Under the pieces are notes generated by a model. That model was given only the letters and a program-made list of their open reading frames with translations, was not told where the DNA came from and ran no database searches. This document shows positions 1-64,000 of a stretch of 64,000 bases of DNA, one piece after another. Every line of letters starts with the position of its first letter. The stretch's first letter is position 1. Source of the DNA: Pecten maximus (lineage: Eukaryota); the NCBI RefSeq assembly GCF_902652985.1, contig NC_047028.1, positions 25,544,001 to 25,608,000 on the forward strand, in the 5' to 3' direction. Made by a program: the position numbers and the translations under genes.

Positions 1-716
1 AAACAAAAATATTTTAAACCAATAAATATGAAGTTGCTATCATATTTTGATTAATGTTTAACATGAAACGCTCGCTGTATAACCTTTCGTTGTTTTCGTA
101 GTTTCTATGGAACCATGAACATAAATACAACGAATATTGTCATGAATCATGAAAAAAGTACACACAAATATTTCATGTAATATAGTATAGAAATTGCATA
201 TGGCTGCTGATTAAAGTGGTTTTTGCTTATTCCTTTAACTTAATTAAGATTGAATTGCTGTCCATGAGTCATCTCTAATGAACGAGAGGCTCAAGAGCCT
301 TAATGATTACTTTGAATTATAGAAACATAGAAGCCAATAGTTTTCACACAAGGTTGATGGTTCAATTTTCATTTCAGAGACGGTTTGAAGGGCACCAAAA
401 ATATGCTTTGCGCACATTGACTCTTACGGTCATGCCTCTCGGGAATTATTAATTATCCCCTTCTCAGTATCAAGCTCTTAAACTTTACACAGGTTGACAA
501 TCTGTGTTAAACATTGTCATCTAAATGAAGGTCTGAAACTAAGAATTTTATCACTTTAGATATTCAAGATCAACTGAACATCAATTTGTATGCATCTGAT
601 ATACGACCCTACTTTATTAACTGACGGACAGTTTCTGGGTAATGAAAACGTGATTGCGCTTAGGAGCTTGTGAAACATTTGAACAAGAGGCATATCTAAT
701 ATCTAAAGCAACATAC

Positions 717-3700
717 CAACTCAGAAGTGTCCTCAAGAAGTTCGATATCCTCCACGGGCTGTTTGTTTTTATCACAAGGGACCACTTCTAGTTGTAAATG
801 GCCTGAAATAAAAAACAAAATGCTAAATGTTAGAATGCTAAATTATATCGTACATCTTTGGTGAAGATACCGGGGTACATTATCTTACTTTTTATTCAAA
901 ATTAGTTACTTGGGCAACGTACGTCTGCTTATCGACCCTTTGCATATCAGAACAAAGTAGTTATTTTGATTTGAGTCCAACATCACGTATTACCGTAAAA
1001 TAGCAGAACAAATCTGAGAGTAATTCAATGTTTATTTGAAGACGACTTAAGACTTTATATATGATTACCGCTATCTGCAGACAGATTCTAACGGAGTACT
1101 AACGGAGGATTGTTATATTACATGTACTTTAACTTTGGCACGGGACACGATTTGAAGTTCAATGTGCTGTAAACATACGTACTTATTTTGGCGTACTCAG
1201 ATTTTAGAGTAAAAGCTAATTAAAACGGATTAGCGGAATGATAGATTAGCACACCGACAATGTTTGTAATACAAATCATTGTAGATAAACTACCATAAGT
1301 GCAATCCAAATTTAGCGAAATTCTTCCAGCGCGAAATAGCTGAAATAATATTACCACTAAAATATGTACGTTTGCAGTATACTTGACAAGTACTAGTATT
1401 TAAAATTGCTACATAACATAATATCTATAGAGCCTGAAATGGTATATGATATAATTAACATGCAATCTGATCAAAGTATAGATCATCATTATACACTACG
1501 TTATGAGGCATTTTAATTAGATTGATTATCACTGAAGCATCAATTTGACAATATATAATGGCTTATACGTCTGGCATATATATGCCTTGATAAAATATAT
1601 TAATAGGATATACATAGTCTGAGATAACTACCACATAGCATACCTTTGATTTGTGTTTTGTGATCGTGAATATCAGCGTTTTCTTCTATACTGCATTTAT
1701 ATGCCAATGACAGCAGGTTGAGATGTGCTATTCCGATCATCATCTCGGTATCAGCTGGTTCCCAGAATGGATCGTTTTCCTGAAGGGGCAAGAGTGATAG
1801 TTAGTAATCACTGCACCTGATTAGTTGTTGGGGAAATTTAACAACCTTAAGATCTTATTTTTCTTTTTTCAACAAATATTGGATGACTTATAAGTTCAAA
1901 AGCGATTTATATTCTTGGTGCTTTAGGTGCAGACTGAGTGCAGCTTATGTTTAGAGTTTTTAACAATAGATAATAGCTATTGCCTCCTATGTTTAGCTTA
2001 AGTGCAAGCACACTAACTAAAAAACATCAAATAGCTTTTCCTTTAAAACAGAACTGTTTATTAGCCAATTTTAACTGTCAAATTATGTCTTTTTTTTCTC
2101 GTGAAGAATCATACTCAGTGTTTGAAGTGTCCGTTCGTCAGGATCTTCATTTGGTGAAAATTCGGTGAAAATTACCTTTGAAACATTCCAGTTTTCGTCC
2201 TTGGAGATAAAGTCTTGGTACAGCTGCTGCATGAGGGCGTGACGGTGAATAGCCTTATCTTTGGTCCACATCCAATGATTACCCGTGATCAGGTCCTTCA
2301 CCTTCATCCGTACCTGGTATATATCGTCATAACATTGAATTACCATGTTAGGGATACAATATGAAAATAATTAATAATAAAAATAATTAAAAAAATAAAT
2401 AAATAATGAAAGCAACAACATCTAATTGCCTTTGTATTCCTGCAATGTAATTCGGTTTCATTTCATTGTAAATCATGAAAACATTATATTTGGTGTATGA
2501 AATGTATTGCTTGTTGAATTTATTCGTGCAATGCTAAATAAAAAGATATAATACGCTTTCTGTCATTCGCTCTATCAGTGACTTCAAATTTATTCATTTC
2601 CTCTTGAGATTGGAATGTTTCTTATTCCTGTAAAATAAATCCACGTCGATGTATATTACAGTGTAAAGCAAGTCCAGTGATCATCTCACAACACGACGGT
2701 GTTTATTAATGAAATATTGCTTTTGATATTAATTTTGATATACTATCTATTATCAAAAATCTCTTAATCGCTAGCAATTTGATACCTTAAAGACTGGATG
2801 TGGTGGCCCTAATTTTTGTGGTGTTACCAAATGGTTGGAGAAATACACATTCATTTTATATGATAAAATATGAATCAGGCAATAACTTTCTCTTTAGATA
2901 TTACTTTTTAAACTTTCAAATATTCGGAAATAGCGTAAAGGAGAGCCACATAGAAAGTAACAAACAGTATTATATACCTAGTAAACAATGAGATTTCAAG
3001 GGAGGTCAACTATCAGAATAATATATTTTCAGAGAATATAGGTGGGTAAAGGTCAATCATCTTCCAAACGTGCTATCACTACACAAAGGAGTGTATTAAT
3101 ATGGAAGTAAAATGGAAGAAATCAGAATATATATGGATTCGTAAATAAGAAGGGAATATTAAAAGTTCATATTCATATACTCGCTTAGTCATTCTTACTT
3201 CAGTGATAACCCCCTGAAATAAAGTGTATATATACAAACACACTAAACTTTAATACTGGTTCTTCATTATAAATGTACATTATAAGTATAAGAATATTTG
3301 AGTTTTTTTTTAAATTTTGTCTTATATTCTCATTCATAATGCATTGTTGAATATTAATTGAAAACTTTTCAATTTGATTTGCTAGATATTACCTGGGGAA
3401 GACAAACCTTTATGATCATGCCTGCTTCTTTGTTGTTTTATTTCATTGTTTATAACTTAATTCATTTTCGAAGATAGAAATCTGATGACACTAGTATGTC
3501 TACCTAGCTGTCGTTGGTTGCTTTCAGTCAATTTCCTGAGGTATCATTAAAGATATATGTACCAAAAGAGTGAAAATCTGTTATAAAACTTGGCTCTCAC
3601 TGGTGAATAAGTTAGATTTTACCATTATCTAGCGGGGTATCAAGTTCATCACCAGAAGGAATTAAATGCTCAATAAATAATTGTCACTGGTTGCTTTATT

Positions 3701-6700
3701 AGTCTTTTCGCGACATTTGATAGCATTGTAGGGCATTTTCGTTACCACCAAAACGTTTTATAACGTAAGTTAAACACGTCTAGATGGGCCACACATCCCA
3801 ACTAATTGCAAGTAATGACATTTTGATCATCAAGTGTTCACGCCTACAGTCAGCAAACATGTAAATAGAATTGTATAGCTTGCTATCATCCTGTATCTTG
3901 TCTACCCTTTAGTATACCTCTTATAATTTCATTCAAATACCCGGATTACAATTCGTACTTGGTATTAATGTTTTAATAGGTACCTCTGTAGGTCCTCTGT
4001 GGAGACTGCGAAACGCGGGAGCAAGTAAAGCAACCTCAAACTTCACTTTCTTGTCCATTTCCTCTGACATGGCGTTGGCTTCATTGACTATCCGGAGTAC
4101 CTGTGTGACCTCTTCCTGCAGTATCAGGTCCTCTGTAACGAAACCGTAAATATACCGATTCAATATTTTTCATTGAAGAATTAGAAAGCTATTGTTTGTG
4201 GTACGAGTGTGATGTGTCATTGGTACCGTAATTTGGAAGCGGTCTATGCAATCACATTTGATGTTTTGTTAATGATTACCTTGACATCATATCATCATAT
4301 ACTGAAGTAGCATGATTTTGTGACCGATGAATACGTTAAACAATACCATTCACAAAGTAGTATGGTTTCATAGGCTGATACAAATATATGCAAAATACCA
4401 TGTTTTATCAGACAGTATAAATGGCTGTGCTGAAACAAACTTTACATATGTTGAATAGATTATTGTGCGTTTACAATCTGTGTTTTTTTTTTATCTGAAG
4501 AACATCTCGTAAAGTACGTGATTTATACCTTTGGACGTGCCATCTTTTGAGACCAGTCCAGCCATCATTGCTAACTCTTGCTGAGCTTGATCAAACGTAG
4601 GAGCGGGCGTTGTACTTCCACTCCCTGCTAATTTGGATGCTTCGGAAGGATGGTGGAAAATGTAAAGGGCGTTTGCCCCAAACAACACTCTGAAGTAATG
4701 AATGCGACAGGTTGATATGTGTACTCGTATAAAATGATAATTTTAAAAGTAAAAAAAATACACAATTGGGGATTTAAGCTAGATACGCGAATACTGTTTG
4801 GCCACGAACCCCCCCCCCCCTCCTCCCCCCCCCCCCCCCCCCCCCCCCATCGCGCATTATTATGTGATGTATGTGATATTTAAGGAATAGGTGCAAAAAA
4901 GCAACAAGGAAATTAACCTCACGCGGTATATAAATTAAGGTTTATTTTAGAAAGAGTGAAGCACAAGCACAAAATGTACTGTACTAGCATCAGAAAATGT
5001 ACACACAAGCAAAGATAATTCTGTAAGCAAATAACTATAATTTCCCTCCACTGAATTTGATGTTGTATGATACATTTTCATGGATTTACATGATGACCTA
5101 TATAATTTATGCCACATTCGTGTATGCGAATCTTAGGATAAAATTAATTGTAAGCACAATGTATGTAGGTTACATGCATTAATTTGGATGTCTTTTCCAG
5201 ACTTAAATGGTTATCTAGGTTCCAGCCCACCTGTCATGATGATGTAACCTAGTTTGGGCCAAAATCTTCTGACCATTGACGGTCACTTTGGCGGTGTCAA
5301 CCGGCACTATCAGCACTGTCCCCTCTTTATTAACGATCTCGGCATGGTTAGGCTGGATGCTGAAAATAATGGATGTATAGTTGATGAAAACTATTAAAAC
5401 AATATTAAAGACTATTAATGTTCTATTGTTTTCCTGTAGACTGTAAGTAAGGATATATATTTCTACGTTCATATATTTTGTTGTCGTACCATCATATCGA
5501 ATTATGCATGTATTTGACCTAGATTAATACACTTAATCACTCCCAACATTGGCCTGCCTCAGGTTACTACAACAATATTAGAGATTAATAACATTCACAG
5601 CTTCCCCCAGTCCATCGATGGTCAGGGTAGAACAATACTCATTATGGCAGACGTATCCCGAATGTTATATTGCGAATCCAATCATTGAAAACTGGATGAG
5701 CTAAGAATCATTAACACTCGTATGTATATATTTGACAACGCCATATACTCACCCAAGACCTGAAAGGGGTATATCTGCACCGGTTTCTGCTGCCTTGCTC
5801 CCTATTAAAACCTTTCCTGTGGATTAAAGGGAAAATAGTCTATTACATACAATGTAACGTTCCCAATTGCAAGTATAACAAACTGTTAGTATTCTGACTA
5901 TATATGACACTTACCTCAAAACTAAATGCAAATTTGTAAGTGCGTTAAATCATAGCACATGCCAATATAAAAAGCTAGCCAGTTAATATGTGATACCGTT
6001 CGAGCGGAGCACTGAATAATGTTAGAGAATCTTTAGTTTATAAAGCAATTCAAGAATTTAATGTTACCCCGTTTCTCCAATTGCATATCATCAAAAATAT
6101 TTAAAATGAACCAATCCTCACCTTTATCACAGAAGTGGACTACCATGCCAGACAGAGCAGCATCTTCATTAAGATTCCAGAAGTGTGGAGTAACTTTCTT
6201 GTGTTCCTCCATCTTTTTTTCTTCTTCGATCTTGGCCTAAATATATCAAATGTTGATCAAATATATTATATTGTTACAGTGACCAAAGAAATACAGTGTC
6301 CATCGCATTCGAAAATATGCCGTTAAAATTGAATGTGATATGCTCTCCTTACAAGGAGGACACTCCGTTCAATGTAAATAAGGAGACAATACTATTGTAG
6401 CTATATATGTAAGGACAAAGGTTAGTTTCATTAAGTTTCGCCGAAGAAGCATGCGTCTTATTTTGCTTATATTTTATGAGGGTCTACATGCAAATCTATA
6501 TTTTTTTCTTCATTTTCAACTGTTTTGTTGATTTTTAGTTAGAATTACGGTTTCATTTCATTATCGGTATTCTCTTCTGTTTTCACATTGTAACATTCTA
6601 ATATATTGTAGGAATGAACGGCAATGATACAAATTCCAAGTGTTGCTATATGTGTAGCACATCTATTTTAGTCTCTTCAATGTCATTAAACAGAAAACAT

Positions 6701-9700
6701 CGGAGAAATTCTGGTTTCTGCACGGAGATATCATCTAACATCTACGAGTACAGTGAACATTAATTGGTAGGCTCTTGATTATCTCCTTAAACTGACTTAA
6801 TAAGAGAAGCCATCTCCAGTTCCGCAGAGGGCTCCCGGTTTAGTCGTCGCACATAGCAATACGTGCGATAAAACGACGTTTCTGCACGGGTTGCAACATT
6901 GCTAATGAATCTATGGGAACATGATTTGTAGCACATTTTTTTCTGATGACCAAGACTTCAGATTTTATCTGCCTTAAAGAATAATGATATTTATGATAGA
7001 ACAAACGGAAGAAATAGTAACGGTATACCTGGTTTTCTTTCTGTGCTTTCTCAAGTCGTTGTTCCCAGGTTGTCTTCATTTCATCCATTTCCTTTTGATT
7101 TTGTTGAAGTTGTTCCTCTAGCAGCCGTTTTTCTTCACTTGTGGCTATAAATGAAATTGATTTTTGTTCACTTTCATACCTATACTTATATTTCATTAAT
7201 TAACAAAATACAACAAAAATTAAATTACTCTCATTCCTTACACACATTTGAGAATAATATGCAGTCAGAAATTGGCTATATGTATTAATAGACATTAATA
7301 AAAGCCTTAAAATGTCAAAAATATGAAACGCTTATGAAGTTTAAACACCATAATATTAAATAGCCAATATTTACCCCAATACTTATTCGAATATTTTTGA
7401 TAAAAGCTGCACGAGTGTCATAATCATATTGTATATTGTTAATCGCAAGCACCTCGTGTTACATTGTGTATCAAACATCTCGTATTGCATTGTATATAAA
7501 ACACCTTGTGATATATCAAATCCACGTGACGTTCTACGTGCTCGGTCATGTAATCCTAATACCGGAAATATCAAAATCGTGATTCACAAGAACTAAGTAT
7601 GTACATCATAAATGAACAGTTCACAACTTTGTACGCATAGACAATTTTGACCACACCTTCATTTTAGATTCCTCGGTTTTAACCAGTTACCAATATCACG
7701 GTTTTTTTGAAAAAAAAATAAGAAAAAAAAAATAAATAGAAATAGGTGATCACCAGCTAAATAGGTTTCGTACACACAAATCGTACCTCCTGTTTCCCCT
7801 CCTTGAATCGCGGTAATTCCTCCTTCTTTTAAAAGCTTCAATAGCCTCGCATTTTCCTCTCGTAGTTCTCGAATAAGTTTATCTGTAGGGTTCTCATTGA
7901 CAGTGGCCGTAGTCTTAATCGCTTTCGCTCGATCGGCTAAACAAGTATATAATATCAGTTATAGTTTCACAAGTATATAATATCAGTTATGGTTTCTTAA
8001 AAGTGATATTTTCTCGAAGACACACATTTTATTTGTATATTTCAAATAACATGTAGAGTCATCGACCTTATGTAGAGCTGTATACACAGGAAATTATACA
8101 TCAATGTTCAGACACAGAAAACGTTTTTCAAAAACAAGATAGTATTTTACCCGTTAATTCGAAATCAGCGGGGTCACGAAAAACATTATAAAGAATCCCT
8201 ACTATTCGAGGTCGAACCTATCTTATGTAAAATTTTAATGTCGCAACTGATTTTTTTATTTCAACTTTTGAGTTATCAGAGTTCTAAACGACGAAGTTTT
8301 ACTGTATAAACAATGGAATCTTAAGATGTAAACACAGACACAGGATGTCTTACCAAATCTAAGAGTGGAAAGTGTTTCTTTATAGTTGATATCAGCTGGA
8401 CTGAGTGCGGCAATCTAGTAGAACAAACAAGACACCAGAGGAGTGATGGATATACAATCGACTTTTATGATGAAATGGACGGACGTAGGACAGATTGATT
8501 ATAATATTATTGTGCTAATATGATTTCCTTAGCTTTAAATAAAACCGTTACTGTATTACACTAACGTTTGGTTATAAATTATAGATGTGGATCCACAGCG
8601 AAATAAATGTACAGGCCGATAGTAATGACAACATTGTACATCTTTGTTAAAGCAGTTTAGTATCTGAGAAATATGTCGATTTTCCGGAAAGTTTCCCATT
8701 TTTACTTCAATTCTCCTCTTTTTTATACTTTTTGCATATTTTTTACCCATTTTAATTTTCCCGATTTCCATATAAAATTCCGTACGTTTGATCCCTAACA
8801 TTACTGTCAAGTCCTAGAAGGACGATACAGCTGTATGATGTCACTAGCATCACTGTCAAGTCCTAGAAGGACGATACAGCTGTATGATGTCACTAGCATC
8901 ACTGTCAAGTCCTAGAAGGACGATACAGCTGTATGATGTCACTAGCATCACTGTCAAGTCCTAGAAGGACGATACAGCTGTATGATGTCAATAGCAACAC
9001 TGTCAAGTCCTAGAAGGACGATACAGCTGTATGATGTCACTAGCAACACTGTCAAGTCCTAGAAGGACGATGCAGGTGTGTGATGTAGTTTTATATTCAT
9101 TATTCGACACGTACTGTATCTTCAGCTAAACTTATTGTAATCCTGGTAAATACATGATAAATTCAAAATTATGATATCTGACACGAAAAACAATGTTAAT
9201 GTGTAAACTTACCATAATAGTTTTACTATTGCCGCCAAGAGCGTTCTTCAACAACTTTGTCAATGCTGAATCTCTGTATGGAACTGAAATCAGAGAGCAT
9301 TTTGTCATATCACAACGCGAATTAGTTTAATAGGATATAATATATTGTAATACGAGGACATGTTACACACTATCGATGTACCTCTGATAAACCAAAGAAG
9401 ACAATCAATAATGGCGGGAGAATGTTGGGAGAATAACGCCTGAAAATTTAACGTTGTCCTGTCTACTCAAATTCCTATGCACAAATGCACCATGGTAGCA
9501 GTACGGTGTCACCACATCTCTTAGAACGGTGATACATCTAGAGGACGACTGTAGAATTTCCAGTTCGGTCTACCATTGAGTGGCAATATCGCTAACGAAA
9601 TTAATCAAGCCATACAGGGGTAGTACCGTTGCGACCCAAATCGGTCAGGTGTGACAGACCCTTGATAATAATTTAATTCGACAAACAAAGTACAAATGAC

Positions 9701-12700
9701 GACTAGCTTTAAAATAAACCTATGGATACTAGTTAGAATTATAGATTCATAATCACATCATATTTCATATTTGATAATGCAAATTTTGGAATGTGTCAAT
9801 GACATTTTTGGGCATATTGATAAGTTACTGAATGGCTTGCTCATAGCTAGAGCGTTGATGGCGTTTATAGGCAGATTGATAACTTACTGAATGGTTTGCT
9901 CATAGCTAGAGCGTTGATGACGTTAATAGGCAGATTGATAACTTACTGAATGGTTTGTTCATAGCTAGAGCGTTGATGGCGTTTATAGGCAGATTGATAA
10001 CGTACTGAACGGTTGCTCATAGCTAGAGCGTTGATGGCGTTTATAGGCAGATTGATAACTTACTGAATGGTTTGTTCATAGCTAGAGCGTTGATGACGTT
10101 GCCGAGTGAGCTTAGAGATTGGTTGATACTACTTCCCTCCTTCAGCCTGTCCCCCTGTGCTCCAGTACTTGCAACTCTCTCACTGATAACATCAAACAAA
10201 GTAAAATATGTATCAACTACACATTATATTGCGAATTGTGAGAAATTGTTAGGTTTTCTGTAAAAATTGAGGTTGTTACAGTTGTATCAGAGCGCATGGT
10301 TGTTTTAATTAAAATCACTGCCACCGCTAGGGATCGAACCCAGGACCTCTGGCTTACTAATCTTAGGCTCAACCGATCAAGCTAAATACAATCTTTCTAG
10401 CCGAGTGGCATCTTGTAGATATGTTTTCCCTTTGTTACAAAGTTCATAAACTGGCAATAGGAAACTTACGCGTGTCCTTATTGTAGCCATTTGTCAATAT
10501 ATTGTAGCCTTACTGTACTCCTATTTCATCACTCTTTGACCTTTATCATCAACCTATTGTAGTCCGACCGACCTCTACTGTACACCTACTTTAATTGTAC
10601 CTCTATTGTTCGCCCCACTGTAACCCTATTGCACCGCTTTGGTGCCCTCCATTGCATCATACATCCGCACAATTGGAAGACCTATTACAGTTAATGTTGC
10701 TACATCATTATGCACTTATCGTGACGAATACCGCCGGTATGCGCAAATGCATTGTCATAGCAACCGATTATGACAAAGTTTGCAATAACGATAATATAGT
10801 TTAGCACGTGATTGTTGCCTACCTGCCAGCCAGATCGACGAGATTGACGACGGATGTTTTAGTCATGCTCTGACCATTATCGTCCTTAGTCACCTGTTTG
10901 AAGTGGACAGCCACGATGGTATGAGCTCGGCTGAATAAATATCAAAATTAGAAATCATAAATGCAACATCTATGTTAATGTATATATAAATGGATTTAGG
11001 AAATACTTAAATCAAGAGAGTCTCCATTTTTATTTGAGACAGTGATTGAAAAATCAAACAAGGCAACATATCCAATTCATACCTTTATTAAGTGATCGAT
11101 CAAATTTCGGGAACAATTAAAAAAGAAAAACGATTATGAATTAAGCTAATTAATTCGTTCATAGTCTCTCTTCCTAGAATTACTATTTTGTGTATCATGT
11201 ATACAAAAGAAATACTTGAAATAAGAGATCAGTTTAAGACATTCAGACATTCGAAAACAAAACGAATCAATTGGTTACTTCCCAAACTTGGTATATCATT
11301 ATTTTAGTTCCAGCTAAACAGACATAATGGGCCTCTTCGTTTATGCGGACAAACCGGTTCGTCAGTTTTTAAATGTAATATTTCAAACATATATCCTGCA
11401 GACCTGCACATGTTAATATAGGCCTTGGGAATCTTTGTCAAGGCTCGTATGAAAACAATATAAATTTGCCAGGTCCGTCTTTATTTCATAAACGAACAAC
11501 ACCGGTCCAACTGGACAAACCTCATGGACCGCAAAAACGAAAACGGCCCAGTTTTACTTAGATATGTAAAGCCTCAACTTCCGGTTATACTGACCTGCTT
11601 GTTGCATTCATATTGGTCGATGCCACAGTTCTATTCTTAGTACCTTCGTTAATTTTGTTTTCAATCTCAGGATAGCTGTTCACCAGTGATGTCGTAAGCG
11701 CCTCAACTAAACATAAACATGATTGAAATTACTTGAAAAATCCTTCTGTTAAACCAACCTATTTCAAAAATCTAACTTTTTAAAGATTGAACGGTTACTA
11801 GGATACCAATCGCCTCAATATATTTTTGTATTTCTTTTGGGCAGCTTGAAGGGATTATATATTACTTTCAGAATAATTTGATAAAATGGTTATTGTCAGA
11901 TGGCTTTTGCTGTATATACAGTAAAACTTTCTAAATACGTATCACACCATTGTCACACTGATTGTGGCACAATCCAATTAACTTTTTTTAACTCATAGTT
12001 ATTAACTTTTTTAATCAGTTTATTGTGACCCCCACCCCCCCACAGGGCCCCTGGTTTTCAGCCATTTCGGCTAGTTGTATGCGTGATTCGCTTATTCAAG
12101 AGATGAAACCAACGAAAGCGAACTTTAGCATTTATTTGTTTTTCTATGACCATCATTGTAGAATATTTGCTTGGATTGATATTTTCGGTAAACTAAGAGA
12201 CATATTACGTTAACTAGGATGTCACCATAGCTACAATGCTAATACAATTAAACTCATTTTACCATAAAAGCCTCGTTTCGCATCGCTCTTGATTTTCATG
12301 CTCCCTTTGTTTTTGATTGTTTTTGAGTTCAATAAATCACGGACCTGCTCGTTGTATATTTCTAACATGCTTATCATCACCTGGAATGTAAAATATAGAA
12401 AAGACAATTTATGATACACTATCAGCAAGCAAGGACGAAACCATGTCTCCTAGAAGAGGAGAAATAAAAAAAAAAGTAATCATAATTCATAATTACACCG
12501 TCAGCATCAAGCATGGACAAAAGGCTATGCCTTACTTTAAAATGGGATTATTGCAATGAATAGAAGATTCATGTTATTGCAAAATTACCCCAAAGTACCA
12601 AAACTTTACTGAATTTATTAGATATGAGATTATTGCACTATAAATATATTTATATATTTATAAATATTTTTCATTTGAGTAGCACACTGGTATTGCCTTG

Positions 12701-15700
12701 GCTTCTATTCTACATGTCCGAGCCTTTGCCTCGTTGCATCACTGAATAAGCTTATTATTAATTATTCACTATTTACAATACATCGGTAATTAACATGTTA
12801 ATGTAAATATTACCTCGTATACCCCTTTGTCTTTGACGTCACCAGCTTCAGACCTTTTTTGGTCAATGCCACTGAAGAGTTCCGTACACACCATGGGTAC
12901 AATGCCTTTGTTGGATTGGTATCCGACCATGGAATACGTCTTTCCACTTCCGGTTTGGCCGTACGCAAACAGGGAACAATTGTAGCCCTTCCACGCATTC
13001 TCCAGCACGCCTCTTCCCAGATCGTCAAATACACGTTTCTAGAGAGAGACACGAAAATCTTACATCAAGTGTCCTATTCCCTACTAGCAGTACAATATTC
13101 GTTTTATAAGCAACATACTGTCAATGAGATTTGATATTCCAGTGTTTACTTGCCCTGCCGTAAGGAAATTATAGCCATAGTCACCGCCATCTTTAGGCAA
13201 AAAACAAAAATACAAGTTAAAAATATAATAATCCTCTGAAATGAATCTCGAGATTGCAAGGCCGTTCAATTTGTTGACTTTGAACTTGCCTGGCGCTCCT
13301 CTGCAACCGATTGGTAATTTTTCCTCTTACACTAATCTTTGGGCATTACATATGAATGAATATCCTTGTTACCTGACCCTTTTTTCCGTTTCCGTTGGAC
13401 TACAATATAGGACAATAGGACAGTGTAGTCCAACGGAAACGGAAATAAGGCTCAGGGAACCAGACGAATGAATAAAAGGGTGTAGCGAGAGAAAGGGGAC
13501 GTAACTCATGGAGTATCGAGATACATATAAAGTCATTATACAGTACCTGATCGGCATATTTCGTTCCTGTTGGTTCCATGTATCCGTCCGGACGCGTGTT
13601 AAATTCATCATGTGACCAATACGAGTAGTCGAAATGAAACTTCTTGGGCTCCGCGCTCATTTCCTCGGGGTTGGTGATCTCCGTAGTTTTCCCCGCCATC
13701 TTGATGACAAGAGTGGCATTTCTCTCCTTCTCTCTGTCATTGTGGGTATTGTCAAGGACAAATTTATCCACCTACTGAATTATCAACCTATAAACATATC
13801 TAGATATGGCGCTTGTGATTTTCACAAAAAAATGTGTTTTCCCGCAATTCCATCAAACATATAAAAAGTATCAGGGTTGTCAAGCAATGATGATTTCTAA
13901 GATCAAATATAATTGTTATTATATTTCAAAAAGGATTGTCGAGCAAAAAAAGGTATTTATATAGACGGGGTTTGTTATATATAGGTATTTATATAGACGG
14001 GGTTTGTTATATACAGGTTTTTATATAGATGGGGTTTGTTATATACAGGAATTTATATAGACGGGGTTTGTTATATACAGGTATTTATATAGACGGGGTT
14101 TGTTATATACAGGTATTTATATAGATATGGTTTGTTATATACCGGTATTTATATAGACGGGGTTTGTTATATACAGGTTTTTATATAGACGGGGTTTGTT
14201 ATATACAGGTATTTATATAGATATGGTTTGTTATATACCGGTATTTATATAGACGGGGTTTGTTATATACAGGTTTTTATATAGACGGGGTTTATTATAT
14301 ACAGGTATTTATATAGACGTGGTTTGTTATATACAGGTGTTTATATAGACGGGGTTGGTTATATACAGGTATTTATATAGACGGGGTTTGTTATATACAG
14401 GTATTAATATAGACGGGGTTTGTTGTATACAAGTATTTATATAGACGTGGTTTGTTATATACAGGTGTTTATATAGACGGGGTTTGTTATATACAGATAT
14501 TTATATAGACGGGGTTTGTTATATACAGGTATTTATATAGATTGGATTTATTATATACAGGTATTTATATAGAACGGGTTTATTATATACAGGTATTTAT
14601 ATAGGCGGGGTTTATTATATACAGGTATTTGTATAGACGGGGTTCGTTTTATACAGGTATTTATATAGACGGAGCTTGTTTATACAGGTGTTTATATAGA
14701 CAGGGTTTGTTATATACAGGTATTTATATAGACGGGGTTTGTTATATACAGGTATTTATATAGACGGGGTTTGTTATATACAGATATTTATATAGACGGG
14801 GTTTGTTATATACAGGTATTTGTATAGACGTGGTTTGTTATATACAGGTTTTTATATAGACGGGTTTGTTATATACAGGTATTTATATAGACGTGGTTTG
14901 TAATATACAGGTATATATGTAGACGGGGTTTGTTATATACAGGTATTTATATAGACGGGGTTTGTTATATACAGGTATTTATATAGACGGGGTTTGTTAT
15001 ATACAGGTATTTATATAGACGGGTTTGTTATATACAGGTATTTATATAGACAGGGTTTGTTATATACAGGTATTTGTATAGACGTTTTTTTTTATAAACA
15101 TGTATTTATATAGACGGGGTTTGTTTTACACAGGTATTTATATAGACGGGGTTTGTTATATACAGGTATTTATATAGACGGGGTTTATTATATACAGGTA
15201 TTTATATAGACGGGGTTTGTTATATACAGGTGTTTATATAGACGGGGTTTGTTATATACAGGTACAGTATATATATACACGGGGTTTGTTATATACGGGT
15301 ATTTATATAGACGGGGTTTGTTTTATACAGGTATTTATATAGACGGGGTTTGTTATATACAGGTATTTATATAGACGGGGTTTGTTATATACAGGTATTT
15401 ATATAGATATGGTTTGTTATATACAGGTATTTATATAGACGGGGTTTATTATATACAGGTATTTATATAGACGGGGTTTGTTATATACAGGTATTTATAT
15501 AGACGGGGTTTGTTATAAACAGGTATTTATATAGAACGGGTTTATTATATACAGGTTTTTATATAGACGGGGTTTGTTATATACAGATATTTATATAGAC
15601 GGGGTTTATTATATACAGGTATTTATATAGACGGGGTTTGTTTTATACAGATATTTATATAGACGGGGTTTGTTATATACAGGTTTTTGTATAGATATGG

Positions 15701-18700
15701 TTTGTTATATACCGGTATTTATATAGACGGGGTTTGTTATATACAGGTTTTTATATAGACGGGGTTTGTTATATACAGGTATTCAAATAGACGGGGTTTA
15801 TTATATACAAGTATTTATATAGATATGGTTTATTATATACAGGTATTTATATAGACGTGGTTTTTTATATACAGGTGTTTATATAGACGGGGTTGGTTAT
15901 ATACAGGTATTTATATAGACGGGGTTTGTTATATACAGGTATTTATATAGACGGGGTTTGTTATATACAGATATTTATATAGACGGGGTTTGTTATATAC
16001 AGGTATTTGTATAGACGTGGTTTGTTATATACAGGTTTTTATATAGACGGGGTTTATTATATACAGGTATTTATATAGACGGGGTTTGTTATATACAGGT
16101 ATTTATATAGACGGGGTTTGTTATAAACAGGTATTTATATAGAACGGGTTTATTATATACAGGTTTTTATATAGACGGGGTTTGTTATATACAGATATTT
16201 ATATAGACGGGGTTTATTATATACAGGTATTTATATAGACGGGGTTTGTTTTATACAGATATTTATATAGACGGGGTTTGTTATATACAGGTTTTTGTAT
16301 AGATATGGTTTGTTATATACCGGTATTTATATAGACGGGGTTTGTTATATACAGGTTTTTATATAGACGGGGTTTGTTATATACAGGTATTCAAATAGAC
16401 GGGGTTTATTATATACAAGTATTTAACTAGATATGGTTTATTATATACAGGTATTTATATAGACGTGGTTTGTTATATACAGGTGTTTATATAGACGGGG
16501 TTTGTTATATACAGGTATTTATATAGACGGGGTTTGTTATATACAGGTATTTATATAGACGGGGTTTGTTATATACAGATATTTATATACACGGGGTTTG
16601 TTATATACAGGTATTTGTATAGACGTGGTTTGTTATATACAGGTTTTTATATAGACGGGTTTGTTATATACAGGTATTTATATAGACGTGGTTTGTAATA
16701 TACAGGTATATATATAGACGGGGTTTGTTATATACAGGTATTTATATAGACGGGGTTTGTTATATACAGGTATTTATATAGACGGGTTTGTTATATACAG
16801 GTATTTATATAGACAGGGTTTGTTATATACAGGTATTTGTATAGACGTTTTTTTTTTATAAACATATATTTATATAGACGGGGTTTGTTTTACACAGGTA
16901 TTTATATAGACGGGGTTTGTTATATACAGGTATTTATATAGACGGGGTTTATTATATACAGGTATTTATATAGACGGGGTTTGTTATATACAGGTGTTTA
17001 TATAGACGGGGTTTGTTATATACAGGTACAGTATATATATACACGGGGTTTGTTATATACAGGTATTTATATAGACGGGGTTTGTTTTACACAGGTATTT
17101 ATATAGACGGGGTTTGTTATATACAGGTATTTATATAGACGGGGTTTGTTATATACAGGTATTTATATAGATATGGTTTGTTATATACAGGTATTTATAT
17201 AGACGGGGTTTATTATATACAGGTATTTATATAGACGGGGTTTGTTATATACAGGTATTTATATAGACGGGGTTTGTTATAAACAGGTATTTATATAGAA
17301 CGGGTTTATTATATACAGGTTTTTATATAGACGGGGTTTGTTATATACAGATATTTATATAGACGGGGTTTATTATATACAGGTATTTATATAGACGGGG
17401 TTTGTTATATACAGATATTTATATAGACGGGTTTGTTATATACAGGTATTCATATAGACGGGGTTTGTTATATACAGGTATTTATATAGACGGGGTTTGT
17501 TATATACAGGTATTTTATAGACGGGGTTTGTTGTATACAGGTATTTATATAGGCGGGGTTTATTATATACAGGTATTTATATAGACGGGGTTTGTTATAT
17601 ACAGGAATTTATATAGACGGGGTTTGTTATATACAGATATTTATATAGACGGGGTTTGTTATATACAGGTATTTATATAGACGGGGTTTATTATATACAA
17701 GTGATCATTTTATGCAGTGTTTTGATGATATACATATGCTTATTATAGACAGAATTTTGTTATATTAATGCAATCCTTATAGCCAGGCTGTCTTTATAGA
17801 CAGGGTTTTGTTCCACATAGTAACTAAGGGGCAGGTTCGACTGTCAATATATCAATGTGGACACGATAATAAAACGTATACGAAACAGTGAAAATTTCCT
17901 TTACAATTTTAGATACAATGTATGTATACATAACAATACCTGTTACGTACGTCTATTGTAATATCTAAACCTGACCTTATTTATCAAGTTAGAACTGCTT
18001 TAGGATACCGTGCGACATGAACAGTGACATCATATTGACAATGTGGGGCTGTAGTGGCCTACTTATCTAAGATAGAGTCAATATTTGGCTGTCGTTGGTA
18101 GTTACGCCAGTCGTGACAATGACAAAAGTGAATTTTCGTGGAACTTCAATACAGTGTACCATGGCCTATTGTTGACTATGACTTGTAAATAAAGGTGGGA
18201 TATGGAAAGTTTTCGAATGGTTTATTTGGTTTATTTTGTTTAACGTCCTATCAACAGCCACGGTCATTTAAGGACGTGCCAGGTTTTAAAGGTGGAGGAA
18301 AGCCGGAGTACCCGCAGAAAAACGTGTGGGTTTGAACTCGCGACCCAGAGGTGGAGGGCTTGTAATACAGTGTCGAGACACCTTAACCACTCAGCCACCC
18401 CCCACCCCCACCCCCCAGTTTACAACACCGGTATGTTTATTGATCCTATTTATCGATCGGGGTTGTCAATGCAATGTTAAGGGATTTAAACTATTCCCCT
18501 ACTGCTATTTAACTTTGAAGTTATTAATCACAATTTAAGGTTATTACTTTTAAATGACTATATGGTAACACTTGGTATAATTGATCCGCGTTACATAAAT
18601 GTGCAGTTAAATCAGTAATATCGAGTCACACGAAAATTGCGCTGTCAATTAAATTCGGTATAAGCTTTTAAATGCATTTGAGTTTTTCACGCTCATGTAC

Positions 18701-19197
18701 TTGTTTGCATACATAACAGGTGTTCCCATGTTCACGTATTGATACCCTATGGAGTTGAAACGTAAACCTTATGGTGGACAATTTTTATTTTCCATTAACT
18801 ATATATATACCGCTATTATTTCTGTTTGGGCGACGAAATACCAATTAACACAACATACTTAGTGTATACTGACATAGAGAGCCTTATTTTAATCCTACGA
18901 TGGCACGTTTATCTAAATATAACACCTAGAACTACTACTACTAACACATTGGCTTTTATCGATTATCGATTACCTGAACCGGAAATGAAGATGTACGGGT
19001 ACTAATCTTACCTGTCTTACGATCGTCGATTGCGCGTGCGTGCTTGGCAACGCTCGATCGATTGTTGCTGATGCTGTTTACATCTCCATGTGCACATGCT
19101 TAGTGGACACAATATATATACATATATACATAGATAAACATAACACAAAGGATATGAATGGTCTCACGCGAACGGCTACCTTCACGTTTTCCGCCAT
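717..19197 (-). CDS. KIF28: Kinesin-3 family motor, KIF28-like (motor domain, coiled coil, FHA domain and following region); 3' end lies beyond the left edge of the window
   Basis: 19 phase-compatible exons, 2295 nt = 765 codons: 19156-19197, 13547-13741, 12814-13038, 12263-12380, 11595-11706, 10823-10930, 10064-10182, 9213-9283, 8354-8414, 7787-7936, 7029-7144, 6122-6236, 5753-5816, 5231-5359, 4529-4689, 3984-4132, 2176-2313, 1644-1779, 717-802. Motifs: [25 protein letters not shown]-loop [50 protein letters not shown]-like '[21 protein letters not shown]', DPFWEP. All introns are GT-AG except intron 1 (AT-AC). The KIF28 subfamily call is by recognition, not by search. Confidence 0.93.
1167..1379. 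mobile_element. MITE-like non-autonomous DNA element
   Basis: Imperfect terminal inverted repeats: ctgtaaacatacgtacttattttggcg ... ccactaaaatatgtacgtttgcagta; no coding capacity. Confidence 0.5.
4809..4848. repeat. Poly-C tract
   Basis: About 40 nt of almost pure C inside a kinesin intron. Confidence 0.9.
8802..9086. repeat. 49-bp minisatellite, about 6 copies
   Basis: Unit cactgtcaagtcctagaaggacgatacagctgtatgatgtcactagcat recurring every 49 bp (around 8803, 8852, 8901, 8950, 8999, 9048). Confidence 0.92.
9818..10100 (-). repeat. 58-59-bp tandem repeat made of the 3' end of kinesin exon 7 plus its splice donor, about 5 copies
   Basis: Minus-strand unit CATCAACGCTCTAGCTATGAACAAACCATTCA|GTAAGTTATCAATCTGCCTATAAACGC; donor-like GT at 10063, 10005, 9946, 9887 and 9828. 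Confidence 0.92.
10273..10439 (-). mobile_element. Short tRNA-derived element (SINE- or TRIM-like)
   Basis: Minus-strand tRNA-like head with A-box TAGCTTGATCGG and B-box GGTTCGATCC (about 10385-10319), bounded by the 8-bp direct repeat TTGTTACA (10273-10280 and 10432-10439). Confidence 0.55.
13383..13445. repeat. Perfect 22-bp inverted repeat with a 19-nt loop
   Basis: tttccgtttccgttggactaca (13383-13404) and tgtagtccaacggaaacggaaa (13424-13445). Confidence 0.9.
13951..17700. repeat. 32-bp satellite array, about 117 copies, with higher-order duplications
   Basis: Consensus aggtatttatatagacggggtttgttatatac; diagnostic variants recur at offsets of about 1763 bp and 608 bp. Confidence 0.97.
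18218..18400 (-). mobile_element. tRNA-derived SINE copy, internally deleted
   Basis: Shares tttgtttaacgtcc...aaggacgtgccaggtttt..ggtggagga..gtaccc with 35284-35432. The right part (ttgaactcgcgacc...cttaaccactcagcc) is the reverse complement of a tRNA-like A/B-box head. Confidence 0.7.
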
Positions 19198-20125
19198 GAT
19201 TGTTTTCCTTGCTTATTCCTGGAACAGTACCTTACTGTCGCTAAGATATACTTAAAGACATTCCTGTTAATTCCGTTGACTAATAAAGAGATATCTATTC
19301 CCTGGTGACATCAAAATCTGGTAAATTCCACTGATAAATTGTTAAATGTCTCTAAATGTTTCCCGACAAACAGTCCTTAAATCCCCGTCGAAGACAAAAA
19401 CACATTCCTGTCGCTATGATTGTGATCATGTGTTTGTAAAATGTTTTCTGAGAATTCCTCTTCACTTTACTTCATGAAACATGTGATTGGACACGGAATT
19501 CACCTACAGACAACACAATGATCAGCTCCAAATCAATATATGTGCCTCTATCACACGGTATACACATGTGTACATACATACATATGTATAGTATGCTAAG
19601 CTAGTGTAACTGATTACGGGTACGCATGAACAGCACACATTATGTTTTGGTAAATGATCGTCGAGCGTTGTATTGATCAGTATTCATACCGAGGCGTATA
19701 TCTAGTGTGTTCATACCCACTACTAACAGCTCTCCGAACACACAATACCGACATAAGAGGTTGATCTACCCGACAGGATTTAAAGGCCTTGTTTAATGTC
19801 AGGTTTTTACACGAACTTAGTTCTCGACTGTTACAATGTAAGACGCTTTATACTGGAATTTAAATATACAATGCCCTTGTTAGCTTCATTTTATAAAACC
19901 TTCATGAATCGCCATGCATATAATTACAAAACGTTTTTAGTCATCCATGACCATGTAAAATGATTTTTTTAACTAAAGGGAGGTAATGTATAATTTACCA
20001 ATACATTCGAAAAGCATTCACTTTCATTTTTGATTTAGATAGAAACTGTCATTCTCAACTCCAATGTGCGATACATAATCACATAATTATGAACGAAATA
20101 CTTACACGACATGACAACCAGATCT

Positions 20126-20128
<3 letters not shown>

Positions 20129-20180
<52 letters not shown>

Positions 20181-20189
20181 GGGGGGGGG
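20129..20189. repeat. (GA)n microsatellite followed by a poly-G run
   Basis: About 20 GA units, then about 20 G. Confidence 0.95.
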
Positions 20190-20469
20190 ATATGACGGCA
20201 GAGGCAAGTACTTAACACTTTTCTGTTTTCTGATTTAAATTCAATTTAATAACAAAAATATACTATCTTTAGTAACAGAGTTGTTGATTACAATATATCT
20301 ACATATAAACGTTCAATTTGGAAACAAAAAATGCTCATTAAGTTTATATGCAAATATAAGAATTTCGAAACTTATTCACAAACGTATTACTATGTAATAC
20401 CATCCCATCAGGCGATATATTATAGATAGCTATATTAACAATTCAATAATAAATATGTTTACATATATA

Positions 20470-21678
20470 CGAGGGATAATTGATATGTTGTGAGCCTCGT
20501 ATTGAAGGAGGTACTCAAGGTTGTTCTTTTTAAGTCCTACTATTCTCTGACTATATAGGGCCGTGTGCCCAAGGACTGGTCTCATTTCGTTGATTTATAT
20601 CGACGAAGTGGCACACTATGTACAGTAAACAAGACAAGCTGCTTTTGCAAAATGTACAAAATTGGTGAAAGAGCAGTGATCCAATATTTGCATGAAAAGG
20701 TTTAACACCCGAGGATATCCATAATGACATAGTAGTAATACTAGGGAAAGATGCCCCTTTATATGCTACAGAGAAAAGGTGGGTGGCGGAATTTAAGCGC
20801 GGCTGACAGAGCCTTGAAGATGAACCCTTCCTGGCCTGTCAATGTTGCAACTCCAGATGTGGTCAATAAAATTCATGATATTCTTTTGACTGACAGACGA
20901 GTTAGAGAAAGATATATAGCCAGTATAATTGGTAATTCTCAGGAAGGAGTACATTCCATTCTGACCAAGGATCTTGCAATGAAAAAGCTTTCGGCTCGAC
21001 TGGTTCCAAGACTTCTGACAGTTGATCAGAAGCACACCAGGTGCAAATTATCGCGTGCTAATCTTAACCTTTTTGAGGAAGATCCTGCCAGCTGTCTTCA
21101 GAGATTTGTCACTATGGATGAAACTTGAATTTTACCCCAGAGGCCAAACAACAATCGAAATAATAGAAGCACCCTGGCTCTCACCCGCAAAAGATGGTAA
21201 AGACTGTTCCATCAGCAGGGAAGGTTATGGCTTTGGTTTTCTGAGAAGCAGATGGTATTCTGCTGATAGCTTACCTCTAAAAGGGACAAAAATCAACGGC
21301 ACATACTATGCTTCACTTCTGAGGCAGCTACGGGAAAATATTAAACTTAAGCGCTGCGGAAAGCTCACTAAAGTTGTGTTATTCTATCAGGACAATGCCC
21401 CTGTTCACAAGTTTGTCATTGCCATAGCTGTGGCTTTAAATTGATTGAACATCCGCCTTATTCAGGCATCCACTTTCAGTCCGATGATGACGTCATACAT
21501 ACAGTGGTTGACTTTCAGAACAGCCAAGAAAAGGAGTTCTGTAAAAGTTGCATCGAGGCCCTGAAAACTGTTGGCAAAAGTGTATAGACACTGAAAGGGA
21601 TTATGTTGAAAAATAATACAATATATCCGGCAAAATTCAAGTCCTTCAATATGAGGCGGCTCACAACATCAGTTCTCA
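20470..21678 (+). mobile_element. Mariner (Tc1/mariner) DNA transposon with a decayed transposase
   Basis: TA-flanked degenerate TIRs (cgagggataattgatatgttgtgagcctcgtattgaagga / tccttcaatatgaggcggctcacaacatcagttctca). Transposase fragments run from about 20652 across several frames: HTH region, LVPRLLT (WVPRLL motif), FVTMDET, QDNAPVH and HPPYS, with frameshifts, stops and loss of the PDLAPSD segment. Confidence 0.9.
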
Positions 21679-23234
21679 TAGATTAAAGCAAGCATGACAT
21701 AATAGATTTAAAAAAAATTCTTTATTTAATTATTTAGATATTAACAAATAATCAAAAAGTGAACAATTATTTTTCTTCCAAATGACAAGTGGTGTGTGAA
21801 AAAAAAATATGTTATAGAATATTTTTTTTCTTAATCTGGCATATCCATTTGTACCACAGAAAATCGATTCCAGCAGCTATTTTAATTTGACAAAGTGATA
21901 CCAAGTTTAAAGAGTTATCGCCCTGTAACCGTTAAATTTTGACTTTCAACATTACATTCACAGAATGCTAAACCATTGTATCAAGAATGGTGCATTTAAT
22001 TTAAATTATTTTGAAACTTCGAAACAGGTGGAATAGTCTTCCGTCAAATCCATCTCCTTTTGGGTTCAAATGTAGTCTAACATATTCGGAAAATGCTTAT
22101 GCATATTCTGTATTATAATTGCGGTTCCAACAAGGACAAACTACATCACCCACGATTAAGATTGTAGCGTAGCTCCTTACAAAGTCATTTCAAAAGTTGC
22201 CACAAATATTATACTATCTCAAATAGGCATATATATGGTGAAATCAAACACAGTAGACATTTTCCGTTTGAATGTAACAGTTACAACATTAAAAGATGTT
22301 ACATATAATATTTATTCTGTTCATAATTGGCATAACATTCTTTATCAAATTGAAATAAAAGGTTTAAACTAAAAAAAAAAACTAAAAAAAAACCCCACAC
22401 GCAATTAATAAATCCAATATACTATAATTAGGTAACACTGTATTATTTGAAATATTCGAGGGTACTTGATTTTTGTGGGTTTACTATGATAATTTTGTGA
22501 TATAAACATTTCTGGGTATCCATATACAAATGTATACAAATATTAGCCTAAATTTAGATTTAACAAGTCATATTTTTGTCGTAGCTCTTTTCCAAATACG
22601 AACATAACGAATGTTTATATACATGTCTTTATTTACAATAGGCAATATTGCCTTTGAGGAGATACAAAACAATTACAATTTATGGTGGAAATTTGATGTA
22701 CAATTGAGTAGTAATACGTTAATAAGTTCAATAAGGAACAGTAATAATTCAGTTAGCCTATGGATATAACAAACCAACAAAACAAAAGTAAGCGAAGGGT
22801 GAAAAAAAAAATCAGTTAAATAATCTTTCATTCTTTTTCATTAGCTTTGTAAATTTATATAGCCAAATTTTGAACAATGATTACAAAGAGCATAGGATGG
22901 ATGTTGTAACGTCTTGTATATACGGATATCCAGACATCCGGAATACACCTCTCCTTCCAGGGAAAAGTAATGCTATTTAATTTTCCTCCTGCAATTGTCG
23001 TGCGTGCTTATTATAAAAACAGGAAATGGACAACCAACCACAATCGAAGCATGTGCATAACAGCATGGTCAATCTTCTTGACAATGATGACAAAAGTGCA
23101 TGATTTGTAAAAAAAAAAAGAAAAAAAAAAGTGATATATCATAAGTTCCCTCTAGAAGACTATTGAAATGTCTCCCAACTCCCCGGTTTTCACTAGACTA
23201 TTACAGTCTTTGCTTTATATATAATATTACACTG

Positions 23235-25260
23235 TTAAAGACTAAGATTTATTGCTTTCAATATTTGAGATTCCATACCTAACAAATCAGAATACTCCGA
23301 CACAGTCAATATGTTTTCTTCCAAAGGCTCGGATGCAGTCATATTTAAAATTGCATACCCGTCATCAGATGGCGCTTTGCCAACCGTGACAATATGAATG
23401 CCATCAGATTTTACTGCAGTCACAGTCTCTTGCAAGTTTGATGTGAACATGTCGTCCGGATAAAACATTATGAGGATCACGTCCTGCACTTCCGGTCGAT
23501 CACCAATGGAACCGTTATAGATCTTTCCATGTATTTTATTAAGAGCCCTTTTTATTTTGTTTCCGGTAATGGTGGAAAAGCTTATTTCTTCAAGTGCTTC
23601 AATCTGCGCTGAGCTGTTGAGGAATGCGTCCAGTCGAAATTTAATGCTAGTGACACCACCGAAAACTGCGGCAGCTAATCTGACGTCATGGAGTTGACCA
23701 ACGAGGTGCTGAACGTAACTTATCATAGCATGGAAATCCGTTTCGTTGGTATTCTTTGAAAAGTCCAATAACACCGTCAAGTCAACAGATCTCACTTTAG
23801 AATAGAAAATATTGAAACATTATTAATTCCTAGACATCATAAATACAATGTAGATTTTGACTAAATAAGACAAGTATCTCAATAATAACAATTTTCTAGA
23901 ATACATTTTTTTTTATTATATAGCCAATTAACCTTTGCATAATCGGAGGTTAAAATAATGGTATGCATGCGTTCCTGATTAATTACATCATAATGTTGTT
24001 GACTATAATGTTTTTTTTTATATAACTGTATACATATACATGGTCAGCCATGCAATAAAGCCACTGTAAACATACTTTTATTGTATGGGATGAACCAGTA
24101 TTCACCCTTAGGTATGAGAAAATTTCTGTTTTATTTTGAGAATCATCTAAATATACTTCATTACACACATACCATTCGGTTTTCTTAAACATTGTGCTTA
24201 AATGCACACCGGTCGAGATAAAACAGTATCAGCGAGTATCAAGTTGGATGAAAAATAAAAAATATGTCGTCATAGAGAAATTAAAATTAATCTCTATACT
24301 GATATTGGTTTCGTTTAATAGCATTCGCCACTTAAAGCCAGTATAAATATGATTTGTTTTAGCAGCATGGAACAAAATAGTACTTACATTCCGTGATACA
24401 AGTATGATTCCCGCTCCACAGCACAACGCATGTTTCGGTCTTGGAGCATAGGCGAGATCTACAAGGTCCTAGGCTTTCCTAGAATTATAAATAAACATTC
24501 CTTCTGCTTAATGTATTCAATGTTTTATATATGTATTTGATGACAATATCGAAATATTTCATATAAATGAAAAAAAAAAAAATCAACTTGTATCTTAATG
24601 ACAGTTTTGAATTTGATATCTTAGATACGTACGATTGGGTTGCTTTACAAAAAATGTCAATATTTGAAAAATACATTTACTAAGTTTTGAAGACGCCGGT
24701 TCCTTTGTTTTTTTGTGTTACTCATTTGTGAGTTGTTTCAGCCTAGACTTAAGCACTTAAAACGTCCCTCTTTATTTTCTGAAGGAAATATGTTCTAATT
24801 TTTTTTTTTTGGAAACAACGACCAATTTTTCAACTTTATTGTCGGATTTCCAATGCGTACGTAGACGAAAACTGCCTGAATGTTAAGATGTCATCAGCTT
24901 TATATTCAGGTTTCACTTATGAAAACTTACCGGAAGTGTTTGGTTCCAGTCAGGTTCGAAATAAACATCAGCTCTGTCCCCGGTAAATAATTTGTTGTCA
25001 TTTAACTTTCCAAGGGAACAGCTCAGGGTTTCCCTGTTGTATCCAACGCTTTTACATTTAGACCTCTCCATACAGGCCCTCTGACAGGCGGCCAGTCCTG
25101 TGGTGGTCACTGTCTTGAACACTCCTTTTGATATATGATGCTCCAAAAAACTTTCGCCCTCTAATCGTCCGTTATTACAGACCGATAATGCATATCCTAT
25201 CAACACTGATAGTAAGAAAGACATTTTGTATATCTGCTTTGTTTGACTCCAAATCCCCAT
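23235..25260 (-). CDS. Secreted PAN/Apple + short Cys-rich module + von Willebrand factor A domain protein, about 326 aa
   Basis: Three GT-AG, phase-compatible exons totalling 981 nt. 24931-25260: signal peptide and PAN motif CQRACMERSKCKSVGYNRETLSCSL. 24388-24478: GPCRSRLCSKTETCVVLWSGNHTC. 23235-23794: VWA (DLTVLLDFS...FRLDAF...GDRPEVQDVILIM...GIHIVTVG..ASEP). Confidence 0.82.
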
Positions 25261-26496
25261 GTTTCCTTTGAGAGCCTTAATATTAAATCAAGAACTGAAA
25301 ACAGTTTTGGTAGTCAAGTAGTGACAATGCGTTACCATGGTAACCGTAAGAATAGCGACTCGGTCGCGGGACGCTCATTTTCAGCATGATTAAGGGAATC
25401 GAAGGGAGACAGAGATTCTAATAGAAAGTTCCGTTGCAAGAACAGAATGTCATGGAAAACAATATGCCATTGGTCAAATAGCCGTCCTTTTTCACTTGTT
25501 ATACAGTATGATGCAGAGATATCGCTATCCGTTATGAGGAGCAGCACATGTATCCCGAGTTTAATATGATAAATCTAATGCAGAGACCAGTATCAACCAA
25601 TGCCGTCCAGGTAATTGATTTTCTGTAAGCTTCCCCATACAGGGCTATTATTGCTAAACCAAACCAAACTCAATTAACCCATATAAAATAGACCACACCC
25701 AGGGAATATCTCTAGATTTCTCTGAAAAACAAATTGATTTTCTTTTGACCGTTATTTAATTTTTATTTTGTTGGCTTTTACTTTCGGTTATTTCAAGTGA
25801 AATTAGATCATTGAACTCGGTAAACCATTTGACCGTACCTGAGAAAAATGAATGAAATTTCTACGTGTAAATTTACCATAAATTGTCTAATGGTCACATA
25901 TTCAATATAAGTTTTCCCCCCTGATGCCTCCATTGAAAATAACACTTTAAAACTCGATATGACTACTCCCGTTCATCGACTGTGTATTCCAATGTAAACA
26001 TTGATAACTTAGTTATTAAAAGACCCATTTTACGCGATATGAAAATCAGACGATCTTATTTAAACATACATTTACATCTTGTTGATTATTATACTTGAAA
26101 TATCACGCCGTAAAACATTATCCGGATATTTTTATATGGGTTTTGCGTTGCTTGGACGACATAACATATACACGAACAAACATATCTCCAATTTGGTGAC
26201 GAATGCCTCAATCCAAGATACCTACATCTGAAATATTACACCACATATTAGCATGGCCAATCTTTGTATCCTCATATTTCTTTTATCTGATTTGATTATT
26301 GATCTCTCGATTTCCTGCTTTTTGTCGGAGTTATACTCTAACAAAGCTGAAACTTGGAAACTATATTGTGCTACTTTTGTTTTAAGTTAAGAATGAAGAT
26401 ATGTATATTAAGATTGACGTATTATTCGTATAACATTTAACATTGATTCAGTTTGATTTTTAATTCCCTGACTGTCAGACTGGACTGCTATACTAT

Positions 26497-27174
26497 TGTA
26501 ACGGGAATGGATTTTGTGAGTTATGTACCTTTGTTTGAGAGTTGTGTCCCTTAGTAGAAGTATATATTTGTGTATGTATGATAGTATTTTGTTGGATTAT
26601 AGTTAATTTATTAATTGTGAGTGTGAATATATGTGTTCAGAATGTAGAATATATGTAGTATGATAGTATGTATATAGTTTGAGAATGTGTGCGGGTAACT
26701 ATGATTGTGTATTTTATATTGAAAACATTGTATGCTAATTTATGTGCACCATTGTGAATGGAAACGGATGCTAGTTTATATGTGTGAATGTAACGAGTAT
26801 ATGTGGGAAGTTGTATGAAGATATAGAAGCCATTGGCTGGTACTTCATTGTTGCAAGTTGGTAAGTTTACTTCCCTTCTATCCTTTCCTTTCTCTACTTT
26901 TCCTACACTTAACAGAAGCCATTGGCTGGTTACTCTATTTCAGTCTTTCTGTCTATGTATTGGGTAATAGCTGCCTCGTGTATGATAGTGTGGAAGATCG
27001 TTTTAATCTGTGATGATGTAAATAGTTATTGTTACTAGCTGTTTTATATTGCCAATGATAGTGTTGAATAAATGTAGGACTTATATCTAGTTGTTGTGTG
27101 GTTTATACATTCAAAGTACGGTACTATTAAGTATAATTAAGAACCTGGGTTGTAGGGGAATTTGAACCGTTACA
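26497..27174 (+). repeat. 5' LTR, 678 bp
   Basis: TG...CA termini; direct repeat of 28768-29444; AATAAA near 27068. Confidence 0.95.
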
Positions 27175-27242
27175 GAATTGGTGCCGTGAGCAACTTTTTA
27201 GTCATCCATACTTTGAATGCATATTTGTGTGTGATCATTACT

Positions 27243-28158
27243 ATGGAGGCATTGTTGAAGTCCTTTAGTATCAGTCCTACATTGTCTGTGGTATACAGTA
27301 CTGCTTCATCAGTTCAGTCGTGTAGTGTAGTGAACTCGACCAGTTGTTGTTTGTCCACTCCACCTATAGTTTGTCAGCCAGTTAGTTGTAAAGTCACGGT
27401 CAGCCCTAGTTGTAGCATTGCTAAGACTGAGTTTCATAAGACTAATGTTGATATGGGTATCCAGACAAAGAATCATTTTGTACATAGGAAGCATAAGGAG
27501 CCTTTGCCTTTTGATGGGTCGTTAGATATTGATGACTTCCTTGTGCATTTTGGTCAGGTCAGTGTCTGGAATAGTTGGAATACTAGGGAGATGGCTATAC
27601 AGTTAGCAGTTTCACTCGAGGGTAAAGCTAGACAGATACTCCATGGTCTAGACTCTCGTCAGCTGGAGGATTTTGACATTATTGTTGATTTGCTAAGGGC
27701 ACGATTTGAACCTGAAGGTCTTGAATGGACTTTTCGTTCATGTTTCAAGAACAGACGGTATCTAGAGTCTGAAAGTTTAGCAGAATATTGGGCCAGTCTA
27801 CAGATACTTGCTAAGAAGGCATTTCCAAAGTCTGTGAAGAGTGAGAGGGAAGTTTATGTTATCTCACAGTTCATAGCTGGTATACCCGATTTTGAGCTCA
27901 GGAAACATGTTTGTTTGAACAATCCCAAGACATTATCTGAGGCTGTCGTTCTGGGTTATCGTTATGAGTCTTTCTTGCAAATGTTTGGTGTTGAGTCACA
28001 GAATGATAGATTGACCACTCTTACTTTAGGAAATATCAAGGCCATTCTTGATAGGATTGGAACAAACGGTCAGGACAAGGTTCAAAGGTCATCGTCTTTG
28101 CTACTGTTGTCGTCGGAAAGGACATAGAGCTAGTGAATGTCCATATAAGGCTTTATGA
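27243..28158 (+). CDS. Retrotransposon Gag (capsid plus CCHC zinc knuckle; the knuckle is in the +1 frame)
   Basis: ATG at 27243, ORF to the stop at 28127, with the gypsy-type capsid signature FDGS..FLVHF..WN.W...LAVSLEGKA...RF...Y.ESESLAEY...L..LAKKAFP...QFIAGI...PKTLSEAV. CYCCRRKGHRASEC (CX2CX4HX4C) lies at 28099-28140 in the +1 frame, ending at TGA 28156-28158. Confidence 0.85.
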
Positions 28159-28767
28159 TTGGTGTAGTGGTTTTGAATATGTTTTGTTATATACGGAAGG
28201 TGAACAAATACATGTGTATACAACATATCCTCCTGTGTTTTATGGTAGAATTTTAAGTGGTCGAGGTGTAAAGGTTTCTTGCTGAATTCTGGTTACCAGG
28301 TAACTGTGTTTGCTGATATCTGTGTGGTTATTGCAAAATTTTGGCCATGTCTGTGCCTGGTGTATTCTTTGTGAGTACTGGCTGTGTTCTTAGTGGACAC
28401 GAGTTCTATGTGAGCTGGACACTGCATGGGCTGTAGTTGAATGGCGAAGATACCTGTACCAGTCTGACGGATCAGAGACGGGAGTTACGGGGAAGCAAGT
28501 ACCACGTATGGAAGGAGGCCTTGGATCGTCGACCGCGCTTCATGGACGAGTCGCGTTCGCGGAATGTGTGTCGCGGGACTTCGCGATTCGCGTGAGGATC
28601 TGTGGACCTCTCCTGGGATATTTGGGACATTTACTGTGATATGTATAATTGTGCTGTGATATAATTGTTTTTAATATTTAACATATTTGTTATTTTTCCA
28701 GTGTGTTTTGAGACAAAATGTTATTATTAGAAAATAACATTTGTCTATTTTTCAGAGGAGGGAGGAA

Positions 28768-29444
28768 TGTAACGGGAATGGATTTTGTGAGTTATGTACC
28801 TTTGTTTGAGAGTTGTGTCCCTTAGTAGAAGTATATATTTGTGTATGTATGATAGCATTTTGTTGGATTATAGTTGATTTATTAATTGTGAGTGTGAATA
28901 TATGTGTTCAGAATGTAGAATATATGTAGTATGAGAGTATGTATATAGTTTGAGAATGTGTGCGGGTAACTATGATTGTGTATTTTATATTGAAAACATT
29001 GTATGCTAATTTATGTGCACCATTGTGAATGGAAACGGATGCTAGTTTATATGTGTGAATGTAACGAGTATATGTGGGAAGTTGTATGAAGATATAGAAG
29101 CCATTGGCTGGTACTTCATTGTTGCAAGTTGGTAGTTTTCTTCCCTTCTATTCTTTCCTTTCTCTACTTTTCCTACACTTAACAGAAGCCATTGGCTGGT
29201 TACTCTATTTCAGTCTTTCTGTCTATGTTTTGGGTAATAGCTGCTTCGTGTATGATAGTGTGGAAGATCGTTTTATTCTGTGATGATGTAAATAGTTATT
29301 GTTACTAGTTGTTTTATATTGCCAATGATAGTGTTGAATAAATGTAGGACTTATATCTAGTTGTTGTGTGGTTTATACATTCAAAGTACGGTACTATTAA
29401 ATATAATTAAGAACCTGGGTTATAGCGGAATTCGAACTGTTACA
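28768..29444 (+). repeat. 3' LTR, 677 bp
   Basis: Preceded by the PPT and followed by the TSD CTAT. Confidence 0.95.
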
Positions 29445-31661
29445 CTATAGATCCCTAACATCACTGACGGGTTCTAGGTGCAAAATGGTGTAGTTTTATA
29501 TATGCATAAATTGGCATGATAGCAAAGTCTTATTTCTATGAGGAAGCAATTCTAGTTTGCGATTCATTTATCATGACTTTTCCTTCTCTCTTGTTATCCT
29601 CCATCTGGCAACGCCTACCATTCCACTGTTGACGGGAGCACTTGTGTGTGCCATGTATCATTTCGGGGTGATGAGGTAGTCGACCAAAGGGAGGAAGCGA
29701 TACTGAAATTACTTGCACTTCCATGAAATCAACACTAATTTGTTGAGTTATGGAGCGTAAAGGGAACTTCAAGCAAGCCAAGGATTAAGTAAATATGTAT
29801 TTTTTTAAAGCAATAATAATAGTTTTGTACTTGTATAGCAATTCTTTTATTTGGTAATGTTGCAATTTCAAATACTTAATATATTCATCAATATTTAGGC
29901 CTTGCGTATGGTGAAACTAAACTAACACTTTATCACCATTAAATGTATAATAGCATGTTGAAAGCAAAGGAAACACATTTCTCAAAGTATACTTATTACA
30001 ACTGCTAAAAATCTTTTTGGATGAAAAAAAAATATTCCCAGAATAAAATTATCATTGGGAATCAATTTTCTAGGACGAAACTATCCCAAACTTTACAAAA
30101 ACAAACAATAAAAAAGCACACCAACTTATTCTAGTACTGACATAATCCCCGCGGTAACAACGTATCCTCAACTTGGGAAAGAAAAACGTATTTCCGGGAC
30201 TGTGATTTAAGAACCAGTACTAAAATATCACTGGCCAACAAAACATATTTTTGTTATCCTTTTTTCCCATTTCTCCGTTATAGCCATAAAAACAACCAAC
30301 GGATTTCTATATTATATGAAATATATGGAAATGGGATCATCCAATTATTTTGTAGATTTAAAAATATGTTAATGGAATGTGAAGTACGACGACGCAGGAA
30401 AGGAAGGATTGTTTCTACGTGTCATCGTACATGTCTCGAGACTAACCGAAGTGCAAGTCACGTGAATCTCCCCGTGATCTAGGAACAGCTGTCCAGGTCT
30501 GGAAAGAGTGAAAGGGACTGCTTAATATCATATAATAGTGAAACCATTAGACTCCTATAGGAATCGTGCGCTAAAGATAACCATTTAATTAAAACAAACA
30601 TATCATATCATAGTAAAACCATTAGACTCCTATAGGAGACGTGCGCTAAAGATAAACACTTACTTAAAATACCAAACAATCATATTTGCAATAACAGTTG
30701 TTTTAGGTACATGACGATTGTGGCGTATTTTCGAAATTTTTGACCATAAATAACTGCCTGTTATACGATGCTACAAGGTAACCATATGCATCAACTAGTT
30801 ATTTTTTTCGATACAAATACATAAAAATACATAAAAAATAAACTCAAAATAGCTTTTTTTCATATTAGGTCAAACAACCTCTGACAAGTGATCGAATGTT
30901 CTTGTGGTTTGCATTGTACGAATCAGAACAATGGGTTGACAGCTTAGTTTTACGACCTTCTTATGTTCAACATACGTATCCCTTATGGAATAGTAATGTA
31001 TGTAGATATTGCATTTATTGTCTTCAACTATTTAAAGTATGCTGGAAGCCATGTAGAGAGCTTATATAGACAAAGCCTGTTGTTAAATCCCTTTGTTTTA
31101 TCAATAAAATATACATGAAAAAATGGAATTCATGTGTTAATTCCGAATCGAAGACTGGTTTATTTTAAATATCTTACATCATGTGTATATTGTCCATTAC
31201 AAAATTGTTTCATAAAACCAACCGTCCTCTTTACAACGGTGCGTCAGTGGTATCAAAAACCGCAATCATGATGTTAGCAAATACCAATTATATTCAAATG
31301 TGTTGAAAGTATTGATTTTGTAACGTTGACGAAATCAGTCGTTCCAAAGTCTTGAGGATTTATATTGAAACCGTGTATTAAAACGACTAACTAAGATACT
31401 CTAATGTGATAAAGCTACCATTCTGACTTTTAGGTAAACAGCGCAGCTGAGTTAGAAAAACAAGCAAGGGAATACACATTTAAAAAAAATTAGGATCATT
31501 AACCCAAATTCAATTAAACGAGACAAATTTTTAATCAATAAAATCCTCTCCTGATTTGTTGTCATAATAATGCTTTCTGGGCCTTTTAAACTTTTTTTCT
31601 TTGGAGAACAAATACGAAACGAGTGGGACTATGTAATGGCAATACGAAAAAGAGGTATGCT

Positions 31662-32069
31662 TCAATGTACCACTTTAACTCCAGAAGAGACGTGGGATAT
31701 TTCAGATGGAAAACAAGAGTCGTTATACGTACCGCGTTTCCCGCCGATTTCTATCCTGTTGAAGTAAAATATAAAGTCTGAAATATTTTTGTTGTTTATT
31801 GCACAGAGCTGGTCACTGTAGCTGGTACATATGCCTGTTTGTTTGTTGTAGGAGAACGAGGAGCACCCCCGACACAACTTGGCACATTGGAGGGATGACT
31901 TTATCCCCGACACGCTTGATAATATTCCATCACGGTAAAGACTCTCGGTGACCCTGTCTTGGGACGAGAAGAGCGACGTTATCACACCTGGCGGATCGAA
32001 ACACGTCGTTCGAGGTAAACACATAAATACTTCGATAACAATAACCACCACCAGTTCAAATCGTCTCAT
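31662..32069 (-). CDS. Secreted PAN/Apple-domain protein (first coding exon, or a short single-exon ORF)
   Basis: ATG 32069 gives a hydrophobic leader MRRFELVVVIVIEVFMCL, followed by the PAN motif SSLQCAKLCRGCSSFSYNKQTGICTSYS. A possible donor G|GTACGT lies at 31733/31732. Downstream exons were not resolved. Confidence 0.6.
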   Translation of the reverse strand: MRRFELVVVIVIEVFMCLPRTTCFDPPGVITSLFSSQDRVTESLYRDGILSSVSGIKSSLQCAKLCRGCSSFSYNKQTGICTSYSDQLCAINNKNISDFIFYFNRIEIGGKRGTYNDSCFPSEISHVSSGVKVVH

Positions 32070-33133
32070 TCTGACGTTGCACACAATCACGAACTTTGAC
32101 TTTGTTATTTTACCGTGAGTGAAACATGAAAATATGACTAACAACTCTACCAAAGTATTTTCATGTCCATGAAACATAAAAAGATGACTGTCAACTCTAC
32201 CAAAGTATTTCTATGTCCATTACAGAGAAGAAATTGACAAAGTAGCGATAGAGTTTATTTTTGAGAATGCAAAAATACCGGAAATAATGCAAATTCTACA
32301 CATGCGCAAATATAGAGTTGATCTTGCGAAAACTTTCTATAACTGAATCTATCCAATACTTGTCCCGTTTGCCAATATATTCCTAAGCCTTTGATGAAAT
32401 TCTCATTACACATGAAGTTACGAAAGGCTTCATTTATTCGCAACCCTTCAAAGCTCACTTGAAGTTATCGTTGCTACTAAAATCGAGTTATATAGCGATA
32501 CCTAATCACACATAAAAACGACAATTATAACGGTAACAAAGTGTATGGTACTGGACTTATTAGCCGATGATTTATGGCAGTTTTATATCCTTGATTGTAA
32601 AATGATTTCAAACAAGCATTCACCTTAATGGGGCCAGGCTGCTTCAAGTACAAGTCGTCTGTGAAGCAAAATCTATATTCTGCAGAGGTCAGAAATCGCC
32701 CCGTTGATATCTTAGATCGATTTTAGTTAACCAGTTGGTATCATTTCGTGCCTCTGATGATGTCTACCGATTTTAAGTACTTGCAAAATGGCGGTGCTCA
32801 ATTTAATGTCTTTTTGGGCGATTTAACAATTAGTAATCATTTGATTGATTGGAAGATTTAGATTTAGTGCAGACTATTTGCATTTTAATGGATTGACGAG
32901 AAGGATCAAACGAAAAAGTGCACGAAAAATATTAAAAAAAATTCAATACGAATTAACTATTTTTACATCTTTGTTATCAAACCCGCCTTAAACATGAAAG
33001 TGTTTTAAATTCAGTTCCATTCTCTCACGAATATTGTAAAGGATGTTTTTGATTGGTTCTATTTCCCTTTCTTTTTCATACCCCCCCCCCCCCCCCCCCC
33101 CGAAAAAAATGTAAAAAGTTAAATTAAAACAAT

Positions 33134-33164
<31 letters not shown>

Positions 33165-33873
33165 TTATAGTCAGTTTCTAAAGAATCACCTCCTTAACCA
33201 CCAATATATCCTTATTATCATGTTATATTGTTTATCGGAAATCTATAACTTCGTGTGGGCGGCTCAGTGATGTTTTCATTGTATTATCGGCCGATGTATT
33301 CTATTTTACAGCATTTATTTGATGGTGTTTATAGAGCAAACAATACAATATGTTACGGAAATCCGCCTTTCAACACATTTGGGTATTTGATTATGTCGGT
33401 TCAAAAAGGCCCTGATTTCTATAATAACCATACAAATATAGAAAAATAGGTAAGGGCGAATTGGTGACTTAGATTCTGGACAAACATGAAAGACATTTTT
33501 TTTTTCAAATTACAACTCTAAAAATATTCGACTCCTTCGAAAGGAGTAGGAAGGCTGAAACAATCTGAATTCACCACAGGATATCAAAACTAAAATAATG
33601 TTAATGATACGCGGTTGTTGAAACAAGTAAAAATATCTGAAATTCACACCTCTGAAACATACCCCATCATTCTGATTTAATATGCCTTCAAATAAAAACC
33701 GTTGCGACGTTTGTATCAGATCAATTTAGGATATACCAGTCCAACGTTTCGAAAGAGCAAGGCATTGATACCATCAAATAATAATGACTTCTGAATTATT
33801 TTGTCAAAATATAGAAAACAATATGAACGCAACCAAGAAAAAATCAAACTCCCGACTAATATCGCTTTAAAAC

Positions 33874-34027
33874 ACTTACTTACTTACCCATCTATTGTAA
33901 AGTCATAGCTCCTGTGTATATTTGTCATTGAAACTTACTGACTGACTGACTGACGAATTTGTTACCAACTGTCTGACTGACTTACATGTACTGACTTACT
34001 TACTTACTTATTACTTACTAATTACTT

Positions 34028-34062
<35 letters not shown>

Positions 34063-34311
34063 TACTTACTTATCACTTACTGACTGACTGACTTACTTAT
34101 CACTTACTAATGACTGACTGACTTACTTACTTACTTACTTATCACTTACTGACTGACTGACTGACTGACTGACTTACTTATCACTTACTAATGACTGACT
34201 GACTTATTACTGACTGTCTGACTGACTTATTACTTACTAATCACTTACTGACTGACTGACTGACTGACTTATTACTGACTGTCTGACTGACTTATTACTT
34301 ACTAATCACTT

Positions 34312-34366
<55 letters not shown>

Positions 34367-34371
34367 TACTT

Positions 34372-34418
<47 letters not shown>

Positions 34419-34462
34419 TATTACTGACTGTCTGACTGACTTATTGCTTACTTGCTTACAGA
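33874..34462. repeat. Compound (ACTG)n/(ACTT)n tetranucleotide microsatellite
   Basis: About 590 bp of alternating actg and actt runs with recurring ttatcactt interruptions. Confidence 0.95.
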
Positions 34463-35283
34463 CTTTCTACTTTATTGGAAACAATAAAGGATTGAATCTT
34501 GATTTGGTCGATTTCATGGGGTCATGAATTGAGTTGCTCTTGAGACAAATATTATTTTTTTTTATAATTAAAAAGTCGGTTAGAAGCATGTGCAAGTCCA
34601 AATGCGGAAAAAACCGAGGAGTTCCGGATTGTGCATGTCTAGTCGGTCGAGTAAAATAGTCCGCAAATTAAAGATTAAAAACAGCATTATTTTGTCAAAA
34701 TAAAAGTATTTCGCATATCTGGTCTTTCATAAAATATAAGAATACATTAAAAATCGGATTATTTACTCCATGTTTATAACATCAATGTAGAAAAAGTGAA
34801 ATCGTTCCGCGGAAGGATTTTAACCATGTATTCATACGCACTGCTCAGTGTTAATCTGGTCAAATTCATGAGCAAATGAAACAGATTAAGTTTGGTAGTT
34901 TCATTGAGTCCAACTTGAGTAGAAATGGAAATATACTAAGGATGAGTCTGCAGAATGAAAGGTGTTACAAAAACGAGCAAATGTGATGAAATGAAAACAA
35001 ACGAGTGAAGGCAGTAAAAGAGACCTCCCGTAAGAGGCTTCCCTAGGCTATGGCTCACCAACAGTTTTATGTAAGTAAGTGTCAGGCACTTTTCTCTCTC
35101 CGGTCTGATGGTCAGTTCAAAATCAACGAACCATAGCGATTCCTTTACGATGAACATTTAACATTGAAGTATGTAAAGTGTTGTGGTCCTTAGGAACGAC
35201 ATGTCCTACAGAAATTATGATAAAATATTACCTGTACTATCGATGTCTTCCTTTATTGGGTTCCTGCATGTTCTAACGTAAAG

Positions 35284-35432
35284 TTTGGTTTCGTTTGTTT
35301 AACGTCCAATTAACAGCAAGGGTCAAGGACGTGCCAGGTTTTGGAGGTGGAAGAAAGCTGGTGTACCCGAAGAAAAACAACGGCCAGCGGTCAGTACCAG
35401 GCAACTGCCCCAAATCGGTTTCGAACTCGCTA
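35284..35432 (-). mobile_element. SINE copy, same family as 18218-18400, with most of the tRNA-like head missing
   Basis: tttgtttaacgtccaattaacagcaagggtcaaggacgtgccaggttttggaggtggaagaaagctggtgtacccg... matches the copy at 18.2 kb. Confidence 0.7.
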
Positions 35433-37475
35433 CTCATAAGCGGAGGGATATTTTCCGGGGATAAAAGGGTATGTTTCCAAGAACTGATTACGCTTTCACC
35501 GACCAGGTAAATTATTACGCATTGGTAAGGGAAATAACTCGAAATCTTCATATTTCGCATGTGTTACTTTTAAAGAGCTTCGCTCGAGTGCCTTTGGGGC
35601 CTGAAAGATATGCTCTTGTGATTGTTCTCTGCGTCTATTGTAAAGTTCCATATAATTCCATTAGACGATATAAAGTGCCTTGTGTATATACATTCCTACA
35701 TATGTTACGACAAAACATACATGTAGTGAGTGTCCCTAGATATCTCTAGTTTGCCATTTGTCAATCAAATACACATTACAATTTGATGGAAGACTTGACG
35801 TGACTGTCGAATACACCCTGCTGCACAAACGTTACTGGTTTCTCGGTCAATGTATCATCTGGTATTAAAGGACTGTAGATATCAATATCTGCCTATCTGG
35901 TATTAAAGGACTGTAGATCTACTAAAACGCGATTTTGAACACAAGCTCTAAAAGGTAGGTTTAATACACAGTTGTCTGATGTTTATAACAAATATATCAA
36001 TAATTTATCACGTTTGTTGTTTCTACATCTAATTTGATTTTGACTGTTAAATCAATGTTACTATTTCTATTTGTTTTGATTAGGTATATTGCTATATAGT
36101 GTGTGTGATTTAATGTTTATTTTTATGCAGGTAGTATATATGCTGTCGGCATATTTTATTAGAAACAACTACTAGATGTTTGTGATGAGTTCGTTAATTC
36201 CATCAATTGACGTCTACAACTGGTGTCTCCCTCTAGCGAAAGAAATTGGAATTAAGGTTCTGAACTTTTGAGTGATTTCGATTTTCTGTATCATCTAAAA
36301 TTGCCAGGACTGACTTATACAGCGTAATTTGCTGGTACGTTATCGAAGTTGATATATAGATTACATGGACTCAACCATACTATCTTTTGTTCTTAACGAT
36401 ATCAAGGTAGATATCGGTGACTAAACTGGTATCATTTCAATCTTAAGACAAGACAGGAACAATATCTGGTGACAGGGTAATATCAACTGTGATAAAAGGT
36501 ATCTTATGCTATGCTGATTAAAATGGTTTTGATGAATAAGGAAAATGTAAATGTATGTCTTCTTTATAATTGTATTAACCTTGAAACGTTGTATAATGAT
36601 TCATTTCTAATTCTTTGTCTACGATATTGATCGATATCATTGAAGTTTAATGCACAACATGCCTCTATAAAAAAAATTGAAAAAAATCCCCAAAATAAAA
36701 AAGAACTACGTTATATTCAGGAAAACAAGCCAACGTTTTTTGTTTCAGGTCATGGCCTCGATATGAACATGAAGAAGTATCTTATATTTTATGCTGTCTT
36801 GTTAGTGGGCGTGGCTTATTATGTATATTACCCTTTCCCACCTGACGCCGACGAACCGTGGAAACAGATGATGTCTATGGTCATGATACGAATGATCAAT
36901 CATGTGGTAAATTTCAGGAGCCAAATCAATAGTTAAATATGATTAAAGCGTAAACTAGTATCAGCACAATCTTCATTGCAATACTATAAATGTATATGAC
37001 AAACGTTGAAAGATTTGAAGTAATTTGGTTATCCGGAAGGCGTGTTGCAGGATGGAATCTTGCAGCTTTTTAAAATTGATATCTTAAGATCTTAATAGTC
37101 AAATCTAGGAAGAAAACAGAAGTACTTCCTAAAAGACCACTTGGGCACTTTGTTTCTCTAAATCAAGTAGAAAAAATAATCAAATTGTATTCTTTTGCCA
37201 TGCAGTGTATCTTTGAAGAAAACATTGGCTGTTCATCCGAAATACAATGTAGAAAACGATTTTCCCGATTTCTGACGAAATCCCGCGAGGAGCTCAGTGA
37301 CGAAAATCTAGAGGTGAGAACGAAAATTATTAAATAATATCACACATGAGGCAAATAGGCTAGATGAGGACCGAGGGATCGATCAAAGATGGGACGATAT
37401 TCTGTTCTTTCTCTTAAGGGCAACTTCAAGCTCATAATAGCATGCGATTCATATTAATTAATATCATAAAGGCAT

Positions 37476-37733
37476 ACTGTAAATCACTTTGATTTCCCGA
37501 AGACTTTATTAGCGAGCTTACGTTTTCGGACATATTCGAGAATACATGATACAGAAATTAATTTGAATTCGTCAATGATGATCTTTTAGGGTCAAGTTCC
37601 TATATCTGTAACTGACAGCTTGGTCTCAATCCAACGTAATAAGGTACAAATCGCGGCAGGTTCGAATTAGCTTTTGATTGTCCTTGTGTATTTACGCAAA
37701 AATAATCTTACGTAATATAAGTGATTAACATTA
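37476..37733 (+). mobile_element. MITE family copy in intron 2 of lipase A
   Basis: Begins tactgtaaatcactttgattt...; homologous to 44663-44958 and, inverted, to 51380-51629. Confidence 0.55.
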
Positions 37734-39379
37734 GAGAAAAGGAAATGAAAACAACGACGACGACGACATATTCTTCACTATAAGTTTAAAATGTGAAACA
37801 TGTAAACCTTGAGCAACATAAAGGTTGAACAAGAAATATGCAGCTATATTAACGCTTATCATAACTTATGATGTAATTGTTATGAAAATCTAATGTTATT
37901 CAGGTAACAGAACCTTTGTTTGGAGGTGTAAAAGTGAGACTCTATGTTCCGAGGGATTCGAACACAGAACGTAGAGGGTTTGTGTATATACATGGCGGAG
38001 GATGGTATTTGGGAAGCGTCAGTAGGTATTTTGCCGATCCTTTCATCAATGGCTTTGTTTTGATATTAATTTGTCTTGATGTAATATTTCTATGCAATAA
38101 TTGAAGAAGGGTCTTTTGTAGCAAATATGTATGTTTGAGTTTATTGGACACGTGAACAGGATTTCGCTTACGGATTGCAAGTAGATAGGTGTGTTGAAGT
38201 ACTTACTGTATATTCCTTGTTAATTCCTTGGTCAAAGGGAAGGGACCTTCGCTTCATGTAATCTTTTTCAAGTGTTGATATGTTTCTTTTAGAAGTAATT
38301 GAATAAGATGGTTGATTTTCCACGCATGTGCTCTTTTGTTTAACGTTCCTGCCGTTTTGTGATGTTGATAACAATACTGTAGTTTGTGAATAGTGACTCT
38401 GTTCCATATGTCATTTTTTTGTTCAGGTACAGTTGACGAGAAGACACGGGAGATAGCCCAGACTTTAAAGGCAGTAGTAGTATCCATTGAGTAAGTGTGA
38501 TAGAGCAACTTTATCCAGTTTTCTCAGCTTCACTAAAATCTGTCGTCTTCGATAACATCTCCAACATGCTGAATTTATTAAACAAAACATTCCAAAATAC
38601 TAAAAAAAAACATAGAAACCTATGAAAAATTACATAAAAGAAGTATGTTTTTGAAGAGAATCTTCAGTTCCTTTACCGACCACAATGACAAATCCAAGTA
38701 ATTAAACCGTCTCAAAACGGGGAGAGTCGTGGTAAAGAGACAAATCTATTGGTGTATTTCAAAGTTAACAGATTCTTATAATGTCCTGACTTGTATTCAG
38801 AAGATAGGACTTTGTTCATTCTCGTTCATGATATCATAACGTTACAGATTGATGACAAAATTGTTGTCACCAACAAAGCTACTTATTTCGTATTTTTAAG
38901 ATGTTATCGAATTTTATGTTATTATTTTATAAATTATGAGCTAGAAAAAACCCAGTGAATTCGAACATGTAAACAAATTCATGATTCAGAATAAACAAAA
39001 CAAGAGTAAACTATCGAGTTGTACTGAGACAACTGAAAAAGTGAATTAACAATAAGACAATGTGTTCTGGAAGAGTAAGCGCCGTTCGTTAATTAATTGT
39101 TGCAATTTTGTGACGTCATATTAATAGATATACTATAAGCTGTTTTGTTCTGGTGACAATACATGGCTTAATATCATAATTATATTGTCTTACATATCCG
39201 GAAACACACATCTATAAGGCAATATGATTTTATTGCAATCATACGTTTATGGATATGATGATGATATAATAAGCCATAGGATGCATGTTTACTATGTGTT
39301 TATTGGGTTTATCGCTTCATGAACATACAGGGTCATTTTGAGGCGAGGTCTGCTATTGGTAGTTAGTGAATATCTCGCT

Positions 39380-39637
39380 CAGCAACATGTCATCCAGATA
39401 AAAAAAGGGAAATGTCTTTCCTAAGGACACAACTACGTAAGAAATGAGCATGTCATCCAGAGAAATAAAGGGAAATGTTTTTCCCAAGGACACAGCCACG
39501 TAAGAAATGAGCGTCCGTTTCTTAGCTTCCAGATAAAAACAAACCCCCATGAGTAGAAAGAGTCAAATTACGACCTCGGACCTTCACCTGAGGTTATGTG
39601 ACCTGCGCCCTAACCGAATGAGCTATCGCGGCCGCTT
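39380..39637 (-). mobile_element. tRNA-derived, CORE-like SINE fragment with an internal duplication of about 60 bp
   Basis: Minus strand reads gatagctcattcggttagggcgcaggtc (A-box), then two copies of tgtgtccttRggaaaRacattt (CORE-like). It is not seen in the corresponding intron of paralog B. Confidence 0.55.
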
Positions 39638-41989
39638 CAATGGGATCTACGACATTCGCGAATAACAGATACAGTTGAGATATATGTCCAGTTTTCAGGG
39701 AAACGACTTACCAGATGACCAAATGAATTTGAAAAATCTTATATTGTTTTGTTTTCACCCTCACTGTTCTTCGCCAAATCATTGTTATCGTACCTATTAG
39801 ATTTGCCGACCGATTTCGACTTCGAGATGTAGCTTATCTTGAGATATTCCATGTAATGTTTTTTCATTACATATCATTTAGTTACATCAATAAAATAGAT
39901 TATGTTATTGTGAGAAAATATCGTAGACCGTGCGCATTTAATTTATGTTTGAAATTGAAGTTTAATTTAGATCATGACTGCTATAGGGAACCATCGAAGG
40001 AATCACCATGTAAAATTCATTTGATATGCATGTTTGTTATTGTTTGTATTTTATAGGAACGGAATCAAATATTAAATATTTATGGTATATAAATAAATTC
40101 GCGCGGCACCAAAGTCGGCAAAGCTTAGACCATCATTTTGGCTAATAGGGAATTTTCGTTGATTCAATTACGGGAGGTAAGATATTGTTAGTTTAGACAA
40201 TTATTGTTTTAACCGATCATGTTTCATTAGTTACAGACTTGCCCCGGAACATTCGTATCCAATACCGCTAGAAGACTGTATCAATGCCACCACACATTTT
40301 CTCAGATATGCCAAGGATTATGGAGCAGATCCAACGAGAATAGGGATAGGGGGTATAGTAAACAATAGTCAGATGGACACATTCTAATAAAATGCAAATT
40401 CAGATTAAACGAAAAATTAATCATAAAATAAAACACACAAAATAATTCAAACTTGTAGTACATAAATGTGCTACGTAAGAAACATTTTTGACAACAGTGA
40501 TGTTAATATAAAAAGTGGGATAACTTTTCCAGATGTTAAAGAGAAGCAGCAGTATGATACGCAAATGGAAAAAATGATGTTTGAAAAAAAAGACAAAAAA
40601 TTGATAAAGATAAATAATTCTTAAATACTCTAAAGTTCTCTTTTCATGCTCAACTGTGTTTTGTATTTAGGTGACAGCGCAGGTGGAAACCTTGCTATGG
40701 CAGTAGCATTGAAACTAGCAAAATCAAGGGAAACAACTCTTCCACCTCTACGTACTTTGTCTCTTGTGTACCCTGCACTACAGATGGTGGATTTCAATCT
40801 GTCTTCATACATCACCTACACAGACGGACCGTTCTTAATTACGAAACGTTTAATGATTTCCGCCTGGCTTATTTACGCATTCGGCCATGAAGATCCTTTT
40901 CCTGAGTTTTTCAATAACAGGCACCTGTCAGCAAAGTCGAGAAATAACATCAGACATTATCTTAATGATACATTTCCCCCGGAAAATGACAGTGAGGTAC
41001 AACTCAAAAGAGTGGTTATTTTGACGAAAGTCTAGCTAGAGATATAGAAAGTGTTGTATCTAACCAGTTTATTTCACCATTACTATCACCTGACGAAGAT
41101 TTACGGAAACTACCGAAGATGCTTTTATTTACATGCCAATATGATCCGCTTACAGACGAAGGAAGAATTCTTGTCAAACGTCTTAACAAACTTGGGATTC
41201 CCATTGTTTATAAACATTTCTCTGGCGTTCAGCACGGCTTTTTCTCTTCTAGGTTTGATGTCATGATGAAATGGAAACAGGCCTTAACCAACTATATAGA
41301 GTTTTTGGAAAATGAGCTTTAATGTAAACTGAAAACAAGATATGTTTGTATTAAATGACAATGTCCTTGACGTCATATTCTGGTTCATCGTTCATTGAGT
41401 GATTTTATAAAAAACAAAACAATGTTAATGTACCTAATCATTCATTGATCCTTTATGAAGTGGCGCGATGAAGTAATAATTCGGTGATATTTATCCCGGA
41501 CTCGCCATTTCAATAAGGCATGAATAATACTAGAAAGGTTTACCAAAACAACCTCATTATAAACAATCCGTACTTGATACGAATATTATCTAACAACACT
41601 CATTTAAACAATATTTATGCAATTTCATCAATAATCATTTGGAATAGCAATAAGACGTTCAGTCTGCCTGTTAAAACCATCGTTTTTGTTTCTTTTCATG
41701 TGACATTTTATCCTTCACGCCATGCTTCTCTCGCTTTCCTTTGCCCGATCCATATAACCGACATGTGATGGCTTTTAATATATTGAAGTAATAATTTATT
41801 TTCTTATATGATCACCCTCTTTCTTTATAGCAACATCCCTTCATCTACCAACTGCACTGCCTATATCGTGCAACTGATTATATATGGAAATGGACAACTT
41901 CACATATAGTGTCAGGAAAAGATACATAAGCATACTATGATAGAAAGATAGATAGAAAATTCGTGTTTTTTATCTTTATTTTCAAAACA

Positions 41990-42722
41990 TCCTTGTATAC
42001 AAATAATTCTAATCGTCTAAATCCGTGAACAAAATGTCTTTTTTATAAAACAAATATTATTTTCTTTAACAAGTATGAGTATTGTGACAGCAGGTTTTCG
42101 TAAACGTCTGTGATGTTTTCTGGTCGAGATTTATATTATCGAATAGGCGGTTTTGAGAGCATGTATTGATGAAAACTCATACAGACCCATAGTTTGTACG
42201 TATTAAATACAATTGCTGTTACATTTTTAGCCCTCAGTATGATAACAGTTTTTTAATGAAGCATTTTATATCTAAGTATCAAAATAAAGTTCAATGAAAA
42301 TTACCAAATTGATATGAAATTCAAACTAAGCACTACGATATAATCCCATGATATACCAGAAAATTGTTTGTTTCAATAAACGTCTTTCAGATATTCTTCT
42401 TTTCCAACTTTACATGTACAATATTACCTTTTATCTGCTAATGTTAACCTGTTATTGTAGGTGTATTTTTAGAAATAAAGTGTTCTGTTTAAATGTTTTT
42501 ATTTTGTCATTTGTCAACATTTCCTTCCCAATCAGACAGTACTGACTATTGATATTATGAACATTAGTTCGTGTTATTATATATAAACATCATCAGCGTT
42601 AGAGTCAATCATGGGTATTCTTTGCTAGCCTTGGTAAATATCAATTATTGACACTTCTCACGGTTTTCCATTTTAGCCTTAACAGGAGTGCTGTTCATTA
42701 TTGACATTATTAGTATAACTGT
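41990..42722 (+). repeat. Block X, about 730 bp; inverted counterpart of 49345-50150
   Basis: The reverse complement aligns over its length with 49345-50150, for example tcccaatcagacagtactga and aaacagaacactttattt. Confidence 0.8.
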
Positions 42723-43944
42723 CAGTGTAATTGTCAGCATTAGTGTATATGATTTTCTCCTATTTAAAAACTTTTCTCGTTATTTACATTACGGCCAGTC
42801 ATAATATCGTTCATAGATATAAGTAAAAATTAAAGGTTTTGCCCCATTTTGTAAAATAACAGTCATATTTTGTTTTTTAGCAACACAAACTGACTTCTAT
42901 AGTGAAATTTGCTGGTACTTTAGTGAAGTTGAGACGTAAATGTTTACATTGACTCACCCGTTATAGTTTTTGACCTTAGTGATAATAAGGCAGATATCAG
43001 CGAGTCAACATATGATTTCAATCTTAAATCACGACAGAGAATATCGAGACCACTCTCTTGTGACAGGGACATATCGACTTTGATACAAGGTATCTTTGAA
43101 AAAAGATTGATACTAGACTAGACATCCTGATGATGTTATAGCGTCCATAGCTTGTTAAACATAATATGGCTATCCTAATAGACTGTACTGTATTTGTTAT
43201 ATTTACGTATGAAATCGTCTATTATCATTAAGGTATATGTTGACACTGGTGTATGTAGGATCAAGGTCCACATATACCTTAATGATAACAATTCTGTATT
43301 GCTTCGCTTGTTGTATCATAAACGATGTATGGGAAGCAAACTTCATTTTAAAGGTAGGACATATAAAATGTATGCGGCAGATACTTTTTTTCAAAAATTA
43401 CTACATTAATTGTACTCATATATCAATGATGAGTTATTGTTAAGACTTGATATGAATGTAAAAATTGTTGATTTCACTAATTTTGTAAGATTTAACCTGA
43501 ATATATATTTGAAAATATTTTTGGCAACCTCTTCTCGTATTTGTATACCATGATTATCTAAAAGATTAAAATATTTTTTGATGAATAAACAAAATATTAA
43601 CGTATGTGTGCTTTAAAGGTGTATTAAACTGGACATACATGCGAGTTATCGCCCTTGAAACGATGTATAATGATTAATTTCTCATATATTCACGTTGCAC
43701 AATACTATATGTAAGACATAGATAGAATTTAAACATCAAATGATATCAATAAATCTAAACCATACATGATAAAACAACATTAGCCAAAATGATTGATTCT
43801 GGTGAACAGACACACAAACACTCACGTATACACTCCATAAAAAAAAGTTAATAAATAAAAGAAAGAAATTAAAAAATAAAAAGAGAAAAACGTAATGTTT
43901 AGGAACACCAGCCAATTTTTCTTCTTTCAGGTCAAAGCCTCGAT

Positions 43945-46900
43945 ATGAACATGAAGACGTGTCTTTTAGTTTCTGCTGTCCTGTTAGTGGGCGTGGCTTA
44001 TTATGTATATTACCCTTTCCCACCTGACGCTGACGAACCGTGGAAACAGATGATGTCAATGGTCTTTATACGAACGATCAATCATGTGGTAAATTTCAGG
44101 AGTAAACTTAATTATCTTAAATGTTAAATGTGAATGCGAGTAACATCATGGTATATGGTTTGATGTCATTTGTTTTGAATTTTCAGTATCATCATTGCAA
44201 AATTATTAATGACAAACCGTTCTTGAAATTTGAAGTGATAAGGTAAAGCAGAAGACGTGTTGCAGGTTAATTAATTTTTTAGAATCATCATTTAACACTC
44301 CTGTTCTTAATAGTAAAATTTAGGAAGAAAACGGGAGTCCTCCGCTAAATACCATTGCGACAATTTGTTTCTCTACCTCAAAATCTTTTCTTTTGCCATG
44401 CAGTGTAACTTTGAAGAAAACATTGGCTATTCATCAGAAATACAATGCAGACAATGGTTTTCTAGTTTTCTGACTAAAACTCGAGAGGAGCTGAGTGACG
44501 CAAATCTGGAGGTAAGAACGATAACTGTTGAATAAAATCACACATGAGGAAAATTTGTCTTGATGAGAACCGAAAGATTGATGAAAGACAGAACATGTTC
44601 TGTTTGTTCTTTTAATGTCAACTTAAAGATCATAGTAGTATGCAATACTTTTATCAAGTTAAACTGAAAATCATTTCGATTTCGCGAATACTTTATTTCG
44701 CGAACTTAACGCTGAAGACATATTCGCGAATACATGCTTTCTCGAATGCTGATCTAGAAATGACTTTAAAGCTACTGATAAGCTATTTGCATCAGGAACT
44801 CTGCGAGACTCCTTTGTCAGTAACCGATTGTTTGGTCGTCATGTATACAAAGTTGTTATTTTCGTACAAATAATCGCGAATGATTTGAATTCGTGATTGA
44901 CTGTCCTCGCGTATCAACGCGAAAATAATTCCGCACGAAATATAAATGATTCACAGTAGGGATATGGAAAAGGTTACATAAACGCCGACATGTTCCTTAA
45001 CAATCAAAATCAAAATTTGAAACATGAACACCTTATACACAGAATTTACACACAGCGTTAAAAAATTAAATAAACCCTATCTAGTTTTTCAACCCTTTGT
45101 GTCTGTAAATGAAACAATACACAGCTATATCAACGCTCATTTATAGCTCACGATGTGAGGAGTGTATGGCATCTAATGTTATTTCAGGTAACAGAACCTT
45201 TATTCGGTGGTGTAAAAGTGAGACTCTATATTCCGAAGGATTCGAACACAGAACGTAGAGGGTTTGTGTATATACATGGAGGAGGATGGTATTTGGGAAA
45301 CGTCGGTAGGTATTTTTCTGATTCTTTAAACAATGCCTCGACTTTGTTTTATCAGAAATAATCCCCACTGAAATACATATTATCCTGTTTAAATTGCACG
45401 ATTTTTGATATAACAACTGATACGTAATAATTGAAGAAACATCTTTTGAATCAAATATTTATGTTTGAGTTTATAGAGCATTTAACCAGGATTTTGCTTA
45501 AGGAATGCAGGCAGATAAATGTGGGTGTGTTGAAGTACGTGTATTCTTGTCCCTGATACAAGGAAGAGACGTTCGCATCCTGTACTACATTTTAAGACTT
45601 TTCAAGAGTTTATATATTTTAAAAAGTGATCGCTTACGAGAGATGCTTTCAAATGAACTTACCTCTTTTGTTTTAACGCCACTGATGATTTGTGAAGTCG
45701 ATAATAATGGTAGGATATAAATGTTTGCGAATTATAACTCTGTTCCATATGGCAATTATTTTTTTCAGATACATTTGACGAGCAGACACGGAAGATAGCC
45801 CAGGCTTTAAAGGCAGTAGTAGTATCCATTGAGTAAGTGTGATAGAGTGACTTTATCCAATTGTCTTAGCTACACCTAAAACTATAGAGCTGTCGTCGTT
45901 GGTAACATCCGAACACATTCCGAAATATCAAAAAAAAAAAAGATGTTCACTAATGCCGCTGAAAAAAATACGTAGAAAATGCATGGTTTTCATGAAGAAT
46001 ATCTTCTGTTTCTGTATCGACACATTCCACCTGCGATGTCAAATCAAGATAATGGAATGTCAAACCGACATCCGCTTGTCGAATCCAGGTAATGAAATGT
46101 CAAACCGATACCCGCCATGTTAAATCCAGAAAATAGAACGTCATTACCGACACCCGCCATGTAAAATCAAGGTAGTATAACGTTATAACCGACACTCGCC
46201 ATGTTAAATCCAGGTAATGAAATGTCATGACTAAAGCCCACCATGGTAAATCCAGGTAGTAGCATGTTATAATCGACATCCGCCATGTCAAATCCAGTTA
46301 ATGGAACGTCATAACCAACATCCGCCATGTCAAAACCATGTAATATAACGTCATTATCAACCCGCCATGTCAAATCCAGGTGATGTAACGGTACAGCAAA
46401 CGTTCGCCATGTTAAATCCAGGTAATAGACTGCCATAACATACACCTGCCATATCAAATCCAGATAATGGAAACGTTTCTAAAACAAGAGCAGTGTTGTC
46501 AAAGATACAGAGACAAGTTTATTGAAGTATTTAGAGCAAATATATTCTGACAATGTACTTGTATTCAGACGACGAAATTTTGTCAAATCTTGTTTACCAT
46601 GTTATCACTACCTTACAAATTGACGAGAAAATATTCATAAGTTTGCCATCAACAAAATTACCAATTTCATTTTATGGGAATTATATTAGATTATTTTATA
46701 GATTATGCGCTAGAAAAGAAACAGTGAATGCCAACATGCAAACGAAGTTGTGATTTAGATTTGATAGACAGAGAGTAAATTATAGATTTGCATCGAGGCA
46801 ATTAAGAAGGTATAAGCAGAATAAGACAATGTGCTCTGGAAGGTCAAGCGTCCTCCATTTTCCAATTGTAGTAATAAAACCTCATGTTGATAATTATATT

Positions 46901-48290
46901 ATAGGATTATAGTTCTGGCAATAACATGTTACTAAAATAAGAATATGTGTTGTCTTCCACATCTGAAAAAAACTATTTTGTTGTATTCCTACATCTATGA
47001 GAATGTGTTGATAATGTCATATGATGTGTGTTTATTAGTTTGCGGTGTTTTATCGCCTCATGAACAGACGGAATACATTTGAGGCGGGGTCTACTTGTAA
47101 CAAGTGGTGAATGCCTACCAGACCGACACACATATTCAATTATGGGAGGTGACATATTGTTGGATTAGCCACATAGGTTTGTAACCGATTATGTTTCCAT
47201 AGTTACAGACTTGCCCCGGAACACCCGTATCCAATACCGCTAGAGGACTGTATCCATGCCACGACACATTTTCTGAGATATGCCAAAGATTATGGAGCAG
47301 ACCCAACGAGAATAGGGATAGGAGGTATATTCAGGAAGGAAACCTTCTGATAAAATGAGAATTCAAATGAATACTTAACATAAAATCGATTTAAAAGAAA
47401 ACAGACAAAATCATTTAAACTTGTATTACTATGGTTTGAAACATTTGTGAAATAAGTGATGTTATTTAAAAAAGAGATGTGGTCATTCCAGATTTTAGGG
47501 AGAAGCTATAGTCTGATAAGGAATTGGAATGCATGATTGGAAAAACAATTTTTAGAAATAAATATATAGATTAAAAATGATAAAAATAAATAAAATTAAA
47601 GGTCTCCAATGTTCACTGGTGCATGTTTTGTATTTAGGTGACAGTGCAGGCGGAAACCTTGCTATGGCAGTAGCATTGAAACTAGCAAAATCAAGGGAAA
47701 CAACTCTTCCACCTCTACGTACTTTGTCACTTGTGTACCCTGCACTACAGATGGCGGATTTCAACCTACCTTCATACATCACCTACACAGACGGGCCGTT
47801 CTTACTTACGAAACGTTTAATGATTTCCGCCTGGCTTATTTACGCATTCGGCCACGAGGAACATTTTCCTTTGTTCTTCAATAACAGCCATTTGTCGCCT
47901 AAGTCAAGAAATAACATTAGACATTACCTTAATGATACATTGCTTCCGGAAAATGACAGTCAGAGACAACTTCAGGACAATGCTTATTCTGACGAAGGAT
48001 TAGCTAGAGATATAGAAAGTGTTGTATCTAACCAGTTTATTTCACCGTTACTATCACCTGACGAAGATTTACGGAAATTACCGAAGATGCTTTTATTCAC
48101 ATGCCAATATGACCCGCTTACAGACGAAGGAAGAATTCTTGTCAAACGTCTTAGCAAACTTGGGATTCCCATTGTTTATAAACATTTTACTGGCGTTCAG
48201 CACGGTTTCTTGTCTTCAAAGCTTGTGGTCACGATGAAAGGGAGACAAGCGTTTACTGACTATGTAGAGTTTTTGGAAAAGGAGCTTTAA
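43945..48290 (+). CDS. AADAC/NCEH1-like (GDXG/HSL family) carboxylesterase/lipase, paralog B, intact, 402 aa
   Basis: Exons 43945-44088, 44404-44511, 45188-45305, 45769-45832, 47203-47324, 47638-48290 (1209 nt, all GT-AG). N-terminal TM anchor, HGGGW oxyanion motif, GDSAG nucleophile, YDPL Asp and QHGF His. Confidence 0.92.
44663..44958 (+). mobile_element. MITE family copy in intron 2 of lipase B
   Basis: actgaaaatcatttcgatttcgcgaata ... gaaatataaatgattcacagta; imperfect TIRs; rich in tcgcga. Confidence 0.6.
46025..46470. repeat. 42-bp diverged minisatellite, about 10 copies, in intron 4 of lipase B
   Basis: Unit approximately ccgccatgttaaatccaggtaatgaaatgtcataaccgacac; the ccgccatgt core (or a variant) recurs at 46112, 46154 and 46196. 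Confidence 0.85.
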
Positions 48291-49344
48291 ATGATGTCGT
48301 CATAATTCGAAAACAGTTATTCCTGACTTCGTATTTCAATAATCCATCAATAATACTCTAAAGATCTACCAAACACATGAATATAAGCTCCCCATGCTTA
48401 GATACGAAAGTAACTAACAACAGTTAAGGGATATTATGTGGTATCATCAACATACATCTGGATTAGTAACAAGGCGTTCCGCCTGAGTGTTAATAAAAAC
48501 ATACATTCTATGCAGTTGTGGTAATTTGTTGTTTTTGTTTTCAAATGAAATTACATATATCCTTCAAACCTTGCCTTTACTCGATCCACACAACGGACAT
48601 CTGATGGCGATCAAGATATTGAAAAAAAAATTCATTCATTTTCTTAAGATCTTTTTCTTTCATGATAGCAACAGCCTTTCATCTACCACTTACGATGTCC
48701 ATATCATGCAGCTGACTATATCTTAATGTTGATGGCTAATTTCACGTTAAAACATATGTTCCATAACCAATATCAATGAGAAAAATCGATTGATACATAG
48801 ATAGTACTTACAGATAGAAATGCTGTTTTCCCGGAATTATGATTTCAACCACAATCGCGATTAGCTTTTTGAAAACATTTTATAATTTCTATCTCCTTAT
48901 TTTGTGTTATAATGTTTAACATTGTGGTGTAATGGCAATTTCATCAACACGAACCTAGGTTGCCAATCAGTAAGTATCACCGACCAAATATGTTATCGTG
49001 TATATCAAACATCAGCTGAGAATATAGCTTCCAATTCCATTTATTTGATGTAAGACATAATTCATCTTGTATTGTTGCAACTGATAGAGTCATTAAAATC
49101 TGAATTATATAGAACCCAGAGTGTTTGCACCGACTGACACCACAACTGTATATTGTTATGTTTAACACCTATGTTTGTGGACAAATATAAAATACGAGTG
49201 TTATTTTACGACATGAAACAAACCGTTCAATTTTTACTTATATTCACGATCGATATTGAGACTGGCCGTTATGGAAATGACGAGAAAAGTGTTTTTGAAA
49301 AGTGACAAATCAGACACACTAATGCTTAATATAACAATGATGTA

Positions 49345-50150
49345 CAGTAGTACTAACAATGTCAACAATGAACAGCACTTCTGGTCATGTTAAAAATTGG
49401 AACATCGTGTTAACACTGTCAATATTAAATACTTACCATGGCTAACAAAGAATTCCATGATGAACTCTGACGATGATGATGTTTATACTAAACAACACGA
49501 ACAAATGTTCATTATATCAATAATCAGTACTGTCTGATTGGGAACAATATATTGTACTGGAAATGTTGACAAATGACAAAAATAAAAACATTTAAACAGA
49601 AAACTTTATTTTTGAAAAATACACCTAACAATAACAGATTAACATTAGCAGATAAAACGTAATATTTTACATGTAAAGTTGGAAAAGAAGAATATCTTAA
49701 TGACAATTTATTGAAACAAATAATTGTCTGGTATTTAGTGGATAAAATGGGACTGTTTCATATTGTTTAGTTTGATTTTCATATCACTGTTGTAAATTTT
49801 CATTGAATTATATCCTAATACTTAAATAAATAGTGCTTCATTTAAATAATCATACCATCACACTGAAGAATAATTATGTAACAAACAATTATATTTAATA
49901 CTTACAAAGTATTCCTAGAAGGTAATATATCGTACTGCCGTAAAAGTAACATATATGGGTCTAAATTAAGTTCTCAACAATACATGTCCAGAAAAAAATG
50001 ATGATATTGAAACTTCATCGGAAAACAATGCAGATGTTTACGATAATTTCATTAACCTTCCAACACAATGTTCATACTTATTATAGAAAATCAGAAACAA
50101 AATAACAAAACTGACATTTAATTTGGACAGATAAAATTCTTTGTATACAC
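49345..50150 (-). repeat. Block X', inverted copy of 41990-42722
   Basis: See block X. The spurious ORFs 42348+ and 49524- share NKVFCLNVFI...FPIRQY. Confidence 0.8.
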
Positions 50151-51379
50151 CAGAAAACAAAATAACACCAAGCGCTATCAATCAGTAAAACGGACGGATA
50201 AAAGTTATTCTATTTTTATTAATAGTGTTAGATAAACCAACCCGACTAATACTATGGACATGACAAAATTTATTTCTAACACTGAGGGATAGAAAAAATA
50301 TAAATATTTGTTTATTTACAAGTTAATTAAATCAAGCAAGGCAAATAGGTATAATCTCTATAATTGTTGAATTTTAGTAATAATAGCAGATCATTATTTA
50401 GTATCACAATGCGCTTTTCATAATAACAAGCAATGTTAAAATTGAAGAAAATATTAAGAAATCACACTCAAAAAATACTTTTTCCATGTCTATATAAAAG
50501 GTTGAAAAATTGAGCATAAGCAATGTGTTTTAGTAAAAATATTAGCTACAGCTACTTCGTCCAAGACAATATATTATAGGTTATATCTAATATATAAAGA
50601 TGGAATCTCTTTGAGCAAATATTTCCTTTCTGGTGTTGGATTGGAAACTCTGGTTTTGTTATTGTCAAGACATTAAACAAGATTTAGTAAAATATAATAG
50701 ATTTACCTTGCTAATCCATAAAGAAATATATTCAACATTGGTTTTATTGGCATTAAACTGAATATTGCCATATATGGCCCCAGTCTCATCAATATTCCCG
50801 AAATTAAGGTAATCTTTTAAAAAACTTAAAATTTCCATAGAAAAGGATTACAAAATCAAAACTTTTATATTCTACTTTATTTAGTGAAAGCATCGGTTTT
50901 TGTTAGTTTTCTAATCGCCCTAATTGATACAAATGTTCTACATGTAAAAATAATAATAACTCACTAGGCATGTAAAATGTGATCTTCAGGATGCATGCCA
51001 ACTTTTTTCTGTCGAAATAACAGGCCAGATATGCGATTTCCATTTTCAAAAAGATACTCATTTACTTACTGATAGAAGAAACGCAATCAAAAACCAATAA
51101 TTTATTATAATTTCATATTTGACAAGAGCACTCAGAATAAACATAACGGTGAACAGGAAACAAGAATACATTTACATTATAAAATATACTAACTTGTACA
51201 CAGTACTATACGATTACTGCTATACCATTAGCCTATAGCTACATACAAAATTCCTCCTGCTTAAAAAAAGACATGAGTGGCTTAGACAACAAAACTAAAA
51301 TCGAATTGATAAAAGTAAAAACCAAACCAGTACATTTAACTATCTAAAGGGACTTTCATTTTCGCGGTATGTTTGTATA

Positions 51380-51629
51380 TACTGTTGATCACTAATTTTT
51401 CGCGTGGGATTAATATGCGAGGAGAGTCAGTTGCGAATTTAAATCCCCCGTGGTTATTTGTACGAAAATAACACCTTTGGATGGCAACCAAGCTATCTAT
51501 CTAATAATTCATTATTCGGGAATTTAAAGTCATTCAGGTCTGCATTCGTGAAATTGTACATTCGCGAATATGTCTGGAAATATAATTTCGCGAGATAAAG
51601 TATTCGCGAATGCAAAGTGATTTAGAGTA
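51380..51629 (-). mobile_element. MITE family copy, third copy, opposite orientation
   Basis: tactgttgatcactaatttttcgcg ... ttcgcgaatgcaaagtgatttagagta; the reverse complement resembles 44663-44958. Confidence 0.55.
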
Positions 51630-53126
51630 TCTTTTTCACTTTTTCTCTCTCTCAAGTACAGTGTATTGTACGGTAAAATAGAAAGTTTATGTGTGTTATT
51701 ATTTTCGTTGATTACGTAGGTATTTTCAACCTACTCATATTTAACTTATATATATATATATACAAATCTAGGTACTGACAATAACTTTCAATACTTGTGG
51801 ATTTCTTTGGTACTATTAATCAAGTCAAGTTTAAAATTAGTTTTGGACCATAAAGAATTGAGCCAAACGAAAATACAAGATAAAAAATGCATTAATTAAA
51901 CTAGTTGAATATCTATTTGTCAAGTAAAAGTGTCATGTATGTTTATTATGTATTTACATTTTTTTAGTAGCAAATCTGTATATTATATTTAAATATCAAT
52001 TACTAATTATGAACTAAATCATAAAAGGTCCTATCTTCGTGATGCAAACAAGTAAAGGGAATAACAGCTCTAATACTAAAATAATTTAAGGCATTAATAC
52101 ATATATACAAAGTAATAGACAAGAAGCCGACTGTATACATGATTACCACGTATAGCATATTTACAATGTTATCAAAACCTTATAATCGAGAGAACCTGAC
52201 ACGTGGAGCAATCAAACACATATAACTGTACTTCGCACATGCACGTGTACATATGCAGCCTACCCGCAGATACTTATAAAAATAATACCTGATGTTTTGA
52301 AAGATATGTTTTGTTTTCAGCAGTTGACATATTCTAACTTTTTGAGATAAATCAAAATGATTAACCCTGTAAAGCAGGTACGCAGCAAATATACAGATAT
52401 TATATGTATTTGCTTCTCGTAAATGTATGTTTTCGTATACATATCCTCTTCTCCTTCCCTATCTTTCGTACAAATTTTCTCTACAAAAGGTTGTACATAC
52501 AAAATACCCGCTCTCCCTAAACAACCCCCCCCCCCCAACCACACCCCACCGCAAAGAAGGAAAGAGACATAGTTCGATGATAAAAAGCGATTTGTGCTCT
52601 CTGAATAGAAAAAAGAACAATATTTCAATGGAGTTTATTTTCAAGATATGTCGTGTACTTGCGCTGATGGTATTACACCAAGGTGTAGAAATTAATTAAA
52701 ATTTTGTTTGTTATATGAAAATATATTTTATACTACAAAAATAAAGTCTTTTTTTCCAATTCTGTGTTTTTGTACATTAAGTAAAGGGCTTTGTTTACTT
52801 CTTACTACATTAATCCGAAATAACTATTTCTTGTCATTTAATTCTATCAGGCCGCATTTTGAGCGTTTTTAAATATATTTATGTCAAGAATAACACAGAA
52901 GAGGTGTTGAATCAAGCCTTGTCCATAACAACTTATATCCGTATGACACTGTATGTCACGACAATTTTGAAATATTTTTTCTAGTCTTAAATCAAATCAT
53001 ATATAACAGCTACAAAATGTATTTCTTGTTAATTTTTCCTATCTACCATATCTTAATTCCCATGGTTTGCTTCACTCTTTTCCCAAATAAGAAAAACCCA
53101 TATAAAAAAACACGGGGATATACACC

Positions 53127-54549
53127 TCAGTCAGCTACAAATACGAGCCTCTTTGCTTTCTTGTAACCACCCCCTCCTTGGCGGTAATGATCTTCCTGTC
53201 TAAGCAATTCTGCGGCCTGCTTTGCCATAGCATACGATTCCATCGCATTCCTGTTGCGGTGATCATTTCCAGGGTTCGATACGGTATTCACCATCGGTCT
53301 ATTCATGACAGGCTTACCTCCAAAGTCATCATACGGTGGCGGAGGACTGGAATGGTTGTTTGGATGGTTGTTCATGGCATTCCGTTGCTCAGGTTTTCGA
53401 GGAGGAGGATTTTTGTGTGGATATAGACTTTCCTTGTCATCCGGGACCTGCCAAGGCAAAGGAGTGCTTGTATTCTCCCTATCCACCGCCACTCTGACAT
53501 CAGACGCTGACGTCTGCTTTGCCCCTCTTCTCTCCTGTCTTGGTTCTTCGGTATCATTACGATCAGTCAAAGGACCTTCATCATCGTCGATGTCCTGCCG
53601 ATCGAATTTCGATTGCTTGTGCTTTTTCTTTTTCAGATGTCGTCGACATTTCGCAATGCAGTATATGAGACTGCATCCACCGTATACAAAGACTAGGAGA
53701 GGCAAGACTAGATACATTGCGAAGTTGTTTTTGTCTTCATAGAACTCTTCGATTTCTTGCCAGATGCTCTTATCAGGTTCCGGCGCAGTGCTGTTCAGAA
53801 GTTTCCTTCCGGTAAAGCTGTCTTCGGGAATTTTTCCTGTAAAGAACAATAATTCTTATCAGATGAGCATATAGTTATATGATTGATTTGCTCATGTGTA
53901 CTTTGAGTTATAATTGTGGCTGCTAATTGAAGCTCATCATTATCTACAAGGTGGGTTAGACAGTATGATAAGAAGCATTTGTTTGAACAAGGGAGATTGC
54001 TAGTGTCAAATAATCTAACCGGAATTAAAGTTTTCGTAAAGAAGGCAGTTTTAATTAACGATAATGTTAATAGGCCTAATAATATATATAGTAATGGTAA
54101 GCTCCAAGTATCACGTTTTGCACTCATAAAAATATCAATAAAAGATTGGGACTCAAAGTAGAAATAAATATATTACACATGTTGATGCTTAGCAGAGCTA
54201 AATTGGATTTGTATGGATAAAACTTTCATGTGTTTCAGGACTGTTCTATTAGAAATTGTATTTCTCATCTATGTAAAATATCCAAAGTTGTCAATAGAGA
54301 ATAATTTTCGAGTTTTACTACATAGTTCATGAAAAGGAGTTTTGTTATAAAAGATATGGGGTAAAATAGGCATCGCTGTTCTGTTGGAATCAGCAGTACA
54401 TGCTACTGTATATATGTATATATATACACCTATACCGGTGTTATATTACAGACTGATACAATGATAAAACACAACATACCAGCATAAGCTGTGATAGCCA
54501 TTCCGAGACATATCCAGCACAAGAAGATGTGATTGGCTGTCTCCGTCAT
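53127..54549 (-). CDS. Uncharacterised type I single-pass membrane protein, about 259 aa
   Basis: Exons 54480-54549 (MTETANHIFLCWICLGMAITAYA, signal-like) and 53127-53836, joined by a phase-1 GT-AG intron, 780 nt in total. TM FAMYLVLPLLVFVYGGCSLIYCIA, basic stop-transfer KCRRHLKKKKHK, and a low-complexity tail containing PPPPY. Confidence 0.8.
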
Positions 54550-57500
54550 CCTGCCTTGTTGTTTTTCAAACAAACCTTGCGTTATCGTCTCCAAGTCCTG
54601 TGCAAAGAAATAAAACAGTATATCAATCTTGGAATGCATGTATGTTTCATTATGGCTACTAAGATATTGATTGGTGACGTTTGTAATTATGATTAAATTA
54701 CCTACGTGGCATACGAGTCTACATGATACAGCAGAAGGGTTGTCAAAAGACAACGTAGCTCGCCGAGCTGAAATCAGAAATTGATTTTTTATAAAATAGG
54801 TCAAAGGTTACCGTTTAGGTCCTCAGGTCTACAAATATAGTACCAATGGAAAGGTTCTGTCACAAGGAATACATACGTCAAATATCTTGGCAATATTCTC
54901 ATAATTAATAACACAAAATTGTTTTGTAACATCTTTAACCTAGCTGTCTACAGACGCTGACGAAAATGAATAATGTTTGTAACTGACAAACATATCATTA
55001 ATATTTTATCTTTTATACGGTTTTAATTTGAAAACCCGTGAGGATTGATTATTTTGTGTTTGTTTGTTAACAGACGACCTTTCACGAAGGATATTTTTGT
55101 CACAAATAGAAGCATGGAATCAATCAATGTGTTATATAATGAGCTAGATTAATTGTCTTGTTATAAGCTGTTATATTCTACAACATTTCAAAAAAATAAT
55201 TATCGTATACGTCGCCCCCTTGTTTACTTTGACCGATATATATATATTTAAAAAAAAAACATTTAAAAAAAAAAGTAATGAATCTGAAATTGCAAACATG
55301 AAATAAATAATTCAAAGGCGTATGCTGATACATATATGACTGTAATTACCACCTGATATTACCAGGCTGGTGAAACAGTATATGCATTGATCATCAATGC
55401 AAAATATAATAAGGCGAATGTTTTGCCAATAATGAACTATTGATTACAGTGCTTAATAAAAGAAGAAAAAAAATGTCAGTGCCAATGTCGCCTTTGGAAT
55501 ATTAGACTAAGTAACGTCATTGTGGCCAAGTTTACCAAAAGACGTCAAAATCATGTAATCATAAAATAAGTCAGGGTTTAACATAACAATAGGTGTTAAA
55601 TTAAATTAAAAAAAAACAAAAAAAAAAAAAAACACGAAGAATTGTAGAACAGTAACACGAATTATTTACATCTTAAAATACAAAATTTATAAGGAATTGG
55701 ATATAATGTGTCTCCATTACGATATGTAAAGAAATCATTAAGTCCCATTTGAGTGAATATCTCTTCCTTTCTTTAATTCCACTCTGTTCATTTCTAACAC
55801 AACTGGGGAATGAAGTAATCAATAGTTGCATGATGAATTTTCACATTCATTATTCGGATTAAACAAATAATTTACGAACAGCATATTAAAAGGGAGCATT
55901 TACTTGACAGCCTTTTGTATCTATAACACATATTCTACACGTAGAAAGAAAAGATAGTACCGATATAATAACAATGAAATCCGCAGTTCTACATCCCAAT
56001 CGTCGAAAAAATACAATCAAAAATATAGATTTGCATTAAGACTCGATTAAGGATTAAAGGAATTTATTTTTGTGGACTAGATAAGATAACTGGATAAGTT
56101 TCGTGTATTGGATGTGTAGCTAGAATGTGCCATACATTAGTTTTTAATTTGTTTTAATTAAGTGTATTTAAAGATGTATATTGTGTACATCGTTTAAGAA
56201 CCATAATTCGTAGTAGGACCTATATCATAATGTAGCAACATTCATTTTACTCTTAGACTTTCTTCCTGTCATTCTCATTTGCTTTTCTTTCTTTATAATC
56301 ATTATAAGTATACTGTGTCGCTATCACAATCTTTGTAATATATATTTGTGGAGATGGCTTTTATAAATTGTTAAAAACTTGTGCCAGATCCAATAGTGTC
56401 TAAACAATAAAATATGTTTAACCTTAACAAAGGACATGAATAAGACCAGTATTTTTATACCAATATCTTTTACTTGAAATGTATAAAATTGATTTATAGA
56501 TTTCATCGTCAAAAAAGAAATGCCGTCCACTTTGTACTTAAAAATACATTTGTTCGTTCATGGTAGACTATCAATATTTGCCAACCAAAATAAATAACTC
56601 AGTTTATCATAATCAATATTTGTTTTATACGACCTGACAGAAACCCGTTGTGCATGAACCTAAATTGAGGCGATATTTCCCGTGTTACTTATCAACTACA
56701 GCCACAGAGGTCGTAAACTAATCGTTAAAATGTACAAGGTTGTCAGAACATTGATTTTCACTTTGGTGCTGATGGGCATTTTATTAAACCATAACACTTA
56801 ATACATTTATCTGAAATATCAAGCTTTAGATTAATATTGCCCAAATTGATTTGTTATGAAAACAGAAGCCAGATACCAAATGAGAAATATATCTTTTACC
56901 AAAACTATAATTTTGGATATTCATAATGATGGAAGTTAAAGCTGACAACACTTTGCACAAACGGTCCAAAGCCAAGTTTCTTTGTACTTTTTAACATCTA
57001 GTTATAACCAGTTTGGCAAAGTTGACGTAGGAACGTGACATCTTTAAGAAAAGGACATCTGATTCAAGGTAACGCTGAAATATAACAGTTTTAGATGTTG
57101 ATATTTAGACAACTTATAGGAGAAAATCTGATGAAAAAAAGGAAATTCTTTTCATATATTAATGATATATCTTTCATCCCCAATGCATCGCTTTGCCCCT
57201 ACACCGAGGAACTGATGAATCATAAATCACTGATTGGTTTGTCTTTTGTTTTTCCCTTTTTCTCGTTTATATAGTTTACGGGTCATTAAGAATACTGACA
57301 ATACATTGTATCTACATAGATATACCGTACAGATGAACTGAGCCCCAAGTAGGCCCTATGATGAGAACTTCTCATTGTGTCTACTGAAGCGTAAATTGTA
57401 AAATAACGTCACAGCGTATCCAGGAACAACATCATTTGCATTGTTCACGATTGAATTATTTACAACCAGCCAGTAAGTGCAAACGGGTAAAGTATATTGT

Positions 57501-58584
57501 ACCTGGTAAAACTGGTCGCATTTATGTGTTATCTTGTATCATGATCTGGTGATATTACATAAACACAGAAACCAGGCTGATTCTTTAACTGGCGAACACC
57601 TGCATCAGTTACTGACGCAAAAAATATCTCTACTTATTACGACATATCACCTCCCATACTGAGATTCTCGGCTTATTTCGATAAAGCACCCACCCAACGC
57701 ATTTAACATTTCATTCGAACAGATTCGATTCTTTGGTCATCTCCTATGTCAAAATGTTTCCGAGGAGGACGAACCAGCTGTATGGTGCTATCCGAGGTAT
57801 TTAGGCTCTTCTGTATCTAACTCTCTTTTTGTGAATATACTTTGATATTAGCTAGGTGGTAGGTAATGAACATTTCACTCCAGGGGTTTATTTTATCTAC
57901 TTGTCACGTTTAAATTGATTTGAATACTGTCGCTATTCTGAATATACACATGTACCTTACTTAATTTTGAAATAGAATATTGAAAATTACTGAATTTATC
58001 CCAAACGGGTCTTATCCAGATTATGACATATTTGGCATTTAGCATCATTCATGAGTTACGGACGAATCTGCTTTACGGTTAAGTGCAAATCACTATTTCT
58101 CTCTTTCCTTTTGTTGTACAATTTGCTAGTACTTTGTATGACGTTTGTGCGATCCTTCGGCGGATTCTCCGGAATATTTCTACTATTACTGGCGTTAAAT
58201 TTACTGTCCGGTACGGACACACCGAAATATTTTCGCGGTTAACATAATATGTTTCAATTCAATGAAACACCTTTTTACATCAACGACACATTCAGCAGAC
58301 TTCACCATTAAATGGAGCTGGCCACGCAGAAACCTTCCAAATTAAATGACTAAAATTGATAATATGTATTACAATAGAATGTATTCCCATATGGAGTTCA
58401 TGAAACGTGATAACTGTTCACAAAACCTATTTATTAAGAAGGAATATTAAAGTTTAGAGGCATCGATATCAGAACACAGCGAACCTGCGAATATTAAAAC
58501 GTAATGGGATTCTATTCTGTACTGGTATGTCTAGTAACGAAAATTAATCTCCAGGTACAAAATAACAAGATGAATGCATATTTA

Positions 58585-59615
58585 CGTACCGGATAGCACA
58601 GGATGGTTATATATTTACGGTACAGGATAACAGAGGATGGTGACATATTAACAGTACATGCTAACAGAGGACGGTGACATATTTACAGGATAACAGAGGA
58701 TGGTGACATATTTACAGTACAGAATAACAGAGGATGGTGACATATTTACGGTACAGGATAACAGAGGATGGTGACATATTTACAGGATAACAGAGGATGG
58801 TGACATATTTACGGTACATGATAACAGAGGATGGTGACATATTCACGGTACAGTATAACAGTGGACGGTGACATATTTACGGTACAGGATAACAGAGGAT
58901 GGTGACATATTTACGGTACATGATAACAGTGGATGGTGACATATTTACGGTACATGATAACAGAGGGTAGTGACATATTTACCGTACAGGATAACAGAGG
59001 ACGGTGACATATTTACAGGATAACAGGGGATGGTGACATATTTACGGTACATGATAACAGAGGATGGTGACATATTTACGGTACATGATAACAGAGGATG
59101 GTGACATATTTACGGTACAGGATAACAGAGGATGGTGACATATTTACAGGATAACAGAGGATGGTGACATATTTACGGTACATGATAACAGTGGATGGTG
59201 ACATATTTACGGTACAGGATAACAGAGGATGGTGACATATTTACGGTACATGATAACAGAGGATGGTGACATATTTACAGTACAGGATAACAGAGGATGG
59301 TGATATATTTACGGTACATGATAACAGGGGATGGTGACATATTTACGGTACAGGATAACAGAGGATGGTGACATATTTACGGTACATGATAACAGAGGAT
59401 GGTGACATATTTACGGTACAGGATGACAGAGGACGGGGACATATTTACAGGATAACAGAGGATGGTGACATATTTACGGTACAGGATAACAGAGAATGGT
59501 GACATATTTACAGGATAACAGGGGATGGTGACATATTAACAGTACAGGATGACAGAGGATGGTGACATATTTACGGTATAGGATTACGTTGATAGTGACA
59601 TATTTACTGTACATG
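58585..59615. repeat. 34-bp minisatellite with an interspersed 29-bp variant, about 31 units
   Basis: Unit gtacaggataacagaggatggtgacatatttacg; the short variant lacks 5 nt (atttacaggataacag). Confidence 0.95.
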
Positions 59616-61856
59616 GGAGCATTTTAACTGAAGTTATTGCGTACCTGACATAAACTCATTATTGATGTTGTGTAATATGTAATAACATATTGATTGGGTT
59701 ATCTATATAATGATGTGACGAAAATCGATCGACTTGTAAAACTGTAATGTCGTAATTTTCATTTGAAGCAAACTTGTATTGATAGGTTATGCATGACAGA
59801 AAAGTTAGAAACGATATCGATTCCCTTAAATTAATCATGTTGGCGCGGTATAAGTCCGAGTTTTCCTATTATAAAGAACCGCTCAAGGGAAATATGTATT
59901 ATATAGAACTGATGTCAATCAATGGTAGATCTATATATCATTTCATTGTTTGAAACAATGATATCTGAAGACAGGTACTTTTTTTTTTTTATAAAATATG
60001 AATAGGCATAGATCACACTTAGAGGTATAACATACGTCGGTACCTTTCCTCTATCTATATTTTAAATGTTGTGGTTAAAGGGATGGCACAGACCATTCTG
60101 TTATTGATTTCATACAAATATGTTAACGAAGGATTTTCTTGTAGCACAAAGAAAAAGAAAAAAACCCAAACATCATTTTCTACGTTAAGGACTGATACAT
60201 TATTTTACAGCCAATGGAAATGCTTGTTACAAACAAGATTGAATTATTTAGCGTTCTGAACAATTTGAATACAGAATTTTACATATTAAATCAATAAGTA
60301 TCATTGGGCTACCTATTATTATGATTGGTACATGAATGTACTAGGATTTCTAGCCTCAGGCGCTCTATACCGGGTAATTTGATCATGACTTAAGAGTTTG
60401 GGGTTGACATACAAAGTTACAGTAATTTTTACATGGAACGTTACTTCTAGATACAAAATTCGTACTAGATACAGAAATCCAACAAGCTATTCAGTACTAG
60501 ATTTTTCTGTCCCATCTCATATGTCTGGCAACTTTATGCGACATTTGGCTCAAAGTGACGACATAATTAAGATTACATCATATCCATTGGTTTTCTTACG
60601 CATAACCACACGAGAGGATTTTGTTTAGTCGACAATTTTGAAAGAATTATATTCAATATCGTTTTATTCAATTCTGATACAATTAATGGAAAAGAGTCTT
60701 TCATCTGCATGCTTTTTAAGATAGATTTATCTCAGGTACGGGGTGATATTCTGTGACATTACATTTTCATGCTCTTCCTCAACATTTTGTTTTATGTTTT
60801 TGATTGAGACAGAAATGTTCTCTAACCCTAGATAATGGGGCTTGTTGATACGCCAAGTGGTTCCGTTTTCACCACCCTAATTCTCATTTATGAAATATGG
60901 CCAAATCCTGATTTGACCTTGTTTTGTATGACGGGCGTCGTCAATCGAACAAAAGACGCTTACTCTACAGTAACACATGGTCTTATTCTATTTGTACGTG
61001 TCTCGAGTCTCCTTACAAATCCATATTTTGTTTCTGTCTCAGTCAAAGACATAAACAATGTTGAGGCGGAGCTTGAAATGATTTTGAGTTTACCTTATGG
61101 TTCGTTATTTTGTCAATATTCTTTGTTTTCAATTGACACGGATGTTTCAAATTTTATTTTAAACTTGGACACATGGTCTTATTCGACTTAACCTTTTCAA
61201 TTGTCCCAATGCAAATCTATAAACTTTTTTTTTATATTTGCCCTAGTGTTATCGATTTCGAGCTAGAATCACGTTATTAGAAGCCTCCTGTTGTAGTTGT
61301 CCAACTACCTCATCCCAAATACGATGGATATTCGAACCCTGCCACATACTAAAACATATCCCATTAAAGTGCCCTATCTTATGTAATTACCATTCTACAT
61401 CATAAAGGGAAAACTATACCATATATTGTTACAATGGAACTTTGTCATGATTACTATTAATGTTTAAATATACGTTTGAAGATTCCACAGAGGCTTGCTA
61501 TGTATTAATCGTATTCAAGCAAATCGAACTGTGGGTAAAATCCCCTCTTAGAAGAAACATTTCCTTTTGTTGTGAAATAAGGCAAAATGTCTTATGAAAA
61601 CAGATGAAAGTGATTCAACGCTTCGTATTCAGACTCAGATTTAGCTTTGTTTTCATATTTCCTGTCACTGCCACCTAGCGGAGACACTAAAAGTTATCTC
61701 ACTTTACCAGCGAAAACCTTTCCTACCCTTTAGATTGTCACAGCAATGTATTTGTCTTGGTTGTCATTTATTTGTAGCATAAAGTCGAATATTTCTACCA
61801 ACTGGTAAAATACAGAAAATGTTTCCCCCAGATAATTCCCCCATTTGTTGATGTTT

Positions 61857-62010
61857 NNNNNNNNNNNNNNNNNNNNNNNNNNNNNNNNNNNNNNNNNNNN
61901 NNNNNNNNNNNNNNNNNNNNNNNNNNNNNNNNNNNNNNNNNNNNNNNNNNNNNNNNNNNNNNNNNNNNNNNNNNNNNNNNNNNNNNNNNNNNNNNNNNNN
62001 NNNNNNNNNN
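61857..62010. other. Assembly gap, 154 N
   Basis: Run of n characters. Confidence 1.
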
Positions 62011-62462
62011 NAACAGAAAAGAAAAATGACATACTTTATATTAAGCTATGTTGTTCTTATTAAATAAGTAACGGGTAATATGCGTCAAAATCTCTTACGT
62101 AGAGCAGTATCAAAACAGCTTTCTATTTTGTTGACAAATCTTACAAAATGAAGGCCCTTTGTGACTGTTCCTGCCTATTGTAGGGGGGGGGGGGGGGGGG
62201 GGGGGGAGGGAGTGTAGTTGTAAGTGGGACGTGTATTGTTTTGACGGAAACTTCCTCCTCAACACATTAAACAATGAGAGGAAACTGATACTTTGAAACA
62301 CTGAATGCGTCACTTATGTAAACTGTAGTGGGAAGGAAAAATAGAAACACATCAACTATGATAATGTTAATGGTATATTTAAATGGTCATCAAAATTGAC
62401 CTCTATTGATTTTAAAAATAAATATATATATATTTAGATATTTACATAATATCTTACAAAAA

Positions 62463-63422
62463 GTTGGAAAAAATGAATATTCTTTTAGATAACATCTTTG
62501 TTAAAAGTGTTTAAACCTAAGCTCTATATCAATTAGACGGGGAACATAATAAAAAAAATGTGCTAAAATAACATTTCAAAATAATAAAATATGTAAATTC
62601 TCTTACTTCGATACGACGTCTATTATTAACGTAGTCATACTCCCCCATAGAACATGTAAATGAAATGGTTTGGATTCCATTGTCATTGTATTTAATACCC
62701 TACGTAACTGATGAAATAATAACATTTTTTAAAGAATTTTGATTTTACTGAAAAATATACCTTATCATGGTTACTGGTTATATTGTTGACGTTCACAGGG
62801 ACATTTTTGTACGATAAAAGAATCACTTAAACCAAAGTCTAATTGTTTACAGGCATTGTGAAATGCTACAAGCGCCATTTTGAATAAAAACTCTGGACTG
62901 TTTGTGTAGATTTAAAAAAAAAGTTATAGTTAAACATGCCAAAGCCAACACTTCATTTAAACACAAATAAATACTTACCGATCAAGCTGTTATAAAAATT
63001 TCAAAGAATCTTCTTTACACTGTTTTATGGTATATTGTTCAGGCTCTCTGTTTTAGCCAAGCTCCGATATTTTCTGTCACACCTAGCGCGTTCATTAAAA
63101 TTGGATATATATCGCAAGGTCTACGGCATTGGGTCGATATTCCATGCCAATGTTCCATGAAACTGGAACCAAGCCGTGATGACAGAGGCCTGACGCGGGA
63201 TAATATGTCAATATTAATCAATTCAATTCAGGCTTCTTTATAAGAGTTCAGTAACACAGAATCAGGAATGTTAAGATATATCACATCCTTATCCGAACTA
63301 TGTTAATTCAAATTTGGAAAAAAATAAATATTCTTTTAGATAACATCTTTATTAAAAGGGTTTCAACCAAAGCTCTTTATCAATTAGAAGGGGAACATAA
63401 TAATAAAAAAGGTTCTAAAATA
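62463..63422 (+). repeat. Dispersed direct repeat of about 110 bp (62463-62570 and 63314-63422)
   Basis: ttggaaaaaa..aatattcttttagataacatcttt.ttaaaag.gttt.aacc.aagctct.tatcaattaga.ggggaacataata occurs twice, about 850 bp apart. Confidence 0.8.
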
Positions 63423-64000
63423 CCAGAAACTCGGGCACCCTGGAACCAAGCGTATTAAAAAATAAACATATTAATAAAACAAATAGAAAAATGATTAAAG
63501 GACTAAATAAATAAATAGATTAATAAATAAATAGATAGATGAATCAGTTTCTAGCTACAAACGACCACAGGAAAGAACAAATCGAACGAACCGATTTAAA
63601 AACCCAAAACTAGCAATAAGCACACCAAGGAAAATATACATCGTCATTTTTCTAAAAAAAAACAAAAACAAAACAGTGAAATACCAAAGCAAAAAGCAAA
63701 ACGACACCATTTCAGGTAAGGTATATCATGTAATCACCAAAATCAAATTTAGAACACTACTATCTTCCAACAATGCCATTTAATGGTAAACAGTTGGTCA
63801 AGACGACAAGCATTCAATGCATTATATATAATCAACTGTGTGTTTACAATGTTAATCTTTTTTATAGCTTACAGAGTGATTCTCAGTTCCTGTCGATGAT
63901 GTTTTGTACCGACGACTTTCATATTCAAATTTTCAACTTTTGATGTTTCATTACAGATGGTAAATGTTGATATGAAGTTCGCTAAATACTCTATCTATGT

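Follow-up and report, generated by a model that had tools for sequence, protein, structure and literature searches.

The 2948-bp element at positions 26497-29444 of the window, a stretch of 64,000 nucleotides of Pecten maximus contig NC_047028.1, is best explained (with a probability of about 0.72) as a recent, gag-broken insertion of a low-copy, pol-less Ty3/Gypsy family whose gag has been kept by purifying selection and which probably depends for its copying on Pol supplied in trans, the likely source being an autonomous His-primed Gypsy family. The pol-less interior is a trait of the family, which is mobile and present in low copy number. The element is laid out as follows:

26497-29444: whole element, 2948 bp
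26493..26496 (+): left target-site duplication (TSD), CTAT
26497..27174 (+): 5' LTR, 678 bp, TG...CA, with an 8-bp terminal inverted repeat
27179..27189 (+): primer-binding site (PBS), 11 nt complementary to the tRNA-His 3' end
27243..28127 (+): gag main frame from its first ATG, leaving the family frame near 28050
about 27489-28010 (+): two-lobed capsid domain of gag, the N-terminus of which is rich in Ser, Thr and Cys
28030..28158 (+): second frame, in which the gag of the family ends and which includes, at 28099-28140, a CCHC zinc knuckle
28159..28734 (+): non-coding 3' tail, collinear in six copies
28735..28767 (+): block next to the polypurine tract (PPT), the tract itself at 28754-28767 (14 nt)
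28768..29444 (+): 3' LTR, 677 bp
29445..29448 (+): right TSD, CTAT

The sequence bears out most of what an earlier note had described from it: LTRs of 678 and 677 bp with some 15 differences (14 substitutions and 1 indel), a CTAT TSD, a tRNA-His PBS, a PPT and an interior of 1593 bp. The substitutions comprise 9 transitions and 5 transversions (K2P 0.021). Pairing between the PBS and the 3' terminus of this genome's tRNA-His extends over 11 nt (28 pattern matches, with tRNA-His(GTG) called by ARAGORN in 2 of 3 tested loci), whereas the pairing covers 17-18 nt in most autonomous relatives. The stretch between gag and the PPT, which the note had taken to be free of pol, gave matches at noise level only when compared by tblastn with 103 ORFs of related autonomous loci, scored no better than shuffles against pol and ORF3 profiles, and returned nothing from Pfam in five frames; the proposed search for pol remnants in the tail thus found none. 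Rfam gave 0 matches on the element. Reverse transcriptase (RT), RNase H and integrase are absent from an element shorter than 4 kb with LTRs, PBS, PPT and TSD, which are among the features by which TR-GAG elements are recognised.

The element is flanked by a VWA-domain exon (window 23238-23819, - strand) and a PAN-domain exon (31665-32210, - strand), and it may sit in an intron of one opposite-strand gene with these exons on either side. Elsewhere in the window there are near-duplicate alpha/beta-hydrolase (Abhydrolase_3) gene exons at 40634-41032 (+) and 47562-48287 (+), a local duplication; long minisatellites at 13951-17699 and 58577-59615 (117 copies of 32 bp and about 31 of 34 bp, respectively); and a fragment at 21019-21441 (+) with a weak mariner-type Transposase_1 match (E 3e-4).

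The claim that the interior holds one Gag ORF did not stand. The long frame 27156-28127 contains a capsid match to PF03732 (Retrotrans_gag; E 2e-7, above cut-off) and a weak one to PF19259 (Ty3_capsid; E 0.001), and ends without a knuckle. A frameshift near 28050 places the CCHC knuckle (PF00098; E 0.007, below cut-off) in a different frame from the capsid. This break, seen in the window copy alone among six copies, may be biological or an assembly error. The family layout is one gag gene. A model of the capsid stretch is all-helical and two-lobed (pLDDT 77, pTM 0.45, from a 7-row alignment); Foldseek with this model gave no match at E<=0.001, and its top PDB neighbours, PNMA2 and Arc capsids, are weak (E 0.004-0.006). 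Gag itself had no match at E<=0.001 among 697 and 942 candidates from protein databases, which is weak evidence and was given no weight. On the PF03732 match and its nesting among Gypsy Gags in the tree described below, the capsid is classed as Gypsy-type.

A search of the genome with the interior returned 19 matches, of which six are full-length and collinear, lie on six chromosomes (C14, C5, C2, C7, C13 and C8), have pol-less interiors of 1551-1595 bp and are 82-91% identical to the window copy over the interior. Searching with the gag-to-PPT junction returned the identical six loci plus fragments. Distinct TSDs (CTAT, TCAG and CATT) are found in three of the six copies, the other three having damaged ends. 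Divergence between the LTRs within a copy is 0, 0.008, 0.021, 0.032, 0.072 and 0.121 (125-624 aligned sites), a range that indicates repeated insertion over time, and two copies are by this measure younger than that in the window. An older copy, L163, is about 72% identical and likewise free of pol; its gag is followed by a tail of partial homology, a PPT and an LTR. Moreover, a contig of DNA run X5 joins the two flanks, skipping 2952 bases that correspond to the element plus one TSD; the site is therefore empty there and the insertion polymorphic. This is evidence from one contig, with 51 letters on its short side. X5 and X1 come from different studies and samples. The assembly itself may derive from X1 and possibly from X2, and neither was counted as independent. 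X6 and X7, of small shares, were left out, and contig depths in the runs were not taken as copy numbers. Six collinear pol-less copies on distinct chromosomes with distinct TSDs, together with the empty site, argue that the family transposes in its pol-less form, as the earlier note had proposed. Neither of the observations named there as contrary, a junction unique to this locus or pol remnants in the tail, was made. Its expectation of many dispersed pol-less copies of about 2.95 kb held for the dispersal and the distinct TSDs, but the copies are few (six).

Most of the family survives as solo LTRs. The 20-mer at the LTR start has 56 matches in the genome against 0 for a control pattern, and about 48 LTR loci, mostly solo, are left after dropping one tandem run and paired LTRs; both counts are lower bounds. 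With the LTR as query there are at least 45 matches (best 40 of 128 candidates scored). Twenty-four of 30 LTR loci from this search have no interior, and 14 of these 24 carry an exact 4-bp TSD, one of the 14 belonging to a truncated LTR. Among 19 further LTR loci none has an interior or pol and five have an exact TSD. Pol inside an element was likewise found at 0 of 20 LTR loci in another set. Two rearranged loci were also seen. L276 (G000:C10:4420025-4420324), a solo LTR that keeps its 4-bp TSD, starts with six tandem repeats of the LTR's first 56 bp. In L170 (G000:C2, near 43401800) an unrelated sequence starting with TGTAAC precedes the PBS and leader of the element, and these pass after about 50 bp into the family's LTR end; this is a small chimeric or rearranged copy.

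The comparison of copies points to gag having evolved under purifying selection among pol-less copies (p<1e-4). As all six copies are pol-less in layout, the divergence among them post-dates the loss of pol. Over 299 gag codons from these six copies only, the proposed measurement of Gag dN/dS gave values below 1, with omega 0.46 under GY (p 1e-7 vs omega 1), 0.54 under MGK (p 2e-5) and 0.44 with the oldest copy left out (p 8e-6). Shifted gag frames gave omega above 1, and in the three tail frames omega was not different from 1 (p 0.09, 0.25 and 0.59), with no hidden coding signal. Within gag, 0-fold sites changed less often than 4-fold sites (120/534 vs 46/109; p 0.0006). After a rough correction for neutral decay following insertion, omega on the transposing lineage would be 0.3-0.4. 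Sites common to several copies fall at third positions in 17 of 38 cases (p 0.10), too few to carry weight alone, and the sole gag indel common to copies preserves the frame.

It is unlikely that gag is instead a relic carried by an element that moves on its cis signals only, TRIM/LARD-like, in helper particles, with omega reflecting bias or an earlier period. The 4-fold C/G sites are very variable, such that mutational bias may inflate dS; against this, gag 0-fold sites have also changed less often than sites in the non-coding tail (120/534 vs 144/485; p 0.026), and indel blocks are depleted in gag (14 in 913 nt vs 26 in 609 nt of tail; p 0.001). Gag is broken by a stop or frameshift in 6/6 copies, including the C5 copy, in which the LTR pair is without any substitution; transposition may therefore tolerate a broken gag. 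However, every break is private and none is common to two copies. Some of the breaks may be assembly errors, since young autonomous copies in this genome often have split frames. Amino-acid changes show no significant avoidance of clade-conserved columns (17/218 vs 83/773; p 0.25), yet over a stem of 1.49 changes per site the family has retained 31 of the 37 capsid columns that are conserved in the clade. TRIMs with identical PPT and LTR start are present in the genome. Taken together, these data favour selection on gag in the pol-less lineage.

The Gag was placed in a tree of 69 rows, comprising 63 pol-bearing loci and six family copies. The gag-only family is one clade (100/100) on the stem just mentioned, and lies within a 59-row clade (100/100) in which His PBSs occur. 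The sister group is weakly supported (85/49), and because the branches are long the exact place of the family is unsure. The closest pol-bearing Gags are 35-44% identical (best 150 of 559 candidates scored). The His-primed relatives have the Gypsy pol order PR-RT-RH-IN and no recognised env, and unbroken pol frames with near-identical LTRs are found in L110, L112, L114, L123 and L124. Compared with the gag-only element, the His-primed autonomous families (L110, L114, L118, L123 and L268) share the His PBS, the 4-bp TSD, a similar PPT and a homologous Gag capsid (35-44%), but have pol and a C2H2-finger ORF3, unrelated LTRs, and Gags of about 460-700 aa against about 300.

An autonomous element with the same LTR ends and His PBS, for which a search had been suggested, was not found. 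None of 66 autonomous loci has an LTR similar to that of the element, and the LTR search described above brought up no autonomous partner among the candidates scored. A pattern of LTR end plus His PBS hit 29 sites, of which 20 were inspected without revealing an autonomous partner; one of PPT plus LTR start gave at least 49 matches, no excess over the control, and the 20 loci inspected were all TRIMs or unrelated, with no autonomous partner. L178 and L181, where the element's LTR lies near others' pol or ORF3, were considered as partners and rejected as nested insertions with no PPT or matching TSD.

The DNA match to autonomous loci is limited to 36 nt at the PPT. This block is identical at 33 of 36 positions to the L268/L272 family, at the same position, against 24 or fewer in 28 other loci, and its 24-nt core occurs at nine sites genome-wide, five in the gag-only family and four in or derived from the L268/L272 family. 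The PBS of L268/L272 is likewise 11 nt long, but the Gag there is no more than about 36% identical, the LTR ends are different, pol is split in 4/4 copies examined and the LTR pairs are older (about 95%). Shorter PPT motifs occur in L112 and L131, so conservation rather than recent exchange may explain the shared block. We regard the L268/L272 family as a candidate donor or helper; L110, L114, L123 and L124, with unbroken pol and near-identical LTRs, are alternative candidate helpers.

These searches bear on a second and less probable alternative, a hidden parent: an autonomous element with the same LTR and gag, outside the assembly, that supplies Pol and matching Gag and of which the short form is a deletion derivative. 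The assembly is one sample and the searches scored the best candidates only, young deletions from autonomous families do occur in this genome, and an equivalent possibility has been raised for zebrafish Bik-1 (PMC12067270). However, we found no pol-bearing locus with the element's LTR or PBS junction, and the identical pol-less layout recurs in copies up to 18%, probably 28%, diverged. Such a layout across diverged copies implies selection on the short form itself, unless the parent kept overwriting gag.

Several other loci of the same clade are of interest in themselves. L122, L218 and L221 (G000 C18, C3969 and C16) are young pol-deleted derivatives with LTR pairs 99.6-99.9% identical; L122 and L218 keep gag, protease and ORF3 with two different breakpoints, and L221 keeps gag and ORF3 with TSD AAAG. 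L139 (G000:C10:7730000-7739900) is a head-to-tail array of 2010-bp units, >99.8% identical, each of which lacks gag and pol and is made up of an LTR, a His PBS and the 3' part of the L146 family. Independent losses of pol such as these, in sister families, show the way in which elements of this type originate. After pol, the His-primed autonomous families also have a third ORF in the sense direction, which is about 200-290 aa long and bears two zinc fingers of C2H2-like type (L110:8948-9544; L114:8999-9595; L118:8712-9380; L124:8807-9679; and related loci). It is kept across many diverged families and also in some pol-deleted copies. We found no literature on this ORF in His-primed Gypsy families, and it is possibly more interesting than the gag-only element itself.

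Priming from a tRNA and a PPT and the making of a 4-bp TSD need RT, RNase H and integrase; these enzymes must therefore come in trans. The normal route of Pol into the particles of Gypsy elements is as a Gag-Pol fusion. Returning to the reading of a selected gag served in trans, the Pol that does the copying is likely to belong to an autonomous, His-primed Gypsy family in this genome. Transcription would begin in the 5' LTR of source copies whose gag is unbroken, their compact Gag would capture the RNA of the element and form particles jointly with helper Gag and Gag-Pol, and helper RT would prime on tRNA-His and the PPT before helper integrase inserts the DNA. We propose that the selection on gag stems from a cis advantage in RNA packaging. 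The lineage probably goes back to an old internal deletion that removed pol and ORF3 from a member of the clade. More tentatively, it could be a long-lived satellite that lost pol early, evolved a compact and strongly diverged capsid selected on its own account, obtains Pol through mixed capsids from Gypsy families with Gags less than 45% identical, and took its plus-strand priming block from one of these families.

It is very improbable that gag is retained because it serves the host, or because it restrains related Gypsy elements in a dominant-negative way, and not for the element's own packaging. Host use of Gag from gag-only families has a precedent in zebrafish (PMC12067270), and the weak fold neighbours PNMA2 and Arc point the same way, but host selection would preserve one locus, whereas gag is broken at 6/6 loci and the insertion in the window is polymorphic. 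A one-off deletion of pol after insertion at the window locus, of the kind seen singly in L122, L218 and L221, is refuted by the presence of the same interior and junctions at five other loci.

Lastly, we compared the element with known systems. MaLR elements have a single gag-like ORF. Like ours they are short non-autonomous LTR elements with a gag-like interior, but they are ERV-L related, of very high copy number and ancient; their non-autonomous status in mammals is described in PMC4724089. Plant TR-GAG elements are <4 kb, with LTRs, PBS, PPT, TSD and one gag ORF (Chaparro et al. 2015, PMC4350172). Shared features are a PF03732 plus knuckle Gag, no enzymes, multiple copies with solo LTRs and a Gypsy-related Gag as in TR-GAG4; in contrast, TR-GAGs have a 5-bp TSD and a plant host (here 4 bp and an animal), and are transcribed (PMC4350172), whereas the element is known from DNA alone with gag broken in all copies. 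Given its animal host, the element is TR-GAG-like and not a member of the plant families. Another account of the plant architecture includes domain-carrying families without a traceable autonomous partner (PMC13570524).

Presenting the architecture as new to an animal genome, as the earlier note did, does not hold, since zebrafish Bik-1/Bik-2 (BHIKHARI; gag, no pol, polymorphic; Chang et al. 2025) and chicken ENS-1, a non-autonomous Gag carrier, are already described (PMC12067270). These too are animal, non-autonomous and present as few full copies and many solo LTRs, but are endogenous retroviruses with an intact, expressed Gag and a host role (PMC12067270), whereas the element is a Ty3/Gypsy derivative known from DNA alone with no intact copy in the assembly. 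Its Gag shows no retroviral (ERV) ancestry, the nearest pol-bearing relatives being Gypsy elements without recognised env. Bivalve TRIMs such as Helenus, and His-primed Gypsy families, have been named (Kojima 2024, PMC10886601); such TRIMs are likewise non-autonomous and Gypsy-dependent with a 4-bp TSD, and some are His-primed, but they have no coding sequence and tRNA-derived LTRs (PMC10886601). The TRIM/Helenus traits (no coding sequence, tiny interior, tRNA-like LTR) are not those of the element. TRIM-sized loci do occur in the genome (L233-L245), with LTRs of about 130 bp around an interior of about 90-106 bp, a PPT the same as or similar to that of the element and a TGTAACGG start; they are probably published Helenus-type families.

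The available text of a mollusc survey (PMC6238403) has no occurrence of "non-autonomous", and that of PMC3286476, PMC4724089 and PMC9659126 no gag-only Gypsy case. In the literature outside Repbase, most subscription journals and supplements, we found no published account of a gag-only Gypsy family in a mollusc or of this element's family; an existing repeat-library entry for it is possible.

In summary, this is a real new family of an already described architecture, gag-only animal LTR families having preceded it. What is unusual is direct sequence evidence of gag selection after pol loss in an invertebrate Gypsy lineage; the word "purifying" is absent from the main text of PMC4350172, which calls for data on gag retention by non-autonomous elements. 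Moreover, candidate helper families occur in a single genome together with TRIMs and with younger derivatives that arose by deletion. If the satellite reading were true, the family would test, in nature, how much divergence between capsids is compatible with co-assembly. The element does not represent a new kind; it makes a neat case study, and it bears on why gag is retained without pol.
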